DNA from: Akkermansia muciniphila
GTDB lineage: Bacteria; Verrucomicrobiota; Verrucomicrobiia; Limisphaerales; SIAT01
Direction of reading: 5' to 3'
Length of the DNA: 64,000 nt
Assembly (NCBI GenBank): GCA_945900775.1
Contig: CAMDJP010000001.1
Location: forward strand, 81,822 to 145,821
Part shown: piece by piece, positions 1-64,000 of the stretch
How positions within the stretch are numbered: the first letter of the stretch is position 1
Layout of the letters: every line of letters begins with the position of its first letter
Position numbers and translations under genes: made by a program
The notes under the pieces: generated by a model
What the model saw: only the letters and a program-made list of their open reading frames with translations
What the model was told of the DNA's origin: nothing
Databases searched by the model: none

Positions 1-1954
1 CTTTCGCAGCCATCGGCGCGTCGTTGAGCGAAGCCATTCTGAAAGCCGCCGGCGCGCCTTGCACAAGGCTGCCTTCCATCTGCACCAGTTCGGTCACAAT
101 CCGGTCGAAGGGCAATCCGTCGCTGAACGATTGGTGCAGCCACCAACGGAATGGGCCGGAGTTGTTGAGGTCGGCCTTCACGATACCGGGGTTTTCGGCC
201 AGCACGTCCTGCCAGTAGCTCACCCAGTGGTCGGCCCAGCCGGGGTGCGCGAGCAGTCGCTCGATGGCACGCGTGCGGCGAGTGGCGGATGGTTCGGCGA
301 GAAAAGATCGAATCTCGTCCGGCGTGGGAACGAGGCCGATAGTGTCGAGTGTGAGCCGGCGCAGGAATTCCAAGTCCTCCGTGAGCGCGGTGGGCTTGGT
401 CTTACCAGCAGCAATGCGGGTGTTGATGAAACGATCGATTGCATTAGACTCCGGCAGACCGGCAACGGCGGAGGGAAGCGCTATTGGAGGTAGGCTGCGC
501 GTGCGCTCCCGCACTTGGGCATGGTAACGCTCCCACGCACCAATGACCGAATCGCTCACCTCGCGGCGGCGGTGCGCATCGGCAAGGCGATGGCGTTCAG
601 CCTGCACGTTGGCGAAGTATTCCCATGATGCTTCGTCCAGCAGTGGCGCGTCCGGCGTCCCCAGTAAACGAGGCATCTCGCCCGGCTTACCAATCGCGAC
701 GGAAAGCTCGCCCGGTGTCGGCGTCAACCCTTTACCGCCGATTAACGCAACGAGCGTGACGGTGCGTGGTGAACCATCGAGTTTTACCGTGGCAGTGGCT
801 TCCTGATGCGAATAATGCGCGATGTGCAAGTCGACGACATCGGGCTTGAGTAACTCGGGCACATCCTCGTGACCATCGGAAGCCGCTTTTTGAGGCTTGG
901 TGGTGAGCACCAGTTGGTCGCCGACGAAAAGCCGTGCGGCACCTTTGGCGCGGAGGCGCAGCTTGTATTCACCGGCGGGACGGACAATCTCGGTGCGAGC
1001 GAGGAGTACGAACGGTGAAGATCGGTCGAGCGGCAGGGCATTGGCGGAATACTTCATCGGTAGCCGCGTGAAGGCCGTCGCCGACTCGCGATACTCCGTG
1101 ATAGCGTGGACGTTTTCCAAGTCGAGCTCTGCGCCCTTCGGCAAATCTTCAAAGAGTTGGACGAGTACAGGCCCATTCGCGAGTTGTGGAGCGGTCTCCT
1201 TTTGATTGGCTGACGCAGGCTTTGGAAGTTTTGCTTCGCGCGCCGGTTTGGCAGCGATGGCAGCATCTCCAGCAAGTTGCGTGATGCGGATTTCGCCGAG
1301 GCTGAAGCTGTGGTCGTCACCGGCGTTCGAGGCACTGCCACCGAAGTGCAGGACGGGATGTGAGCCCTTACGGTCGTTTCGGAAGCGCAGGCCGGTCTCG
1401 GAGAAGCTCTTTAGGCCGTCGCTAATGCTCGCGCTGTAAACCCCGGCAGCTGGGTCCACCGTGACGCTGAAGGAATAGACCGCTCCCGGCACGAGCGAGA
1501 GACCGGTGCTGACCATGTTCTCCTTCTTAAAATCGCCGTCATCCTGCCTGTCGAAGAAGAACCATTTCCCCTCGTGCACCTCGCGGTCGGGTTCACTGGC
1601 GGCCGCAATGCCGATGAGCCATGCGCTACTGGCATTCGAGCCGCCTTGCGGTTGGTCCGCAGAAAAGAAGTTGATCCGGTCGTTGAACGAATTGCCGAAG
1701 TCGCCGGGCTTGCCGTCAAATCGCCAGCGCCATTCGATACGGTGGGGTTTGGCGGGATCGAAGCTCGTTGTCTTGGTGAAGGCGCGGCGTAGCGCGCGGT
1801 TGCCGGCATTGGTGAAGCGGGCGGAGAGTGCTGGAGTAGTATCGCCCGCAAGGGGTTTGTCCGTAAGGTTGGTCTTAGCTGCACCGGCAATCTGCCATTC
1901 CGCCGCGGCCGCCAATGGCGTGAGGAGGGAGATCAAAGCTGACAGGCAGGCCAT
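1..1954 (-). CDS. Secreted PSD-family protein, 5' part of the gene (runs off the left edge): signal peptide, jelly-roll-like region, DUF1549 domain
   Basis: Hand translation of the minus strand from ATG 1954-1952 gives an open frame down to position 2 (about 651 codons). It starts MACLSALISLLTPLAAAAEW. It ends with LRRLTLDTIGLVPTPDEIRSFLAEPSATRRTRAIERLLAHPGWADHWVSYWQDVLAENPG, the same signature block as the 23963-26419 protein. It is absent from the supplied track because no stop codon lies inside the window. Confidence 0.75.
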   Translation of the reverse strand, partial: MACLSALISLLTPLAAAAEWQIAGAAKTNLTDKPLAGDTTPALSARFTNAGNRALRRAFTKTTSFDPAKPHRIEWRWRFDGKPGDFGNSFNDRINFFSADQPQGGSNASSAWLIGIAAASEPDREVHEGKWFFFDRQDDGDFKKENMVSTGLSLVPGAVYSFSVTVDPAAGVYSASISDGLKSFSETGLRFRNDRKGSHPVLHFGGSASNAGDDHSFSLGEIRITQLAGDAAIAAKPAREAKLPKPASANQKETAPQLANGPVLVQLFEDLPKGAELDLENVHAITEYRESATAFTRLPMKYSANALPLDRSSPFVLLARTEIVRPAGEYKLRLRAKGAARLFVGDQLVLTTKPQKAASDGHEDVPELLKPDVVDLHIAHYSHQEATATVKLDGSPRTVTLVALIGGKGLTPTPGELSVAIGKPGEMPRLLGTPDAPLLDEASWEYFANVQAERHRLADAHRRREVSDSVIGAWERYHAQVRERTRSLPPIALPSAVAGLPESNAIDRFINTRIAAGKTKPTALTEDLEFLRRLTLDTIGLVPTPDEIRSFLAEPSATRRTRAIERLLAHPGWADHWVSYWQDVLAENPGIVKADLNNSGPFRWWLHQSFSDGLPFDRIVTELVQMEGSLVQGAPAAFRMASLNDAPMAAK

Positions 1955-2120
1955 TTGAACAAGCTTGCGGTAGCGGCGTCTCACGATACGGGAATGCTAG
2001 CCATTTCGACCTGCTCGACAAGAAGGATTTACTCGAGCACGCAGAGTGAAACTTTTGGCAACCTTGTGTCGTCTGCTGCATTCGGTTAGGCTCGGCCGAT
2101 TGATTTTCAGGAGAGATATT

Positions 2121-4025
2121 TTGAAGAAGTGGATTTTCATATTAGCAATCGCGCTGACCTTGGCCGGCGGGGCAGGGGACTCCCGAGCTGCCGAAGCGGA
2201 GTCGGCGACCTACCAGAAAGATGTCCTGCCGCTGTTGCAGAAGTATTGTTACGGCTGCCACGGAAATGGCCGGCGCAAGGCCGACTTGGCACTCGACGCC
2301 TTCAAGAACGAAGCCGACATTCTCAAGCAGCACGAGGTCTGGCAGAAGGTCGCACAAAATCTTACTGCAAATGAAATGCCGCCGCGCGGTCAGACAATCC
2401 CTAAGCCGACGTCTGCCGAGCGCGATCTGCTGGTGAAATGGGTGCAGGGAACCTTGGAGAAGCATTATCGCTCCGCACGCCCGGACCCCGGTCGCGTTAC
2501 CGTGCGCCGCCTCAACCGGCAGGAATACAACAACACGATGCGCGACCTGCTGGACGTCGACATCCGGCCGGCGGACGAATTTCCCGAGGACGACACCGGC
2601 TACGGTTTCGACACCATCGGCGATGTGCTCTCCATCTCGCCGTTGCTCATGGAAAAATACCTCGCCGCAGCTGAGAAGGCGCTGGATAAAGCTATCGTCC
2701 TCCCAGTGAAAGGGGCGAAGGGGGCGGCACTGCCCGAATCGCACAAGCGGATTTTCTTCCGCTCATGGACCGCCTCCAGCAAGACCAACGCAGCACAGGA
2801 GATCATCAACACTTTCGCCAAACGCGCCTTTCGACGTCCCGTCGCGCCGCAGGAAACTGAGCGTTACCTCCGGCTTGTTGCGATGGCCGAGGAGCAAAAC
2901 GAGCCGTTCGAGAAAGGCATCAAGCTAGCCCTGCAAGCGATGCTTGCTTCGCCTCATTTCCTCTTCCGCTGGGAACTCGACGGCGAGCCCGGCAATTCGA
3001 AGGCGACCCGCACGCTGAATGAACACGAACTGGCCGCGCGCCTCTCGTACTTCCTCTGGAGCTCGATGCCGGATGACCGCCTCTTTGACCTAGCGAACAA
3101 GAGTCAACTCCGCCGCAACCTCGATGCTGAGGTGCGCCGCATGCTGAAGGACCCGAAGGCTGGAGCGCTGGTGGAGAATTTCGCCGGCCAGTGGCTCCAG
3201 CTCCGCAACCTGCGCGCGGTCACACCCGATCCGACCATCTTTCCTAGCTTCACTGACAAGCTACGCGACGACATGCGGCGTGAGACCGAGCTCTTCTTCG
3301 CCTACATTATGCGCGAAGACCGGAGCGTGCTGGAGTTCATCAAGGCCGACTACACCTTTGTGAACGAGCGCCTCGGGCAGTTTTACGGTGTCGGACGCGT
3401 CAAGGGTGAGCAGTTCCAGAAAGTCTCGCTCGCCGGTACAGCGCGCGGCGGTCTGCTCACGCAGGCGAGCGTACTTACCCTCACCTCGAATCCCACGCGC
3501 ACCTCGCCGGTAAAGCGCGGAAAGTACGTCCTCGAAAATATCCTCGGCACGCCGCCGCCGCCGCCGCCGCCGAACGTACCGGAGTTGAACGAGGAGAAAG
3601 CGCTCACCGGCAACCTTCGCCAACAGATGGAGCAGCACCGGGCGAACCCAACCTGCGCCTCATGCCATTCGAGGATGGACCCGATCGGATTCGGCTTTGA
3701 GAACTTCAACGGCATCGGTATTTGGCGCGAGACGGACGGCGGTCAGCCAATCAACGCCGCCGATGCGTTGCCGAGCGGCCAACAGTTCAGCGGACCGGTT
3801 GCGCTGGTAAACGTCCTGCTTTCGCGCAAGGCCGACTTCGCCCGCTGCCTCTCCGAGAAGATGCTCACCTACGCCACCGGCCGCGGCCTCGAGTTCTACG
3901 ATACACGCACAATCGAGGACATCGCCCGGCAGTTGGAAAAGGACAACTACCGTTTTTCGTCGCTCATCCTCGGCGTGGTAAAGAGCTTGCCCTTTGATAT
4001 GAAGCGCGGCGACGGGAAGAAGTAG
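2121..4025 (+). CDS. DUF1592/DUF1588-family secreted protein with N-terminal cytochrome-c-like CxxCH motif (PVC PSD family)
   Basis: Track ORF 2046-4025. It contains CYGCHG, a long conserved body and the PPPPPPPNVPEL block typical of this family. I prefer the TTG start at 2121 (MKKWIFILAIALTLAGGAG signal peptide) preceded by AGGAGA at 2109-2114. The track start at 2046 adds a non-signal-like extension. Confidence 0.85.
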   Translation: MKKWIFILAIALTLAGGAGDSRAAEAESATYQKDVLPLLQKYCYGCHGNGRRKADLALDAFKNEADILKQHEVWQKVAQNLTANEMPPRGQTIPKPTSAERDLLVKWVQGTLEKHYRSARPDPGRVTVRRLNRQEYNNTMRDLLDVDIRPADEFPEDDTGYGFDTIGDVLSISPLLMEKYLAAAEKALDKAIVLPVKGAKGAALPESHKRIFFRSWTASSKTNAAQEIINTFAKRAFRRPVAPQETERYLRLVAMAEEQNEPFEKGIKLALQAMLASPHFLFRWELDGEPGNSKATRTLNEHELAARLSYFLWSSMPDDRLFDLANKSQLRRNLDAEVRRMLKDPKAGALVENFAGQWLQLRNLRAVTPDPTIFPSFTDKLRDDMRRETELFFAYIMREDRSVLEFIKADYTFVNERLGQFYGVGRVKGEQFQKVSLAGTARGGLLTQASVLTLTSNPTRTSPVKRGKYVLENILGTPPPPPPPNVPELNEEKALTGNLRQQMEQHRANPTCASCHSRMDPIGFGFENFNGIGIWRETDGGQPINAADALPSGQQFSGPVALVNVLLSRKADFARCLSEKMLTYATGRGLEFYDTRTIEDIARQLEKDNYRFSSLILGVVKSLPFDMKRGDGKK

Positions 4026-4079
4026 GATTGACCGCTTGTTTTATTGAAACTTTTTGGGTAAGTTGACGTCAGTTACTGC

Positions 4080-5426
4080 ATGAGAAAAAGTTGGCACATC
4101 CAACGTCGCACTTTCCTCCGAGGACTCGGGACGGCTATGGCGCTCCCGGTACTGGAGCAAATGCTCTCGGCGAAAACTCTCGCTGCGGATGGCGCGAAAG
4201 CTTTCCCGAAGCGGGTCGCCTTCCTTTACATCCCCAACGGGGCGAACATGAGCGACTGGACGCCGAAAGCCGTCGGCTCTAATTTCCAGCTTCCGTACAT
4301 CCTCCAACCCCTCCAAGCGTACCAGAGCCACTTGGCTGTGCTGACCGGCCTCGCGCACGACAAGGCCCGTGCCAATGGCGACGGCGCCGGCGATCACGCC
4401 CGAGCGAACGCAACCTTCCTTACCGGCTGCCAAGCGCGCAAGACCAGTGGCGCCGATATCAAGATTGGCGTTTCGGTGGACCAAATCGCCGCGAACAAAA
4501 TCGGCGCAGCGACGCGCTTTCCGTCACTCGAACTGAGCAGTGACGGTCAGCGACTCTCCGGCAACTGCGATTCCGGCTACAGCTGCGCCTACCAGTTCAA
4601 CCTCGCATGGAAGAGCGAGAACACGCCCGCCCCTCCAGAATCGAATCCGCGCGCTGTTTTCGATCGCCTTTTCGCCAACCAGAAGAAGGTCGAGATGACA
4701 GCCAGTCGCGCCCTGCGCGACCGCTACCAGAAGAGCGTCCTCGACTTCGTGCTGGAAGATGCCAACAGCCTTCGCGGGAAACTTGGCTCCACTGACAAGC
4801 GCAAACTCGACGAATACATGACCGCCGTTCGTGAGGTGGAACAGCGCATGCAAGCGGCTGCCGCCACGCCGGCCAACCTGCCGCCGGGCTACGTGATGCC
4901 GATCGGCAAGCCGAACGACAACGAAGCGCATATCCGCCTGATGCTGGACATGCTTGCGCTAGCGTTCCAGACCGACTCTACGCGCGTTATCACCTATCTC
5001 CTCGCCCACGACGGCAGCAACCGGAGCTATCCGCTGCTCGGTATCAGGGAAGGGCACCACGAGATTTCGCATCACGGCAACAATGACCAGAAGAAGCAGA
5101 AGATTGCGAAGATCAATCGATTCCACACGACCCAACTCGCCTATCTTCTCGGCAAGCTCAAGGCGGTCAAGGAAGGCGACGGCACGCTACTCGATAACTG
5201 CATGATCGTTTACGGCGGCGGCATCGGCGACGGCAACCGCCATAATCACAATGACCTGCCCGTCCTTCTGCTTGGCAAGGGTGGCGGGACCGTCAAATCT
5301 GGTCGCCATCTTCGCTTCGCGGACAACACCCCGATGACTAACCTTTATCTCTCGATGCTCGACCGGATGAATGTGCCCGCCGAGCGTATCGGCGACAGCA
5401 CCGGCCGCCTCGAAGGCTTGTCCTAA
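4080..5426 (+). CDS. DUF1552-family protein (Tat-type signal), usual partner of DUF1592 proteins
   Basis: 448 aa. The N-terminus RRTFLRGLGTAMALPVL is twin-arginine-like and an HHEISHHG block is present. It starts 54 nt downstream of the DUF1592 gene on the same strand. Confidence 0.85.
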   Translation: MRKSWHIQRRTFLRGLGTAMALPVLEQMLSAKTLAADGAKAFPKRVAFLYIPNGANMSDWTPKAVGSNFQLPYILQPLQAYQSHLAVLTGLAHDKARANGDGAGDHARANATFLTGCQARKTSGADIKIGVSVDQIAANKIGAATRFPSLELSSDGQRLSGNCDSGYSCAYQFNLAWKSENTPAPPESNPRAVFDRLFANQKKVEMTASRALRDRYQKSVLDFVLEDANSLRGKLGSTDKRKLDEYMTAVREVEQRMQAAAATPANLPPGYVMPIGKPNDNEAHIRLMLDMLALAFQTDSTRVITYLLAHDGSNRSYPLLGIREGHHEISHHGNNDQKKQKIAKINRFHTTQLAYLLGKLKAVKEGDGTLLDNCMIVYGGGIGDGNRHNHNDLPVLLLGKGGGTVKSGRHLRFADNTPMTNLYLSMLDRMNVPAERIGDSTGRLEGLS

Positions 5427-5448
5427 CCTTCCGCGCATCCCTATCGAA

Positions 5449-5478
5449 AGCCGGGGCGAAACTCGTCTCGGCTTTTTT
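5449..5478 (+). terminator. Rho-independent terminator after the DUF1552 gene
   Basis: AGCCGGGGCG-AAACT-CGTCTCGGCT forms a 10-bp stem (two G.U pairs) at 5449-5473, followed by TTTTT at 5474-5478. It starts 23 nt after the stop codon. Confidence 0.7.
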
Positions 5479-5677
5479 GTTGCGCCACTTCTGCTGCGAC
5501 AAAGACAGGCTTTGGTTGGTCTCAAAGACTGCTGCACAGATCTCGCCAAGAACGTCGCAACGCTTCGAACCCCGCTCAATAATATCCGCGCATGGGGGGC
5601 AGCAGCGCAGAAGTGGAAGTAGTCAAAACAGAGAACACCAAACTATCGCGGTGCCACGTCGAAATCCGGTCCCGATT

Positions 5678-6613
5678 TCAAACCGACTTCACTCCGCTTC
5701 CGAGAACGGTTTTAAAATGTGGCGGCTGATCTTCGCTGGCCACGACGCTGATTTCGATTTTCTTGAACCCAGCCACTTCCAGCCATCGGTGCAGGTCGCT
5801 CTCCGCAAAGCCTAGCCAGCGATCGCCATACAGTTGACGCGCTTCTTCGAAATTATGCTGAAGCAAATCGAGGAGCATCAAATGGCCGCCGGGTTTCAGA
5901 ATGCTATGAGCGGCTGCAATCGCCTTCGCCGGATCCTCGGCGTGATGCAGCGCCTGGCTGAGGATGACGAGATCCACGCTATTGGGATCGATGGGGGGAG
6001 ATTGTAGATTGCCGAGACGAAACTCGAGATTCTTGAGGCCGTTCTTCTTCGCCTTGGTCGTGCCGAAGGCGACCATCTTCTCCGAGTTGTCGACTGCGAT
6101 GACCTTTTTGCAGCGCCGCGCGAGCAATTCGCTTAGCAAGCCCTCACCGGAACCGAGGTCAGCCACCACAATGGGCGGCAAGATACGCAGGAGCAGGTGC
6201 CCGAACGCCTGCCATGAGCGCCCGGGGCCGTAGCTGCGGTCGAACCGCCCAGCTACCTGATTGAAATAAACCTGCGCCTGCTGCTGGCGCCGGGCGAGCA
6301 CGCGCTTGAGGTTGAGCTGGTCGTCGGCGTAGTGGCTCTCCTCTTTGGCGCCCCGCACGGCGAGTTGGATAAACTCTCTCGCCGGAGTGTCGGCGTCGCT
6401 GCGCCATTTGTAAAAGGCTCGCTTGCCCTCGCGCCGCGATTCGAGCAGGTCGGCCTCTTGTAACAGTCCGAGGTGGGTGGAAATACGCGATTGCCCCATA
6501 CGCATGATTTCCTGCAGTTCGTTCACAGAGAGCGCCTCCCGCTCCAGCAACGCGACGATGCGTAGGCGGGTCGGGTCGGCGAGGGCGCGAAGCGATTTGA
6601 GCGTGGACGACAT
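5678..6613 (-). CDS. sahR: ArsR-type wHTH fused to a SAM-dependent methyltransferase fold; SahR-like (S-adenosylhomocysteine-responsive) regulator candidate
   Basis: N-terminus LRALADPTRLRIVALLEREALSVNELQEIMRMGQSRISTHLGLLQEADLL is an ArsR-type HTH. The C-terminal half has methyltransferase motif I, VVADLGSGEGLL. It is divergent from metK-ahcY. The ATG at 6613 (MSSTLKSL) is preferred over the TTG at 6631 used by the track. Confidence 0.65.
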   Translation of the reverse strand: MSSTLKSLRALADPTRLRIVALLEREALSVNELQEIMRMGQSRISTHLGLLQEADLLESRREGKRAFYKWRSDADTPAREFIQLAVRGAKEESHYADDQLNLKRVLARRQQQAQVYFNQVAGRFDRSYGPGRSWQAFGHLLLRILPPIVVADLGSGEGLLSELLARRCKKVIAVDNSEKMVAFGTTKAKKNGLKNLEFRLGNLQSPPIDPNSVDLVILSQALHHAEDPAKAIAAAHSILKPGGHLMLLDLLQHNFEEARQLYGDRWLGFAESDLHRWLEVAGFKKIEISVVASEDQPPHFKTVLGSGVKSV

Positions 6614-6696
6614 TGTATTTCTGGTAACCAACCTGACGCGTAACTACTTCAGGATTGACGACTGGACATAGTTATATATCTTCAAATCGTGATGCG

Positions 6697-6712
6697 TCAA
6701 TATGAACATTGA
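6697..6712. promoter_or_regulatory. Inverted repeat TCAAT-N6-ATTGA in the sahR/metK divergent intergenic region; candidate operator
   Basis: TCAATATGAACATTGA has 5-bp perfect arms and sits 29 nt upstream of the metK ATG. It is the only clear dyad in the 127-nt spacer. Its function is inferred from position only. Confidence 0.25.
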
Positions 6713-6740
6713 TTAACGCGCTTAGGAAAAGGAATTCTTT

Positions 6741-7916
6741 ATGAGTAAAAACTACATCTTCTCCTCCGAGTCCGTCGGCGAGGGGCACCCGGACAAAGTT
6801 GCGGACACGATTTCTGACGCCGTCCTCGACGCTTGCCTCGCACAGGATAAATACAGCCGCGTGGCGTGCGAGACTTACGTGAAGAGCAACCTCGTCGTGG
6901 TCGGCGGGGAGATTACCACGAAGGCGAAGCTCGACTTCAACGCCATCGCTCGAGCTGCTATCCGCGAGATCGGCTACACGCATGATGACGACGTGTTCCA
7001 CGCGGACAAGGTGCTCATCATGAACGCCGTCACATCCCAATCGCCCGACATCGCCCAAGGTGTCGACGCGAAAGCCGCCGATGGCAAGGAGACAGAGGAA
7101 CAGGGCGCCGGCGACCAGGGGTTGATGTTTGGCTACGCCTGCAATGAGACGCCAGAGCTCATGCCAGCGCCGATCATGTTTGCACACCATCTCGGGCGCG
7201 AGCTGACCCGCCTGCGTAAGATCGGCGCCGCCAAGTGGCTCCGACCGGACGCCAAGAGCCAGGTCTCCGTGCAATATGTGAACGACCAAGTCGTGCGCAT
7301 CACGAACGTCGTCATCTCCACTCAGCACGCGCATGATGTGAAGAACAAGACGATCCGCGACTTCATCAAGAACGAAGTCATCCTCAAGGTTCTACCCGCC
7401 CACTTGCTCGACAAGAAAACCCAGTTCCTCATCAACCCCACCGGTCGTTTCGTTGTCGGCGGGCCGCAGGGCGACACAGGTTTGACCGGTCGTAAAATCA
7501 TCGTGGACAGCTATGGCGGCATGGGTCGGCATGGCGGCGGCGCGTTCTCAGGCAAGGACCCGAGCAAGGTGGACCGCAGTGCGGCTTACATGGGTCGCTA
7601 CGTCGCGAAGAACATCGTGGCCGCCGGCCTGGCGACTAGCGCGGAGATTCAGTTCGCCTACGCCATTGGCCATCCCGATCCCGTCAGCGTGTGCGTGAAT
7701 ACCTTCGGCACCGGCGTGGTGAGCGACGAAACTATTGAGAAGGCCGTCTGTGAAGTGTTCAACTTCAAGCCCGCCGCCATCGTCCGGCAACTCAATCTGC
7801 TCCGCCCCATCTACGGCAAAACGACCAACTACGGTCACTTCGGCAAGGTTGGCGACAAAGACCTCACTTGGGAAGCCACGGACAAGGTCAATGCCCTGCA
7901 GAAAGCGGCGAAGTGA
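6741..7916 (+). CDS. metK: S-adenosylmethionine synthetase
   Basis: 391 aa starting [33 protein letters not shown], with [12 protein letters not shown] and [19 protein letters not shown] blocks. Confidence 0.97.
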
Positions 7917-8005
7917 TTCCTCGCTAGAGGGATGAACAGTTCAAGTCTTACGATACCAACCCTTTTTAACCAAACGTCTCTTTAACCTCTCACCAAAAAA
8001 CTACT

Positions 8006-9433
8006 ATGGCAAAAAAAACTGCTACCAAAGCCGACTACAAAGTCAAAGACCTCAGCCTCGCTGATTGGGGTCGTAAGGAACTCGACATCGCCGAGCACGA
8101 GATGCCCGGCCTCATGGCGATCCGCGAGAAACACGCGAAGAGGAAACCACTCAAGGGCGTTCGTATCACCGGCTCGCTCCACATGACTATCCAAACTGGC
8201 GTGCTCATCGAGACGCTGGTGGCCTTAGGCGCGTCCGTTCGCTGGGCGAGTTGCAATATCTTCTCCACGCAAGATCATGCGGCTGCCGCGATCGCTGCCG
8301 CTGGCATCCCCGTCTTCGCATGGAAGGGCGAGACCTTGGAAGAATATTGGTGGTGCACCGAGCGCGCGCTCGACCACGGTGATGGTAAAGGCCCCGAGTT
8401 GATTGTAGACGACGGCGGCGACGCCACCCTGCTCATCCACAAAGGCTACGAGTTGGAAAATGGCGACGGCTGGGTCAACTCCTCGAGCGACAATCACGAG
8501 GTCAAGGTCATCAAAAACCTCCTCAAGTCCATGGCAAAGAAGCGTGGAAACGGTTACTGGCACAGCATCGTCGCCGCGTGGAAGGGTGTCTCCGAAGAGA
8601 CCACCACCGGCGTCCACCGGCTCTACCAAATGCTCGAACAGCGCAAGCTTCTCGTCCCCGCCATCAACGTCAACGACTCCACTACCAAAGCGAAGTTTGA
8701 CAACCTCTACGGCTGTCGTCACTCGCTCGTGGACGGTCTCAACCGCGCCATGGACGTCATGATTTCTGGCAAGGTCGCTGTAGTCTGCGGCTACGGCGAC
8801 GTCGGCAAGGGCAGCGCCCAGTCACTTCGTGGTCAGGGCGCGCGAGTCATCGTGACCGAGATTGACCCCATCTGCGCACTACAGGCAGCGATGGAAGGCT
8901 ACGAAGTTACCACCATCGAAGACACCCTCGGTCGCGCTGATATCTACATCACCACCACCGGCAACAAGGACATCCTCACGCTGGAGCACATGGCGAAGAT
9001 GAAGGACCAAGCCGTTGTCGCGAACATCGGCCACTTCGACAACGAAATCCAAGTCGACCGCCTGAATAAGGCTAGGGGCGTGAAGCGCAAGAACATTAAA
9101 CCACAGGTGGACCAATACACCTTTGCTGACGGCCACAGCATCTTCATGCTTGCCGAGGGGCGGCTCGTGAATCTGGGCTGCGCCACCGGTCACCCCAGCT
9201 TCGTCATGTCCAATTCCTTCTCGAACCAGGTACTCGCCCAGCTGGACCTATGGACAAACAAGGACACCTACAAAGTCGGCGTCTATCGACTGAGCAAGAA
9301 GCTTGATGAGGAAGTCGCCCGCCTGCACTTGGAGAAAATCGGCGTGAAACTCACCAAGCTCACGAACGACCAATCGCAATATCTCGGCGTGCCGATTGCC
9401 GGCCCCTACAAGCCAGAACACTACCGCTACTAA
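8006..9433 (+). CDS. ahcY: Adenosylhomocysteinase
   Basis: 475 aa with [28 protein letters not shown], an NAD-binding GYGDVGKG motif and C-terminal PYKPEHYRY. Confidence 0.97.
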
Positions 9434-9472
9434 ACTGCGCCAGCGTGCGCGGCTTCAGAATTCAGAAAGCAC

Positions 9473-9505
9473 AAAGGCCGGGCATTAAGCCCGGCCTTTT
9501 ATTTT
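9473..9505. terminator. Bidirectional intrinsic terminator between convergent ahcY and leuD-like genes
   Basis: AAAGGCCGGGC-ATTAA-GCCCGGCCTTT forms an 11-bp perfect stem at 9473-9499, followed by TTTTATTTT on the plus strand. An A/T-rich flank lies on the other side. Confidence 0.75.
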
Positions 9506-9529
9506 CCAAAATAAGCGAGCACCTCGTAG

Positions 9530-10081
9530 TTACTGGCTGGCAATCATCCCCTGCTGGCGCGCGAAATTAAAGAGCCCACCAGCATCCACCACGGGTCGAA
9601 CTTCGCCGAGCGGCTTGAAGGAATAGGCTTTGCCAGTGTTCTTCACGGTGACCGTCGCTTTGTCGAGGTCCACCGTCACCACGTCGCCGGTCTTGAGCAC
9701 ATCGCAGAGCCGCTCCGTGACTTCGCAAGGATAAAGCTCGCCGGTGGCGACACAGTTTCTGAAGAAGATGCGCGCAAAACCCTCTGCGAGTACAATGCGG
9801 CACCCAGCAGATCCGAGCGCGATTGGGGCGTGTTCGCGGGAACTGCCGCAACCGAAATTTCTCCCGCCCAAGATAATCGGATACTCGGTGTCGAGTTGAT
9901 CCGGCTTTACGAAGCGTGTCGGGTAGAGCGCGTCGGGTAAGCCGTGCATCGCGTGGCTGCCGAGCTTCTCGTACTCGGCTGGAATCGTCGGGACGAGATT
10001 GAGGAACTCCGCAGGAATGATCTGGTCGGTGTCGATGTTGTCGCGCACCACGTAAATCGGGCCTGTAAAAACCGATGCCAT
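9530..10081 (-). CDS. leuD: 3-isopropylmalate dehydratase small subunit-like (aconitase swivel domain, LeuD type 2)
   Basis: DNIDTDQIIPAEFL and GGRNFGCGSSREHAP motifs. I prefer the ATG at 10081 (MASVFTGPIYVV). The track start at 10171 adds 30 non-homologous residues reaching the serS upstream region. Confidence 0.8.
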   Translation of the reverse strand: MASVFTGPIYVVRDNIDTDQIIPAEFLNLVPTIPAEYEKLGSHAMHGLPDALYPTRFVKPDQLDTEYPIILGGRNFGCGSSREHAPIALGSAGCRIVLAEGFARIFFRNCVATGELYPCEVTERLCDVLKTGDVVTVDLDKATVTVKNTGKAYSFKPLGEVRPVVDAGGLFNFARQQGMIASQ

Positions 10082-10186
10082 AGGGCGTGGAGTGTCACCA
10101 GCAACGCCATTCGTTTCAAACAAAAAAACAAGCAGTGCACTCCAGCGAAGGCTTGTCGATGAAAGCCACATTTCTATAATGCGAGC

Positions 10187-11488
10187 GTGCTGGACATTAA
10201 ATTAATCAGGGAGTCGACAGCGTTTGTTAAACAGCGGCTAGCGACGCGCGGGGTGGGGGACGAAGCCCGGATCGACGAGGTGCTGCAGTTCGACGAACAG
10301 CGCCGCGCAGCGCTGTCTGAGGGGGAACTGCTGAAGTCCGAGCGCAACAAGGCTTCCAAGGAAATCGCCGGATTGATGGGTCAGAAGAAGCTCGCCGAGG
10401 CCGAGGCGCGTAAGGCTGAGGTGCGACAACTCGGTGATCGAATCGCAGAGCTCGACAAGGTGGTGGCAGATGTCGAACTGAAACGCGACGCGCTGCTGAT
10501 GCGCCTTCCGAACCTTCCTCACGAGAGCGTGGCGCTCGGCAAGGACGCGGCGGACAACCCGGAAATCCGCACTTGGGGCTCGAAGCCGGAGTTTACCTTC
10601 AAGCCGAAGTCGCACGTGAATCTCTGTGAGTCGCTGGGGCTGGTGGACTTCGCCCGCGGCGCGAAACTCTCAGGCAGCGGCTTCCTGCTCTATACGAACT
10701 GGGGGGCGCGACTGGAGCGAGCGCTCATCCAGTTCCTGCTCGACCTGCACACGACCGAACACGGCTACACCGAGGTAGCGCCACCGTATATCGTCGGCCG
10801 GCACTGCATGGAGGGCGTGGGCCAGTTCCCGAAGTTTGAGGATCAGGCCTACGCGGTGCAGGAGGGGCTCGATGCCAGCACGATGGGCAAACTCTACCTC
10901 CTACCGACGGCTGAGGCGCCGGTAGCGAACATCCACCGAGAGGAAATCCTCGCCGAGAAGCAGCTCCCGATTAAGTACGTGGCCTACAGCCCGTGCTTTC
11001 GAGCCGAGGCAGGTGCGGCTGGCGTCGGCACGCGCGGGATGATCCGCGTTCACCAGTTCGACAAGGTGGAGCTGATTAAGATCGTGAAGGCGGAGCAGGG
11101 CTATGCGGAGTTGGAGTCGTTGGTGAACAACGCGGAAAAGGTTCTGCAGCTTCTTGGGCTCCACTACCGAGTGATTAACCTCTGCACGGGCGACATGGGA
11201 TTCGCCAGCGCGAAAACCTATGACATTGAGGTATGGGCGCCGGGGCAGGGGGCGTATCTCGAGGTGTCAAGCTGCTCGAACTGCGAGGAGTTTCAGGCCC
11301 GCCGAATGAGCCTGCGCTACAAGAGTGAGTCGGGCGAGAACGTGATGCCACACATTCTCAACGGCAGCGGCACGGCGCTGGCGCGCCTCTTCGTCGCGCT
11401 CGTCGAGACGCACCAGCAATCGGACGGGAGCATTGGCATCCCCGAGCCGTTGCGGTCCTATCTGAGGACGGATCGGATCACGGCGTAG
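10187..11488 (+). CDS. serS: Seryl-tRNA synthetase
   Basis: 433 aa starting MLDIKLIRE, with an N-terminal coiled-coil arm and class II core blocks (LPTAEAPVANIHREEIL, FRAEAGAAG, GSGTALARL). Confidence 0.95.
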   Translation: MLDIKLIRESTAFVKQRLATRGVGDEARIDEVLQFDEQRRAALSEGELLKSERNKASKEIAGLMGQKKLAEAEARKAEVRQLGDRIAELDKVVADVELKRDALLMRLPNLPHESVALGKDAADNPEIRTWGSKPEFTFKPKSHVNLCESLGLVDFARGAKLSGSGFLLYTNWGARLERALIQFLLDLHTTEHGYTEVAPPYIVGRHCMEGVGQFPKFEDQAYAVQEGLDASTMGKLYLLPTAEAPVANIHREEILAEKQLPIKYVAYSPCFRAEAGAAGVGTRGMIRVHQFDKVELIKIVKAEQGYAELESLVNNAEKVLQLLGLHYRVINLCTGDMGFASAKTYDIEVWAPGQGAYLEVSSCSNCEEFQARRMSLRYKSESGENVMPHILNGSGTALARLFVALVETHQQSDGSIGIPEPLRSYLRTDRITA

Positions 11489-11527
11489 CCTGTTGTTGGG
11501 CCGGTTTTCAGAAGGAAATCTCCTAGG

Positions 11528-12973
11528 ATGAAGATTTTGATGGTCAGCAGTGAAGTGCATCCGTTTTCAAAAACGGGTGGGCTGGCGGATATGGTGGGCG
11601 CCCTCTCCAAAACGCTCGCAGGCCTCGGCCATGAGGTGAGTGTGTTCACGCCGCTCTACCGCGGCCTCCGCGAACGGTTCCCAGCGATGGAACAGATGGA
11701 CTGGGAGATTCGGCTTCCGTTGGGCGGCCAGATGGTGGAAGCGAGTCTGTGGAAACTGACGGATGATGGGAGTGCGACGATCTATTTCTTGGATCAGCCG
11801 GAATTCTACGACCGAGATGGAATCTACGGTGTGGCCGGCGGCGTCTTTCCGGACAACGAGGCGCGCTACCTCTTCTTCTCCAAATGCGCGGTGCATCTGG
11901 CCCGCCACATGACGTCACCGCCTGAGGTGCTGCACCTGCACGACTGGCAGGCGGCCCCGGCGGCGTTGCTGGTGAACCACCAGAAATGGAGGGAAGGGTG
12001 GGGGACTGCGCCGCGCGTCTGCCTGACGCTGCACAACGTCGCCTATCAGGGGCACTTCAGCGCCAATACCTTCAGCCTGCTGAACCTGCCTTGGGAGTAT
12101 TTCCACCCGGAAGGAGCGGAGTTCTACAGCGGCTTCAACTGCCTGAAAACGGGCATCATGTACGCTGACTTGCTCACGACGGTGAGCCCACGCTACGCGC
12201 GCGAGATCACGCAGGACCAAGGTCACGGGCTAGATGGTGTGCTGCGAAAACGGGCGGGGGGACTCACAGGAATCCTCAACGGAGTCGACTACGAGGAGTG
12301 GCGGACCGAAGACAATCCGCATCTGGAACACGAGTTCAACGCCAGCGACCTTCGCGGCAAGGCGAAGGGTAAGGCTGCATTGCAGCAGAAACTCGGCCTC
12401 GCAGTCAGCCCTAACACGCCGCTCTTCGCCGCGGTCACGCGCCTAGCTGGTCAGAAGGGCCTAGACATCTTGCTGCCGGTGCTCGAGGAAATGCTGGCGG
12501 CAAATGAAATGCAGTTCGTGCTGCTCGGCAGCGGCGAGCCGAGCCTAGAGCATGCCTACCGGACGCTGGCGGAGCGGTTCGCTGACAAGGTGGTCGTACA
12601 AATCGGCTACGACACGGGTCTCTCGCACCAGATCGAGGCTGGCAGCGACTTCTTCCTCATGCCGTCGCGCTACGAGCCGTGCGGCCTAAACCAGATGTAC
12701 AGTCTGCGCTACGGGTCGGTTCCGATTGTTCGGCGCACAGGCGGCCTTGATGATTCGGTGGAAGACTTCAACGACGACCCGCTCCATGCCAACGGGGTGA
12801 AGTTCGAGGAGTTGAGCGTACCGGCGTTGACTGATGCTATCCGCAAGGCGCTGCGCATTTACGCAGACAAGGAACTACTAGGCATCCTTCGCCGTCGCGG
12901 AATGTCCGCCGACTTCTCCTGGGGGCAATCGGCGCGCGAATACCTCCGAGCCTTCCAAACGCCTTCGGCCTAA
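11528..12973 (+). CDS. glgA: Glycogen/starch synthase (ADP-glucose type, GT5)
   Basis: MKILMVSSEVHPFSKTGGLADMVGALSKTL at the N-terminus, and the C-terminal block PSRYEPCGLNQMYSLRYGSVPIVRRTGGLDDSV. Confidence 0.9.
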   Translation: MKILMVSSEVHPFSKTGGLADMVGALSKTLAGLGHEVSVFTPLYRGLRERFPAMEQMDWEIRLPLGGQMVEASLWKLTDDGSATIYFLDQPEFYDRDGIYGVAGGVFPDNEARYLFFSKCAVHLARHMTSPPEVLHLHDWQAAPAALLVNHQKWREGWGTAPRVCLTLHNVAYQGHFSANTFSLLNLPWEYFHPEGAEFYSGFNCLKTGIMYADLLTTVSPRYAREITQDQGHGLDGVLRKRAGGLTGILNGVDYEEWRTEDNPHLEHEFNASDLRGKAKGKAALQQKLGLAVSPNTPLFAAVTRLAGQKGLDILLPVLEEMLAANEMQFVLLGSGEPSLEHAYRTLAERFADKVVVQIGYDTGLSHQIEAGSDFFLMPSRYEPCGLNQMYSLRYGSVPIVRRTGGLDDSVEDFNDDPLHANGVKFEELSVPALTDAIRKALRIYADKELLGILRRRGMSADFSWGQSAREYLRAFQTPSA

Positions 12974-13086
12974 CAATCAGAAAGAGAGTCGACCCACGCC
13001 GAACTCAAAGTGGAGAAGCTAAGACTTATTAAATATAACATTTATTGTGCGCTAGAACTGGCGGAGCGGAACCTGCCTAAACTGTT

Positions 13087-14304
13087 CTAGCGGTGGCTCC
13101 AACCGAAGCGCCCACTGAGGACGGGCCAATAGACGAAGGCTGACTTGCCGATGATGTTGGCCTGTGGAAAGTCGCCCCAGGATCGTGAGTCGAGGCTGTT
13201 CAGGGTGTTATCGCCGAAGGCTAGACAATGTTCAGGGCGAACCATGAAGCTGCTCGTCTCATCGCGGAAATAGTAAGCTAGGTTGCCGCGGTCGGTCTGG
13301 GTGGCCACGAGTTGGTTGACGTGGCCGGAATAATGACTGTCGCGTGGCGGTTGACTGAAGTAATAGAGGTTCTCGAAGCGCGGCGTGGCGGCGTCGAGTC
13401 GCTCGCCGTTGATGCGCACGTGGCGATCGTTGCCGATGACCACGCGCTCTTTGCCCATGGCGATGAGGCGCTTGATGTAGAACGTATTCGCAGCCGGCCG
13501 CAGATCGGGTCGCTCGGGCGCGCCAGTGATACCGGTTGTTTCGAAGACGACAATCTCGCCTCGCGCGGGCTTGCGGAAATTGTAGGTCAACCGGTCCACA
13601 AATAGATAATCGCCTGTCGTCACCGCGACCTTGATAAGGTCGTCTCCCTTGCGGTAGGTCTGGCCGAAGCGAAGACCAGCGCGGTTGCCTCCGGGTTCGC
13701 TGCGACTTGGCAGAAGTTGGTCGGGCGGGAACCAGACTGTGTACCAGTAATCACCGACCCGGAAACGTTGCTTTCGAATGAAGAGAAGTACGCGCTGTGG
13801 CGATTCGACGGCGCTCACCTCGCCGTCCGTCTCGGCAACAACGTGCACATACTGAATTCCCCTGCCCCACCGATCGACAAAACGATTCCACCCCGTGGGA
13901 ATCTTTCCTGCTGTCTTGTCGCGCAAGTCCTGATGAGTGATCCCATAGAGCGTTGGCTGCATCGAGCCAGTTGGGATGGTGAACGGCTGGAAGAAGAAGG
14001 CGCGGAAAGCGAGCACCACGGTGATGACCACCAACGCCATCTCGACATATTCGCGAATCGCGGCGCGGGGATGCGGCACCAACCGGCTTCCCGCGACCTG
14101 CTCCAACTCCGTCATGCCCGCCATGAGTGTCGACTTATCAACCCCTGCCCGCAACAGCTTCGTCAGGTTCTCGCTGGCCGCGGCAATTTCCTCCAGCGCC
14201 TTCGCGTCGAGCAGGTCTCGCTGTGCGTCGACGTGCTTGCGGACCTGCTTGATCAGGTCGAACGCCTGCCGGACGGTGCTTGAGATGAGCCAGCGGAAAA
14301 TCAT
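13087..14304 (-). CDS. lepB: Signal peptidase I (S26) with ~90-aa cytoplasmic N-terminal extension
   Basis: Catalytic Ser box TGSMQPTL, Lys box YIKRLIAMGKERV, and GDNTLNSLDSRSWG. It starts 11 nt downstream of lepA, the classical lepA-lepB order. Confidence 0.9.
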   Translation of the reverse strand: MIFRWLISSTVRQAFDLIKQVRKHVDAQRDLLDAKALEEIAAASENLTKLLRAGVDKSTLMAGMTELEQVAGSRLVPHPRAAIREYVEMALVVITVVLAFRAFFFQPFTIPTGSMQPTLYGITHQDLRDKTAGKIPTGWNRFVDRWGRGIQYVHVVAETDGEVSAVESPQRVLLFIRKQRFRVGDYWYTVWFPPDQLLPSRSEPGGNRAGLRFGQTYRKGDDLIKVAVTTGDYLFVDRLTYNFRKPARGEIVVFETTGITGAPERPDLRPAANTFYIKRLIAMGKERVVIGNDRHVRINGERLDAATPRFENLYYFSQPPRDSHYSGHVNQLVATQTDRGNLAYYFRDETSSFMVRPEHCLAFGDNTLNSLDSRSWGDFPQANIIGKSAFVYWPVLSGRFGWSHR

Positions 14305-14315
14305 GCGCCCCTACC

Positions 14316-16106
14316 CTAGGCCTTGAGCACTTGGATGAAAGCCTCTTGCGGAATGTTTACGTTGCCGATGGCCTTCATTCTCTTTTTGCCTTCCTTCTGT
14401 TTTTCCAGCAGCTTGCGCTTGCGGCTGATGTCGCCGCCGTAGCACTTAGCGGTCACGTCCTTACGGAAAGCTCCGACGCTCTCGCGTGCGACAATCTTGC
14501 CGCCAATCGCGGCCTGAATAGCGATGCCGAACTGCTGTCGCGGTATGACTTCCTTGAGCTTCGCAGCGAGCACCCGTCCCCTGCCCTCCGCTTTTTCGCG
14601 ATGGACGATACTGGAGAAAGCGTCCATCGGCTCCGCGTTCACAAGCATATCCAGTTTCACCATGTCAGATTCCTGGTAACCGGCGTGATCGTAATCCATC
14701 GAGCCAAAACCGCGGGTGATACTCTTGATGCGGTCATGGAAGTCGATGAGGATCTCGTTCAGGGGCATCAAATTGGTTAACATCACACGCTTGGAATCGA
14801 GTGTCTCCGTGTGATCAAGACTGCCACGCTTCTCGGAAACCAACGCCATCATGTCGCCGATATATTCGTTCGGGCAGATGATGAAGGCTTTCACCATCGG
14901 TTCCTCGATCTTCCCGATGTAAGTCGCGTCCGGCATGAAGGCGGGGTTATCTACCTCCTTCATCGTCCCGTCGGTGAGAGTTACCTTGTACACCACGCTC
15001 GGATACGTGGCGATGATGTCCATGTCATACTCGCGCCGCAACCGCTCCTGCACAATCTCCATGTGGAGCAAGCCGAGGAAGCCGCAGCGGAAGCCGAAGC
15101 CCAGCGCCACGGAACTCTCCGTCTGATACACGAAGGCTGAGTCGTTGAGCTGCAACTTCTCCACACTCACCTTCAGCTGCTCGTAGTCCGCCGTGTTAAT
15201 AGGATAGATACCGCTGAACACGAGCGGCTGGATCTCCTTGAAACCGGGCAGCTCGGGCGAAGGGTTGCGCGACTCCGTGATTGTGTCGCCCATCTTGACC
15301 TCCTTCGGGGTCTTGATGTTAGCTGTCATGTAGCCCGTCTCGCCCGTCGCGAGGCTGTCACGCTTGTAGGCCTTCGGGTTGAAACTCCCGACCTCCTTCA
15401 CTTCGTAGGTCCTGCCCGTATGGAGTAGTTTCACTTGAATGCCCGGCTTCAACACCCCGTTGAAAACGCGCACGTGCGTCACCACGCCTTTGTAAGTGTC
15501 GTAGAAAGAATCGAAACAGAGCGCTTGCAGCGACGGCGCGCCTGTCGGTTTCGGTGCTGGCACACGCTCGATAATCGCCTCGAGAATTTCCACGATACCG
15601 ATTCCTTCCTTCGCGCTGGCGAGGATCGCCGTGTCGGCTGGGATGGCGAGAATGTCTTCGAGTTGCTGCTTGGCCATCGGCACGTCGGCGTGCGGCAGGT
15701 CAATCTTGTTGATCACCGGGATGATTGTCAGGTTCTGCTTCATCGCCAGTTGCATGTTGGCGACCGTCTGGGCCTCCACGCCTTGGGCGGCGTCCACGAT
15801 GAGCAGCGCCCCCTCGCACGCCGAGAGACTGCGCGAGACCTCGTATGAAAAGTCCACATGACCCGGCGTGTCGATGAGGTTCAGCTCGTATACCTCGCCG
15901 TTCTTGGCCGTGTAATGCATCGTCACCGGATGAGCCTTGATCGTAATCCCGCGCTCCCGCTCGAGATCCATCGCATCCAAGAGCTGGGCCTCCATATCGC
16001 GCAGAGCCACCGTGCCGGTCGTCTGCAGGAGTCGGTCCGACAGGGTCGTCTTCCCGTGATCGATGTGGGCGATGATACTAAAATTGCGTATGTGAGCTGT
16101 GTCCAT
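14316..16106 (-). CDS. lepA: Translation elongation factor 4
   Basis: 596 aa with IRNFSIIAHIDHGKTTLSDRLL, DTPGHVDF, and a LepA-specific C-terminal region ending FIQVLKA. Confidence 0.97.
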   Translation of the reverse strand: MDTAHIRNFSIIAHIDHGKTTLSDRLLQTTGTVALRDMEAQLLDAMDLERERGITIKAHPVTMHYTAKNGEVYELNLIDTPGHVDFSYEVSRSLSACEGALLIVDAAQGVEAQTVANMQLAMKQNLTIIPVINKIDLPHADVPMAKQQLEDILAIPADTAILASAKEGIGIVEILEAIIERVPAPKPTGAPSLQALCFDSFYDTYKGVVTHVRVFNGVLKPGIQVKLLHTGRTYEVKEVGSFNPKAYKRDSLATGETGYMTANIKTPKEVKMGDTITESRNPSPELPGFKEIQPLVFSGIYPINTADYEQLKVSVEKLQLNDSAFVYQTESSVALGFGFRCGFLGLLHMEIVQERLRREYDMDIIATYPSVVYKVTLTDGTMKEVDNPAFMPDATYIGKIEEPMVKAFIICPNEYIGDMMALVSEKRGSLDHTETLDSKRVMLTNLMPLNEILIDFHDRIKSITRGFGSMDYDHAGYQESDMVKLDMLVNAEPMDAFSSIVHREKAEGRGRVLAAKLKEVIPRQQFGIAIQAAIGGKIVARESVGAFRKDVTAKCYGGDISRKRKLLEKQKEGKKRMKAIGNVNIPQEAFIQVLKA

Positions 16107-16195
16107 CGGTTTGCCTTACAACAATATAACGTACAAGAGTAACGGGATGGCCCCCCCGTAAAAAGGGAAATATGCGCCGTCGTGCGGCAATCCGC

Positions 16196-17620
16196 TTAGA
16201 CCTGCTTCGTCAAGCGGACCCCCAAACGCAGAAGCTGCTGAACTTTGCTCTCGCTCTGAGCCTCGGCGTAGATGCGCAGAATCGGCTCGGTGCCGGAGCC
16301 CCGCAGCATGAGCCAAGAGCCGTTGGAGGCGATGAACTTCACGCCGTCGTAGGTCTTCACATCGATGAGCGGCGAACCTTGAAGCCGCGCCGGTGGGTGA
16401 GTTTTGCAAAAAGCCATCAGGGCGTCGCGTTTTTCGAGTGGGAAATGGGTGTCGATGCGACCGTAGCGGTGCGGGCCGTACTCCTTTTCCAGCGCGGCCA
16501 GCAGCTTGTTCACCGACTGTCGCTCGGTGCCGAGGAGTTCCAAAAGCATGAGTCCGGCGAGGATGCCGTCGCGCTCGGGAATGTGGCCGGGAAAACCGAT
16601 GCCGCCGGATTCCTCGAACCCGAGGAGGACGTTACCCTTGAGCATCTCGGCGGCGATGTATTTGAAGCCGACACCGGTCTCGACCAATTCGAGTCCGTGC
16701 ACGGCGCAGATTTTATCGACCATGGAGGTGGTAGTAAGGGCTTTCACCACGCGGCCACGACCCCGCCGGTTGGCAATGAAATGCTGAAGGAGCAGGCAGA
16801 TGACCTGATGTGTTGAGAGCGCGCGGCCATGACCGTCCATGCAGCCGACCCGGTCGGCATCACCATCGGTCACGAGGCAGATGTCGTGCGGATTCTTACG
16901 CAATGCAGCGGCGGTCCGTGTGTAGTTCCGAGCGATCGGCTCCGGATTGATGCCGCCGAAGTTTGGGTCGTGCGCGGCGTTGAATGTGGTTACGCGGCAC
17001 CGAGTGCCTGCCAAGAGAGTCTCAAAGCAACCGGCACCAACACCAAAGAGTGGTTCATGGGCAAAGCGCAGGCGTGTTTTGGCGATGAGTGGGAAATCCA
17101 CCAATCGCTTGATGCTAGCAAAATAGTTGGGGCGCAAATCGCGGATTAGAATGCGTTTCGTGCGCACCGCTTCATCAAAGGACAGCGACCGGACCGGACT
17201 TCTGCCAAGAAGCGCCTCGACTGATTGGCAAAGAGCCGGCTCTGCCGAACCGCCGAAGTGAGCCTTGAGTTTAAATCCATTAAAGCTGGCCGCATTATGG
17301 CTGGCGGTAATCATCACCCCACCCCGCGCGGACGCCTCTTTGACCGCAAAAGAGACCGCTGGCGTGGGAACAGGCTCCGTGCTGAGAATCACCTGTAGGC
17401 CGTTGCCGGCAAAGACTTCAGCGGTACGCTGGGCGAATTCGTCGGAGAGGAAGCGGCGGTCGTAGCCAACCACGGCAATCGGTTGGGTGTTTGGAGCGGG
17501 ATTGGCAGCCCAGCAGTCCGCTGTGGCTTGCGCAACGCGCTCGACGTTGGTGAATGTGAACTGCTCGGCGATGACTGCTCGCCAGCCGTCGGTGCCAAAC
17601 TTAATCGGGAGGTGGGTCAT
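16196..17620 (-). CDS. alpha-D-phosphohexomutase (phosphoglucomutase/phosphomannomutase family)
   Basis: 474 aa. Phosphoserine loop GVMITASHNAASFNGFK, metal loop TDGDADR, and sugar loop GFEESGG. Confidence 0.85.
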   Translation of the reverse strand: MTHLPIKFGTDGWRAVIAEQFTFTNVERVAQATADCWAANPAPNTQPIAVVGYDRRFLSDEFAQRTAEVFAGNGLQVILSTEPVPTPAVSFAVKEASARGGVMITASHNAASFNGFKLKAHFGGSAEPALCQSVEALLGRSPVRSLSFDEAVRTKRILIRDLRPNYFASIKRLVDFPLIAKTRLRFAHEPLFGVGAGCFETLLAGTRCRVTTFNAAHDPNFGGINPEPIARNYTRTAAALRKNPHDICLVTDGDADRVGCMDGHGRALSTHQVICLLLQHFIANRRGRGRVVKALTTTSMVDKICAVHGLELVETGVGFKYIAAEMLKGNVLLGFEESGGIGFPGHIPERDGILAGLMLLELLGTERQSVNKLLAALEKEYGPHRYGRIDTHFPLEKRDALMAFCKTHPPARLQGSPLIDVKTYDGVKFIASNGSWLMLRGSGTEPILRIYAEAQSESKVQQLLRLGVRLTKQV

Positions 17621-17623
17621 ACT

Positions 17624-18292
17624 TCAGTCTCGCCGGCGATGCTTCTCCACGAGGGCACGCATCTTCTTAAGAGCTCCCTTCATGTTGGGCTTAGTGAAGA
17701 GGGCGCTACCGCTGACGAAGGTGTCGGCTCCGGCGCGGGCACATTCGGTGGCGGTCTCGAAATTGATCCCGCCATCCACCTCGATGCGGTAGGCGAGGCC
17801 GCGCTCCTTCCGCCATGTCCAGGCCTGCTGGACCTTCGGCAGGCACTCGGTGATGAAAGGCTGGCCGCCGAAACCGGGATTGACGGTCATCACCAGGAGC
17901 AGATCAATCTGGCTCAGATGCGGCTCAGCGGCGGTCATGGCCGTCGGCGGATTCACAGCGAGACCGACCTTCTTGCCGAGCGACTTGATTTTCCAGATGA
18001 GCTGCGAGACTTGATCGCCCAACTCGGCGTGTATGATGATCTGGTCTGCGCCGGCCTTGGCAAAGGATTCGAGGAGTATCTCTGGGTGGCTGCACATGAG
18101 GTGGACGTCGTAGAAGAGGCGTGTCTGCAGGCGGAGAGTCTTCACCAAGTCGGCGCCGAAAGAGATGTTCGGCACGAAGTTGCCATCCATAATATCGAGG
18201 TGGAGCCAGTCGGCGCTGGCGCGCTCGGCGCGGCGGGCCTCGGCGGCAAACTTCCCGAAGTTGGCGGCGAGGAGCGAAGGCGCGATGATCAT
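17624..18292 (-). CDS. rpe: Ribulose-phosphate 3-epimerase
   Basis: MIIAPSLLAANFGKF, WLHLDIMDGNFVPN and MTVNPGFGGQ blocks. The ATG at 18292 is preferred; the track start at 18346 adds 18 residues. Confidence 0.92.
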   Translation of the reverse strand: MIIAPSLLAANFGKFAAEARRAERASADWLHLDIMDGNFVPNISFGADLVKTLRLQTRLFYDVHLMCSHPEILLESFAKAGADQIIIHAELGDQVSQLIWKIKSLGKKVGLAVNPPTAMTAAEPHLSQIDLLLVMTVNPGFGGQPFITECLPKVQQAWTWRKERGLAYRIEVDGGINFETATECARAGADTFVSGSALFTKPNMKGALKKMRALVEKHRRRD

Positions 18293-18352
18293 CGCACAAG
18301 AGGCTAGTGAAAAGATGCGGTGGGAGTCAATCGCGGCGCGCCGCAAATTGGA

Positions 18353-20386
18353 CTAAGCCGGCGCGGGCGCGGGCGTACCGAGACCGGGGTCGAGCTTCGG
18401 CGGGACAGGCTTGACCGATTCGGAAAGCGGCGTGTGGGCCACGTCATTGAGCGGCGTGGAGTCCTGTGGCGGGGGCGGGGGGGGCGTAAATTTTCCTGTG
18501 CGAACAATCTCTTCGACCTGCGATCCATCGAGCGTCTCGTGCTCGAGCAAACTCTTGGCGATAAGTTCGAGCTTGTCGCGATTGGCCTCGATGAGGGTCT
18601 TGGCTCTTTCGTAGCCGGCGTTGGTAATCCGCTTTACCTCGGTGTCGATTTCCTTGGCGGTGTCCTCACTGTAATCCTTTGTGCGGGCCATGTCGCGGCC
18701 GAGGAATACGTATTCGTTCTGGTCGCCGTACTGGACCATGCCGAGATTCTCGCTCATGCCGAACTGACAGACCATGGCGCGAGCCAGCTTGGTGGCCTGC
18801 TGAATGTCGCCGGCGGCACCGGTGGAGACGTCGCCGGAGAATATCTCCTCGGCGATACGACCGGCCATCGTCATGGTGATGATGTCGAGCATCTCCTTCT
18901 TCTGATGGTTCAATACATCCTCTTTCGGCAAGGACATGGTCGAACCAAGCGACTGGCCGCGCGGAATGATGGTGACCTTGTGGAGCGGGTGGGTGTAATC
19001 GAGCAAGACGTTCACGAGGGCGTGACCAGCCTCGTGCCAAGCCGTGCGCTGCTTGTCTTCATTGGTCATCGCCAAAGTGCGCCGCTCGCGACCCCAGCGA
19101 ACTTTGTCGCGCGCTTCCTCGAGTTCAGCCATGGCGATGTGATTCTTGCCACGCCGAGCCGCAAGGAGAGCAGCCTCATTCAGAAGGTTTGCCAATTCAG
19201 CGCCGGAATAGCCGGGCGTACCGCGAGCGATGACGGAAAGGTCGGCTGCGGTATCGAGCTTAACATTCTTAGCGTGGACTTTGAGGATGGCCTCGCGTCC
19301 ACGGACGTCGGGTAGGTTGACGGTGATCTGGCGGTCGAAGCGGCCAGGGCGAAGAAGAGCTGGGTCGAGGACATCCGGGCGGTTTGTGGCGGCGATGATA
19401 ATGATGCCTTCCTGCGAGTCGAAGCCGTCCATCTCGACAAGCAGCGCGTTGAGCGTCTGTTCGCGCTCGTCGTTACCGCCACCGAGGCCATGGCCGCGAC
19501 TGCGCCCGACGGCGTCAATCTCATCGATGAAGATGAGGCACGGCGTGGTCTTGCGCGCCTGCTCGAACATGTCGCGCACGCGACTGGCGCCGACGCCGAC
19601 GAACATCTCCACGAAATCCGATCCGGAAATGCTGAAGAAAGCGGCAGTCGCCTCACCGGCAATAGCCTTGGCGAGGAGTGTTTTGCCGGTGCCGGGAGAG
19701 CCGATCATGAGGATGCCCTTTGGGATTCGGCCGCCGAGTTTCTGGAACTTTTTTGGGTCCTTGAGGAAGTCGACCAACTCAGAAACCTCATCCTTAGCCT
19801 CTTCTACGCCAGCGACATCCTTGAAGGTAATCTTATTCTTTTCCTTCGCCAGCACCTTCGCCTTGCTTTTGCCGAAGCTGAGCGCGCCCTTACCGGCCAT
19901 CTTAATTTGACGAATGAAAAAGAAATATATGAAACCCACGATGAGCAAAAACGGCAGCATCGTGAGTAGAAAGCTCATCAGGAAGGTGTTTGGCTCTACC
20001 GGGCGAAACTTCCCGGAGGCTAAGAGCCTGTCCTGTGCAGCATCGGTTAGGGGAGTCTTGATTCGGAAGAACTCGATTTTTTCTTTGTCGCTCTCGTCCT
20101 TGAGCGACTCGTTCCTCTGATCCACGAGGCGGTATTTGCCGGTGATTGTGCGAAGTTCGCTGGCCTGAGAATTGTAAGCAATTTCGCCGGCGATGAGCTG
20201 CTTACCATCCAGCTTACCGTCGACCAGCTTGATGAGGTCAGGGTACGGCAATTCGACAGACTTCGTATCCGTCTGGTTTCGCAGCATTATCAGAAACGGG
20301 ATTAAGCCGAGGATGGCGATCCAGATAATCCAAGTCTTCGCGCCGCGTTCGTTTTGTTCGCTCTCGTTTTTGTTCTCGTCCGACAT
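18353..20386 (-). CDS. ftsH: ATP-dependent zinc metalloprotease FtsH
   Basis: 677 aa. Walker A GSPGTGKT, second region of homology, zinc site HEAGHAL, and a Pro-rich C-terminal tail. Confidence 0.97.
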
Positions 20387-20433
20387 ATTCTAGCCATTAA
20401 GGTTATATCATCACGTGCTGAACATAGCAACCT

Positions 20434-21849
20434 TTAGCCACGTTGCCATGTCCATAGCAAACGACGGCGTGTCGACGGGCGCAGTTTGGCGTGCTCGCCG
20501 ATGCGTAACCCTTCCACCCAGAAAATCTTGCGGTCGGCCGTCATCGCCACGACGACCTCGCGCCGTCTCGCAGCCGGAATTTTTTGGTTCACGAACAAAT
20601 CCTGCAATTTCATAGGCGCCTTTGTGCCGATTGGTTGAAAGCGGTCCCCGGGGCGCCAATGCCGCAGGACCACCTTCGGACCAATGCGATCGGCATCGAA
20701 GCACTCCTGACCTGCTTCGCTCGCCGGTCGCTTTGCTAAACCGCTCCCCGATTCAACCTTCCATTCAATACGTAGCTTGCCGAATTGAACACCGCCACGG
20801 ACAGCATCGCCGAATGCGAATGCTTGGCGGCTGCGAGAAAACCGTAACGGCACGGACGAGATTGCGTGAACACGGCCGGAGGAATCTCGCCGAACACTCT
20901 TTTGCGGTGAAACCGTCATCGGCACCTCCGGGTGCTCACGCAGCGATTCAACCAAAGCGAACGTCGGCTCAATCCCCTGCCCCAACAACTGAAGGCGCAC
21001 GACTTGGCGTTGCACCGCTAGGGCCAATTGTCCGAACGATTTTCCTCGGTAACGAAGTGCGCTTTCGATCGTCCAGTCCGACTCCGCACCGATAATCGAC
21101 ATGGCTCGCCGGACTGTTTCTGTAAAACTCGAGCGTCTTGTCGCAAGCAGTGGGAGAAGTTTGTGCCGAACCCAATTCCGCTCATGGTCGAGACAAGCGT
21201 TGCTCGCATCCTCCCGAAACCGGATTCGCTGGTGCTTAGCGTACTCCAGCAGGTCGTTTTTCGAAATGTCGAGCAGCGGACGAGCAGCCACGAGCATCGG
21301 CTCTCCGGGGAACGAGGCGAGCGGATCCATTCCAGAGAGCCCCTCTCCACCCGAGCCTCGCAGCAGGCGCAGAAAAAAGAGCTCCACCTGATCATCGGCG
21401 TGGTGCGCGAGTGCCACAACGCCGCAACCGAGCTTTTTGGCAGTGCGTCCCAAGAATTGAAGCCTCGCTTCTCGCGCGGCCATTTCCAGTCCCACACCCT
21501 TCGTTTCTCGCTCACGGGCGGCACGGTTCCATGAAGCGATGATGCAACGAAAACCGAGCGACTTGGCAGCTTCCCGAACAAGCGCTTCATCCGCATCACT
21601 CGCACGTCCGCGAAGCTTGTGGTTGAAGTGGGCCACGGCCAGTTTCCATCCGCGCTCGGACACGGCTTCTGCCATCAGATGCAACAAAACCATCGAGTCC
21701 ACTCCGCCAGAAACAGCGAGGAGGACGGCGCAAGGATTCCTGAAGAGATGATGCCTCTCGATGGCGAGCGTGAACTGCCTGCGAACGCCCCTAGTTTTTT
21801 CTGTTACCGCCGAAGCGCACGTAGGTGCTCGCAGATCGGTGCGGGACAC
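20434..21849 (-). CDS. tilS: tRNA(Ile)-lysidine synthase
   Basis: PP-loop LLAVSGGVDSMVLL. The tilS-ftsH adjacency is common in bacteria. Confidence 0.9.
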   Translation of the reverse strand: MSRTDLRAPTCASAVTEKTRGVRRQFTLAIERHHLFRNPCAVLLAVSGGVDSMVLLHLMAEAVSERGWKLAVAHFNHKLRGRASDADEALVREAAKSLGFRCIIASWNRAARERETKGVGLEMAAREARLQFLGRTAKKLGCGVVALAHHADDQVELFFLRLLRGSGGEGLSGMDPLASFPGEPMLVAARPLLDISKNDLLEYAKHQRIRFREDASNACLDHERNWVRHKLLPLLATRRSSFTETVRRAMSIIGAESDWTIESALRYRGKSFGQLALAVQRQVVRLQLLGQGIEPTFALVESLREHPEVPMTVSPQKSVRRDSSGRVHAISSVPLRFSRSRQAFAFGDAVRGGVQFGKLRIEWKVESGSGLAKRPASEAGQECFDADRIGPKVVLRHWRPGDRFQPIGTKAPMKLQDLFVNQKIPAARRREVVVAMTADRKIFWVEGLRIGEHAKLRPSTRRRLLWTWQRG

Positions 21850-21852
21850 GGA

Positions 21853-22449
21853 TCAGGCGATCCAGAGGATGAGGCCGCTGAGAATCACCGCCGCACCCGC
21901 GTAGCGGACGAAGGAGGTCTTCTCGTAGTGGCGCGCCACGATGACTGTGGCCATCGCCATCCAGTGCAGCAGGCCGGAGGTGGTGAGGAAACCGAGGATG
22001 TAAAGATGACGGACCGCCTGTTCGGGCAACTCCGATCCATGCGCATGACCGTGGAAAAGGCCGAAGAAACCGATGACGAGCACGCTGGCCGAGAGCGGAA
22101 GCTGTTTCGGTGAAATCATCATTCCACCAAAAACCAGAACGGATGAGAGAACGAGGGCTTCAATGGCCGGTTTGCCGAAGAATCCCATCCCTGCGAGCAT
22201 TCCGACGACGAGACAGGAGATGAAGGTCATCGGCAACAGCAAGAAAGCGCGGCCGCCCATATGCGCAGAGAGAAAACCGACAGCCAGCGCGGCCAGCAGA
22301 TGGTCTAAGCCGATCACGGGATGAGTCATCCCCGCCAGCAATCCCTTCGCCTCATTGTGGCACGGGTGGGCCTGTGCGGCGATTGGCAGAAATGCCAATA
22401 CCACCAAGAAACAGTTTTTCAAAAAAGTATTTGAAGTAAACCTCTTCAC
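21853..22449 (-). CDS. HupE/UreJ-family Ni/Co transporter-like membrane protein
   Basis: 198 aa. A signal peptide is followed by HPCH, then the THPVIGLDHLLAALAVG and FHGHAHG motifs characteristic of HupE/UreJ. Confidence 0.85.
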   Translation of the reverse strand: MKRFTSNTFLKNCFLVVLAFLPIAAQAHPCHNEAKGLLAGMTHPVIGLDHLLAALAVGFLSAHMGGRAFLLLPMTFISCLVVGMLAGMGFFGKPAIEALVLSSVLVFGGMMISPKQLPLSASVLVIGFFGLFHGHAHGSELPEQAVRHLYILGFLTTSGLLHWMAMATVIVARHYEKTSFVRYAGAAVILSGLILWIA

Positions 22450-22509
22450 CTTCGTGATTTTTCGTTTTTCAGACGTAATGTCAAGTCCACGGCGCGCACA
22501 GATGCAAGT

Positions 22510-23985
22510 TCACAACAGCATCTTTTTCAGCACTTCGCCATGCACATCGGTCAATCGAAAGTCGCGCCCTTGGAAGCGGAAGGTGAGCCGCTTGTGGTCG
22601 AGACCGAGCAGGTGGAGAATCGTCGCGTGTAGATCGTGGACGTGGGCGCGGTCGCGCACCACGCCGAAGCCGAGCTCGTCCGTCTCGCCGAGGACCTGGC
22701 CCGCCTTCACACCGCCGCCCGCGAACCACGTCGTGAAGGCGTCGATATGGTGGTTGCGCCCAGTCGCAGTCCGGTTCTCGCCCATCGGGGTGCGGCCGAA
22801 CTCGCCGCCCCAAATCACGAGCGTATCCTTCAGCAAACCGTGCGCCTTCAAATCCTTCACGAGCGCCGCACAACCTTGATCCACGTCTTTGCAAACCTTG
22901 GGCAGATCATTTTCCAGCGTCTCTCCGGGCCCACCGTGATTGTCCCAATTCGTGTGGTAAAGCTGGACGAAGCGTACGCCGCGCGCGACAAGCCGCCGCG
23001 CCAGCAGGCAGTTTGCGGCGAACGACGGCTTACCCGGCTCCACGCCATATAGGTCGAGCGTTGCCTTCGACTCCTTCGCGAGGTCGATTAATTCCGGCGC
23101 GCTGGCCTGCATCCGAAACGCCATCTCGTACGCGGCGACGCGCGTGGCGATTTCCGGGTCACCCGTCTCGACGAGTCGACCGAGATTCAGGTCACGAACT
23201 GCCGCGATGGTCTCGCGCTGTCGCTCGGCGGTGATGCCGCGCGGGTTGGTAAGGTTCAGGATTGGTTCGCCCTGCCCACGGAACGGCACGCCTTGAAAGG
23301 TCGTTGGCAGGAAACCGCTGCCCCAGTTCACCGCCCCGCCACGCGGACCGCGCGGACCGGATTGCAGCACCACGAACCCCGGCAGATTCTGAGATTCGCT
23401 ACCGAGTCCGTACGTCGCCCACGAGCCCATGCTCGGACGGCCGAACTGCCCCGAGCCGGTGTTCAGAAAAAGCTTCGCCGGCGCGTGGTTGAAAAGCTCC
23501 GTCGCGCACGACTTCACCACCGTCATCTCATCCACAATCGTCGCGGTGTACGGGAATAGATCCGAGACCCATGTCCCGCCCTGCCCGTGCTGCGCGAACT
23601 GCCGCCGGGTACCGAGCAGCTTGCTGCCGTGGCTGCTGCCCATGAAAGCGAATCGCTTTCCCTCCACGAACGATTGCGGAATCGGTTGGCCGTTCAGTTC
23701 GATGAGTTTTGGCTTGTAGTCGAAAAGCTCGAGTTGCGATGGCCCGCCGGCCATGAACAGGAAGATGACGTTCTTCGCCTTCGCCGGAAAATGCGACGCA
23801 CGGGGGGCGAAGGGGTTCGTGGTTGCTGGGCTCGGCACCCCAAGCAACCGGTCATCCAACAAGGAAGCGAGAGCCACCGAGCCGAGGCCCATTGTGCACT
23901 GGTTGAAGAAATGCCTGCGCGTGCGCTGTCGCAGCCAGTTGGGTTGAAATTCGGCGTTCATCTCATTCGCGGGTGATGGTCTCAT
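22510..23985 (-). CDS. DUF1501-family protein (sulfatase/alkaline-phosphatase-like fold, Tat signal)
   Basis: 491 aa with RRHFFNQCTMGLGSVALASLL and WGGEFGRTP blocks. The track start at 23985 overlaps the upstream gene by 23 nt. An alternative ATG at 23961 lies 1 nt after that gene's stop codon. Confidence 0.85.
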   Translation of the reverse strand: MRPSPANEMNAEFQPNWLRQRTRRHFFNQCTMGLGSVALASLLDDRLLGVPSPATTNPFAPRASHFPAKAKNVIFLFMAGGPSQLELFDYKPKLIELNGQPIPQSFVEGKRFAFMGSSHGSKLLGTRRQFAQHGQGGTWVSDLFPYTATIVDEMTVVKSCATELFNHAPAKLFLNTGSGQFGRPSMGSWATYGLGSESQNLPGFVVLQSGPRGPRGGAVNWGSGFLPTTFQGVPFRGQGEPILNLTNPRGITAERQRETIAAVRDLNLGRLVETGDPEIATRVAAYEMAFRMQASAPELIDLAKESKATLDLYGVEPGKPSFAANCLLARRLVARGVRFVQLYHTNWDNHGGPGETLENDLPKVCKDVDQGCAALVKDLKAHGLLKDTLVIWGGEFGRTPMGENRTATGRNHHIDAFTTWFAGGGVKAGQVLGETDELGFGVVRDRAHVHDLHATILHLLGLDHKRLTFRFQGRDFRLTDVHGEVLKKMLL

Positions 23986-26419
23986 CCAAATTCAGGAGCA
24001 CGCGCGCCGCGATCGTCCAAGCCGCCTGCTCCACATTCTGATTCCCCTGCCCCGCCAGCGCCTTAGCCTCCTCTGGCGCAGCGGCGAAATGCTTGCGCTG
24101 GCTTGCGACCAAATCCATCAGACGCCTCGTTTCGTTGTCGGTTGGTTTGCGAGAGAGGCAAAGCCGGAAGGCTTGCTCAATTCGCTTAGCGTCATCGCTC
24201 GGCGTCTCTTTAAGAACACGCGCAGCAAGAGCCTGAGCAAATTCCACGAAGGCGTGGTCGTTCAGCAGCGTGAGCGCCTGCAGCGGCGTATTTGAACGGA
24301 TGCGGCGCGTGCAAGCACTGAAGGCGTCGGGTGCGTCGAACACGCTCAACGCCGGATGCGGCGTGGCGCGATAGAAGAATGTGTACATGCCGCGCCGGTA
24401 GCGGTCGCCACCCGCGCTCACCGTCCACGCGCGCTTCACCTGCCCGAGCGACATCACGCCGTCTGGCTGCGGCGGGTTCACACTCGGGCCACCGATGGCG
24501 GGATTGAGCAGGCCGCTGGCCGCCAGCATCGTATCGCGTACCAACTCGGCATCCAGCCGCAGCCTCGACTGCCGTGCGAGGAACTTGTTATTCGCGTCCA
24601 ATCCGGCCAAGTCGGGGCGAACTCGCGACTCCTGTCGATACGTCGCCGAATTGGCGATTAGCCGGTGCAGCGATTTGAGGCTCCAGTTCTTCGCCATCAA
24701 TTCTGTCGCCAGCCAGTCGAGCAGTTCCGGATGGCTCGGTGGCAGGCCCTGCGTGCCGAAATCGTTCTCCGTTTCAACCAGCCCTTTTCCGAAATATTGC
24801 TGCCAGATGCGGTTGACGATGACCCGCGCCGCAATCGGATTTTCTCGGCTTACAATCCACCGTGCGAGGTCGAGCCGCGTCGGCGCATTGGTGCCGCGCG
24901 CCATCGGCTGAAGCGCCTCGAGCGTGTCTGGAGTCACCAAATCACCGCGCCGCGTAAAGTCGCCCTTGATGAACAGCACCGTTTCCCGTGGCTTGGCGCG
25001 CTCCTGCATCACCATCGTGGTCGTGATCTTCGGCTTGGTCGCGCGAAGCTTGGCGATAGTTGTCTGGTGTTTCTTGTTCTCCGGCGCCTGGTCAACAAAA
25101 GCCGCAAGCAAAGCCAGTCGTTGCGGCTCCTTCCGCTGTTCTAGCGGCGTGTCGAACACTTGCCGCACCGCCTCGGATTGCGCCTGGCGCTCTGCCGGTG
25201 TCAGGCTTTGCTCCCACGCATACGCCTTCGCTTCGATTGCCGCATCCTTCGTTGAAAGCGCAGCGATGTACGCGACGACCTTCGCATCGGTGTCCTTCGC
25301 GCGGGCTACCTCCTCCGGTGTCGCAACCGACAACTCCGGCTCCTCGGCGTTATTGAAAAAAGCGAAGAACTCGTAGTACTCGCGCTGGGTGATCGGGTCG
25401 AACTTGTGGTCGTGGCACTGCGCGCAGCCCACGGTGAGACCGAGGAAAGCGGTGCTAGTCGTCGCCACGCGGTCAAAGATGGATTCGATGCGGAACTGCT
25501 CCTTGTCGATGCCGCCTTCCTGATTGATCTGCGTGTTGCGGTGGAAACCGGTAGCAATCCGCTGCTCGAGTGTCGCGCCCGGCAGCAGGTCCCCCGCGAG
25601 TTGTTCGATGACGAACTGGTCGTAAGGCAGGTCGCGATTGAAGGCACTAATCACCCAATCGCGGTACTTCCAGATCGAGCGCGGCGCATCGATGCTGTAG
25701 CCATTCGAGTCGGCGTAACGCGCCACGTCGAGCCAGACGCGCCCCCAGCGCTCGCCGTAGTGCGGGGAAGCCAGCAATCGCTCGACAAGCTTTTCATATG
25801 CATTGAGTGAACGATCGCTAACAAAAGAATCCACCTCAGCCGGCGACGGTGGCAATCCAACGAGATCGAGAGAAAGCCGGCGAATGAGCGTCACTCGATC
25901 AGCCTCCGGCGATGGGATGATTTTTTCTTTCTCCAAACGGACAAGGACAAAACGGTCAATCGCATTACGCGACCACGCGCTCAACTTAACCTCCGGCTCC
26001 GGTGCGCGCTGCGGTGGGACAAACGCCCAGTGTTTCGTCGATTCAGCCTTCTCATCCGCCGGTGCCTTCGCCCCTTGATCAATCCACGCCTTGAGCAACG
26101 CGATCTGCACAGTCGTGAGCGGCGGCTTCTTGTATGGCATCCGCTCGATGTCGGCGTGACTGCCTTCGATGACTTGCATCAACAGGCTTTCGGACGATTT
26201 GGCAGGAATGAAACTGGCGCCGTTCTTGCCTCCCTTTCGCATGAGGGCCGCGGTATCCATCCGCAGGTCGCCCTTCTGCTGCGAGGCGCTGTGGCATTTG
26301 TAGCAATGCTCGGTCAGCAACGGCTTCACCTCGCGAAGATAATCCACCGGCACCGCGACAGCACCACTCGCCATCACCGCGATTCCGGCAACCCAAACTT
26401 TGCACCAGTTAATCATCAA
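23963..26419 (-). CDS. PSD1-type protein: planctomycete cytochrome-c-like domain + DUF1549 + DUF1553
   Basis: 818 aa with a signal peptide and CYKCHS. The DUF1549 block is LIRRLSLDLVGLPPSPAEVDSFV...LLASPHYGERWGRVWLDVARYADSNGY. The DUF1553 block contains GLTVGCAQCHDHKFDP. Confidence 0.85.
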   Translation of the reverse strand: MMINWCKVWVAGIAVMASGAVAVPVDYLREVKPLLTEHCYKCHSASQQKGDLRMDTAALMRKGGKNGASFIPAKSSESLLMQVIEGSHADIERMPYKKPPLTTVQIALLKAWIDQGAKAPADEKAESTKHWAFVPPQRAPEPEVKLSAWSRNAIDRFVLVRLEKEKIIPSPEADRVTLIRRLSLDLVGLPPSPAEVDSFVSDRSLNAYEKLVERLLASPHYGERWGRVWLDVARYADSNGYSIDAPRSIWKYRDWVISAFNRDLPYDQFVIEQLAGDLLPGATLEQRIATGFHRNTQINQEGGIDKEQFRIESIFDRVATTSTAFLGLTVGCAQCHDHKFDPITQREYYEFFAFFNNAEEPELSVATPEEVARAKDTDAKVVAYIAALSTKDAAIEAKAYAWEQSLTPAERQAQSEAVRQVFDTPLEQRKEPQRLALLAAFVDQAPENKKHQTTIAKLRATKPKITTTMVMQERAKPRETVLFIKGDFTRRGDLVTPDTLEALQPMARGTNAPTRLDLARWIVSRENPIAARVIVNRIWQQYFGKGLVETENDFGTQGLPPSHPELLDWLATELMAKNWSLKSLHRLIANSATYRQESRVRPDLAGLDANNKFLARQSRLRLDAELVRDTMLAASGLLNPAIGGPSVNPPQPDGVMSLGQVKRAWTVSAGGDRYRRGMYTFFYRATPHPALSVFDAPDAFSACTRRIRSNTPLQALTLLNDHAFVEFAQALAARVLKETPSDDAKRIEQAFRLCLSRKPTDNETRRLMDLVASQRKHFAAAPEEAKALAGQGNQNVEQAAWTIAARVLLNLDETITRE

Positions 26420-26491
26420 CTGTGGCCTTACTTATTACCTGACCGGCCTGCATCAGGCAATCTCAGTCCTTCGACGAAGAGATCGATTCCG

Positions 26492-28861
26492 CTATTCGGC
26501 GGCGGCGGCTTTTGGAATCCGGTTCAGCGTGTACCAGAACGTGTCGTTCCAGAGGCGCTGTCCGTTTGCGCCGCGCACGTCAGGCGCGCGCACTGCCGTG
26601 ACATAACCCGCCTTCCATCCCTCGACCGTCAATCGCACTTTCAGAAGATCCGGCGCAACCTTGACCTTGGCGACCTTGATTGCTGTGGCGCTATTCGTTT
26701 TACCATCGTGGTCGAACTCCGGCGAACCGTAGCTGGAATGAAATTTGTAGGCGTACTGCGATACGTCGTATCCTTCCGCGTCTCCCGCCGTCACCGAATC
26801 CACGGGTTGCGTGAAAATTAAATCAAAACCATCCGAACGTGCGCGAACTTCCTTCACAGAGAAAGGGGTCTTACCGGTGAAAATCATACGCTCCAGCGCC
26901 GCCTCGTGAGGCGCGACTGCCACCCATGTGCGCTGGCAACCACCGACGTAAAGATTGCCATCGCCACCAAACGCCAATCGATTTACGCCGGACTGAAATC
27001 CCTTCAGAAAAGGCCAGACCGCGCCCTGCCATTCGCCCTCCACTTTTTCTAACATCACACGCGTGACGATCGCATTCTGGAAATCACCCACGAGCAACTG
27101 CCCGCGGAACGGGCCGAACCGATCATCTTTGATTTCCGCCATCCCCGTCGATGATTTGGCGAGCTTGTACGGAAACCAAACCGCCGGCGGATCGAATGAG
27201 TCGCGTCCTTTGTAGTCCTCCTTCTTCGCGGGGATGGATGAAGGATGGCCGAAAAACTTGCCTGGCTGCAGATGGTTCAGCTTGCACGCGCCGATCCAGT
27301 TGCCTTGGTTGTCTGTCACGAAAATATCCTTTTCCGAGCCGAACACCCCAACGCCATTCGGTTCGCGTAGGCCGCTAGCGAAAGGTTCGCAACGCGCGCC
27401 ATCCGGGCTGATGCGCAATGCCCACCCCATGTGACGCGCATCCCAGCGACCCGCATGACCCGCGTTCGCAACAACGAAGTTACCCTGTTTATCCACGACA
27501 GGTCCGTAAACGAAGGCGTTGTAGCTACCGTTGTAATCCCAGTCGGCATTCACGCGCTCGTAGATGTCAGCTTCACCGTTTTCATCCGTGTCGGTCAGGC
27601 GCGTCAGTTCCGTTTTTTGAGCCACATAAATGTTTCCATCGCGCACGAGTAAGCCAAGCGGCTCGCACAAACCGCGTGCGAACCGGCGATACTTCGCCTG
27701 TGCGGTCGCGCCTTGTGCCGCTTCGACGATGTAGACATCTCCCAACCATGTGCACACGGCCAAGTCGCCATTTGGCATCCAATCCATGCCGCACACAAGC
27801 AACTCAATCTCCTTCGGCAATGGAAACGCTTCGGCGCGATAGAACTCGTTCCGCGCCACACTCGCGCGCGGAACTTTATCGCCGGCGATAATACGGGGTG
27901 GTGGACTTCTTGGGTCGCGTTCAGCATTGAAAAGAAATTCCATTCGCGGCTCTGACAATGGGCGCACCGTGGGAAGCTGCGCTGCTTTTTTCGCTCCGTC
28001 CAAATCTGACGGAGCCATGGTGATCTCGACGGCCAGCGGCTTTGTGTGCGGCGGAATCTCCAACCACGCCCGCGCTTGCTTGCCTTTAATCTTGTGGCGC
28101 GGGTTGCCTTTGATGGTTCCGTCTTCAGTGAAGATTTCCGATTCGTACTGCACGTCCGCGGAAGAGAGATGCCATTTTAGGGACGCGCTGCTTCCTGCTG
28201 TGATGATCAACACATCTGTGGACCGAACGATGGCGACCGATGATTTGTTCGTGAGCAGTTCCGCGCGACAATCCATTTCGGCATGAGCCAGAAAAAACAC
28301 CGGCCGGTTGCGCGGCGCGATTTCGAATCGTCGAACCAGCGCTTCCTCGCCGACCAAAGCTCCGGCACGGAGTGATTCGTGAACGCGCACAGCGCCTCTG
28401 TCTGCTGCGCCCACTTCGTAAATTAATGTCACCACGCCACCCTTCGTGCTGATGCCTTTGAAACCTGCGGCGGCATTGCGCGGCAAGGGATTGAATGGGA
28501 TTTTATCCATGGCCCACGGACAAGCCGGCGGCATTCCCCAAAGCACCACTCCTTCGGGTTGGCAAATGAATGGCGTTTTCGTCCGGCTGTATTGCGGGCC
28601 AACCAACGCTAAACCGCGACCTCGCCAGACTGTATGTGCGCGCAGTAACTCCGTATCGAACGCTAGATGCAGATTAGTGGAAACCGGTACGACGATACTG
28701 CGGGAAGCTGGCGGCATCGGTGCCACGCGGAACGGCTGATCGATTGGATCGAAACGCGGCGTAACTCGCGCTTTCTCGGCAGCCGATAACACACCACCCG
28801 CGGCGAGCAGCGCAATAGCTGCGGAGAGAACAACCCCCAGATGCAGTGACGCGGGCAACAT
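26492..28861 (-). CDS. Secreted beta-propeller protein (soluble glucose/sorbosone-dehydrogenase-like 'membrane-bound dehydrogenase' domain), paralog of 45950-48403
   Basis: Signal peptide MLPASLHLGVVLSAAIALLAAGG from the ATG at 28861, 2 nt after the upstream stop codon. The central region DTDENGEADIYERV...GLREPNGVGVFGSEKDIFVTDNQGNWIGACKLNHLQPGKFFGHP aligns by eye with the 45950-48403 protein. Confidence 0.7.
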   Translation of the reverse strand: MLPASLHLGVVLSAAIALLAAGGVLSAAEKARVTPRFDPIDQPFRVAPMPPASRSIVVPVSTNLHLAFDTELLRAHTVWRGRGLALVGPQYSRTKTPFICQPEGVVLWGMPPACPWAMDKIPFNPLPRNAAAGFKGISTKGGVVTLIYEVGAADRGAVRVHESLRAGALVGEEALVRRFEIAPRNRPVFFLAHAEMDCRAELLTNKSSVAIVRSTDVLIITAGSSASLKWHLSSADVQYESEIFTEDGTIKGNPRHKIKGKQARAWLEIPPHTKPLAVEITMAPSDLDGAKKAAQLPTVRPLSEPRMEFLFNAERDPRSPPPRIIAGDKVPRASVARNEFYRAEAFPLPKEIELLVCGMDWMPNGDLAVCTWLGDVYIVEAAQGATAQAKYRRFARGLCEPLGLLVRDGNIYVAQKTELTRLTDTDENGEADIYERVNADWDYNGSYNAFVYGPVVDKQGNFVVANAGHAGRWDARHMGWALRISPDGARCEPFASGLREPNGVGVFGSEKDIFVTDNQGNWIGACKLNHLQPGKFFGHPSSIPAKKEDYKGRDSFDPPAVWFPYKLAKSSTGMAEIKDDRFGPFRGQLLVGDFQNAIVTRVMLEKVEGEWQGAVWPFLKGFQSGVNRLAFGGDGNLYVGGCQRTWVAVAPHEAALERMIFTGKTPFSVKEVRARSDGFDLIFTQPVDSVTAGDAEGYDVSQYAYKFHSSYGSPEFDHDGKTNSATAIKVAKVKVAPDLLKVRLTVEGWKAGYVTAVRAPDVRGANGQRLWNDTFWYTLNRIPKAAAAE

Positions 28862-28863
28862 CG

Positions 28864-31083
28864 TTAGTTCTTCTTCAGCTGCCAACGCTCATCAAAGAAG
28901 TTCGCATCCACCACGCCTTTGCCGAGAACGCGCTCGGCGAGCGGGACGCTGAGGTCGAGGATAGCCCAGTCCGGGAGCTTGGGGGTCTGCTGCGAGTTCG
29001 AGGCTCCGGCGTATTGCGGGAAGGTGAAACCGCTGTTGATGACGATGTAGCGCGAGGGGTTCAGCGGGTTCGGGAAGATGAACACGGGCATATGTTTGGT
29101 GGCGTCGAAGCTTTTGCCGCCGACTTTGATTTGATTGTCATTCCACTGGATGGGCAGCTTGTCGGCGATGCGGGATAGAACGACGTTCGACGATGGGTCG
29201 CCCCAGAGGATGAGGTGGCTATTCTTGATATCGTCGTCGGTAATGGCGGTGTCGTTTTTCACGCGCGCCTCGCCACGGAAGTAGCGCCGCCAGTGGAACA
29301 AGGCTTCGGCCAGCTCGGTCTTCGCCCACTGCCCGACGGCGGCGTTCAGGGGCTGGCCCGTGGGCCGCACCATCACGAATGAGTCCATGAAGGCGTCGTC
29401 AATGGGGCCTTGCAAATTGTGACGCTTCGCGAGGCCGGAATTCGCGCTCGGGCTTGGATTGCGCTCGGCCCACTTGCCACCGGACTTAAGCGCGGAGAAG
29501 CGCCACCCACTCGGCGGCGCGCCCGAGCCGGGCGGCGGCAGTGAGCCGACCGTATTACGGAAGCCGAGGTCCTGACCGTCCACGATGAGCTTCGCGCCGC
29601 GTCCGATGAGGTCGACGGGAACGATGTTGATGGAGAAACCAGTGACGTTGCGCGTCTTCACGACGAGTTCGTTTGCGCCGCCTTTGGAAACGACTTCGGC
29701 CTCGATGCGCGCTTCCTCCCACTGCTTCTCCATCCCATCAATCGTCAGCCAATGGGCTGAGTCAAACTTGAGCGAATGAGTGACCAGCGTGACCTTCTTC
29801 GGCTGATGGTTGATGCCTTTGTTCGTCGCGTCGTCCACGAGTTTGGCCACAGACTTCTTCGCGTTCGCCTCGTAGGAATGGCCGGTCTTGGGGCCAATGA
29901 TGTGCGTCATCTTCACGCCGTCTTTGAGGAGCGCGGCTTCCATGAGGTCGGCGGCGGCTTTCTGCGCGTCATCCTCGCCGCTGTAGGTCACGAGCGTCGT
30001 GTTGATGAGGTTGATGGGACACGCGAGCGGGTCGTAAAGGTTCCACAGCTTCTGCTCCCACCACGGGATAGTGGCGAGCTTGTCGCCGAGCTTCTGGTAA
30101 TTCTTCACATCCACGAAGCCCGCACCGGGATTCACGGATGCGAACTTGTCCGGGTGATGCGCGCCGAGATGCCACGCGCCCGCGCCGCCCATCGAGAAGC
30201 CGCGCATGGCGAGCTTGTTGCGATCAATCCGGTAGTGCTTCGCGACGTGGTCGAGGCCTTCCCACACATCCGTCTCGCCGGCGAACTTGAAGGCGTTCAT
30301 GAAGCGGCCGTAAGGTTCCAGCACGAAGGTGTCGTCCGCGAGGAACTGGCTGGTGGAGCGCTGCTGACCCTCGATGAAGGCGATCTCGTTGAGCGTGTCA
30401 CCGCGCCCGTGCAACCAGAAGTCGAGACGACGCGGATTGTCGTCGCCGGTGAGATAAGTCACCGGCACCTTCAGCCCGTAAGGCTGCACCGAGCCGTCAA
30501 TCCGCGACACGTAGCCGCGCGCAACGGGAATGTGCGTGAGTGTCGTCGGCGTCTTGGATTTGCCTTCGATTTCCTTTTTCAGCGCGAGCAATCCTGCCTT
30601 CGTGTTCCACGGCGTATTTCCGGCGGCGAGTTGTTTGGCGCGTTCGGAACCTTGTTTGAGCAACGCGCGGGCGGAGTTAAACTGGTTCGTGCTTGTGAAA
30701 ATGTCGTCCCCCAGCGCGTAACGGAGGGCGTTGTGATAAATCTGCACATCGGGCAATAGCGCGAGGAGCGTCGGTTTGGTGGCGAGGGCGGCTCGCAGCG
30801 ACTCGATTTCCTTGCCCAACGCGGCGGCTCCAGCAGTGAGTTCGGCTTTCACCTCGGCGGGCACAACGACGCCGGGGGGCGGATTCAGTTTCCGAGGGTT
30901 GGGTTGGAGATTAGCCGGTGGCGCTTTCTTGGCGGGAACTTTCGGCGCGACGGCTTTCTTGTCAACGGCTGGGGCAGCGGCTGGGGCAGCGGCGCAAGTC
31001 AGTGCGAATGCAAAATAAATAAGGGCAAGGCCGTTGTATCCGCATAATAAACTCAAGGTTTGTCTTGTCGAAGAAGCGGGCAT
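28864..31083 (-). CDS. Secreted alpha/beta-hydrolase (S9 peptidase / esterase-like) with long N- and C-terminal extra regions
   Basis: 739 aa. A hydrophobic N-terminus precedes an Ala/Pro/Lys-rich linker and the nucleophile elbow RGFSMGGAGAWHLG (GxSxG). Confidence 0.75.
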   Translation of the reverse strand: MPASSTRQTLSLLCGYNGLALIYFAFALTCAAAPAAAPAVDKKAVAPKVPAKKAPPANLQPNPRKLNPPPGVVVPAEVKAELTAGAAALGKEIESLRAALATKPTLLALLPDVQIYHNALRYALGDDIFTSTNQFNSARALLKQGSERAKQLAAGNTPWNTKAGLLALKKEIEGKSKTPTTLTHIPVARGYVSRIDGSVQPYGLKVPVTYLTGDDNPRRLDFWLHGRGDTLNEIAFIEGQQRSTSQFLADDTFVLEPYGRFMNAFKFAGETDVWEGLDHVAKHYRIDRNKLAMRGFSMGGAGAWHLGAHHPDKFASVNPGAGFVDVKNYQKLGDKLATIPWWEQKLWNLYDPLACPINLINTTLVTYSGEDDAQKAAADLMEAALLKDGVKMTHIIGPKTGHSYEANAKKSVAKLVDDATNKGINHQPKKVTLVTHSLKFDSAHWLTIDGMEKQWEEARIEAEVVSKGGANELVVKTRNVTGFSINIVPVDLIGRGAKLIVDGQDLGFRNTVGSLPPPGSGAPPSGWRFSALKSGGKWAERNPSPSANSGLAKRHNLQGPIDDAFMDSFVMVRPTGQPLNAAVGQWAKTELAEALFHWRRYFRGEARVKNDTAITDDDIKNSHLILWGDPSSNVVLSRIADKLPIQWNDNQIKVGGKSFDATKHMPVFIFPNPLNPSRYIVINSGFTFPQYAGASNSQQTPKLPDWAILDLSVPLAERVLGKGVVDANFFDERWQLKKN

Positions 31084-31247
31084 AAAACACTTGTAGTAAA
31101 CGTGAACCGTCTTTCATCCACAACACCAAATCCCCTCCGTCGCGCCCGCCCCGCAACCGTCCTCACCGACACGCAGGTTCAAGCATTGACCCCGACGGAG
31201 TTCGGTTATCAGGCGAACGTTCACGTCCCGTTTGCAAAGCCGGCGAC

Positions 31248-31276
31248 TTGCACCTCCCGTCCTTTCCCCTTACCAT
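31248..31276 (+). promoter_or_regulatory. sigma70-like promoter for tRNA-Arg
   Basis: TTGCAC at 31248-31253, a 17-nt spacer, and TACCAT at 31271-31276. The tRNA 5' end lies 10 nt after the -10 element. Confidence 0.35.
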
Positions 31277-31286
31277 GCTCCAAGTT

Positions 31287-31363
31287 GCGCCTGTAGCTCA
31301 GCTGGATAGAGCATCAGCCTTCTAAGCTGACGGTCGCGCGTTCGACTCGCGCCAGGCGCACCA
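31287..31363 (+). tRNA. tRNA-Arg (anticodon UCU), CCA encoded
   Basis: Hand-folded cloverleaf. Acceptor GCGCCUG/CAGGCGC, D arm GCUC-AGCUGGAUA-GAGC, anticodon arm UCAGC-CUUCUAA-GCUGA, variable loop CGGUC, T arm GCGCG-UUCGACU-CGCGC, then discriminator A and CCA. Confidence 0.95.
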
Positions 31364-31370
31364 CTTTATA

Positions 31371-32258
31371 ATGCTGACTCTCGAACACCTCGCCGAATTG
31401 CTGGAAAAACATCGTCCCGCCGCGAACTCCCGTGTGCAGGAGTTTTCAATCGGCGGCCGGCCTTTCAACTTCAACACGCGCCCTGCAATCATGGGCGTCA
31501 TCAACCTCTCAGCCGATTCCTGGTATCGCGAGAGCGTCTGCCTATCTGCCGAGTCGGCAATCCAGCGCGGTCGCGTTCTTGCCTCACAGGGTGCTGAACT
31601 TGTGGATGTCGGCGCGGAATCCACGCTCGCTCACGCTGCGCGCGCTGACGAGATGTTGCAGAACAGCCTTCTCCTGCCAGTGGTAAAAGAGCTACGCGCA
31701 GCTGGCGTATTGGTCTCGGTAGAAACTTATCAAGCGAGCGTGGCACGTGCCTGCCTTGAAGCAGGCGCGAACGTGCTGAACCTCACCGGCACGCTGCACG
31801 CCGAGGAGTCTTACCGCTTGGCTGCCGCGCACGATGCCGCCGTCATCATCTGTTACGTGCAAGGCCCGCATGCGCGGGCGGTGGGGGATTTCGATTTCAG
31901 CGCCGACCCGACGACGATGATGCACGATTATTTTGCCCGCCAGATAGATCTCGCCACAAAGCTTGGTGTCAAAAAAATCTTCATTGATCCCGGGCTTGGC
32001 TTCTACTACCGCAATCTTCAGGACAGTACGGTGCGCGTTCGTCACCAGATGAACATCTTCCTGAATACGTTTCGTCTCCGCACGCTCGGCTTCCCGGTCT
32101 GCCATGCGCTGCCACACGCCTTCGAATTCTTTGGTGACGAGGTGCGGTGCGCCGAACCTTTCTTCGCCGTGCTTGCGGCGCTCGGCCGGACCGACCTTTT
32201 CCGGACACATGAAGTGCCGCGAATCAAAGCCGTGGTCGACACGCTGCAATCCTTTTGA
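31371..32258 (+). CDS. Dihydropteroate synthase-like pterin-binding (TIM barrel) protein with degenerate DHPS motifs
   Basis: 295 aa, colinear with DHPS block by block: MGVINLSADSW, LVDVGAESTLAHA, VSVETY, NVLNLTG, IDPGLGFYY and LFRTHEV. Several canonical residues are replaced (see findings). Confidence 0.7.
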   Translation: MLTLEHLAELLEKHRPAANSRVQEFSIGGRPFNFNTRPAIMGVINLSADSWYRESVCLSAESAIQRGRVLASQGAELVDVGAESTLAHAARADEMLQNSLLLPVVKELRAAGVLVSVETYQASVARACLEAGANVLNLTGTLHAEESYRLAAAHDAAVIICYVQGPHARAVGDFDFSADPTTMMHDYFARQIDLATKLGVKKIFIDPGLGFYYRNLQDSTVRVRHQMNIFLNTFRLRTLGFPVCHALPHAFEFFGDEVRCAEPFFAVLAALGRTDLFRTHEVPRIKAVVDTLQSF

Positions 32259-32311
32259 CTCCGTGCGCGGTGGTTGACGCATCTTTCACTCACCGCCATA
32301 GTTGAATTATT

Positions 32312-32758
32312 ATGAGTCTTCAAACCCGCCTAAACGATGACCTCAAGACTGCGATGTTGGCCAAAGACTCCGAGCGCGTCGGTGCTTTGCGCCTGCTGAA
32401 GTCTGCTCTTGGCTACCTGCTCATCGAAAGGAAAACTGAGACACTGCCCGACTCGGACTTTGTGTCGCTCGTGCAGAAGGAAGTGAAGAAGCGGCAGGAC
32501 GCCATCGAGCAATACGAAATAGGCGGTCGCCCGGAGTCGGCGGCGAAGGAAAAACTAGAGCAGTCCGTGTTGGAAGGTTTTTTGCCGAAGCCGCTCGCAC
32601 CCGAAGAGCTCGATGCATTGGTGAAAACAACCATTTCCGAATTGAACGCAACATCCAAAAAGGACATGGGATCGGTGATTAAGGCAGTTCAGGCCAAAGC
32701 CGCTGGCCGTGCCGATGGCAAGACCATCAGTAGTCTTGTCGGGAAACTCCTTCCCTGA
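32312..32758 (+). CDS. GatB/YqeY domain protein
   Basis: 148 aa starting MSLQTRLNDDLKTAMLAKDSERVGALRLLKSAL, ending with GSVIKAVQAKAAGRADGK, typical of YqeY. Confidence 0.85.
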   Translation: MSLQTRLNDDLKTAMLAKDSERVGALRLLKSALGYLLIERKTETLPDSDFVSLVQKEVKKRQDAIEQYEIGGRPESAAKEKLEQSVLEGFLPKPLAPEELDALVKTTISELNATSKKDMGSVIKAVQAKAAGRADGKTISSLVGKLLP

Positions 32759-32782
32759 AAGTAGCCGCCTTCCGGACTTCGT

Positions 32783-33238
32783 CTATTTCTGAGGGAAATT
32801 CTGAGGGAAAATCTGGTAGAGCAGAAAGTAAATCACCACGCCGGTTACGGAGACGTATAGCCAGATGGGAAGCGTCCAGCGAGCGATGGCTTTGTGCGCC
32901 TCGAAGCGCTCCTTCACGGCGCGACTCACGGTCATCAGCACGAGCGGAACGATGGCAATGGCCCCTACGAGGTGAGTGAAGAGGATGGTGAGGTAGATGG
33001 GACGGAACCACGCAGGGTCAACGAACTTAGTATGCGCGGCACCGTGGACTTGCTGCATCTTCCAGTGGTAAAAAAGATAGCAAGCAAGGAAGGCGGCGGA
33101 GGTGCACAGCGCGGCAATCATGCAGTTTCGGTGGGCCGCTTTGCGTCCGGCGCGAATGTGGACCCAGCCCAGTACGAGCAGCACGGTGCAGGTGGCGTTG
33201 AGGCAGGCGTTGATGAGGGGGAGGTCTTTGTAGCTCAT
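32783..33238 (-). CDS. DUF420 membrane protein (oxidase-cluster associated)
   Basis: MSYKDLPLINACLNATCTVLLVLGW...HRNCMIAALCTSAAFLACYLFYH...WLYVSVTGVVIYFLLY. The ATG at 33238 lies 1 nt after the SCO1 stop codon. Confidence 0.8.
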   Translation of the reverse strand: MSYKDLPLINACLNATCTVLLVLGWVHIRAGRKAAHRNCMIAALCTSAAFLACYLFYHWKMQQVHGAAHTKFVDPAWFRPIYLTILFTHLVGAIAIVPLVLMTVSRAVKERFEAHKAIARWTLPIWLYVSVTGVVIYFLLYQIFPQNFPQK

Positions 33239-33239
33239 G

Positions 33240-33869
33240 TTATTTCTCCCGTTCAAGTTGCTGAATGGCACCGAGAATCTTCGTCTTGAAATCAGGCTCT
33301 GCGCTTTCGAAGGTTCCGCGCACGCGCGCCTGCTTATCCACTAACACAAAAATCGTACTATGAACGAAGAGGTCCGCAGCGTCCGTGCGCTTCTCCGCAG
33401 GGACGTCGAGCGCCGTAAGCTTCAATCCATCAATGGCCAGTCTGCCGATTTCGCGCTTGCTCCCAGTGAGGAATTGCCAGCGGGCAAAGTTGGCCTTGAA
33501 CTGTTCCCCATACGAGTTGAGGACGGCTGGCGTGTCGAATTCGGGATCGGTGGTGAGCGTAACGCACTGAACCGCGGCTGGCAACGTCGTCAGCAATTCA
33601 GCCATCTGCCGAGTCATTGCCGAACATGGACCAGCGCATCGGGTGAAAATGATATCTGCAATCCAAATACGCCCTTTGAAATCAGCTAGCGAGACAGCGC
33701 GACCGGTCTGGTTGGTGAGAGTGAAATCGGCAATCTGACTGTAGACCGGCAGCGGTAGTGCTGGTGTTTTTGGTTTTGCGAAAAAAACGAAAGTGACTCC
33801 AATACCAACGATGACAAGAGCGAGGAGACTCCAGACAATTTTCTCGATAGTCGAGGGGGCAGCGCTCAT
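33240..33869 (-). CDS. SCO1/SenC copper chaperone (thioredoxin fold)
   Basis: 209 aa with an N-terminal TM anchor, the CxxxC motif FTRCAGPCS, and a downstream conserved His (FVHST). Confidence 0.85.
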   Translation of the reverse strand: MSAAPSTIEKIVWSLLALVIVGIGVTFVFFAKPKTPALPLPVYSQIADFTLTNQTGRAVSLADFKGRIWIADIIFTRCAGPCSAMTRQMAELLTTLPAAVQCVTLTTDPEFDTPAVLNSYGEQFKANFARWQFLTGSKREIGRLAIDGLKLTALDVPAEKRTDAADLFVHSTIFVLVDKQARVRGTFESAEPDFKTKILGAIQQLEREK

Positions 33870-33913
33870 CGGTCTTTCGGCTAATCGAACAGTTTACCGC
33901 TTCCAACAGCAGT

Positions 33914-34705
33914 TTACTCGAAGCTCGTGGCTGTGTCTTTGGCCTTCGCTGCGATATCTGCTTCCCACTTGTCGTAATCAGACTGTGAGAGAACGGTGAT
34001 GTTCCCGCGCATTGTGGCGTGCCCGTTACCGCAAAGCTGGGCGCAGGTAATCATATACTTGCCCTCTTTTACGGCCTTGAAGTGCATGGGAATCATAAGG
34101 CCAGGAATGGCATCCTGAGTGATACGCAGCGGCACAACCTTGAAGCAGTGGATGACATCCAGCGAAGAGAGGTGGATGATAACTTTTCGATCCGATGGGA
34201 CGTGCATCAGATTAATAGCGGATTCGAAGTCATCCTTCGTGTTCGGGTCGTTCTTATCCACGCCGAACTTGTTGTCAGGGGCGACAAACTTGATGTCCTG
34301 CTTCCCGAATGCGCCATCTTTTCCTGGATAACGAGCGTTCCAGGCGAACTGTTGTGCAGTGACCTTGATTACGAGTGGTTTGTCTTTCTCGGTGGGGAAT
34401 TTATCGGAATCCACCACGGTAGCCCAGAGCGGTATGGCAAGGGACACGAGCAAGATGACTTCAGCGACGGCGACAGCGACTTCAGCGTAGGTGGAGAAGC
34501 TGGTCTGCGCGCCAGTGTAGCTGGCCTTCGGGTTTTTTACATGACGAAACCGGAAGAGCGCGTAGAGGAAATAGGCGAACCAGCCTACAAACAGGACGGC
34601 CATCAGCACATGAACATAGACGATGAAGTCATCCATGCTTTTGCCGTGCTCGGAAGCGACCGGCGGAAAGCTCATCAGGTCCTTGATCTTGTCAACGAGT
34701 TCCAT
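33914..34705 (-). CDS. coxB: Cytochrome c oxidase subunit II (CuA, no fused cytochrome c)
   Basis: 263 aa with two N-terminal TM helices. CuA ligands are present: DVIHCF and CAQLCGNGHATM. There is no CxxCH anywhere in the protein. Confidence 0.92.
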   Translation of the reverse strand: MELVDKIKDLMSFPPVASEHGKSMDDFIVYVHVLMAVLFVGWFAYFLYALFRFRHVKNPKASYTGAQTSFSTYAEVAVAVAEVILLVSLAIPLWATVVDSDKFPTEKDKPLVIKVTAQQFAWNARYPGKDGAFGKQDIKFVAPDNKFGVDKNDPNTKDDFESAINLMHVPSDRKVIIHLSSLDVIHCFKVVPLRITQDAIPGLMIPMHFKAVKEGKYMITCAQLCGNGHATMRGNITVLSQSDYDKWEADIAAKAKDTATSFE

Positions 34706-34709
34706 TTGA

Positions 34710-34973
34710 TCAGTTAGATTGGAGTGTTTCCGAAGGCGGTTGCTGACTGGCGCTTGCGACTGTCTGGTTCGCGCGGCGGACCAGATAAATGAAGAACGAC
34801 GCTACACCGCCAAGCACGAGTATGACGACAAAAAGGAGGCTGAAGATGCCGGCGTTCATCCCAGCAGCCAGTGGCGAGTCGGTCCTGCCGAAGCATGCCG
34901 CACAAGCGGAAGCGTCCGGCACGAAAGTCACGCCGAGCATCACCGCGAGCAGAATGGTTGCGATTTGCTTCAC
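34710..34973 (-). CDS. Small (87 aa) two-TM membrane protein with periplasmic-side CAAC motif; uncharacterised oxidase-operon member
   Basis: The GTG at 34973 overlaps the upstream stop codon (GTGA). Sequence: VKQIATILLAVMLGVTFVPDASACAACFGRTDSPLAAGMNAGIFSLLFVVILVLGGVASFFIYLVRRANQ... The track shows it with a long spurious N-terminus (34710-35108) that overlaps the next gene. Confidence 0.5.
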   Translation of the reverse strand: MKQIATILLAVMLGVTFVPDASACAACFGRTDSPLAAGMNAGIFSLLFVVILVLGGVASFFIYLVRRANQTVASASQQPPSETLQSN

Positions 34974-35176
34974 AAGTAACTTATGTTTTTCAGCTTTTTC
35001 AGGAAGTAACGCCCGTAGATGAGCAGTGCCACGGCAGTAATGGCCCCGCCGATGGCGAACAGAAGCCCCGTTGTTTTCCCGAGCGTGATAAACTGGTGAA
35101 GCCCCCAACCAGCCAAGCCGAGACTAAACAGCATCGAGACGACGACGAAAATGATATGGAACGCCTTGAGCGACAT
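34970..35176 (-). CDS. Small (68 aa) two-TM membrane protein; uncharacterised oxidase-operon member
   Basis: The ATG at 35176 lies 1 nt after the subunit IV stop codon. Sequence: MSLKAFHIIFVVVSMLFSLGLAGWGLHQFITLGKTTGLLFAIGGAITAVALLIYGRYFLKKLKNISYL. The track version (34970-35227) carries a spurious extension. Confidence 0.5.
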   Translation of the reverse strand: MSLKAFHIIFVVVSMLFSLGLAGWGLHQFITLGKTTGLLFAIGGAITAVALLIYGRYFLKKLKNISYL

Positions 35177-35177
35177 A

Positions 35178-35555
35178 TTACTTTCCAGAAACTTTCTCGA
35201 CGATGGGCAAGCCCGTCGTGCGGTCAAACTGGTTCCCCTGCCCTGGAATGTCTTTCATGCTCCAGATGGTCAAGCCCAGCATGCCGATGGCGAACAAGGC
35301 GGTGAAGCCCATCACCCAATAAATCCATTTCTTTTCATCATTTAGGTGCATGAATACCCCAGCGACGAAACCGCCCTTGATGGTCGCGATTGACAGAGCG
35401 GCAATCGTGGCAACCAGCATCCCCGCCCGCTTCTTCAGATCGATGGATTCGAAATGGTCGAGTGCGAAGGTCAACAGTGTTCCCACAAGTAGGATGGCGC
35501 CGACCATGATATAGGTTTTTCTGTGCTTGGAAATGTCGTGAGTGTGGTCGCTCAT
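35178..35555 (-). CDS. Prokaryotic cytochrome c oxidase subunit IV family protein
   Basis: MSDHTHDISKHRKTYIMVGAILLVGTLLTFAL...IKGGFVAGVFMHL has the FMHL-type motif of the bacterial subunit IV family. The ATG at 35555 is preferred over the track start at 35609. Confidence 0.7.
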   Translation of the reverse strand: MSDHTHDISKHRKTYIMVGAILLVGTLLTFALDHFESIDLKKRAGMLVATIAALSIATIKGGFVAGVFMHLNDEKKWIYWVMGFTALFAIGMLGLTIWSMKDIPGQGNQFDRTTGLPIVEKVSGK

Positions 35556-35562
35556 AGATTCT

Positions 35563-36435
35563 TCAGAGAATATACATGATCGGGAACAGGAATATCCAAA
35601 CCAAGTCAACGAAGTGCCAGAACAGACCGCCGACTTCGATACGGTTGATGAAGCGATCGGGATCGGTCTGCCACATCTTCCGGCCGCGGAACAGGAAGTA
35701 ACTCAGCACGATGGCGCCGCCCAGGACGTGTACACCGTGCAGTGCCGTCATTGTGAAATAGATCGCGAAGAAGGTGCTGTGGGCCGGTACGAAGGCTGAG
35801 AGGCGCTGGATGTCCGCCGACTTAATGGTAACAACCGCGTGATGCTGTGGACCTTTGTCCGCGTACTTCTTCACATGTTCCAACTGCTCTTTGGTCATGG
35901 GCGGATAGTACTGCCCTGGCGCCCATTGATTCGCATCATCCGAGGTGAAAGAGATAGACTCGATTTTCTTTTTGATGAGCGTCTTCGTGCTCCAGAAGTA
36001 CGCGTGCTTTTTCACCCCGCCGTCGTCGTAATCAATATGGCCAGTCATACGGCTGCCGTCCTTCATCCAGACCTCGTAGTGACGGAACTTCTCCGCATAC
36101 TCGAACGATTTCACCACCAAGAAGCCCAGAGCGCACATAATCGTAATGATCATACAATTCCGGTAGAGCGAGTAGTTGCGAGACTTCAAGGCGGCCCACG
36201 CCATCACTACGGTCACACTCGAAGCGATGAGCACGAAGGTGTTGAAGGTGCCGATGGGCACGTTCATCAAACCGTGTGCCCACGTACCGGGGTCGGCCCC
36301 GACGCGTAGCAGGATATAAGCCGAAAAGAATGCGCCGAAGAGCATCACCTCGGAAGCGAGGAAGAGCCAGATGCCGAGCTTGGCGTTGTAGAGGCCAGTA
36401 TCGGGCCGAGCTTTTGTTGTAAACGGAATATCCAT
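35563..36435 (-). CDS. coxC: Cytochrome c oxidase subunit III with ~100-aa hydrophilic insertion
   Basis: 290 aa with WLFLASEVMLFGAFFSAY, FFAIYFTMTALHGVHVLGG and FWHFVDLVWIFLF blocks. Confidence 0.9.
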   Translation of the reverse strand: MDIPFTTKARPDTGLYNAKLGIWLFLASEVMLFGAFFSAYILLRVGADPGTWAHGLMNVPIGTFNTFVLIASSVTVVMAWAALKSRNYSLYRNCMIITIMCALGFLVVKSFEYAEKFRHYEVWMKDGSRMTGHIDYDDGGVKKHAYFWSTKTLIKKKIESISFTSDDANQWAPGQYYPPMTKEQLEHVKKYADKGPQHHAVVTIKSADIQRLSAFVPAHSTFFAIYFTMTALHGVHVLGGAIVLSYFLFRGRKMWQTDPDRFINRIEVGGLFWHFVDLVWIFLFPIMYIL

Positions 36436-36447
36436 ACTCGCGAAAGC

Positions 36448-38253
36448 TTAGTTCTTTTTGTCGGGTTCGTTCTGCGGCACGAAATCGACCGGGTGTCCCG
36501 GAACGCTATACTCGTACGGACCGCGGAAAATCTCGATCGGCTTGTCAAAGTTACCGTGCGGCGGCGGCGTCGGCGTCTGCCATTCTAGCGTGGTGGAGTC
36601 CCACGGATTGTCCGAGGTTACCTTCTCGCCCTTCTGCATCGCCCAGAAGAAATTAATGATGAAGGGAATCTGCGCCAGTGCCAGCGCGAAAGCTGCGTGC
36701 GAGATTGACGTATTACTTTTGATGGCTTCGACGGTGAGACCGATCACTCCGTCGTCCGAGGCGTAAGACGCACCGCCGTTCGACATGCGACGACTCATTC
36801 CGGCCATACCCTGGGCAAACATCGGCATGAATATGAGATTCATGAAGACGAGCGAGAGCCAGAAGTGAACGCGGCCGAGGGCCTCATTCATTTTGCGGCC
36901 GGTCATCTTTGGATACCAATAATAGATGCCTGCGAAGAGACCGAAAATCGTGCCCGGCGCTACCACGTAGTGAAAGTGCGCGATCACGTAGTAGGAGTCG
37001 TGCAGGAGAATGTCGCTGTAATTGAAGCCCAGCGGAAGTCCGGTGAGACCGCCGATACCGAACATTGGGAGAAACGCTAGTGCGAACAATGTGTGCGTGC
37101 GGAATCGCATCGCGCCGCCCCACAGCGAGATGAATAGACACGTGAGTAGAATCACTGACGGAATCGAGATAATCATCGTGGTGGCTTGGAAGAAGGTCGA
37201 AATCTTCGTTCCCATGCCCGTCAGGTACATGTGGTGCGCCCAGACGATGAAGGAGAGAAACCCGAGGACCAACAACGCGTACACCATCGACTTGTAGCCC
37301 CAAATTGGCTTGCGTATGCTGTTGGCTATAATTTCCGTGACCATGCCGATGGCCGGCAGGATGAGCACATACACCTCGGGATGACCAAGGAACCAGAAGA
37401 GGTGCTGCCACAACAGCGGACTGCCACCGCCGCTAATGTCCGCTGGATTTCCACCAACAAAAAGTCCGGTCGGCAGGAAGAAACTCGTGCCAAGCAGCTT
37501 ATCCATCAACTGCATCACGCCCGCGGTTTCGAGCGGCGGAAACGCGAGCAAGAGCAGGAACGCCGTCACAAACTGCGCCCAGCAGAAGAAGGGAAGTCGG
37601 AACCAAGTCATCCCCGGTGCTCGCAGTTGGATAATGGTCACGATGAAGTTCACCGCGCCGAGCAGCGATGAGGTAATCAGGAAAATCATTCCGATGAGCC
37701 AATACGTTTGACCATCGCCTGGCGTTGTCGTTGCGCCCGGCGAGTAAGATGTCCAACCGAACTGCGCCGCACCGCTCGGAATAAAAAAGCTGGCAACCAT
37801 GATTACGCAACCGACGAAGAACGCCCAGAAACTCGCCATGTTCACGCGCGGGAAGGCCATATCCGGCGCCCCAATCTGCAGCGGTACTACGTAGTTTCCA
37901 AACGCCGCAAATCCAAGCGGTACCACCGCCAAGAACACCATAATCGTGCCGTGCATCGCGCCGAAGGTGTTGTAGAGATCGGGCGACATGATGCCCTTCG
38001 CGGCCACATCGCCGAAAATTTGGGCCATAGTCGGTCCGAAAAACGGAATCGGCTCGCCCGGCTTTGCGATTTGCCAGCGCATCGCCAGCATCAACATCAA
38101 ACCAAAGAAGAGGAAAACTAGCGCCATGACACCGTACTGAATACCAATCACCTTGTGATCGGTGGAGAAGATGTATGTCCGCCAGAAACCAAGATCCTCG
38201 TGACCCTGCTCATGGGCTCCGTGCTGGATATCGATATGAGGGGCGGTTTGCAT
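36448..38253 (-). CDS. coxA: Cytochrome c oxidase subunit I (A-type heme-copper oxidase)
   Basis: 601 aa with STDHKVIGIQY, WFLGHPEVYVLILPAIG, VWAHHMYLTG and HDSYYVIAHFHYV blocks. Confidence 0.97.
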   Translation of the reverse strand: MQTAPHIDIQHGAHEQGHEDLGFWRTYIFSTDHKVIGIQYGVMALVFLFFGLMLMLAMRWQIAKPGEPIPFFGPTMAQIFGDVAAKGIMSPDLYNTFGAMHGTIMVFLAVVPLGFAAFGNYVVPLQIGAPDMAFPRVNMASFWAFFVGCVIMVASFFIPSGAAQFGWTSYSPGATTTPGDGQTYWLIGMIFLITSSLLGAVNFIVTIIQLRAPGMTWFRLPFFCWAQFVTAFLLLLAFPPLETAGVMQLMDKLLGTSFFLPTGLFVGGNPADISGGGSPLLWQHLFWFLGHPEVYVLILPAIGMVTEIIANSIRKPIWGYKSMVYALLVLGFLSFIVWAHHMYLTGMGTKISTFFQATTMIISIPSVILLTCLFISLWGGAMRFRTHTLFALAFLPMFGIGGLTGLPLGFNYSDILLHDSYYVIAHFHYVVAPGTIFGLFAGIYYWYPKMTGRKMNEALGRVHFWLSLVFMNLIFMPMFAQGMAGMSRRMSNGGASYASDDGVIGLTVEAIKSNTSISHAAFALALAQIPFIINFFWAMQKGEKVTSDNPWDSTTLEWQTPTPPPHGNFDKPIEIFRGPYEYSVPGHPVDFVPQNEPDKKN

Positions 38254-38308
38254 AAAATTCGTTTCGCTTTTGCGTGGGTGGCTGCTGGCCCTCCTTGGCA
38301 GCGAGTTA

Positions 38309-38337
38309 ATTAAATGTTTGAGTCAACTCGATGTCAA
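38309..38337 (-). promoter_or_regulatory. sigma70-like promoter upstream of coxA (internal to the ctaA-ctaB-cox string)
   Basis: On the minus strand: TTGACA (38337-38332), a 17-nt spacer, and TTTAAT (38314-38309). It lies in the 89-nt ctaB/coxA gap. Confidence 0.35.
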
Positions 38338-38342
38338 CAGAT

Positions 38343-39248
38343 TCATTTCACCTTATCGAGAACCATCAGTCCAAGTAATGCCGGCAAGTAGATAATCGAG
38401 GCGTAAAAAAGACGGCGCGCATGCACCTCGTCGAGTCGGCGAGAGAAGCGGAACGCGAACCAGAGAAAGCCCAGCCCCAACAACAGCGCGCCGACAAGAT
38501 AGATCGGCCCCGACACCTTGAAGACGAACGGCGCGAGTGATACGGGCAGTAGTCCGAGCGTGTGACTCACTGCCTGCGCGCCCGTTCGTTCGCCCGTTTT
38601 GTCAAACACAGGAAGCATCGCGAAACCTGCCTTCGCGTACTCGTCGCGATAGAGCCACGCAATCGCGAGGAAGTGAGGCAATTGCCAGAAGAACAGGATT
38701 GCCACCAATGCCCAGCCTTCGATGGTGATTTCATCACGCGCAGCCGTCCAACCCATCAGCGGCGGCAGAGCCCCTGGAATCGCTCCGATGGCTGTGTTCA
38801 ATGTCGTCACACGCTTGAGCGGCGTGTAGATGAAGACGTAACTCGCGAGCGTCACCGCTCCCAGCACGCTCGTCAGCAGATTCACGGCGAGCGCAAGATA
38901 GATGAGCCCGACCACGGCTGAGGCGCCGCCAAAGATCAACGCAAACTCCGGCTGCAATCGCCCTGATGGCAGCGGTCGGTCCGCCGTCCGTGGCATATTA
39001 GCGTCGTGATGCTTCTCGAGGAACTGATTGAGCGCGGAAGCGCCGCCAGCCACGAGTGCCGTGCCGAGCAGCGCGTGCAGCAGCAGCCAGTAGTTCATTA
39101 CGCCAGACGACCAGCCAAGATGGAAGCCTACCAACGTCGTCAGCAGCACCAGCGCGGTCAAGCGCGCCTTCACCAGTTCGAGAAAAATCGTGAGGCGCCC
39201 TTTTTCCTCAAGGGGCGCCGCGCTCACTGTCTGGGTCTCTGCTTTCAT
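38343..39248 (-). CDS. ctaB: Protoheme IX farnesyltransferase (heme O synthase)
   Basis: 301 aa polytopic UbiA-family protein with DANMPRTADRPLPSGRL, and YVFIYTPLKR followed by the downstream WQLPHFLAIAW block. Confidence 0.93.
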   Translation of the reverse strand: MKAETQTVSAAPLEEKGRLTIFLELVKARLTALVLLTTLVGFHLGWSSGVMNYWLLLHALLGTALVAGGASALNQFLEKHHDANMPRTADRPLPSGRLQPEFALIFGGASAVVGLIYLALAVNLLTSVLGAVTLASYVFIYTPLKRVTTLNTAIGAIPGALPPLMGWTAARDEITIEGWALVAILFFWQLPHFLAIAWLYRDEYAKAGFAMLPVFDKTGERTGAQAVSHTLGLLPVSLAPFVFKVSGPIYLVGALLLGLGFLWFAFRFSRRLDEVHARRLFYASIIYLPALLGLMVLDKVK

Positions 39249-39257
39249 CGGTTCACT

Positions 39258-40472
39258 TCAATTCGCCACCGCAATATCCGACGAAGGTAACACAGACCCA
39301 TCGGGCGTGAAGCTCAAGATTTCCGAGCGCCACGTCATCAGCACCAACGCGACACCGGTCGCCAGACTGAACGCTCCGAAAACGACATGCGCCGTGGCAA
39401 TGTCCGCCGGCTTGTTCATCAGCACCGTCGATACACCTAACGCAACCTGAATGCCAATGAGCGCAAGCCAAGCGAGGGCGGTTTTGCGGAGCGGATTCCC
39501 CTGCCCCACGCGCTTCAAGGTCAACCATGCCGACACCGTGACAGCGATTGTAACCAGAAGTGCACCGATGCGATGGAGCATCTGAAGGCGCACCTGTCCT
39601 GCTGTGATTTGGTTGAGAGCGACCAATTCTTCGCGCTGTTGATTATAACGGAGGACTGCGTCTGGACTCGTGTCAGGCCAGAGTTGTCCGTGGGCGAGTG
39701 GAAAATCCCAAATCGCGAGTCCCGCGTGCTGGTGACGCATCGCCGCTCCAAGCGCAAGCTGCGCGAAAATCAAAACCGTTGCCGCTAGGAACCAGTGACG
39801 CAAGCAGGGCTCTTTCGCGAGCGGTTCGGCATTCGCTTCGTTCCACCAGCGCCCGACGAGAAGCACGATGCTGCAGATGAGCGTGAAGAAGAGTTGAGCC
39901 AAGGCCGCGTGCGCGATACCGATCTGGTCCTTGTAGAGCGCAACGCGAAAGCCACCGAGAATACCTTGAAAAATCACAGCGAAGACAGCCGCCATCGCCA
40001 GCCACCGCAATGCGCCGCGCGTACGGATGCATTGCACGACAGAAAAGATCAGGAGAATCGGCATTAAGCCGGCGAGGAGCTTGAAGTGAAACGGGACATC
40101 GACTCCAACCCCGCTCGCATTCCCTGAACCGCGATGCCCGAGCATCATCACAAGGATAAGAATGGTAGCCCAACCTACCCAGCGGACACGACCCGTAGTC
40201 TCGCGGCCCCAAATCCATGCCGCGAGGATGCTGGTGAGTAGCCCAACGAACGCAGCGATGAGCCGATGGCTGTGTTCGTAAAAGATGCCGCCCTTCCACC
40301 AACTGAACGGCAGCCAGAACATATTATAACCATAGCTCGTCGGCCAGTCCGGCACGGCCATTCCCGCACCTTTACTTGTGACTAAACCTCCGATTCCGAG
40401 CAGTACCAGTGTGGTCAAAGCGGTGGCAATGGCGAACCGGTAGAGCCACGGGCTGTGTTGCGGACGTTTCAT
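39258..40472 (-). CDS. ctaA: Heme A synthase (COX15/CtaA family)
   Basis: 404 aa polytopic protein with conserved His-containing helices (YEHSHRLIA, MLHRIGAL, AHVVFGA). It lies immediately upstream of ctaB. Confidence 0.85.
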   Translation of the reverse strand: MKRPQHSPWLYRFAIATALTTLVLLGIGGLVTSKGAGMAVPDWPTSYGYNMFWLPFSWWKGGIFYEHSHRLIAAFVGLLTSILAAWIWGRETTGRVRWVGWATILILVMMLGHRGSGNASGVGVDVPFHFKLLAGLMPILLIFSVVQCIRTRGALRWLAMAAVFAVIFQGILGGFRVALYKDQIGIAHAALAQLFFTLICSIVLLVGRWWNEANAEPLAKEPCLRHWFLAATVLIFAQLALGAAMRHQHAGLAIWDFPLAHGQLWPDTSPDAVLRYNQQREELVALNQITAGQVRLQMLHRIGALLVTIAVTVSAWLTLKRVGQGNPLRKTALAWLALIGIQVALGVSTVLMNKPADIATAHVVFGAFSLATGVALVLMTWRSEILSFTPDGSVLPSSDIAVAN

Positions 40473-40511
40473 ACTCTGGTCAATGCGAACTTATGCTTTC
40501 CCTGAAAGCAA

Positions 40512-40539
40512 GACGCTGCGACCGGTTGGCCGCAGCGTC
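40512..40539 (-). terminator. GC-rich hairpin between cupredoxin-like gene and ctaA (possible attenuating or processing hairpin)
   Basis: GACGCUGCG-N10-CGCAGCGUC forms a 9-bp perfect stem. On the minus strand it is followed by UUGCUUUC, a poor U tract. Confidence 0.3.
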
Positions 40540-40562
40540 CTCGATAGTTTTCGCAAGCGGTC

Positions 40563-41270
40563 TTATTGCAACTCAATGGTGAAATCTGCCACCGCGCCGT
40601 TCGCGCCGACGGTCACTTCCTTCGTCACCGGCTTACCCGTCTTGCGGTGCAGGGCTTCGATTACGTACATACCCGCCGGGACGTTCTTGATGGCGAAACT
40701 ACCATCCTTGCTCGAGACGGCAAAGTACGGGTGCTCGACCACGCCGACGTAGGCGAACATCCACGGGTGCACGTCGCACTTGAAGCGGAGTAGAATCTCT
40801 GCCTGTGACCAAACGGCCTCGATGGGAGGACCCTTGGGGAGCTGCGCTTTGTTAAACTCCTTGTTGCCTTCCGCGGTGGGCGTCGGGTGGACGTTGTGCA
40901 AGAGCGGATCGGAGTTCAGCACCTTCATCTTCTGATTCACTTGAACGCCGAGAATATAGGGCGTGTATTCGCAACCAACCTGGTCAAGAACGGCTGGCGT
41001 AGCCGACGGCGCCGGCGCGGCGCCAGCGAGTCCGGACTTGATGTGAATGAAAACATCTCCGAGACCGCCCTTGCCGTCGGTGACGTAGAAGCGGGTCTTG
41101 AGTGAAGAGGTGTGGAGCTTGCCGCACAACGGATCAATCGGCAGCACTTTTTCTTCGGGCGGCGTGCCCTTGAGAGTGATTTTGCCGGTGACATCAGCAG
41201 CGGTGGTGATTTGCGTGGCAGCCACCAGGGAGGCAGCCATGAGGAAGCAGTTAGTCATTTTCATGTTCAT
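40563..41270 (-). CDS. Secreted cupredoxin-like (type-1 copper motif) protein flanked by CarboxypepD_reg-like beta-sandwich segments
   Basis: 235 aa with a signal peptide. It has candidate Cu ligands LLHNVH and the amicyanin-style C-x2-H-x2-M motif (CDVHPWM). The ends GKITLKG and SKDGSFAIKNVPAGMYVIEA resemble carboxypeptidase-regulatory-like folds. Confidence 0.6.
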   Translation of the reverse strand: MNMKMTNCFLMAASLVAATQITTAADVTGKITLKGTPPEEKVLPIDPLCGKLHTSSLKTRFYVTDGKGGLGDVFIHIKSGLAGAAPAPSATPAVLDQVGCEYTPYILGVQVNQKMKVLNSDPLLHNVHPTPTAEGNKEFNKAQLPKGPPIEAVWSQAEILLRFKCDVHPWMFAYVGVVEHPYFAVSSKDGSFAIKNVPAGMYVIEALHRKTGKPVTKEVTVGANGAVADFTIELQ

Positions 41271-41379
41271 ATTCTCCTAAACCGAGCGGCTAAAATATCA
41301 CCGCTCCATTTTCATCTCAAGACTCTTGTTTAAACCCGGTTGCATCGGACCAAACATTTGACGTCGCACAGTACACCGT

Positions 41380-41859
41380 CTATTCGTATTGGTTGTGCGC
41401 TAAGGAACGCATCACACGCGCCATCTCCAGCGCCGTGCGTGCCGCCTCGAGGCCGCGGTTGAACTTCCCAGCGAGACACCGCTCTTTCGCCTGTTTTTCA
41501 TTCTCCAGCAGCAGCACCTCGTGGATGACCGGCACACCGCTCTCCATGGCGACGCGCGCGAGTTCATTGCTCACAGCCTCTCCGATATGCTGCGCATGCG
41601 TGGTGGCGCCGCGCAGGATGACACCGAGGCAAATGATAGCCGACCAGCGCTTCTGCCGAGCCAGCGCCGCGGCGACCACGGGAACCTCGTACGCCCCGGG
41701 CACTCGCAACACACGGACTTCTTCAGCTCCCACATCCGTCAGCTCGCGTTTTGCCGCGCGTAACATCGCGTCCACATACTTGGCGTTGTAGCGTGAGGCG
41801 ACGATAGCAAAACACCCGCCGCCTGCTTTCGCTTTCCGTTTGGAAACTTTCTTCAGCAT
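41380..41859 (-). CDS. ribH: 6,7-dimethyl-8-ribityllumazine synthase
   Basis: 159 aa with FAIVASRYN, VRVLRVPGAYEVP and VILRGATTH blocks. Confidence 0.95.
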   Translation of the reverse strand: MLKKVSKRKAKAGGGCFAIVASRYNAKYVDAMLRAAKRELTDVGAEEVRVLRVPGAYEVPVVAAALARQKRWSAIICLGVILRGATTHAQHIGEAVSNELARVAMESGVPVIHEVLLLENEKQAKERCLAGKFNRGLEAARTALEMARVMRSLAHNQYE

Positions 41860-41891
41860 TCCAATTTCCTCCGTCGCGCCTTACGTTGAAA

Positions 41892-43094
41892 TCAAATCAA
41901 GTGGCCGAGCTTTTCTCGCTTAGTTTTCAAGTAACGCGCGTTGTGCGGGTTCGGCGAGATTTTAATCGGCACCTGCTCGGTGATGTGTAGGCCATAGCCG
42001 TCGAGGCCAACAATCTTCTTCGGATTGTTCGTCAGCAGGCGGATCGTCCGCACGCCGAGGTCCACGAGTATCTGCGCCCCGAGCCCATACTCGCGCAGGT
42101 CCATCCCGAACCCGAGTCGCTGGTTCGCCTCCACGGTATCCAACCCCTTCTCCTGAAGCTTGTAGGCTTTAATCTTCGGCACGAGACCGATTCCCCGCCC
42201 TTCCTGGCGCATGTAAACAATCACGCCGTGGCCAGCCTGCGACACTTGCTTCATGGCCTGCTGTAATTGTGACCCGCAATCGCAACGGCGCGAGCCGAAG
42301 ATGTCGCCCGTCAGGCATTCACTGTGTACCCGCACCAAGACTTCTTTCCGGCCGGCCACGTCCCCTTTCACCAAGGCGATGTGGTGTTGGTTGTCGAGGG
42401 TTGAGCGGTAGAGGTACAGGTCGAAATCACCGTAGTCCGTCGGCATCTTCACCACCTCGACGCGTTCGACGAGTTTCTCCTGGCTGCGCCGAAACTTGAT
42501 GAGCGCCTCGATGGAACAAATCTTCAGCTTATGCTTCCGTGCGAAGCGTCGCAGCTCCGGCAGCCGCGCCATCTCACCCGAGTCGCTCATGATCTCGCAG
42601 ATCACGCCGATCGGCCGGCAACCCGCCAAGCGAGCCAAGTCCACCGCCGCCTCCGTGTGACCCGCCCGTTGAAGAACTCCACCGGGCCGCGCGCGCAGCG
42701 GGAAGATGTGACCGGGTCGGATCAAGTCCTCCGGCACCGCTGTCGGTGCGGCGAGCACCTCAATCGTTCGAGCGCGATCGGCCGCGCTGATTCCCGTGGT
42801 CACTCCACGCGATGCATCCACGCTCACCTGGAAGTCGGTTTTGAACGTCTCCCGGTTCTGCGTCACCATCTGCTCAATCCCGAGTTGCTGGAGTCGCTCG
42901 CCTGTCGTTGGCACGCAGATCAAGCCGCGCCCGTACTTGGCCATGAAGTTCACCGCAGCCGGCGTCACCTTTTCGGCCGCCATAATCAAGTCGCCCTCGT
43001 TCTCTCGGTCTGCGTCGTCCACGACGATGACCATCCGGCCACGCCGGATGTCTTTGAGGACCGACTCGATGCTGTCGAACTGTGTCTTCATCAA
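41892..43094 (-). CDS. ribBA: Bifunctional 3,4-dihydroxy-2-butanone-4-phosphate synthase / GTP cyclohydrolase II
   Basis: 400 aa with the DADRENEGDLIMAAE (RibB) and RVHSECLTGDIFGSRRCDCG (RibA) motifs. Confidence 0.95.
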   Translation of the reverse strand: MMKTQFDSIESVLKDIRRGRMVIVVDDADRENEGDLIMAAEKVTPAAVNFMAKYGRGLICVPTTGERLQQLGIEQMVTQNRETFKTDFQVSVDASRGVTTGISAADRARTIEVLAAPTAVPEDLIRPGHIFPLRARPGGVLQRAGHTEAAVDLARLAGCRPIGVICEIMSDSGEMARLPELRRFARKHKLKICSIEALIKFRRSQEKLVERVEVVKMPTDYGDFDLYLYRSTLDNQHHIALVKGDVAGRKEVLVRVHSECLTGDIFGSRRCDCGSQLQQAMKQVSQAGHGVIVYMRQEGRGIGLVPKIKAYKLQEKGLDTVEANQRLGFGMDLREYGLGAQILVDLGVRTIRLLTNNPKKIVGLDGYGLHITEQVPIKISPNPHNARYLKTKREKLGHLI

Positions 43095-43100
43095 TGCAAA

Positions 43101-45788
43101 TTATGTCTGGAGCAACTCCGCCGCCTTGGCGAGCGCCTCGCCGAGCTTACTGGAATCCTTGCCGCCGCCGCGCGCGCTATCTGGACGCCCGCCGCCTTTG
43201 CCGCCGACGATCGGGGCGATGGTCTGGATAATTTTGCCCGCCTGAACTTTCGAGGTGAAGTCGGCCGAGACGGAAGCAATCAACGTTACCGCGCCGCCGG
43301 ACACGCCGCCGAAGATCACGACGCCCTTGAACTCTCCCTTGAGCGCGTCAGCAATCGCCTGAAGCGTATCGCCGTCGACCTCACCGAGATTCTCGATGAT
43401 AGCCGGTGTGCCATTGAAGTTCTTCGCGCGAGCCACGAGCGACTTCGCCGTGCCAGCCGCTTCCTTCATCGTCGCCGACTTCAGAGCCTTTTCCAATTCC
43501 TTCTGCTGAGCGAGCAAAGCGTCCACCTTCTTCTCCAACTCGGCGACCGGTGAATTCACCTTCTGCGCCAGCGACTTGATTAGCGCCAGTTCGGCATTCG
43601 CTTTTTCGTACCCAACGAGACCAGCGACGGCTTCGATGCGGCGCACGCCAGCGGCAATCGCGTTTTCGCCGAGGATACGGAAAAGACCAATCTCGCCCGT
43701 GGCGCGCGTATGCGTCCCGCCGCAGAGTTCCATGCTGTAACCGTCGAGCTTCGCGGCGTTACCACCAATCTGCACGACGCGGACAGTGTCGCCGTATTTG
43801 TCGCCGAAAAACTGCAACACGTCCTTGCGATGTTTCACTTCGATATGAGGAACTTCAGTCCACGAGACACTGGCATTCTCGAGAATGCGTTCGTTGACGA
43901 GCCGCTCGATGTCGGCGACCTGCTGTGGCGTCAGTGGTGCGTTGTTGAAATCGAAAGTCAACTTGTCCGGTCCGACGAAGGAACCTTTCTGCGAAGCCTC
44001 GTGACTGACAACCTCGTGCAATGCCCAGTGGAGCAGGTGTGTGACGGTGTGGTGACGCTGGATGGCGTCGCGGCGGGACTTTTCCACTGCGAGCGTCAAC
44101 CGAGAGCCCACAATCGGAGTGTCGCCACCTTCAATGAAGTGTAGCCACGTGGGACCAGACTTCTGAGTATTAACCACCCGCCAAAGCTGGCCGCTGCCGG
44201 TAAGTTCGCCAGTGTCGCCGAGCTGACCGCCCATCTCGGCATAGCAAGTGGAAGTATCGAGCACGAGCGCCGTCTTGTCCTTGAACGCGACGACCTCCAA
44301 GACTTCGGCCTGAACGGTCAACGCATCGTAGCCGACAAAACGCGTCGGCGTTTTGGTTTCGATCTGCGAAAGTTCGATGACAGTCTTCTTCTGCGCGGCG
44401 CGTGCGCGCGTCTTCTGCTCTTCCATCAGAGCGACGAAGCCCGGGACGTCCACCGTCAGTCCACGTTCGCGGGCCATCAACTCGGTGAGGTCGAGCGGAA
44501 AACCTTGCTCATCGTAAAGCTTGAACGCAAACGCGCCGGTGATGCCACCACGTTTCGCGGCGTCGTTGAAGAGCTCAATGCCACGGTCGAGCGTCTTGTT
44601 GAAGGATTCTTCTTCGAGTCGGAGCACGTCCTGCACATGCGATTTGCGCGCGCGCAGTTCGGGAAAAATCTCGCCCATTGTCGCGGCCAGCACGTCCACG
44701 AGTTTGTAGAAGAACGGCTCGCGAAAACCGAGTGTGCGGCCGTAGCGCACCGCGCGGCGCAGGATGCGGCGCAACACATAATTACGATCGGTGTTGCCCG
44801 GCTGAATGCCGTCTGCCACGGCAAACGATAGCGTGCGAATGTGGTCGGTGATGACGCGAAAGGCGACGTCTGCCCGTTCCTGCTCAGTGTCGCCCGTACT
44901 GCCGGATTTGGGCAGCGTGCTGGCATATCGCTTGCCGCTCAATTTTTCCAGCTCGTCGAAAATGGGGCGAAAGATGTCGGTCTCGTAGTTGGAAATTTTG
45001 GCGTGAGCAAAATCGGTGAACCCTTTTGTACCTTGGATGATGCTGGTGACACGCTCAAAACCCATCCCGGTATCCACGTGCTGGGCCGGCAACGACGAGA
45101 ACGTGCCGTTGGGGTTCGCGTTGAATTGAATGAAGACCAAGTTCCATATCTCGATGCACTGAGGGCTGCCCTTGTTGACCAGTGCGCCCTTCGTATCTCC
45201 CAGCGGCGTGAGGTCCACGTGCAGTTCCGAGCACGGGCCGCACGGGCCGGTCTCACCCATCATCCAGAAATTATCCTTCTTATTCCCGTTGACGATGTGG
45301 AGAGCCGGGTCGAGCCCTGCGGCGCGGAAGTGGCCCGCCCAGATATCCCACGCCTCTTGGTCGAACTCGGAAGGGTCGCCCTTGGAACGGTCCGGACTGT
45401 ACACCGTTGCGTAGATCCGTTCCTTGGGAAACTTCCAGATCCCAGTGATCAACTCCCACGCCCAGTCAATCGCCTCCTTTTTGAAGTAATCTCCGAAGCT
45501 CCAGTTCCCGAGCATCTCGAAGAACGTGTGGTGATAGGTGTCGAGACCGACGTCGTCGAGGTCGTTGTGCTTGCCGCCGGCGCGAATGCATTTCTGTGTG
45601 TCGGCGGCGCGGCCCGGCGAATAGGGGCACTGTGTTTCGTTGAGAAAAATGGGCACGAACTGATTCATGCCTGCGTTGGTGAACAGCAGGTTGGGGCTGT
45701 CCGGCATTAGGCTCGAGCTCGTTACGATCGTGTGCTTCTTCGATTTGAAGAAGTCGAGGTACGACTGGCGGATTTGGCTGCTCGTCAT
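43101..45788 (-). CDS. alaS: Alanyl-tRNA synthetase
   Basis: 895 aa starting MTSSQIRQSYLDFFKSKKHTIV, with FTNAGMNQF, the editing-domain HTVTHLLH, and a C-terminal DHHA1-like region. Confidence 0.97.
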   Translation of the reverse strand: MTSSQIRQSYLDFFKSKKHTIVTSSSLMPDSPNLLFTNAGMNQFVPIFLNETQCPYSPGRAADTQKCIRAGGKHNDLDDVGLDTYHHTFFEMLGNWSFGDYFKKEAIDWAWELITGIWKFPKERIYATVYSPDRSKGDPSEFDQEAWDIWAGHFRAAGLDPALHIVNGNKKDNFWMMGETGPCGPCSELHVDLTPLGDTKGALVNKGSPQCIEIWNLVFIQFNANPNGTFSSLPAQHVDTGMGFERVTSIIQGTKGFTDFAHAKISNYETDIFRPIFDELEKLSGKRYASTLPKSGSTGDTEQERADVAFRVITDHIRTLSFAVADGIQPGNTDRNYVLRRILRRAVRYGRTLGFREPFFYKLVDVLAATMGEIFPELRARKSHVQDVLRLEEESFNKTLDRGIELFNDAAKRGGITGAFAFKLYDEQGFPLDLTELMARERGLTVDVPGFVALMEEQKTRARAAQKKTVIELSQIETKTPTRFVGYDALTVQAEVLEVVAFKDKTALVLDTSTCYAEMGGQLGDTGELTGSGQLWRVVNTQKSGPTWLHFIEGGDTPIVGSRLTLAVEKSRRDAIQRHHTVTHLLHWALHEVVSHEASQKGSFVGPDKLTFDFNNAPLTPQQVADIERLVNERILENASVSWTEVPHIEVKHRKDVLQFFGDKYGDTVRVVQIGGNAAKLDGYSMELCGGTHTRATGEIGLFRILGENAIAAGVRRIEAVAGLVGYEKANAELALIKSLAQKVNSPVAELEKKVDALLAQQKELEKALKSATMKEAAGTAKSLVARAKNFNGTPAIIENLGEVDGDTLQAIADALKGEFKGVVIFGGVSGGAVTLIASVSADFTSKVQAGKIIQTIAPIVGGKGGGRPDSARGGGKDSSKLGEALAKAAELLQT

Positions 45789-45949
45789 AAACAGGGGCGG
45801 CGAGCTTAGGGAAAAACCCTGTTCAAGGCCAGTTGGAAGTTACGCCGGAGGAGGTGAGGCTCGTCGGGGCGGGCCCCGATTCCTATCTTCCGCCGGTCAC
45901 ACTGGCATCCGCGACGCTTCCGCGCCCTCGAATTGGACTCACGGCAATC

Positions 45950-48403
45950 CTACTTCGCCGGCACCTTGTTGATCGTGTGGTAGATGTCGTACTTAAGCGT
46001 CGCGCCGTCGGCGGTCTTGAGGTCCACCTTGAGGAGCGATTGCATCACGGGCCGGACGGAACCAATCTCAAGGAAGATGGTCCGCTTGTCACTGGAGAGC
46101 TTGGCGGACTTGACTTCGACCTTGTCGCGCCCGAGTTGGTCGGGAGCGGAGGGTTTGTAATCCTTGGAGCCGTAGTTGGAACTCCAGCGGTAGTTCCACT
46201 GCTCGAGGCTGTAGCTGCCGAGGTCTTCTGCGAGCGAAGCGTCGAGCGGGGTGGTGAAGGTGACTTCGATGCCAGTGGGGCGGATGCGAACCTCCTCTGG
46301 CATGCGAACGGGTTGACCAGTGTAGCGGACTCGGTGGAAGGCGCCGGTCTTGGGGCCCTTTGACTGCCAAACCACGAGGCCGCAGAGGTAGAGCTGGCCA
46401 TCCTTGGCATTGAAACGGCCGCGCATAATACCCGACTCGAATTTCAAGGGGAACTTAATGGCCGCACCCTGGACCTGACCGTCGACAAACTCGTGCGAGA
46501 GCTTGTGCAGGGCACAGGCACCGTATGAGAGGTGGAGGATGTCGCCCTTGAAGGGGCCCCACTTGTCGCTGGTGACCCAGGTCTGACCGCCGGAGGAGTT
46601 GTCGATGTCGTAGGTGTGCGGGAGCCAGACAATCGGCTTGTCGTAGTCGACGGGGATGGTCTCGGAGAGGGTCTTGAACTGAGGGCTGTTCACGGAAAAC
46701 TTGGCGACCTCCTTGGCGTCGACGTAATGAATAACGTTAGTCCCCTGCACCGCCAGGCGCGGGCCTCGCGCTGTATGAATGTGGCCGAGGAAACCGCCCG
46801 GCTTGGTGAGGTCCACGCGCGAGCTAGGAATCCAGTTACCCTCGTTATCGGCGGTGGTGAGCTCGCCGTTGGGGCCGACACCCATACCGTTGGGGGCGCG
46901 AAGGCCGGTGGCGATAACATCGAGCCGCGAGCCATCCTTGCTCACACGTAGGAGGCAGCCGTGGTGCTGATGCCGGAAGGGGCCGAGGTTGCCGCCCTTG
47001 GTGAAGTAGAAGTTGCCCTCGGGGTCGGTGTCCAGGTTGAGGTTGAACTCGTGGTAATGGTTGGAGATGGCGACGTGGTTGTTGAAATTCTCGTAGAAGT
47101 CGGCCTCGCCATCCGCGTTGAGGTCGTGCAGGCGGGTGATTTGGTCGCGGCCGAGGACATACACCTTCTCATCTTGCACCTTGAGGCCGAGGGGTTGGAA
47201 AAGACCGGTGGCGAAACGCTTCCACTTCACGTTCGCGAGCGTCGCGTCAATGCCGCTGACGATCCAGACGTCGCCGCTGACGGAACAGAGGGCGGCAGTG
47301 GTGCCATCCTTGAAGAAGTCGAAACCCGAGGAACGAATCCATGATTTCCAGGGGTTGGCGTCGAGGTCGGGTTGGGTGATGGTGTCCACTTGGTAAGGGC
47401 CTTCTTCGGTGCCGAGGACGCCCTTGACCGCAATAGCATCGCCCCAGTTGCGCGGACCGCCTTGGGTGAGTTTGGCGAGATCCGGAAAGGTCGCCTTGTT
47501 GGCTGGGGAGAGAAGCGCGGGCTGCACCTTGGCTAAGTCGGCAGCGGCCCCGTTCCAAATGGAGATCTTCAGATGGGCATTGCCGTCGGCGCCAACCGGC
47601 CCAGCAATCTTGAAGAGCACCTTGTTGCCGACAGCGATTTCGAAGGCGCCCTTTGCGCCGCTGCTGGCAATGGCGGTTAAGCGGTCACCGCTTTCAAGAA
47701 GGACGAGGCCATTCTCGACGCGGGCCTTTGCCTTGGCGTCCTCGAGCAAAAACATCGTGAGCGGCGCGGTGGCACCAGTGAGCTGCATCGTGCGGGTAAA
47801 GATTTTGTTCTGCGAATCAAACCCGGGCAACTCAAGCACGGAGGCTTTGCCGACGGTGTAGGAGAGCACGACCTGCTTGTCATTAAGATACATGCCGCGC
47901 CACTTGGCCCACTCGTTGGGAAGCGGACCGAAAGAGACGGCGTCGCCAGCGATAATCGGGGGCTTCGGCTCGATGAAGTTTCCCTTCACATCGGCCCAGC
48001 CGGCGTGGAGCGTGGTGGCGAAGGCGATCTCTCCCGCCGGAGTGGGAACACCCTCGAGGCCCTCGCGGCCGGTGGCGAGTTGCATGAATCCGCCAGTCCA
48101 ACCAGCGGCCATGCGGAGACGCTCGGTATCGAAGGAGAGCGTAGCCTCGCCTTGGTCCCCGACGCGGATGGAAAGAGCCTTCAGCGCTGGTCGTATCTTT
48201 TGGCCGGCGACGGTCGCCTCTAGGCCGCTCGCGAAAAACGAGCCGAGTTCCATGGCGTCCCATTTGGTTCCTTTGCGTGCCTTGGGGGCGGGCGCAGGCG
48301 CGTCCTTGGCTTTCTTCGGCGCTTCCTTCTTTGGCTCCTGAGCTGAGAGCAGGTTGGCTCCAAGGAAAAGGGCGATGAGGAGAACGAATAACGGTGTTTT
48401 CAT
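45950..48403 (-). CDS. Secreted beta-propeller protein, paralog of 26492-28861
   Basis: The ATG at 48403 gives the signal peptide MKTPLFVLLIALFLGANLLSAQ. The central region DLNADGEADFYENF...GLRAPNGMGVGPNGELTTADNEGNWIPSSRVDLTKPGGFLGH is colinear with the other paralog. Confidence 0.7.
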   Translation of the reverse strand: MKTPLFVLLIALFLGANLLSAQEPKKEAPKKAKDAPAPAPKARKGTKWDAMELGSFFASGLEATVAGQKIRPALKALSIRVGDQGEATLSFDTERLRMAAGWTGGFMQLATGREGLEGVPTPAGEIAFATTLHAGWADVKGNFIEPKPPIIAGDAVSFGPLPNEWAKWRGMYLNDKQVVLSYTVGKASVLELPGFDSQNKIFTRTMQLTGATAPLTMFLLEDAKAKARVENGLVLLESGDRLTAIASSGAKGAFEIAVGNKVLFKIAGPVGADGNAHLKISIWNGAAADLAKVQPALLSPANKATFPDLAKLTQGGPRNWGDAIAVKGVLGTEEGPYQVDTITQPDLDANPWKSWIRSSGFDFFKDGTTAALCSVSGDVWIVSGIDATLANVKWKRFATGLFQPLGLKVQDEKVYVLGRDQITRLHDLNADGEADFYENFNNHVAISNHYHEFNLNLDTDPEGNFYFTKGGNLGPFRHQHHGCLLRVSKDGSRLDVIATGLRAPNGMGVGPNGELTTADNEGNWIPSSRVDLTKPGGFLGHIHTARGPRLAVQGTNVIHYVDAKEVAKFSVNSPQFKTLSETIPVDYDKPIVWLPHTYDIDNSSGGQTWVTSDKWGPFKGDILHLSYGACALHKLSHEFVDGQVQGAAIKFPLKFESGIMRGRFNAKDGQLYLCGLVVWQSKGPKTGAFHRVRYTGQPVRMPEEVRIRPTGIEVTFTTPLDASLAEDLGSYSLEQWNYRWSSNYGSKDYKPSAPDQLGRDKVEVKSAKLSSDKRTIFLEIGSVRPVMQSLLKVDLKTADGATLKYDIYHTINKVPAK

Positions 48404-48517
48404 AATTAAGCCCCGCATACTGATGATGAAGGACGGACAAGGCCAACAAAAATTCAGCAACTTGGGGGGAAGATCGCCACTTTTTCCTCGTTCATCGGAG
48501 CCAGGTTGGCTTAAACC

Positions 48518-49507
48518 TTGCCCGTGAGTTTCCCGACCAACCTTTACCTCGCCGCGTTGCTCGGAAGTTTCCTCCTAAGCCTCGCCGCTCTACCTCTCTG
48601 GCGTGCGTGGTGCATCCGAACCGGACACGTCGACGCCCCGGGTCACCGCAAGATCCACGACCAGCCCATCGCTTTGGCCGGTGGTCTGGCGGTCTTGACC
48701 GGAATTCTGCTACCCCTGCTCGGCGGTGTGCTTCTCCTCGGTGTAGGTGACTTGACGGGTGCGGGTCTGCCCGAGATTCGGCATGGATTCGCGCGGCGCG
48801 GTCTCCAACTGGTCGCTATCTTGGGCGGCGCGGTTGGCATGGTCATCTTGGGCTGGCTCGATGACCGCCATGAGCTGCGGGCATCAGTGAAATTCACTGG
48901 CCAAGTTTTCATCGCGCTCCTCGTCGCCGCCGCGGACGTGCGCATCACGCTCTTTGTCGAGAACGCCTGGTTCAGCTACGCGGTGACAGTATTCTGGATT
49001 CTCGCGGTAGTGAACGCCCTGAATCTCATGGACAACATGAACGGCCTTTGCGCAGGACTCGGCGCGATTGGAGCGGGTAGCCTCGGCTGCATTGCGATGC
49101 TGCACGGGCAATATCTGGTCGGTACGCTTTGCCTCTTAGTTTGCGGGGCGCTGCTCGGGTTCTTGCCGTTCAACTACCCGGCGGCGAGCGCGTTCCTGGG
49201 GGACGCGGGGAGTCATCTCGTCGGCTTCCTACTCGGTGTGCTGGCGATTTTGCCGGACTTTTATTCGAGCAAGTATCCAAAGATGTGGGCGGTGTTCACA
49301 CCCCTGCTCATCCTCGCCGTGCCTCTCTTGGATATGGCTTGGGTGGTGTGGCGACGCTGGCAGCGAGGTCAGCCCTTCTACGTGGGGGACACGACGCACC
49401 TGTCGCACCGAATGGTGCAGCGCGGCTTTTCGAAAGCGCAGGCGACGGCTGCAATCTGGGCGCTGGCGGGAGCGTGCGGAATCGCGGCGGTCTGGTTGAA
49501 CCGCTGA
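48518..49507 (+). CDS. Glycosyltransferase family 4 polyprenyl-phosphate sugar-1-phosphate transferase (MraY/WecA-like)
   Basis: 329 aa polytopic protein with HRKIHDQPIALAGG and VNALNLMDNMNGL (a variant of the NxxNxxDGxDGL loop). TTG start as given by the track. Confidence 0.8.
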   Translation: MPVSFPTNLYLAALLGSFLLSLAALPLWRAWCIRTGHVDAPGHRKIHDQPIALAGGLAVLTGILLPLLGGVLLLGVGDLTGAGLPEIRHGFARRGLQLVAILGGAVGMVILGWLDDRHELRASVKFTGQVFIALLVAAADVRITLFVENAWFSYAVTVFWILAVVNALNLMDNMNGLCAGLGAIGAGSLGCIAMLHGQYLVGTLCLLVCGALLGFLPFNYPAASAFLGDAGSHLVGFLLGVLAILPDFYSSKYPKMWAVFTPLLILAVPLLDMAWVVWRRWQRGQPFYVGDTTHLSHRMVQRGFSKAQATAAIWALAGACGIAAVWLNR

Positions 49508-49586
49508 TCGAAAGGAAACTAGGTTCTCTAAACTCCTGTTTGCCAAGAGCACCTTACCGCGGCAGACTGCGCGCCCTCAAACGGAA

Positions 49587-51104
49587 ATGAGCAAGCGTTT
49601 CTACATTACGACGGCTATTGATTACGTGAACGGCCAGCCGCACCTCGGGCACGCCTACGAGAAGGTGCTGGCGGACGTGATCGCCCGCAGCCGACGCGCG
49701 CTGGGTGAGGAAGTCTTCTTTCTGACCGGTCTGGACGAGCACGGCCAAAAAGTGCAACAGGCTGCCCAGGCAGAAGGGAAGAGTCCGCAGCAGTACTGTG
49801 ACGAACTGGCGGTCGCGTGGCGTGCCTTCGCAGAAAAGCTGAACCTGACGAACGACGATTTCGTGCGCACGACCGAGCCGCGGCACAAAGCAGCCGTGCA
49901 GTCGATGCTCTCCCAACTTCACGCAACCGGACATTTCTACAAAGCGGCCTACACCGGTTTCTACTCGACGCGGGAGGAAACTTTCCTCACCGAGAAGGAT
50001 CGCCGGCCCGACGGCACGTTCGACCCCAGCTATGGCGAAGTGACCGAACTAAAAGAGGAGAACTATTACTTCCGGCTCAAGGAGCACCAGCAGTGGTTGA
50101 TTGATTACATCGAGGCAAACCCGACGTTCATCTACCCCAGCTATCGACGGAACGAAGTGCTCGGGTTTCTGAAGAATAATCCGCTGGAAGATTTGTGCAT
50201 CACCCGTCCGGCGGCACGACTCAGCTGGGGGATTCCCTTGCCCTTCGATTCGAACTTTGTCACCTACGTCTGGTTCGACGCGCTCGTGAACTACATAAGC
50301 ATCCCCGAGAGCCGCGGCGAAACCGCCACCACTTGGCCCGCTGACGCGCATGTTATTGGCAAGGACATCCTCAAGTTCCACGCCGTGTACTGGCCAATTA
50401 TGCTGAAGGCCGCAGGATTGCCCTTGCCGAAGCAACTGCTCGTCCACGGTTGGTGGCAAAAGGACGGGACGAAGATGAGCAAATCCACCGGCAACGTGGT
50501 GGACCCCGTGACCGTGATTGACGAGTGGGGCGTCGACGCCTTCCGCTACTACGTCGTGCGCGAACTGGGAATCGGCCCCGACGGGAACTGGACCGACGCG
50601 GGTTTCCAATCCCGGTACGCTTCCGAACTGGCCAACGGCCTCGGCAACCTCATCAACCGCTCGCTCTCGATGCTCAAACGCTACCGCAACGGCGTCGTGC
50701 CCGCGCGCCAGGATGATCTGGCGCCCGACGCGGCGAAGGCGATGGAAGAGACGATCGCCCACTTGCGCGCCAGCGAATTGCAAGCGGCGCTCCAGAGCAT
50801 CTGGGGCCTCGTGAACCGGGCCAACCAGTACGTGGACCAGACCGCGCCGTTCAAGTTGGCGAAGGATCCTGCGCAGGCGAGGCGATTGGACGAAGTGCTT
50901 TACAACCTTGCCGAGACCAGCCGCGTGCTGGCTGTGTTGCTCGTTCCCTTTCTTCCGACGACCAGCACCAAAATCTTTGCCCAACTCGGTCTCGGCACCA
51001 CCCCCACTCGGCTCGATGCTGCGGCGTGGGGAGGGCTTCCTACTGGACAAGTGATTGCTGGTCCCGAGCCACTCTTCCCACGCAAAGATCAGCCCGCCAT
51101 CTGA
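49587..51104 (+). CDS. metG: Methionyl-tRNA synthetase (short form, no C-terminal Trbp111 domain)
   Basis: 505 aa with a HIGH-type motif (PHLGHAYE) and KMSKS (TKMSKSTGN). Confidence 0.95.
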   Translation: MSKRFYITTAIDYVNGQPHLGHAYEKVLADVIARSRRALGEEVFFLTGLDEHGQKVQQAAQAEGKSPQQYCDELAVAWRAFAEKLNLTNDDFVRTTEPRHKAAVQSMLSQLHATGHFYKAAYTGFYSTREETFLTEKDRRPDGTFDPSYGEVTELKEENYYFRLKEHQQWLIDYIEANPTFIYPSYRRNEVLGFLKNNPLEDLCITRPAARLSWGIPLPFDSNFVTYVWFDALVNYISIPESRGETATTWPADAHVIGKDILKFHAVYWPIMLKAAGLPLPKQLLVHGWWQKDGTKMSKSTGNVVDPVTVIDEWGVDAFRYYVVRELGIGPDGNWTDAGFQSRYASELANGLGNLINRSLSMLKRYRNGVVPARQDDLAPDAAKAMEETIAHLRASELQAALQSIWGLVNRANQYVDQTAPFKLAKDPAQARRLDEVLYNLAETSRVLAVLLVPFLPTTSTKIFAQLGLGTTPTRLDAAAWGGLPTGQVIAGPEPLFPRKDQPAI

Positions 51105-51127
51105 CGTACCGCAGCGCAAATAGTGCC

Positions 51128-51148
51128 TGTGAATAACGTGTGAATAAC
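51128..51148 (+). repeat. Tandem direct repeat TGTGAATAAC x2 with 11-bp period, plus a third ATAAC 21 bp further
   Basis: TGTGAATAAC occurs at 51128-51137 and 51139-51148. ATAAC occurs again at 51165-51169. The repeats lie 58-100 nt upstream of the 51227 start codon. Confidence 0.6.
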
Positions 51149-51226
51149 TTGGGGTTGTAGGGGCATAACCTGCAGCTACGCTCTAATCCTAACTCCCATC
51201 CCACTCGTTGGTTTGGATTGAAGCTT

Positions 51227-51691
51227 ATGAAGCGATTGGTGCTATTTTTGTCCATCGGAATACTCGCCGTTTCTGAAGCCGGCGCATTGACCGTTCGCGA
51301 AGCGCTCGCAATGGTTGAAACTGGCGCCGAGCGGCCCACCCGTTGTGCCGCCGATTCGGTCATTGGTGGAAGCGGCGAGGTGAGCCGTTTTCAAATCATG
51401 CCCGATGTGTGGCGCGGCTACACCAAGTCCGATGGCTACGACGACCCCGAAACGGCGTGGAAGGTGGCGCGACAAATCTTAGATGAGCGCGCGAAATGGT
51501 TTCAGCGCGTCACCGGCCGCGAACCAAACAAGACCGAGCTCTACGTGCTCTGGAACAAACCCGGACACTTCGAATCGGCAGGTTTCGTTTTGAGCCGAGT
51601 AAAACCCCTTTACCGCGAGCGCGCCGAGCGTTTCTCCAACCTCTGCCATCTACAGGCGACCTCTACGCGCAAGCCCAAGCCGGCCATCTGA
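51227..51691 (+). CDS. Secreted small protein with lytic-transglycosylase (SLT)-like motif
   Basis: Signal peptide MKRLVLFLSIGILAVSEA. GSGEVSRFQIMPDVW resembles the E-S...Q-[IL]-M-P catalytic region of SLT domains. The assignment is tentative. Confidence 0.5.
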   Translation: MKRLVLFLSIGILAVSEAGALTVREALAMVETGAERPTRCAADSVIGGSGEVSRFQIMPDVWRGYTKSDGYDDPETAWKVARQILDERAKWFQRVTGREPNKTELYVLWNKPGHFESAGFVLSRVKPLYRERAERFSNLCHLQATSTRKPKPAI

Positions 51692-51724
51692 CGCGTCAGT
51701 TTTTGGGCACACAATTTTTCCTCC

Positions 51725-51753
51725 TTGAGAAAAATCTGCGGAAGCAGCATAGT
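51725..51753 (+). promoter_or_regulatory. sigma70-like promoter for the structured RNA
   Basis: TTGAGA at 51725-51730, a 17-nt spacer, and CATAGT at 51748-51753. Confidence 0.3.
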
Positions 51754-51759
51754 GAAGTT

Positions 51760-52026
51760 AGCTTTAGCCGGTCCGCCGGCTCGTTCTTTGCCAGTCCGGC
51801 AACGGTTTTAACCCTGCCACGTTCGTGTATCGAAACAAAGTCCTTGAACCGTATTAAATAATACGGGGCCTTGACTTCGACCATCGGCCGTCAGGCCTTG
51901 ATTGGACTTCGAAAGTCGTCGATTGGGCCCCACCTTGTTCCTAAGCGTTCAAAGGAACTGTTTTCCCACGGCGTTACGGTGGGGTTATCTTTAAAACCGC
52001 TCCGGCTTTGCCGGGGCGGTTTTTTT
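51760..52026 (+). ncRNA. Candidate structured RNA of unknown family: either a stand-alone sRNA or a terminator/antiterminator leader of rarA
   Basis: The 372-nt gap contains only short junk ORFs. The element has a 5' hairpin at 51766-51781, a hand-traced 43-bp long-range helix (51796-51849 with 51947-52005), an apical tRNA-like module, and a terminal intrinsic terminator. Ends are approximate. Confidence 0.45.
51997..52026 (+). terminator. Strong rho-independent terminator 37 nt upstream of rarA
   Basis: CCGCUCCGG-CUUUG-CCGGGGCGG forms a 9-bp stem (one G.U) at 51997-52019, followed by UUUUUUU at 52020-52026. Confidence 0.8.
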
Positions 52027-52063
52027 GTTTCGAGTGGCTGCGTCAAATTGCTAAGCTCCGATT

Positions 52064-53437
52064 ATGTCGCAGGTTGAGTTGTTTGCCACGCCGAAGCCGC
52101 AAGAGCCGTCGCCTTCGGCTACGTCGGCAAAGCCTCACCAACCCGCGCCGCTCGCTGCACGAATGCGCCCGCGTACGCTCGACGAGTACGTCGGCCAGTC
52201 GCACATCCTCGCCCCCGGCCAACTTCTCCGACGCGCCATCGAGGCGGACCGCATCCAATCGCTCATCTTTTACGGACCACCCGGCACCGGTAAAACATCG
52301 CTCGCCCAGATCATCGCCAATCAAACCAAATGTCGATTCGAGCGTCTGAGCGGCGTGGAATCGAACGTAGTCGACATGCGTCGCGTTCTCGCCGCCGCTG
52401 CCAATCGTGTGGAGAACACCGGGCAGCCTACGATTTTGTTTGTGGATGAAATTCATCGTTTCAATAAATCACAGCAGGATGTGCTGCTGCCCGATGTCGA
52501 GAACGGTGTGGTCCGGCTCATCGGGGCAACCACGCACAACCCGTTTTTTTTCGTCAACTCTCCGCTCGTCTCCCGCTCCCAGATCTTCGAACTACGCTCA
52601 CTCACGGAAGAAGATCTGCTTGCTCTGGCGAAACGCGCGCTGGTCGACGCCGAGCGCGGTCTCGGTCACATGCGTATCCGAGCCGAAGAGGACGCGCTTA
52701 AACACCTTGCCCGCGTTTCCGACGGCGACGCACGCAAAGCGTTGAACTCGCTCGAAATTGCGGCGCTCACCACACCGCCAAGCGTAGATGGGTTCATTCA
52801 CATCAACCTCGACGTTGCCGAACAGTGCATTCAGAAGAAGGCGATTGTGTACGACGGCGATGGCGACGCGCATTATGACACTGCCAGCGCCTTCCAGAAA
52901 TCACTCCGCGGTTCCGACCCCGACGCCGCGCTCTACTGGCTGGCAAAGATGATTCATGCCGGCGAGGACCCTCGATTCATCACGCGCCGGCTCGTCGTCT
53001 GTGCGGCTGAAGATGTCGGGTTGGCTGATCCGATGGCGCTTGTGTTAGCAATGAGCGCACACAACGCGGCGGAGTTCATCGGCTGGCCAGAGGCTCGTAT
53101 CCCGATCGCCGAGGCAGTCGTATACATCGCCACCGCGCACAAGAGTAACAGCGCCTACAAGGCCGTGGATGCCGCGCTCGAGGACATTCGCGCCGGCCGC
53201 ACATTGCCAGTGCCGGAGCATCTGCGAGACTCTCATTACAAGGGCGCGAAGCAACTCGGTCACGGTGCCGATTATCAATACGCGCACGATCATCCCGGCC
53301 ACTTCGTTCCGCAGGATTACCTCGGTGCCAACAAGCGCTACTACGAGCCGGGCGACGAAGGTGTGGAAAAGAAAATCAAAGAACGCGTCGAACGATGGCG
53401 CGCCTTGCAGGCTGAGGCACGCAAACGAGCCGAATGA
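52064..53437 (+). CDS. rarA: Replication-associated recombination protein A (AAA+ ATPase)
   Basis: 457 aa with PLAARMRPRTLDEYVGQ, Walker A GPPGTGKTS, FVDEIHRFNK, and a MgsA C-terminal domain (HYDTASAFQKSLRGSDPDAALYWLAKM). Confidence 0.93.
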   Translation: MSQVELFATPKPQEPSPSATSAKPHQPAPLAARMRPRTLDEYVGQSHILAPGQLLRRAIEADRIQSLIFYGPPGTGKTSLAQIIANQTKCRFERLSGVESNVVDMRRVLAAAANRVENTGQPTILFVDEIHRFNKSQQDVLLPDVENGVVRLIGATTHNPFFFVNSPLVSRSQIFELRSLTEEDLLALAKRALVDAERGLGHMRIRAEEDALKHLARVSDGDARKALNSLEIAALTTPPSVDGFIHINLDVAEQCIQKKAIVYDGDGDAHYDTASAFQKSLRGSDPDAALYWLAKMIHAGEDPRFITRRLVVCAAEDVGLADPMALVLAMSAHNAAEFIGWPEARIPIAEAVVYIATAHKSNSAYKAVDAALEDIRAGRTLPVPEHLRDSHYKGAKQLGHGADYQYAHDHPGHFVPQDYLGANKRYYEPGDEGVEKKIKERVERWRALQAEARKRAE

Positions 53438-54006
53438 GCACGGACATCATCGCCAGTAAGGAAGCCCTCCGCCGAGAAATGCGCGCACACGGCGCGACAT
53501 TGGCGGAGCGCGAGACGGCTTCCACAGCCCTGCGTGAACGCCTTCACTCGCTCGATTGCTGGCAGCAAGCAGGGGGTGTCTTGTTCTTCGCCCCGCTTTC
53601 GGATGAACCGAACATTTACTCATCAATCCAGCGTGCATTGAATGAGGGGAAGCGGAGCGCCCTCTTACGCTTCAAACCACGCGAGCAACTCTTCGAGCCG
53701 GTGGCGATTATAAATCCTGAGCGCGACCTCGTCGCCGGGCACTTCGGCGTCCGTGAACCGGCCTCGCATTGCCCCATCCTGTCGATGAACCAACTGGACT
53801 TACTGCTGGTGCCTGGGCTAGCCTTCGATTCGCGCGGCGGCAGACTGGGGCGCGGCAAAGGTTTTTATGATCGCCTGCTCGCGGGATCGCACGGAATCAA
53901 GTGCGGCATCTCTTTTGAATGGCAGCTGGTGGAGTCGGTTCCGACCGAAGCCCACGACGCGATTCTTGACTGCATAGTGACGCCGACCCGATGGATGAAA
54001 ATTTAG
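53434..54006 (+). CDS. 5-formyltetrahydrofolate cyclo-ligase
   Basis: 190 aa with LLLVPGLAFDSRGGRLGRGKGFYDRLL. Its ATG overlaps the rarA stop codon (ATGA). Confidence 0.9.
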   Translation: MSTDIIASKEALRREMRAHGATLAERETASTALRERLHSLDCWQQAGGVLFFAPLSDEPNIYSSIQRALNEGKRSALLRFKPREQLFEPVAIINPERDLVAGHFGVREPASHCPILSMNQLDLLLVPGLAFDSRGGRLGRGKGFYDRLLAGSHGIKCGISFEWQLVESVPTEAHDAILDCIVTPTRWMKI

Positions 54007-54016
54007 TCGACGCGGT

Positions 54017-55594
54017 ATGGAACAATTGATTCTAGCGGACAGCGTGCCTCACAACACGACCTTCGTCATCGGCCTGATCGCGGGGCTCTTCGTGATGCTC
54101 GGCTTGCTCCTGCAGGAGCGTTACCGGCGCAAAATGCGCGCAAGTCAGGTCGTCAACGAATTGGAGAACGCGAAGCGCGAAGCGGAAAACATCCGCCGCG
54201 AGGCTCGCCTTGGCGCCAATGAAGATTCCCTCAAACTTCGCGAACAAGCCGAGCAAACAATCGCCGCGCGCCAACTCGAGGTCAGCGAAATCGAAAAGCG
54301 CCAAACGCAGCGGGAGCAGCTTCTCAGCCAGCAACTGGATTCGATTAATCGACGCGAGGTGCGTCTGCACGAACAGGAATCCACCCTCGACCGGCAGCGC
54401 GAAAGGTTCGAGGCCGACCTCCTTGAACTAGCGCGCCTCGGCAAGCAGCACCGCGAACAGCTCCAGCAGATTTCAAAAATCAGCGAAACCGATGCCCGCC
54501 AGCAACTCCTGCAGGAAATCGAGCGGGAGGCATTGCAGGATGCCAACAAGCTGACCGCGAACATCCTCAACAGCGCAAAAAACAGAGCTGAAGACCAAGC
54601 GCGACGGATTATCAGCCTCGCCATCCAGCGATATGCCGGCGCTCAAACAATCGAGACCACCACCACCACCATCTCGCTCGCGGGAGATGAGATGAAGGGT
54701 CGCATCATCGGCCGCGACGGACGCAACATCCGCGCCTTCGAAGCCGCCACAGGGGTGACCGTCCTAGTGGATGACACGCCGAACGCCGTCGTCCTTTCCG
54801 GCTTCGATCCTGTCCGGCGCGAAATCGCGCAGGACGCGATGCAGAGACTTATTCTTGACGGACGCATCCATCCCACACGCATCGAGGAAGTGGTGGCAAA
54901 AGTGGCGGAGGAGATGAGGGAAAGTATCCACAAGGCCGGCGCGGATGCCGTCGCACGTGCGGGACTTCCGCCGCTGAATGACGAGATTGTGAAGACGCTT
55001 GGCCGTCTGCGTTTTCGCCACAGTTTTGCGCAGAACGTACTAGACCACTCCGTCGAAGTGGCTCACCTGATGGGGCTGCTCGCTTCGGAACTCGGTCTAG
55101 ACATCGCGATGGCCAAGCGTTGCGGACTCCTTCACGACATTGGTAAGGCACTCGACCATGAGATGGAAGGGCCGCACGCCATCGTGGGGGCGGAGTTCCT
55201 GAAGCGGCATGGCGAACCATCCGAAGTGATTGACGGGGTGGCGTCGCATCACGACGAAGTGCCGCCGATTGGGCCATGGGGAATCCTTGTCAGCGCAGCG
55301 GACGCAATCAGCGCCTCACGTCCAGGTGTGCGTTCGGAGACAATGACCATCTACCTCAAGCGCCTCGAGGACTTAGAACGTATTGGCACCGCGTTCCCCG
55401 GTGTGGAAAAGTGTTTTGCTGTCCATGCAGGCCGGGATCTCCGTGTGATGGTTCATTCCGACCAGATCGACGACAACGAAGCAGCAGCATTGGCTCGAAA
55501 CATCGCACGGAAAATCGAAGAGGACCTGCACTATCCCGGCCAGATTCGAGTGACCATTATCCGCGAAACGCGCGTGGTGGAATACGCCAAGTAA
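54017..55594 (+). CDS. rny: Ribonuclease Y
   Basis: 525 aa with an N-terminal TM, a coiled coil, a KH domain (GRIIGRDGRNIRAFE) and an HD domain (LLHDIGKA). Confidence 0.95.
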   Translation: MEQLILADSVPHNTTFVIGLIAGLFVMLGLLLQERYRRKMRASQVVNELENAKREAENIRREARLGANEDSLKLREQAEQTIAARQLEVSEIEKRQTQREQLLSQQLDSINRREVRLHEQESTLDRQRERFEADLLELARLGKQHREQLQQISKISETDARQQLLQEIEREALQDANKLTANILNSAKNRAEDQARRIISLAIQRYAGAQTIETTTTTISLAGDEMKGRIIGRDGRNIRAFEAATGVTVLVDDTPNAVVLSGFDPVRREIAQDAMQRLILDGRIHPTRIEEVVAKVAEEMRESIHKAGADAVARAGLPPLNDEIVKTLGRLRFRHSFAQNVLDHSVEVAHLMGLLASELGLDIAMAKRCGLLHDIGKALDHEMEGPHAIVGAEFLKRHGEPSEVIDGVASHHDEVPPIGPWGILVSAADAISASRPGVRSETMTIYLKRLEDLERIGTAFPGVEKCFAVHAGRDLRVMVHSDQIDDNEAAALARNIARKIEEDLHYPGQIRVTIIRETRVVEYAK

Positions 55595-55600
55595 TCCAAA

Positions 55601-55768
55601 TCAGCGGCGGTTTAACCCGCCGCCACCAGGAATACCGGTATCGAATCCCCGCGGAGAATTCCAAGGGCGCGCCGAGGCATTCTCAGAATCCAAGCCCGCG
55701 CAACCCGAAATGAGAAAAGTGGCAGCTGCTAATAGCAACCAGCAGGCGGACTTCGAAAGAAAATTCAT
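55601..55768 (-). CDS. Small (55 aa) putative lipoprotein
   Basis: MNFLSKSACWLLLAAATFLISGC has a lipobox (LISGC). The ATG at 55768 lies 5 nt after the upstream stop codon. The track version (to 55828) overlaps the upstream gene. Confidence 0.45.
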   Translation of the reverse strand: MNFLSKSACWLLLAAATFLISGCAGLDSENASARPWNSPRGFDTGIPGGGGLNRR

Positions 55769-55773
55769 AGGAT

Positions 55774-56526
55774 TCAGTACTTCACAACAGAGACAACGTC
55801 GCCTTCCATCACCTCGCCCTTCTTCCAAGCCTTGATCATACTGCCGATGGAGATAGCGGGTTCGACCTTCGTGATTTTGACCCGCCCAATGAGTTTACCA
55901 GCGCGGCTCACACTCATCTCGCCGCCGTTGAGAACGCCAGATTTCGCACCGATGCTTAGCACCACAAAATCCCACTTCGGATCCACAGCCGTGATTTTAC
56001 CAGAAAGGCCCTCCGGCAAAGTTCCCGAGCCTGTGGAAGGCGGAGCTTGGGATTTCGCCAAGATCAACTCTTCCTCAAGTTTCTTCTTAGCACCCTCAAC
56101 CGCGGCTAGTTTACTTTCAGCGGCCTTCAAATCTGCAGCCAGTTTCTTAACTTGCTCTGAACCTCCCTTTGTAGCGTCCTCAGCCATCTTTTTCTCTCGA
56201 GCCAAATCGAGCACGGCCTTCTCTGCTTCAGCCACTGCGAGTTCCGCAGCCTTCTGCAGCGGAGCAATCTTGTCCTGCTCGGCTTTGACCAACGTCTTCT
56301 GAGTTTCGACTTCAACTCGTTGGTTTTCGGCCTCGGTCTTGAAGGAGTCACGGTCCTTTTCGATAGCTTTCTTTGCATTCTCGGCTGTGCCGACCCGCAT
56401 ATCAGAAGCAGCTTTCTCGTCCTTGAGTTTGGAAATCTTGGGCGGAATACTGACGGCACCTTGAAAGATGCCGAAGCCGCCCGCGAGGATTACAAGAATC
56501 AGGCAAATTTTTGTGGCAATTGACAT
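55774..56526 (-). CDS. Membrane-anchored coiled-coil protein with C-terminal small beta-barrel-like domain
   Basis: 250 aa. An N-terminal TM (ICLILVILAGGFGIF) is followed by ~150 aa of Lys/Glu/Ala-rich heptad-like sequence. The C-terminus GKITAVDPKWDFVVLSIGAKSGVLNGGEMSVSRAGKLIGRVKITKVEP loosely resembles MreC-type beta-barrels. Confidence 0.6.
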   Translation of the reverse strand: MSIATKICLILVILAGGFGIFQGAVSIPPKISKLKDEKAASDMRVGTAENAKKAIEKDRDSFKTEAENQRVEVETQKTLVKAEQDKIAPLQKAAELAVAEAEKAVLDLAREKKMAEDATKGGSEQVKKLAADLKAAESKLAAVEGAKKKLEEELILAKSQAPPSTGSGTLPEGLSGKITAVDPKWDFVVLSIGAKSGVLNGGEMSVSRAGKLIGRVKITKVEPAISIGSMIKAWKKGEVMEGDVVSVVKY

Positions 56527-56598
56527 AAATTATGGTCGGCGATTACAAAATCAAAGTAGCCTCACTCACTTGCACTGTCAACCCACCGACGGACTGAC

Positions 56599-57777
56599 TC
56601 ACGGCAGCTTTGGCTGATCCGGCTTGGGCCCCGGGCCTTCCAGTTTTTTCTCGGCGAGGAAATGGGGGCGATCCTTGAGAATCGGGTCGAAAGCCCACCG
56701 TGAGACAAGGTAGGTCCACTTCTCGAATTGCTTTCCTGCAGCGAGCTTATCCTGCTGGACCTTGGTCTTGTCTGCGTGCTCTTTCTCGAGGCGTGCTTTA
56801 TCCTCTGGTTTCTCGTCTTTTCCTGGCACGCGAGGAGGCAGCGGCTTGGCGGTGACGGTGGCGGCAAAATAACTGCCCTCTTCGCCACTTTTCGCGCCGA
56901 TTTTCATTGTGTAGATCAACTGGTCGAACGTTTCCAATTCGATCACAGTCGGCTTATCAAGGCCGCTTTCTGTCGGCTTCTTGCCAATCGCCACGTCGGT
57001 GAAGGCAAGGGAGCTAAAGGAGCTGTTGATAGCCGAAGCCTTGGCGGGGTCGAGTTGCTCGCCCGGTTTTAGATCGGTCAGTTTCCATTCGCCGGTTTCA
57101 GTCTCTCGCGTGAGGCTCCAAGCATTTGTCGCAGCCGACGCAAGATATCGAACGGCCCGCACCTTTTCGATGCGTAGAAACTCTTTGTCGAGCCACTGCT
57201 CGGGCTTCGGCTCAATCTCATTGAACGCCTCGGAAACCAGAGAGACCTGACCAATCGCCTTGGGATCCATCACCCAACGGCCCACGGGGAATTCACCACC
57301 TCCAAAAGGCGAGGGTTGCTCCGATTTCTTCACCTGCTTCTTACCGAGCAAAAGAGTTCGGAGGGACTTTCCATCGTTGCCACGGAACTCAATAAGCGTT
57401 CCCGCTCCATTGGTCCCCTTCCCTGGTTCGAGCAGTTCTAGGCGAGGCAATTGCGAGGCGCCAGCCTTCTCGCTCTGCACCACTTTCAACTCGGCAGCCT
57501 TGCGGAGGAAGTCGCTGATGTTCTGGAAATTCGCCTTGTAACCGTCGCGCTCTTTCACCTGCCACTCATCATCCTTGCGCACAAGGTTCAACTCGGCGGC
57601 TGTCTGGCGGATGGTAATCTGCGCGACGTCGTTCACCGGCAGGCCGGCGAGAAGTTTTGCACCCATGCCGGCGCCGCCCGAACGATAGGTTTCCTTGCGC
57701 GATTGCTGGCTCCAAAATCCGAGGCCGCCGAAGACAATCACGCCGGCCAGCAACAAAGTCAGTTGATTGCGGTTCAT
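56599..57777 (-). CDS. DUF4340-family protein (usual partner of GldG-like proteins)
   Basis: The ATG at 57777 overlaps the GldG-like stop codon (ATGA). It starts MNRNQLTLLLAGVIVFGGLGFW (N-terminal anchor) followed by a repetitive beta-rich body. Confidence 0.75.
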   Translation of the reverse strand: MNRNQLTLLLAGVIVFGGLGFWSQQSRKETYRSGGAGMGAKLLAGLPVNDVAQITIRQTAAELNLVRKDDEWQVKERDGYKANFQNISDFLRKAAELKVVQSEKAGASQLPRLELLEPGKGTNGAGTLIEFRGNDGKSLRTLLLGKKQVKKSEQPSPFGGGEFPVGRWVMDPKAIGQVSLVSEAFNEIEPKPEQWLDKEFLRIEKVRAVRYLASAATNAWSLTRETETGEWKLTDLKPGEQLDPAKASAINSSFSSLAFTDVAIGKKPTESGLDKPTVIELETFDQLIYTMKIGAKSGEEGSYFAATVTAKPLPPRVPGKDEKPEDKARLEKEHADKTKVQQDKLAAGKQFEKWTYLVSRWAFDPILKDRPHFLAEKKLEGPGPKPDQPKLP

Positions 57778-59705
57778 GTGGTCGAAGTCCGTTTCCGTTT
57801 CACAATGAAAAATGCAGCCCCGGCAAATGCGACAAGCGCGGGCATTCCCGCGATATTGAGCCACTTGATGCGGTTCTGAAGCGACTCGATCTCGGCACGT
57901 AACTCCTTGCGGACCTTCTTCAGCTCAAGCTTAGTCTCCGATTCCTGCTTCCGGAATTTTTCAAGCGCGTTTTGCTGCTCTGCCGAGAGAATGAACTTTT
58001 GCTTCGGGTCCTTGCTCCGCTGTAGTTCATTCAACTCGCGTTGGGTTTCTTGAAGATTTTTCTCAATGTCCTCAATCTTGCTGCGGAACCGCTCCTCCGC
58101 CTGCGCTTCAATCCGGCGCACGCGTTCAAAAGGCCGGTTCAGCGTGGCACGGCTACGTGCGTTGATGAGATTCTCATCACCGGCCATCTGCTCGACCATG
58201 TTCTGGACAAAAGTGAGGTTGCCGCCCCGCGGAATCATCACCCGCTGGCCGAAGAATTCCTGCACCTGCACGCTGAACTGGTCGGATAGGAAATCGGCGT
58301 CTGCGACGAGCAGCACGGCGTTTTCACTCTTCGATTCCTTAAGCGCACTGTCGGGTTGCTTCTCCTTCGGTTTCTCGCCGGGTTTCTCCGGTTCAGCGGG
58401 AGGAAGCACTGGCTTGCCGTCGGGGAATGCCGTCTTGAATTTGCCCGAAATCCGGAGCGCAAGCGGAAGCTCACGCCCGCCCGCCTTGAATCCTTTCATT
58501 GCCTCGGCAGCGGACATTTGGGCAAGAAATCCCTCGACCATTGCGGAATCGCCGGTGCTGTTGACTAACACAATTCGTTTCAATCCGCTCCCAGTAGCGG
58601 CTTGCGCGACATCTTCCGTAAGCGCGCCGGCGAATGGCAGCAACAGCGAATCAATCTGTGCAGTGGCCACGTCACCGGCGTTGATGCCCGCGGCGCTCAC
58701 TGAGAGGACGGTCGGCGTCGGTTCGACGCGGTTCTGGCGCATCATACGCGTGACGAAATTCACGTCCGCCACCACCTTGCCCTTGTCCAGCTTCACGCCC
58801 CAGGCTGGCAGGAGAAGATCGAGCGTCGAGGCTGTCGGCGGGCCGCCGCCCATCATCGGGTTGCCGCCCATGTTGCGCTGGTCCACAATTGAGACGGGGT
58901 CGAGGAAAGCGATGAGCTTGCCGCCGCGCAGCACGAACTGGTCGAGCGCAAACTGGGCCTGCGGAGTGATGTCGCGCGGATGAACGACGAGTAGGACTTT
59001 GATCGCCTCATCGATTTTTTCGGCGGTCATGTCGACCGGTCGCACGTCAAAGTCACGTTTCAGCGTGCTGATGAAGGCCCACGGATCGCTGCCGCCTCCC
59101 TGCCCCATCTGGCGCATCATGGGGTTTCCGGGTTGCCCGAAGACAGGTAACTGGCTCATCACACCGACCACGGCCTTCGTCGGACTCGCCACGCGCGCGA
59201 TGGCGCGGGAGAGTTCGTACTCAAGGAGGTTCTCGGTGCGAGGCGAGAGCGGTGGCAGAAGGGCCTTCTCATCGAGCGAACCCACGGAGATGCCGAGATA
59301 GAAAGTATCCCCGCTCGGCAACGGTTCGCCTTCCACGCCGTCGAGACGGGCGGAATCTTCCGCGTCAGAATCGGGCTGGGGATCGAGTTTCTCGATGATG
59401 ATGTTTCGCGAGGACTGCCGGTATTCGCCGAGCAAATCTTCGACACGCTTCGCGTAATTCTTGTGGAAGACCTCTTCGGGCGAGTTGCCCTGCGTCTGCG
59501 TGCAGTAGAAGCGCACCTTCACCGGCGTATCGAGCTTGGCGAGGATGGCCTTTGTGCCGGGCGATAGCGTGTGGAGTTTCTCCTTCGTCAGGTCGGTGCG
59601 AAGGCGCAGCGGAGCGGCGAGAAAGTTGATCGCCACAAGAATAATGAATAGCGCCGCGATGCCCGCGGCGGAAAAGAGACCGTGTTCTAGCTTCGTCTTG
59701 TTCAT
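57774..59705 (-). CDS. GldG-like ABC-transporter auxiliary protein
   Basis: 643 aa with N- and C-terminal TM anchors and a large periplasmic domain. It follows the ABC-2 permease as in GldA/F/G systems. Confidence 0.8.
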   Translation of the reverse strand: MNKTKLEHGLFSAAGIAALFIILVAINFLAAPLRLRTDLTKEKLHTLSPGTKAILAKLDTPVKVRFYCTQTQGNSPEEVFHKNYAKRVEDLLGEYRQSSRNIIIEKLDPQPDSDAEDSARLDGVEGEPLPSGDTFYLGISVGSLDEKALLPPLSPRTENLLEYELSRAIARVASPTKAVVGVMSQLPVFGQPGNPMMRQMGQGGGSDPWAFISTLKRDFDVRPVDMTAEKIDEAIKVLLVVHPRDITPQAQFALDQFVLRGGKLIAFLDPVSIVDQRNMGGNPMMGGGPPTASTLDLLLPAWGVKLDKGKVVADVNFVTRMMRQNRVEPTPTVLSVSAAGINAGDVATAQIDSLLLPFAGALTEDVAQAATGSGLKRIVLVNSTGDSAMVEGFLAQMSAAEAMKGFKAGGRELPLALRISGKFKTAFPDGKPVLPPAEPEKPGEKPKEKQPDSALKESKSENAVLLVADADFLSDQFSVQVQEFFGQRVMIPRGGNLTFVQNMVEQMAGDENLINARSRATLNRPFERVRRIEAQAEERFRSKIEDIEKNLQETQRELNELQRSKDPKQKFILSAEQQNALEKFRKQESETKLELKKVRKELRAEIESLQNRIKWLNIAGMPALVAFAGAAFFIVKRKRTSTT

Positions 59706-59717
59706 AGGACAGTCCAG

Positions 59718-60467
59718 TTACTCCCGAATGCCCCGCACCACCGCCGCCGTCGTGAAGAGCGAAAAACCAATAAGCGAGAGGAAGAATAGTAGATTCCGTA
59801 AGTCAATCACGCCGCGCTGAAACCCCTCGAAATGGGTCATCACGCTGAATCCCCCAGCGAGATCCACCAGCCACGTTGTGTTCGGTGAAAGGCCTGCAAG
59901 GAAGTTCGTCACCGGCGGCCAGCCTGCTAGAATCAGGAAGAGGCAGACGACCACCGACATGATGAAGCTAACCACTTGATTACGGGTGATGGCTGATGTG
60001 AGACAGCTCACTGCGAGGTAACTGCCGGCCATCAAGAAGCTACCGACGTAACCGCCGAGAATCACGCCATTGTCGGGATTGCCGAGATCATTCACCGTGA
60101 TTATCAATGGGAATGTGAGCGCCAAAGCTGTGCCTAAAAAGAGCCACGAAGCGAGAAATTTTCCTGCGATTGCCTCCCATGTCGTGATTGGCAAGGTGAG
60201 CAGAAACTCCATCGTGCCCGAGCGGCGCTCCTCGGACCAGAGACGCATTCCGACCGACGGCACGAGGAAGAGGTAGAGCCACGGATGCCATACGAAGAAA
60301 GACGTTAGCGTCGCCTCGCCGCGGTCGAAGAAGCCGCTCACCATAAAGGTGAAGAAGCCGGACAGCAGGAGAAAGATCACGATGAAGACATACGCCACCG
60401 GGGAAGCGAAGTAACCCGCGAGTTCGCGCTTAGCGATGATGCGGATGTTGGTTAATGGCGAGTTCAT
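59718..60467 (-). CDS. ABC-2 type transporter permease (GldF-like)
   Basis: 249 aa, six predicted TM helices. Its ATG shares 1 nt with the ATPase stop codon (TAATG). Confidence 0.85.
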   Translation of the reverse strand: MNSPLTNIRIIAKRELAGYFASPVAYVFIVIFLLLSGFFTFMVSGFFDRGEATLTSFFVWHPWLYLFLVPSVGMRLWSEERRSGTMEFLLTLPITTWEAIAGKFLASWLFLGTALALTFPLIITVNDLGNPDNGVILGGYVGSFLMAGSYLAVSCLTSAITRNQVVSFIMSVVVCLFLILAGWPPVTNFLAGLSPNTTWLVDLAGGFSVMTHFEGFQRGVIDLRNLLFFLSLIGFSLFTTAAVVRGIRE

Positions 60468-61201
60468 TATTTGGCCCCCTTCACGGTGTCCGACAATGTG
60501 AGGCTGCGGAAAAGATCATCTAAACGCCCGGAAGGGACGCGCTTCTTCAACTCCTCCGGCGTGCCGTTGGCGACGATGCGACCGCGGTCGATGATGATAA
60601 CACGTGAACAGACCGCGTCCACTTCCTCAAGAATGTGCGTGGAAAAAAGAATCGCCTTCTTTTCGCCCATCCGCCGGATGAGATTTCGGGCCTCGAATTT
60701 CTGGTTCGGGTCGAGGCCGTCGGTCGGTTCGTCGAGGACCAGCACATCGGGGTCGTGGATGAGCGATTGCGCGAAGCAGGTGCGGTGCTTGTAACCTTTG
60801 GAAAGCGTCTCGATGTTCTGGTGTAGAACTCCTTTAAGAGCGCAGGTCTCAACCGCACGATCTACGGCCGTGTCGCGCGCCGAGCCGTGGAGACCGCGAA
60901 TCTCGGCCGCGAAGCGCAGAAACCCGCGCACTGTCATGTCGGGATAGGCTGGAGCGTTCTCGGGAAGGTAGCCGATGCGGCTCTTGGCCAGCACTGGTTG
61001 TTCGGCAACGTCGTGCCCGCCGACGGTCACACGTCCGCTGGTGGGGGCGAGATAACCGGTCACCATCCGCATCGTGGTGGACTTGCCGGCGCCGTTCGGC
61101 CCGAGGAAGCCCAGCACCTCGCCGCGCTCGACAGTGAAGGAGACCCCGTCCACCGCGGTCTTCGTACCGAACACTTTCTTGAGATTTTCTACCTTAATCA
61201 T
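60467..61201 (-). CDS. ABC transporter ATP-binding protein (GldA-like)
   Basis: Starts MIKVENLKKVFG, with Walker A GPNGAGKST, signature LSKGYKHR and Walker B LVLDEPTDGLD. The ATG at 61201 is preferred over the track start at 61240. Confidence 0.92.
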   Translation of the reverse strand: MIKVENLKKVFGTKTAVDGVSFTVERGEVLGFLGPNGAGKSTTMRMVTGYLAPTSGRVTVGGHDVAEQPVLAKSRIGYLPENAPAYPDMTVRGFLRFAAEIRGLHGSARDTAVDRAVETCALKGVLHQNIETLSKGYKHRTCFAQSLIHDPDVLVLDEPTDGLDPNQKFEARNLIRRMGEKKAILFSTHILEEVDAVCSRVIIIDRGRIVANGTPEELKKRVPSGRLDDLFRSLTLSDTVKGAK

Positions 61202-61297
61202 TGCGCTTGTCAGACGGCCACGCCGCCTGTGTTGTTCCAATTATTTCTCTAATGCCAAATCGGAGCGTCGTTTGTCAAGAGATCCCATTTTAAATGC

Positions 61298-61699
61298 TCA
61301 CTCATGCAACGGTTCACGCCCCGCATAGCCCGTATCGAGCTCATGCCAGTGGGTAATATCATCCTCATCTTTTTCCCAGCAAAGGAAAACCTCGCGCCCA
61401 CCGATGACAGCTGGAAAATCGACCAACCCCCGCTCCAAATCCTTCACCTCTATTTCACGACGCTGAAACTCGTCCATCAACTGCTTGAACTTCGAGAGAG
61501 TGATGACCTGCCGATTCGCCGCCTCGCCGCCGACGTCACGCCCGCCGGTCAGCAACTTCGCAAGCGTTGCATCGTTCTGCTCAACGCGCTGGCGGAGTTG
61601 CTCAAGTTGCTCGAGCCATTCGCGCAACTGCGGCAAGATGGCGCGTGCTTCAGAAACGGTGTAGTGGATGCGGAATCGGCTGGCCATGGAACGCATCAT
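61298..61699 (-). CDS. DUF2203-family protein
   Basis: 133 aa from the ATG at 61699, which overlaps the TPR gene stop codon (ATGA). Sequence features FRIHYTVSEARAILPQLREWLEQL...IEVKDLERGLVDFPAVIGGREVFLCWEKDEDDITHWHELDTGYAGREPL. Confidence 0.75.
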   Translation of the reverse strand: MMRSMASRFRIHYTVSEARAILPQLREWLEQLEQLRQRVEQNDATLAKLLTGGRDVGGEAANRQVITLSKFKQLMDEFQRREIEVKDLERGLVDFPAVIGGREVFLCWEKDEDDITHWHELDTGYAGREPLHE

Positions 61700-63375
61700 T
61701 TCGGCAGCGCATCCAGCTTGTTCTGGACTGCTACGTTGACTTCGATAGCGAGGGATTTGCGCCAGTGCTCGCGAGCCTTGCTTGACTGTTTTAGAGCGAA
61801 AAAAATGTCCGCGAGATGGTCGTGCAACGTAGCGTCCGGTTCCTTCAGGTACTTGAGTGCGCGAAGCTGCCAGTCGAGCGCCTCCCGCGGCTTGCCGAGC
61901 TTGAAATAGACCCACGCCATGCTGTCGAGGAAAGCAGCATTGGTCGGTTCGGCTTTCACGGCCTTTTCAATCATTACTTTCGCTTCCGTCAGACGCTCAC
62001 CACGCTCGACCCACATGTAGCCGAGATAGTTGAGGGCCTCGCTGAAATCGGGCGACTGCTTGAGCGCTAGCAAGAAGTACTTCTCCGCCTCCACGATGTT
62101 TTTGCTGCGCTCTAACGTCGCGCCCATCTGGAAATGGAATTGCGGCGTGAGCCGCTGCGGCTCGGTAGCCCGTGCATAAGACTCTGCGGCAGTGAGGTGA
62201 CGCAGCGCTTTGGAATAATCCTTGAGACGCGACTGCGCCAACGAAGAATAGAACTCCAAGATGAAGCCCGCTCGGAATCGCGCGCGCGCCTTGTCCAGCG
62301 TGGCAACCGCTTCCTGCGGCTTGTCCAGGGCGAGTTGGATGCTAGCCAATTCGTGGTAGGCGGTCTCCATTTCGGGATCGAGCAGCACGGCTTTGCCGAA
62401 GAACTCTGCAGATCGATCCAATTGTTTCTCGTCGGCGCTGATGAGGCCCATGAGATAGTTCGCTTGAGCATTGGCAGGGAAATCGCGGAGGAGCTCTTGG
62501 AGTTGCTCGGCAGCCTTCTTACGGTTACCCAGCTGAAGGTACAGCCCTATCAATCGTTCTCGGACCTGCGGGTTCGTGGGGAAAAGCGCCTGCACGCGGG
62601 CGTAAGCTTCGGCCGCCTGCGCAAGTTCACCGATGCCACTGAAGACCTCTCCCATCCGCTGCAACACCGTGGCAGTGGCGTTGTTCAAACGCCGGGCTTC
62701 GGTCAAAAGGATAAGAATTTGCGGACGCTGCCGCTCCATCTCTGCTGGGCGCGCGCGTGTAATCGAAAGGTAAAGCTCCGCGAGGCTCGTGTAGAAAGCG
62801 GCGTCGCCCCCCTTCTGCTGCGCCGCCTTCACCAGCACCTTCAACGCCTCGGGCAACCGCTCATTCTGAAGGTATATCTGGACGAGATTCTGATACGCCT
62901 GCAGCAGCTTCGGGTTCTTCTGCAGAGCGGAGTCACTCGCGAGGATGGCTAATTCCTGCTTACCGACCTGCGTGTAAGCCACGCCCAGCAGCGCGTAAAG
63001 GCTCGCCGACGCGTTCGGATTTCCCGTCGCCTGGATGAGAAGCCTGATAGCGCGATCACTATCCTTTTGGAGGATTAAGCGCCGGGCAACCTCGACCACC
63101 ACCGACTCGTTACCGGCATCAGCCATGGCTGCCTGATAGAATTCCTCCTGCGCCTTGGCTTGCTCATTTCGGAGTTCGTAGCTGACGCCCGCAGCGAAAT
63201 GAGCCATCGCCTGAATGCGTCGTTCCAGATTCTCGGCGTCGCGGTTCGGGGCAACCTCGATCGGTTGGACCGGTTTGAACTTTGCGAGATACGCTGCCTC
63301 GTCGGTCGCACAGCCCGCAAGCAGCAATGCCCCAGCGAGCGAGACGGCCCAGATGGTGGATTGGTTGAGTCGCAT
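61696..63375 (-). CDS. TPR-repeat lipoprotein
   Basis: The ATG at 63375 gives MRLNQSTIWAVSLAGALLLAGC (lipobox). The remainder is tandem TPR-like helical repeats. Confidence 0.8.
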   Translation of the reverse strand: MRLNQSTIWAVSLAGALLLAGCATDEAAYLAKFKPVQPIEVAPNRDAENLERRIQAMAHFAAGVSYELRNEQAKAQEEFYQAAMADAGNESVVVEVARRLILQKDSDRAIRLLIQATGNPNASASLYALLGVAYTQVGKQELAILASDSALQKNPKLLQAYQNLVQIYLQNERLPEALKVLVKAAQQKGGDAAFYTSLAELYLSITRARPAEMERQRPQILILLTEARRLNNATATVLQRMGEVFSGIGELAQAAEAYARVQALFPTNPQVRERLIGLYLQLGNRKKAAEQLQELLRDFPANAQANYLMGLISADEKQLDRSAEFFGKAVLLDPEMETAYHELASIQLALDKPQEAVATLDKARARFRAGFILEFYSSLAQSRLKDYSKALRHLTAAESYARATEPQRLTPQFHFQMGATLERSKNIVEAEKYFLLALKQSPDFSEALNYLGYMWVERGERLTEAKVMIEKAVKAEPTNAAFLDSMAWVYFKLGKPREALDWQLRALKYLKEPDATLHDHLADIFFALKQSSKAREHWRKSLAIEVNVAVQNKLDALPK

Positions 63376-63437
63376 AAGGAGAACACACGCGCAGCAACCC
63401 GCTGCGCGTGGCTCCAAAGGAGTGGCGAGGCGCCAGG

Positions 63438-63540
63438 CTACTTCTGCCAGGTGCGCTTCTTGTGCCGGTTAGCACGAAGCTTCTTCCGACGCTTGTGTTT
63501 GTTGATTTTCGCTTTCCGGCGTTTCTTCAGTGAACCCATA
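63438..63540 (-). pseudogene. bS22-like (AURKAIP1/COX24-type) ultra-basic mini-ORF, reading frame interrupted by one extra base
   Basis: From the ATG at 63540 the frame reads [23 protein letters not shown] (stop codon 63469-63471). Skipping one G in AAGAAGGCTT gives [33 protein letters not shown] (stop codon 63438-63440). The ORF is below the track's size cutoff. Confidence 0.4.
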
Positions 63541-63563
63541 GTGTGTTTTCTGTTAACGGACGC

Positions 63564-64000
63564 TCAGTATACCACCTTGTTCAAGGGGTACTCAATGATT
63601 CCTTCCGCGCCGGCGGCCTTGAGCTGCGGAATGATTTCTCGGACGATGTGCTCGTCGATAATTGTCTCCACCGCCACCCAGCCCTTTTGGCTTAGGTTGG
63701 AGATGGTTGGATTGCGAAGCGCGGGCAACGTAGCCAGCAGGTTCGCCAGATTCTTCTCGGCGATGTTCAGTTTCAGGCCGACCTTCGCCTCGGCGTCGAG
63801 AGCCCCCTTCAAGAGCATGGCGATGGTCTCGATTTTCTTTCGCTTCCAAGAATTCTTCCAAGCGTCGCGGTTGGCGATCAGCCGCGGCGTCGAGCTGAGC
63901 AGCGTCTCCACGATGCGCAGGTTGTTCGCGCGGAGGGAGGAACCAGTCTCCGTCACGTCCACAATCGCGTCGACCAACTCGTGCGCCTTCACTTCGGTGG
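63564..64000 (-). CDS. hisG: ATP phosphoribosyltransferase, 3' part (gene continues beyond the right edge)
   Basis: [39 protein letters not shown], and a C-terminal regulatory-domain-like region ending EYPLNKVVY. The frame stays open to position 64000. Confidence 0.9.

Follow-up and report, generated by a model that had tools for sequence, protein, structure and literature searches.

Genes flanking the rarA upstream spacer

The window (the whole stretch of DNA that was analysed, 64,000 nucleotides) contains a spacer of 372 bp between an ORF ending at 51691 and the ATG of rarA at 52064. Downstream of the spacer, Pfam domains identify RarA/MgsA, 5-formyl-THF cyclo-ligase (32% identical to E. 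coli Fau, E = 2e-19) and RNase Y (Table 1). The rarA stop and the cyclo-ligase start share 4 nt (53434-53437), and the start of rny lies 11 nt past the cyclo-ligase stop, suggesting a tight rarA-fau-rny operon. On the other side, a MetRS gene is followed by an ORF of 157 residues (51218-51691, + strand), for which no Pfam match was found even at E <= 5 and no homologue in any of 160 related loci; the label "SLT-like", given to it in an earlier reading made from the DNA letters alone (the sequence-only reading), therefore lacks Pfam support. Apart from the match in the spacer described below, the only Rfam match in the window is a tRNA gene (31287-31360, + strand, 70.5 bits).

Relatives of RarA were taken from genome and metagenome collections. 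Exact matches of the protein occurred only on contigs of the same organism, which carry an identical spacer. Among the other matches the best have 74-80% identity, and where their labels are informative they mostly name Verrucomicrobiota; the host of the window looks like a member of this phylum.

Table 1. Features of the rarA upstream region and flanking genes (positions in the window)
Feature	Position	Strand	Description and evidence
MetRS	49587-51104		Pfam
Predicted sigma-70-type 6S promoter	51725-51753	+	TTGAGA, 17-nt spacer, CATAGT; consensus scan
Predicted 5' leader of 6S precursor	51760-51807	+	About 48 nt; precursor role inferred
6S RNA (SsrS) core	51808-51989	+	182 nt; RF00013 match, own covariance model, covariation
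Closing stem, 5' strand	51811-51827	+	Pairs with 51967-51985; consensus, MFE, pair counts
Middle stem, 5' strand	51834-51849	+	Pairs with 51947-51963; overlaps predicted pRNA template 51841-51854
Central bubble, 5' strand	51850-51864	+	CGUAUUAAAUAAUAC; unpaired in Rfam and alignment consensus
Apical (terminal) stem-loop	51865-51931	+	Closed by GGGGCC/GGCCCC; MFE
Central bubble, 3' strand	51932-51946	+	With 51947-51958 can form an alternative hairpin
Intrinsic terminator	51993-52030	+	14-bp hairpin 51993-52023, 3' arm ending in T-run; scan
Predicted rarA promoter	52029-52057	+	Weak -35 TTCGAG, 17-nt spacer, extended -10 TGC-TAAGCT; from conservation
RarA/MgsA	52064-53437		MgsA_C and AAA; Pfam
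5-formyl-THF cyclo-ligase	53434-54006		5-FTHF_cyc-lig; Pfam
RNase Y (rny)	54017-55594		Pfam

Assignment of the structured element to the 6S RNA family

The spacer had been noted for its dense RNA-like architecture, which could not be matched to any known family. The latter point was overturned when the whole window was compared with Rfam 15: the spacer matches the 6S RNA family RF00013 with 67.5 bits, above the gathering score of 46.4 (E = 3.5e-11). The alignment runs end to end (model positions 1-187 of 187), is confined to the + strand, and involves the sole Rfam family above threshold at the locus. In addition, a covariance model of our own, built from the 10 closest sequences, scored 156.8 bits on the + strand of the window and 20.5 bits on the - strand. 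The structured element upstream of rarA is thus almost certainly the gene for 6S RNA (SsrS), and as such an ordinary member of an already known family. A stable rod-shaped small RNA had been one of two alternatives offered for the element, and it is this one that holds: the RNA is a rod with its own predicted promoter and terminator, namely 6S RNA.

Fold and anatomy of the 6S core

The minimum free energy (MFE) of 51760-52030 on the + strand is -109.7 kcal/mol, compared with -83.6 +/- 4.9 kcal/mol for shuffled sequences (z = -5.29), and none of 200 shuffles folded as well. The fold is a real structure, far beyond chance. It consists of the 6S rod and a separate terminator hairpin; the rod of closing stem, large central bubble and apical stem is seen both in the MFE and in an RNAalifold consensus of 10 sequences. 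The - strand of the same segment folds more weakly than the + strand (z = -3.69).

Every element listed in the sequence-only reading was recovered at most 1 nt from where it had been placed. All 27 hand-traced pairs in the five outer helices of its long imperfect helix are standard pairs, and the inner helices were found again in both the MFE fold and the alignment consensus; the helix end printed as "47-52005" is a typographical error for 51947-52005. In terms of 6S anatomy, the outer part of this long helix is the closing stem and its inner part the middle stem, with the exception of the outermost 13 bp discussed below. The apical domain of about 97 nt is likewise present, and is composed of the two strands of the central bubble together with the apical stem-loop.

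Conservation and covariation in related loci

RF00013 matches above the gathering score were found just upstream of rarA and on the same strand in about 22 related loci. These include eight close relatives (L003, L081, L082, L083, L085, L086, L087 and L088) and a set of distant loci (L014, L016, L017, L020, L092, L096-L099, L101, L033, L037, L040, L061 and L072), several of which are labelled Omnitrophota, Planctomycetia, Victivallales, Kiritimatiellae, Leptospirillia or Bacillota, the others being unlabelled. One further homologue (L002) was added by our own covariance model with 88.8 bits, and in two loci (L008 and L051) the RF00013 match lies farther upstream of rarA. In all, 6S homologues occur directly upstream of rarA in about 25 related loci, mostly labelled Verrucomicrobiota, Omnitrophota or Planctomycetes.

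The linkage of 6S and rarA is frequent, not universal. Using Rfam at E <= 0.1 together with our own covariance model, 6S was not found within 2.5 kb of rarA in eight loci labelled Verrucomicrobiota (L004, L007, L009, L010, L012, L015, L018 and L019), nor in L001, the closest RarA relative (80% identity). Absence from the 2.5 kb upstream of rarA in L001 implies that the linkage has been lost or relocated in some lineages. The L001 metagenome-assembled genome (MAG) is labelled "uncultured Klebsiella", probably a mislabel, and keeps rarA, cyclo-ligase and rny.

Compensatory base changes are abundant in the rarA-upstream spacers of relatives. In an alignment of 23 sequences, which was fitted to the model and hence favours structure, 92.1% of the cells are paired (76.8% in shuffles) and 32 of the 44 pairs are changed on both sides, including 15 of 16 pairs in apical helices 6-9. 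The covariation score of this alignment, 0.417 against 0.165 in shuffles, was not reached in any of 500 shuffles, and sliding the partner by 1-3 columns lowers the pairing to 39-50%. The large size of the effect nevertheless speaks for the structure, as does an independent MAFFT/RNAalifold run on 10 sequences, in which 14 of the 44 pairs are compensatory.

These data also bear on the notion that the locus holds a chance structure, another rod-shaped RNA that binds RNA polymerase (Ms1-like), or a small protein gene. Short ORFs do overlap the region (51871-52077 on the + strand, 51891-52046 and 51696-51884 on the - strand), and the - strand also beats its shuffles. Against this, the full-length 6S match and the high score of our own model are found on the + strand only, and the variation among relatives keeps the base pairs through changes on both sides. 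As to Ms1, the window exceeds the Rfam threshold at this locus for RF00013 only, and Ms1, known from Actinobacteria, binds core polymerase (PMC9130861). We consider the chance of any of these readings being correct to be negligible.

Order of genes around 6S

The co-oriented array of 6S, rarA and cyclo-ligase (51808-55594 including RNase Y) is kept in relatives, both close (L002, L003, L081-L083 and L085-L088) and distant (L017, L040, L092 and L097); the distant ones comprise one Omnitrophota-labelled locus, one Victivallales-labelled locus and two unlabelled metagenome contigs. RNase Y follows 6S-rarA-cyclo-ligase in several loci. The genes upstream of 6S are not conserved among the array loci.

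Terminator and competing outer helix

The strong terminator proposed for the 3' end of the element is evident as a 14-bp hairpin (9 of 14 bp being G-C, with pair probabilities of 0.73-1.0) followed by a T-rich stretch that runs to about 52030. A hairpin with T-run is found 11-65 nt after the 6S core in nine of ten close relatives, with unrelated stem sequences. In eight of these it is a separate terminator hairpin, 31-65 nt after the core, and L003 has a weaker hairpin, formed on the tail of the closing stem at 11 nt from the core; in L085 a scripted search found no terminator, and a T-run directly follows the closing stem.

The outermost 13 bp of the long helix (51796-99 with 52002-05, and 51803-11 with 51991-99) are not part of the 6S model, except for the first four core bases (51808-11). 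The sequence-only reading had described this helix and the terminator as mutually exclusive, and from this had derived the logic of a terminator/antiterminator switch. The overlap at 51991-52005 is real, so that the two cannot form together; the competition is not balanced, as a fold with the outer helix forced has -97.1 kcal/mol against -109.7 kcal/mol with the terminator, which thus wins by 12.6 kcal/mol, and the outer-helix pairs have probabilities of about 0 at equilibrium.

The idea that the element is a leader acting in cis on rarA, be it a riboswitch, a T-box-like element or an attenuator, with the long helix as antiterminator against the hairpin 51993-52023, could draw on several observations. 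Some bases of the outer helix (51796-51811 with 51991-52005) also belong to the terminator's 5' arm, the helix is present in the MFE folds computed for nascent transcripts that end at 52000-52015, and rarA lies downstream on the same strand. In addition, the outer-helix duplex has an energy of -16.9 kcal/mol, equalled by only 1 of 300 shuffles, and the complementarity is therefore unlikely to be accidental in this genome. It is not shared by relatives, however: complementarity between leader and trailer is absent in eight of them (mean of cognate pairs -6.5 kcal/mol, of non-cognate pairs -8.1 kcal/mol), and in these relatives the leader pairs with the 5' arm of the terminator no better than shuffles do. 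Moreover, the core is a full-length 6S RNA, and the extra matches in a permissive Rfam rescan of 51600-52150 were all sub-threshold. The cis-regulatory families among them reach only 24-25 bits against gathering scores of 54-59 (trpB motif 24.7 against 59, PyrR 24.5 against 54); these two matches rest on the terminator hairpin, and the others overlap the terminator.

The segment between terminator and rarA points in the same direction. Relatives share a TTGGGC-17/18-TGnTAAnnT element there, and exactly 6 nt separate its -10-like hexamer from the ATG; the version in the window reads TTCGAG-17-TGC-TAAGCT-CCGATT-ATG. This site was not flagged by a generic consensus promoter scan. No Shine-Dalgarno sequence is present. 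Judging from this conserved arrangement, rarA seems to be served by a promoter of its own, located behind the 6S terminator, and as the -10 ends 6 nt before the ATG, the rarA mRNA made from this predicted promoter is probably leaderless. A conserved terminator behind 6S and a conserved promoter-like site before the rarA ATG both argue against a leader switch. A conserved terminator/antiterminator leader was rejected on the basis of the constrained folds, the duplex energies and the relatives without a competing helix, and a cis-acting rarA leader of any kind is very improbable. The 6S element is an independent gene, with its own predicted promoter and terminator, and not a switch over rarA.

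A milder version of such coupling would be a 6S gene with a regulated, leaky terminator, in which the leader-trailer helix, specific to this genome, delays folding of the terminator and part of the transcription reads through into rarA, cyclo-ligase and rny. The 9-bp helix CGGUUUUAA/UUAAAACCG indeed persists in nascent folds until the 3' arm of the terminator emerges, it is unlikely to have arisen by chance in this genome, and the order of 6S, rarA and cyclo-ligase is conserved; in E. coli the ssrS-ygfA transcript is dicistronic and processed (PMC7641849, with Kim and Lee 2004 and Chae et al. 2011 as its sources). On the other side stand the failure of relatives to keep the helix, the strength of the terminator (14 bp and then a long T-run) and the conserved promoter-like site that rarA has of its own. 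We regard regulated read-through of this kind as improbable, if somewhat less so than a dedicated rarA leader, and retain the reading of an independent 6S gene.

The predicted 6S promoter and 5' leader

The promoter-like signal proposed upstream of the element, TTGAGA-17-CATAGT, was recovered by a consensus scan as one of two promoter sites in 1 kb, where 0.3 are expected, and predicts a transcription start near 51760. The CTTG of the -35 is invariant in nine of nine sequences (the window and eight relatives), and a -10-like box follows the -35 by about 17 nt in seven of the eight relatives, lying farther upstream in L088. An A/T-rich stretch precedes the -10-like box in the relatives, and the verrucomicrobial -35 and -10-like boxes are located about 55-110 nt upstream of the 6S core.

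Transcription from this site would give the 6S precursor a leader containing a hairpin at 51766-51781 (proposed earlier and confirmed by a scan), the motif GTTCTTTG at 51783-51790, and a second hairpin UUGCC/GGCAA at 51788-51802. The nine verrucomicrobial leaders that were aligned (the window, L081-L083, L085-L088 and L008) all share an invariant TCTTT (consensus GTTCTTTG), with variable flanks and spacing. In the form [G]GTTCTTT[G/C] the motif is found 8-20 nt before the 6S core, and in most verrucomicrobial leaders it is preceded by a GC-rich hairpin of unrelated sequence. A Victivallales-labelled MAG (L040) has GGTTCTTTC twice upstream of 6S, at about 2250-2300. In distant rarA-linked 6S genes from Omnitrophota- or Planctomycetes-labelled loci, TGCTATAAT abuts the 5' end of 6S instead.

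Several explanations of the motif were tried and rejected. It is not a promoter hexamer, as its spacing varies both to the core (8-20 nt) and from the predicted start (+12 to +45), and it is not a general genomic signal, as the window has 2 matches compared with 2.35 expected. Pairing of GUUCUUUG with the conserved CAAAGGAAC of the 3' middle-stem strand, judged by eye in nine loci, was not supported, with compensation in one locus (L008) and disrupted pairs in several (L085, L086 and L087). No convincing covarying partner of the motif was found.

In B. subtilis, RNase J1 is known to remove a 5' segment from the 6S-1 precursor (PMC10578484), and because of this we take the window leader, by analogy, to be a segment of the precursor that may carry a signal for processing or binding. 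The motif might be cut by RNase Y or RNase E, or bound by a protein. More speculatively, and with the odds clearly against it, the conserved leader may be a signal, as yet undescribed, through which 6S precursors are matured or regulated in Verrucomicrobiota and Lentisphaerota; in this genome the leader-trailer helix might also tune read-through into rarA, cyclo-ligase and rny.

Proposed mode of action and pRNA template

6S RNA acts as an open-promoter mimic that sequesters the housekeeping RNA polymerase holoenzyme and is freed by pRNA synthesis on outgrowth (PMC4793215, PMC12005410 and PMC10406553). By analogy with the E. coli and B. subtilis 6S RNAs, we propose the following course for the RNA of the window. 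A precursor would be transcribed from its own predicted promoter, start with the leader and end at the terminator, and the core would adopt the canonical rod, with its closing and middle stems, the large central bubble and the apical stem. Mimicking an open promoter, this rod would bind the housekeeping holoenzyme and lower sigma-70-dependent transcription as growth slows. During outgrowth the polymerase would copy the 5' strand of bubble and middle stem, with a predicted start at U51852-U51854, and the product would displace the 3' strand of the middle stem, which could then form the hairpin 51937-42 with 51953-58 and thereby lead to release of 6S.

In the Rfam frame, GCCGAU44 of E. coli is aligned with ACCGUA51853 of the window, so that the equivalent of U44 is A51853 and the predicted pRNA start is uncertain by about 2 nt. 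Judging from the template, the pRNA probably starts at U51852 or U51854 with the sequence 5'-A(UA)CGGUUCAAGGA, its predicted 5' end being 5'-A(UA)CGGUUCAAGG. The pRNA of E. coli is 5'-AUCGGCUCAGGGG. The predicted pRNA of the window has a GG near positions 4-6, as is conserved across species in known 6S RNAs (PMC8414754).

When the template 51841-51854 was blocked in silico, the hairpin 51937-42/51953-58 formed and the closing and apical stems remained intact. The local GUUCCU/AGGAAC hairpin of the sequence-only reading is hence real, with these corrected positions, and in the folding model it fits the known pRNA-induced refolding of 6S and not an attenuator.

Comparison with known 6S genes

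The 6S gene of the window resembles E. coli ssrS and B. subtilis 6S-1 (bsrA) in its core of about 180 nt and in the same rod of closing stem, bubble and apical stem. Its template region CCUUGAACCGUAU is similar to CCCUGAGCCGAUAU of E. coli, its 3' strand can, in the model, refold into a hairpin once the template is occupied, as in known 6S RNAs, and like the model genes it has its own (predicted) promoter and terminator. Riboswitch and attenuator leaders are resembled in one respect, in that this genome has a 5' segment able to pair with the terminator's 5' arm. The locus differs from them in having no match to such a family, an unconserved competing helix, a strongly favoured terminator and a promoter-like site belonging to the downstream rarA.

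For the P1 transcript of E. coli, Kim and Lee are said to have reported in 2004 a leader of 9 nt. The predicted leader of the window is longer than this, and also longer than the 11 nt of B. subtilis pre-6S-1 (PMC10578484), and unlike the model leaders it has a lineage-specific motif, GTTCTTTG, behind a GC-rich hairpin. At the 3' end, the predicted intrinsic terminator contrasts with the Rho-dependent termination of E. coli ssrS (Chae et al. 2011, in the form cited by PMC10578484). A terminator hairpin after the rod is also found in B. subtilis 6S-2 (bsrB), where it is part of the 211-nt mature RNA (PMC10578484). By analogy the RNA of the window could keep its terminator hairpin, which would give a length of about 220-270 nt, and it would differ from 6S-2 by the predicted leader.

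As to the neighbourhood, the gene order in E. coli is zapA-ssrS-fau, and the ssrS-fau (ygfA) operon is broadly conserved in Proteobacteria (PMC7641849), while rarA is near 6S in Lactobacillales and near B. subtilis 6S-1 (PMC8414754). The window has both of these published neighbours, rarA and 5-formyl-THF cyclo-ligase, in one co-oriented array with RNase Y. The arrangement differs in each case: rarA lies upstream of 6S in Lactobacillales (rarA-6S-uspA) and downstream in the window, it is on the strand opposite to 6S in B. subtilis and co-oriented in the window, and fau directly follows ssrS in E. coli whereas rarA is interposed in the window.

6S RNA is among the best-characterised bacterial small RNAs, and standard Rfam annotation would name this locus; that an apparent riboswitch-like candidate can be explained away is a useful negative outcome. 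The array unites the 6S neighbours known from Firmicutes (rarA) and from Proteobacteria (5-formyl-THF cyclo-ligase), mostly in genomes labelled as members of the PVC group and Omnitrophota, and an old linkage would explain the presence of both classical neighbours in one array. Finally, the long predicted leader with a motif conserved in the clade points to a processing of 6S precursors beyond E. coli and B. subtilis, the species in which it has been studied.

Follow-up and report, generated by a model that had tools for sequence, protein, structure and literature searches.

The window, as the whole 64,000-nucleotide stretch of DNA analysed is called here, carries a small ORF on the minus strand at positions 63438..63539, referred to below as the bS22 ORF. 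The ORF list, the translation and a script agreed that it comprises 102 nt, i.e. 33 codons plus a stop codon in one unbroken frame, which opens with ATG at 63539-63537 and closes with TAG at 63440-63438; the surrounding minus-strand region reads ...cacacactATGGGTTCACTGAAGAAACGCCGGAAAGCGAAAATCAACAAACACAAGCGTCGGAAGAAGCTTCGTGCTAACCGGCACAAGAAGCGCACCTGGCAGAAGTAG. The product has 33 residues, a mass of 4196 Da and a pI of 12.0, and 18 of the 33 residues (55%) are Lys or Arg. Immediately upstream on the same strand, the ORF list places the 3'-terminal portion of hisG (ATP phosphoribosyltransferase; 63564..63992), a gene that continues beyond the end of the window. Pfam HisG and HisG_C domains were found in the full-length hisG genes of relatives, i.e. 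the syntenic genes in eight long contigs (L001-L008). An A/C-rich spacer of 24 nt (GCGTCCGTTAACAGAAAACACACT; 63540..63563, minus strand) separates the stop codon of hisG (63566-63564) from the ATG of bS22. A TPR-repeat gene (61696..63375, minus strand) follows downstream, and its counterparts in L001-L008 gave TPR matches in Pfam. Its ATG at 63375 opens a product beginning with MRLNQSTIWAVSLAGALLLAGC..., a lipoprotein-like signal with Cys. The ORF list starts the same gene at a TTG at 63417, inside a terminator-like hairpin described below, but the start called in the identical contig L005, position 4165, equals window position 63375. The real start of the TPR gene is thus likely the ATG at 63375 and not the TTG at 63417.

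No Shine-Dalgarno-like motif was present in the 24-nt spacer. Among the relatives described below, 115 of 118 were likewise without an SD-like tetramer before bS22, and their leaders were G-poor. Because an SD is missing from most neighboring genes of the contig as well, the absence is a property of the organism and not of the bS22 gene, and it was rejected as a special bS22 feature. A consensus scan yielded a sigma-70-like promoter match (TTGAGT, 18 nt, TG-TATACT) at 63566..63595 on the minus strand, in the last hisG codons; one match was found against 0.1 expected in shuffles, and the leader would be ~20 nt long. We regard it as a candidate promoter and a weak lead, the conservation of which is uninterpretable, since the C-terminal codons of hisG constrain the same letters. 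Consensus scanning also found the terminator-like hairpin CACGCGCAGC-GGGTT-GCTGCGCGTG followed by TGTTCTCCTT (63386..63410, minus strand). This GC-rich hairpin of 10 bp with a T-rich tail, read from 63410 to 63386, is located between the stop codon of bS22 and the ATG of the TPR gene (63375), in an intergenic stretch of 62 nt with a folding energy of -32.4 kcal/mol (z = -3.1). For relatives, which fall into an MGS subtype (MGSLKKRRK...) like the window peptide and an MGN subtype (MGNLKKKRR...), the 70 nt after the stop codon gave mean z values of -1.6 (MGS) and -3.0 (MGN) compared with 0.0 for control windows. A strong downstream hairpin was more frequent in the MGN type (79% at z < -2), and a textbook terminator follows bS22 in Oleiharenicola lentus (L076). 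The hairpin 3' of bS22 may, to judge from these folds, act as a terminator. An Rfam search of 63200-63700 with E values up to 1 returned nothing, i.e. no known leader or riboswitch. Elsewhere in the window, Rfam identified a 6S/SsrS RNA at 51808-51989 on the plus strand, with 67.5 bits against a gathering score of 46.4, as well as one tRNA at 31287-31360, also on the plus strand, both of which are unrelated to bS22.

The window peptide was compared with family models and with proteins of known structure. Pfam PF08213 (COX24_C) matched it with E = 9.2e-5 and 22.7 bits, 0.3 bit short of the gathering score of 23, and none of ten shuffled peptides matched this model. With the equivalog model NCBIfam NF047430 (ribo_bS22), a score of 15.5 bits was obtained, and the cut-off of 34 bits was not reached. 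Upon searching all PDB chain sequences with the single peptide, only 7JIL_5, 8FMW_V (Borrelia bS22), 9I5V_10 (labeled AURKAIP1/COX24) and mycobacterial bS22 were matched, the F. johnsoniae bS22 (7JIL_5) with E = 0.007. A profile (A2) built from 17 Verrucomicrobiota variants retrieved ten PDB matches, all of them bS22 or mitochondrial mS38; the best was again the bS22 of F. johnsoniae (7JIL), with E = 4.4e-5 and a co-linear alignment over residues 1-29. As short Lys/Arg-rich peptides are prone to spurious similarity, composition-preserving shuffle controls were run. Smith-Waterman z values were 8.4 for the F. johnsoniae chain, 7.2 for that of Borrelia and 7.0 for 9I5V, with none of 5000 shuffles reaching the score, and 4.7 for mycobacterial bS22, where three of 5000 shuffles did so. 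AF2, run on the single sequence, predicted one helix over residues 4-32 with a mean pLDDT of 93.9, a generic property and as such weak evidence. The gene also has the form of known bS22 genes, which are stand-alone, uninterrupted ORFs of about 28-33 codons (33 in the window), and its product shares their extreme basicity (more than half Lys/Arg, pI of at least 12).

The shortfall in the two curated models was put into perspective by scoring known family members. Mycobacterial bS22 reached 62.6 bits with ribo_bS22 and 46.2 bits with COX24_C. The F. johnsoniae and Borrelia proteins, both verified by cryo-EM, matched neither model, and the 9I5V chain, also cryo-EM verified, did not match ribo_bS22 and gave 11.7 bits with COX24_C. 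The sister MGN subtype scored 18.8 bits with ribo_bS22 (cut-off 34), and its 27.5 bits with COX24_C passed the threshold of 23; the corresponding values for the window peptide, of the MGS type, are the 15.5 and 22.7 bits given above. Because verified Bacteroidota and Borrelia bS22 proteins score below the window peptide, its near-miss is uninformative on membership. Both curated models are geared to the type found in Actinobacteria and mitochondria, and the window peptide is filed under the broader COX24_C/bS22 family rather than under the narrow NF047430 equivalog; the name in use at NCBI is likewise a domain-level one.

The best sequence matches to the window peptide are the Bacteroidota proteins, i.e. 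F. johnsoniae bS22 (Fjoh_1533; 7JIL chain 5) and 9I5V_10. They share with it the core KKR..K...HKR.K..(A)NRHKK, the extreme basic charge and the helical prediction; for F. johnsoniae bS22, a pI of 12.7 has been given (PMC7797042). In contrast, Bacteroidota bS22 has 30 residues, starts with MPS or MPN and ends after HKKK, whereas the window peptide has 33 residues, starts with MGS and carries an additional RTWQK tail with a Trp. F. johnsoniae bS22 has been observed in the ribosome (PMC7797042), whereas ribosome binding of the window peptide is predicted by homology. The tail (residues 29-33; window 63438-63452, minus strand) is absent from the bS22 of both Bacteroidota and Borrelia, where HKKK forms the C terminus. 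The protein of B. burgdorferi (bb0822; 8FMW chain V), which was verified by cryo-EM, has the pattern KR...KI..HKR.KK.R.NRHKK in common with the window peptide (z = 7.2). It differs in having 28 residues in the model, a GUG start and no RTWQK tail, and consists of Lys and Arg to 61% (PMC10618245). Mycobacterial bS22 (M. smegmatis and M. tuberculosis; 5O5J, 5ZEB and others) resembles the window peptide in its 33 residues, its MGS start and its basic pattern, but is less similar in sequence (z = 4.7; profile E = 1.3), and the central HKR.K..ANRHKK motif of the window peptide is of the Bacteroidota/Borrelia type and unlike the mycobacterial one. The C-terminal helix of mitochondrial mS38 (AURKAIP1/Cox24) belongs to the same Pfam family, and the profile matched the mS38 chains 8A22_BC, 6XYW_BB, 5AJ4_An and 9EVS_c. 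Unlike the window peptide, mS38 is eukaryotic and organellar and mostly longer (72-137 residues in the matched chains, with one of 31), with the basic helix at its C terminus. If anything, then, the Verrucomicrobiota sequences appear to link two bS22 types, combining the mycobacterial length, MGS start and COX24_C match with the Bacteroidota/Borrelia core.

Coding constraint was evaluated in an alignment of nine bS22 loci including that of the window. Over all pairs, the codons differed by 418 synonymous and no non-synonymous changes. Although up to 19 of 99 nucleotides differed between loci, change was strictly periodic with three bases: 25 of the 26 variable columns were third positions, one was a synonymous first position (Leu) and none was a second position. 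The flanks of the nine loci had diverged completely and could not be aligned. For one of the loci, L005, identity to the window was 100% across 4.5 kb, and the two are probably one contig; at the DNA level, the others were about 70-77% identical to the window, where alignable at all. Synonymous-only differences between unalignable flanks show that the amino acid sequence is under very strong purifying selection. The absolute conservation of the peptide at ~25-30% DNA divergence would fit a peptide with every side chain facing rRNA.

On the strength of these sequence comparisons, we consider it highly probable that a Verrucomicrobiota bacterium here encodes ribosomal protein bS22 (COX24_C/AURKAIP1/mS38 family) in an intact gene of the expressed type. 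The family, including the AURKAIP1/COX24 label, had been guessed in the earlier note, and the guess was borne out by the Pfam, PDB, profile and shuffle-control searches as well as by the name given at NCBI. The exact sequence is recorded there (e.g. HAM73104.1) as "AURKAIP1/COX24 domain-containing protein" of Verrucomicrobiota, on 362 contigs. The gene is thus already known by its family label and is a normal member of a known ribosomal protein family.

Only one other reading retains some weight, although we think it unlikely: the gene could encode a conserved basic COX24_C peptide that is not a stoichiometric ribosomal protein but, for instance, an assembly or hibernation factor, a nucleic acid-binding protein or a toxin- or antimicrobial-like peptide. 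It is homology from which ribosome binding of the Verrucomicrobiota bS22 is deduced, and the gene is located outside a ribosomal protein operon, with hisG and a TPR lipoprotein gene as its neighbors. A match to the YonT toxin model was also obtained, but it was at noise level (E = 2.6) and far below the cut-off of 45 bits. Every match in the PDB, on the other hand, was a ribosome-bound bS22 or mS38. The verified bS22 genes Fjoh_1533 (PMC7797042) and bb0822 (PMC10618245) are likewise small and unannotated or called "hypothetical", the latter having been missed by annotation. Finally, an identical peptide encoded by DNA that is only about 70-77% identical fits a peptide contacting rRNA.

The distribution of the gene agreed with its assignment to bS22. 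An exact-sequence look-up found the identical peptide in 818 blocks of the assembly collection. In all eight long contigs L001-L008, hisG was followed by the 33-aa gene and this by the TPR gene, usually with a DUF2203 gene next. Relatives were collected by scanning genome contigs with a degenerate DNA pattern that encodes the last eleven residues, and at least 119 species-representative genomes, nearly all of them Verrucomicrobiota, proved positive, among them Opitutae/Opitutaceae, Lacunisphaera, Oleiharenicola lentus, Geminisphaera colitermitum TAV2, Akkermansia, Limisphaerales and Pedosphaera. The invariance of the C-terminal tail among the 119 loci found in this way follows from the construction of the pattern; the RTWQ tail was also present in P0017, P0021, P0066, P0096 and P0105, which had been found independently. 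Genomic context separated the two subtypes in the genome-contig loci (L009-L127). hisG was directly upstream in 50 of the 51 MGS loci with enough upstream sequence and in none of 56 MGN loci, which mostly bear the label Opitutae or Opitutaceae. An exhaustive search of representatives gave 244 matches at E <= 0.001. bS22 appears to be universal in Verrucomicrobiota. A gene of the Verrucomicrobiota type was also seen in MAGs labeled Bifidobacteriaceae, Bifidobacterium, Methylomirabilota, Saccharimonadales or Rubrivivax (L044, L048, L067, L090, L091, L120); these are probably mis-binned contigs or mislabeled MAGs, and L048 is the same contig as L008, with the synteny of hisG, bS22 and the TPR gene.

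The integrity of the reading frame deserves separate treatment. The earlier note had described a 33-codon, ultra-basic ORF on the minus strand, flanked by hisG and the TPR gene and ending in a stop codon at 63438-63440; this ORF is indeed present, but the note had taken it to be interrupted by a single extra nucleotide. There is none. The minus strand in the middle of the ORF reads ...CGT CGG AAG AAG CTT CGT GCT AAC CGG..., so that AAG-AAG is followed by CTT, and a script check found AAGAAGCTT and not AAGAAGGCTT in the ORF. The plus strand over 63475-63490 is CGAAGCTTCTTCCGAC, and the letters at 63480-63481, supposed to form a C doublet, are CT. The inserted G, which is absent from the sequence, had put the start coordinate off by one and created a spurious stop. 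The ATG assigned to 63540 starts at 63539 (63540-63538 reads TAT), the span of 103 nt from 63438 to 63540 included one imagined base, and the residues ASC followed by a stop at 63471-63469 reflect an out-of-frame TAA within GCT-AAC. The 33-aa peptide that had been obtained by "repairing" the frame is exactly the true product of the intact frame. No pair of overlapping partial frames that would have to be joined by a 1-nt shift, as expected for a +1 frameshift or a frameshifted pseudogene, exists at the locus; a single frame encodes the full product. The window thus holds an intact, ordinary bS22 gene, and the supposed frameshift was a misreading.

The relatives led to the same result. As the proposed shift site lies upstream of the DNA pattern used for their detection, an in-frame N-terminal half is a fair test of a frameshift. 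In all 118 testable loci, this half was found in frame with the pattern and exactly 22 codons 5' of it, and the product always had 33 residues; L014 was left out because the gene was clipped by the edge of the locus. A frameshift at the proposed site occurred in none of the 118 Verrucomicrobiota loci. Intact single-frame orthologues, which the earlier note had wished to see sought between hisG and the TPR gene, are accordingly there, and they lend no support to a break. The four explanations offered for an extra base, i.e. an assembly indel, a pseudogene, a 23-aa variant and +1 recoding at AAG-AAG-G, do not apply, because no extra nucleotide is left to be explained. A single metagenomic representative (P0149) among the 244 matches is frameshifted near its C terminus, but at a different site, and with the ORF being exactly 102 nt long in the window and a single frame in the identical contig L005 and in every testable relative, we assign a broken ORF a negligible probability.

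Equally negligible is a chance ORF in an intergenic spacer that gives rise to no product, a reading to which the missing Shine-Dalgarno sequence might lend itself, as might the fact that 33-codon ORFs are common by chance and one alone is not significant in 64 kb; it is refuted by the 418:0 ratio of synonymous to non-synonymous differences, the third-position periodicity, the unalignable flanks and a family similarity that exceeds composition, and genuine neighboring genes have no SD either.

Gene-calling errors were widespread among the matches. Most of the 150 representatives listed, out of 244, contained the same peptide with a spurious N-terminal extension introduced by gene callers, and gene-caller products of 42-153 aa (P0002-P0151) bore the bS22 peptide at their C terminus. 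In loci of Opitutae, extraction from the first ATG produced frames as long as 367 aa, because the upstream frame is open in these GC-rich genomes. The proteins P0016, P0044, P0068, P0093, P0109, P0116 and P0147 are extended at the C terminus. Readthrough or recoding was considered for them and rejected, as they are probably gene-calling or assembly artefacts. P0068 (61 aa) runs past ...RTWQK into SVSYTHLDVYKRQ. We take this tail to be a translated Nextera adapter, and if so, it would represent adapter contamination in a public assembly.

If the homology holds for function as well, the role of the peptide may be drawn from its counterparts. In Borrelia, a 16S rRNA pocket made up of h2, h27, h44 and h45 harbors bS22 as a basic helix, which also touches H68 of 23S rRNA (PMC10618245). 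The bS22 of F. johnsoniae is situated between helices h44 and h45, where it makes contact with H70 (PMC7797042). Deletion of bS22 from M. smegmatis raises the susceptibility to kanamycin via h44 (PMC10081302). Mitochondrial ribosomes have mS38 in the analogous pocket, and the corresponding protein of eukaryotic cytosolic ribosomes is eL41 (PMC10618245). The 4.2-kDa peptide would, by homology, insert as an α-helix into the 16S h2/h27/h44/h45 pocket beside the decoding center. From this pocket it would reach 23S rRNA (H68/H70) at the subunit interface, where it could neutralize phosphate charge and fine-tune the geometry of h44. Transcription of the gene probably occurs jointly with hisG or starts at a promoter within the hisG 3' end, and translation probably proceeds without a Shine-Dalgarno sequence, as for its neighbors. 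For the MGS class, linkage to the hisG transcription unit could, speculatively, tie the supply of bS22 to histidine or amino acid status and lead to a condition-dependent composition of the ribosome.

With no recoding and no pseudogene left to explain, the case is mainly a matter of correct annotation. The small size of bS22 genes often leads gene callers astray, and curated models recognize only the actinobacterial type, with the consequence that non-actinobacterial bS22 remains unnamed or is named only at the domain level. In the literature searched, no paper linked bS22 with Verrucomicrobiota, the two co-occurrences of the terms being due to unrelated strain names, and no structure or proteome of a Verrucomicrobiota ribosome was found. 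The apparent universality of bS22 in this phylum, reported by no paper in the literature searched, is mildly new, as is the fact that this type escapes the curated bS22 models. We consider it reasonably likely, on present sequence evidence, that Verrucomicrobiota ribosomes carry a bS22 whose sequence bridges the two known bacterial types, which would add this phylum to Actinobacteria, Bacteroidota and Spirochaetes. The presence of the gene throughout Verrucomicrobiota, including Akkermansia, suggests that bS22 is distributed more widely than the three phyla with structures, and such a wider distribution bears on the geometry of the aminoglycoside site in Verrucomicrobiota ribosomes. If the bridging holds true, the relation of "structural homologue" would turn into demonstrable sequence homology, in support of an ancient and widespread bS22/mS38 lineage.
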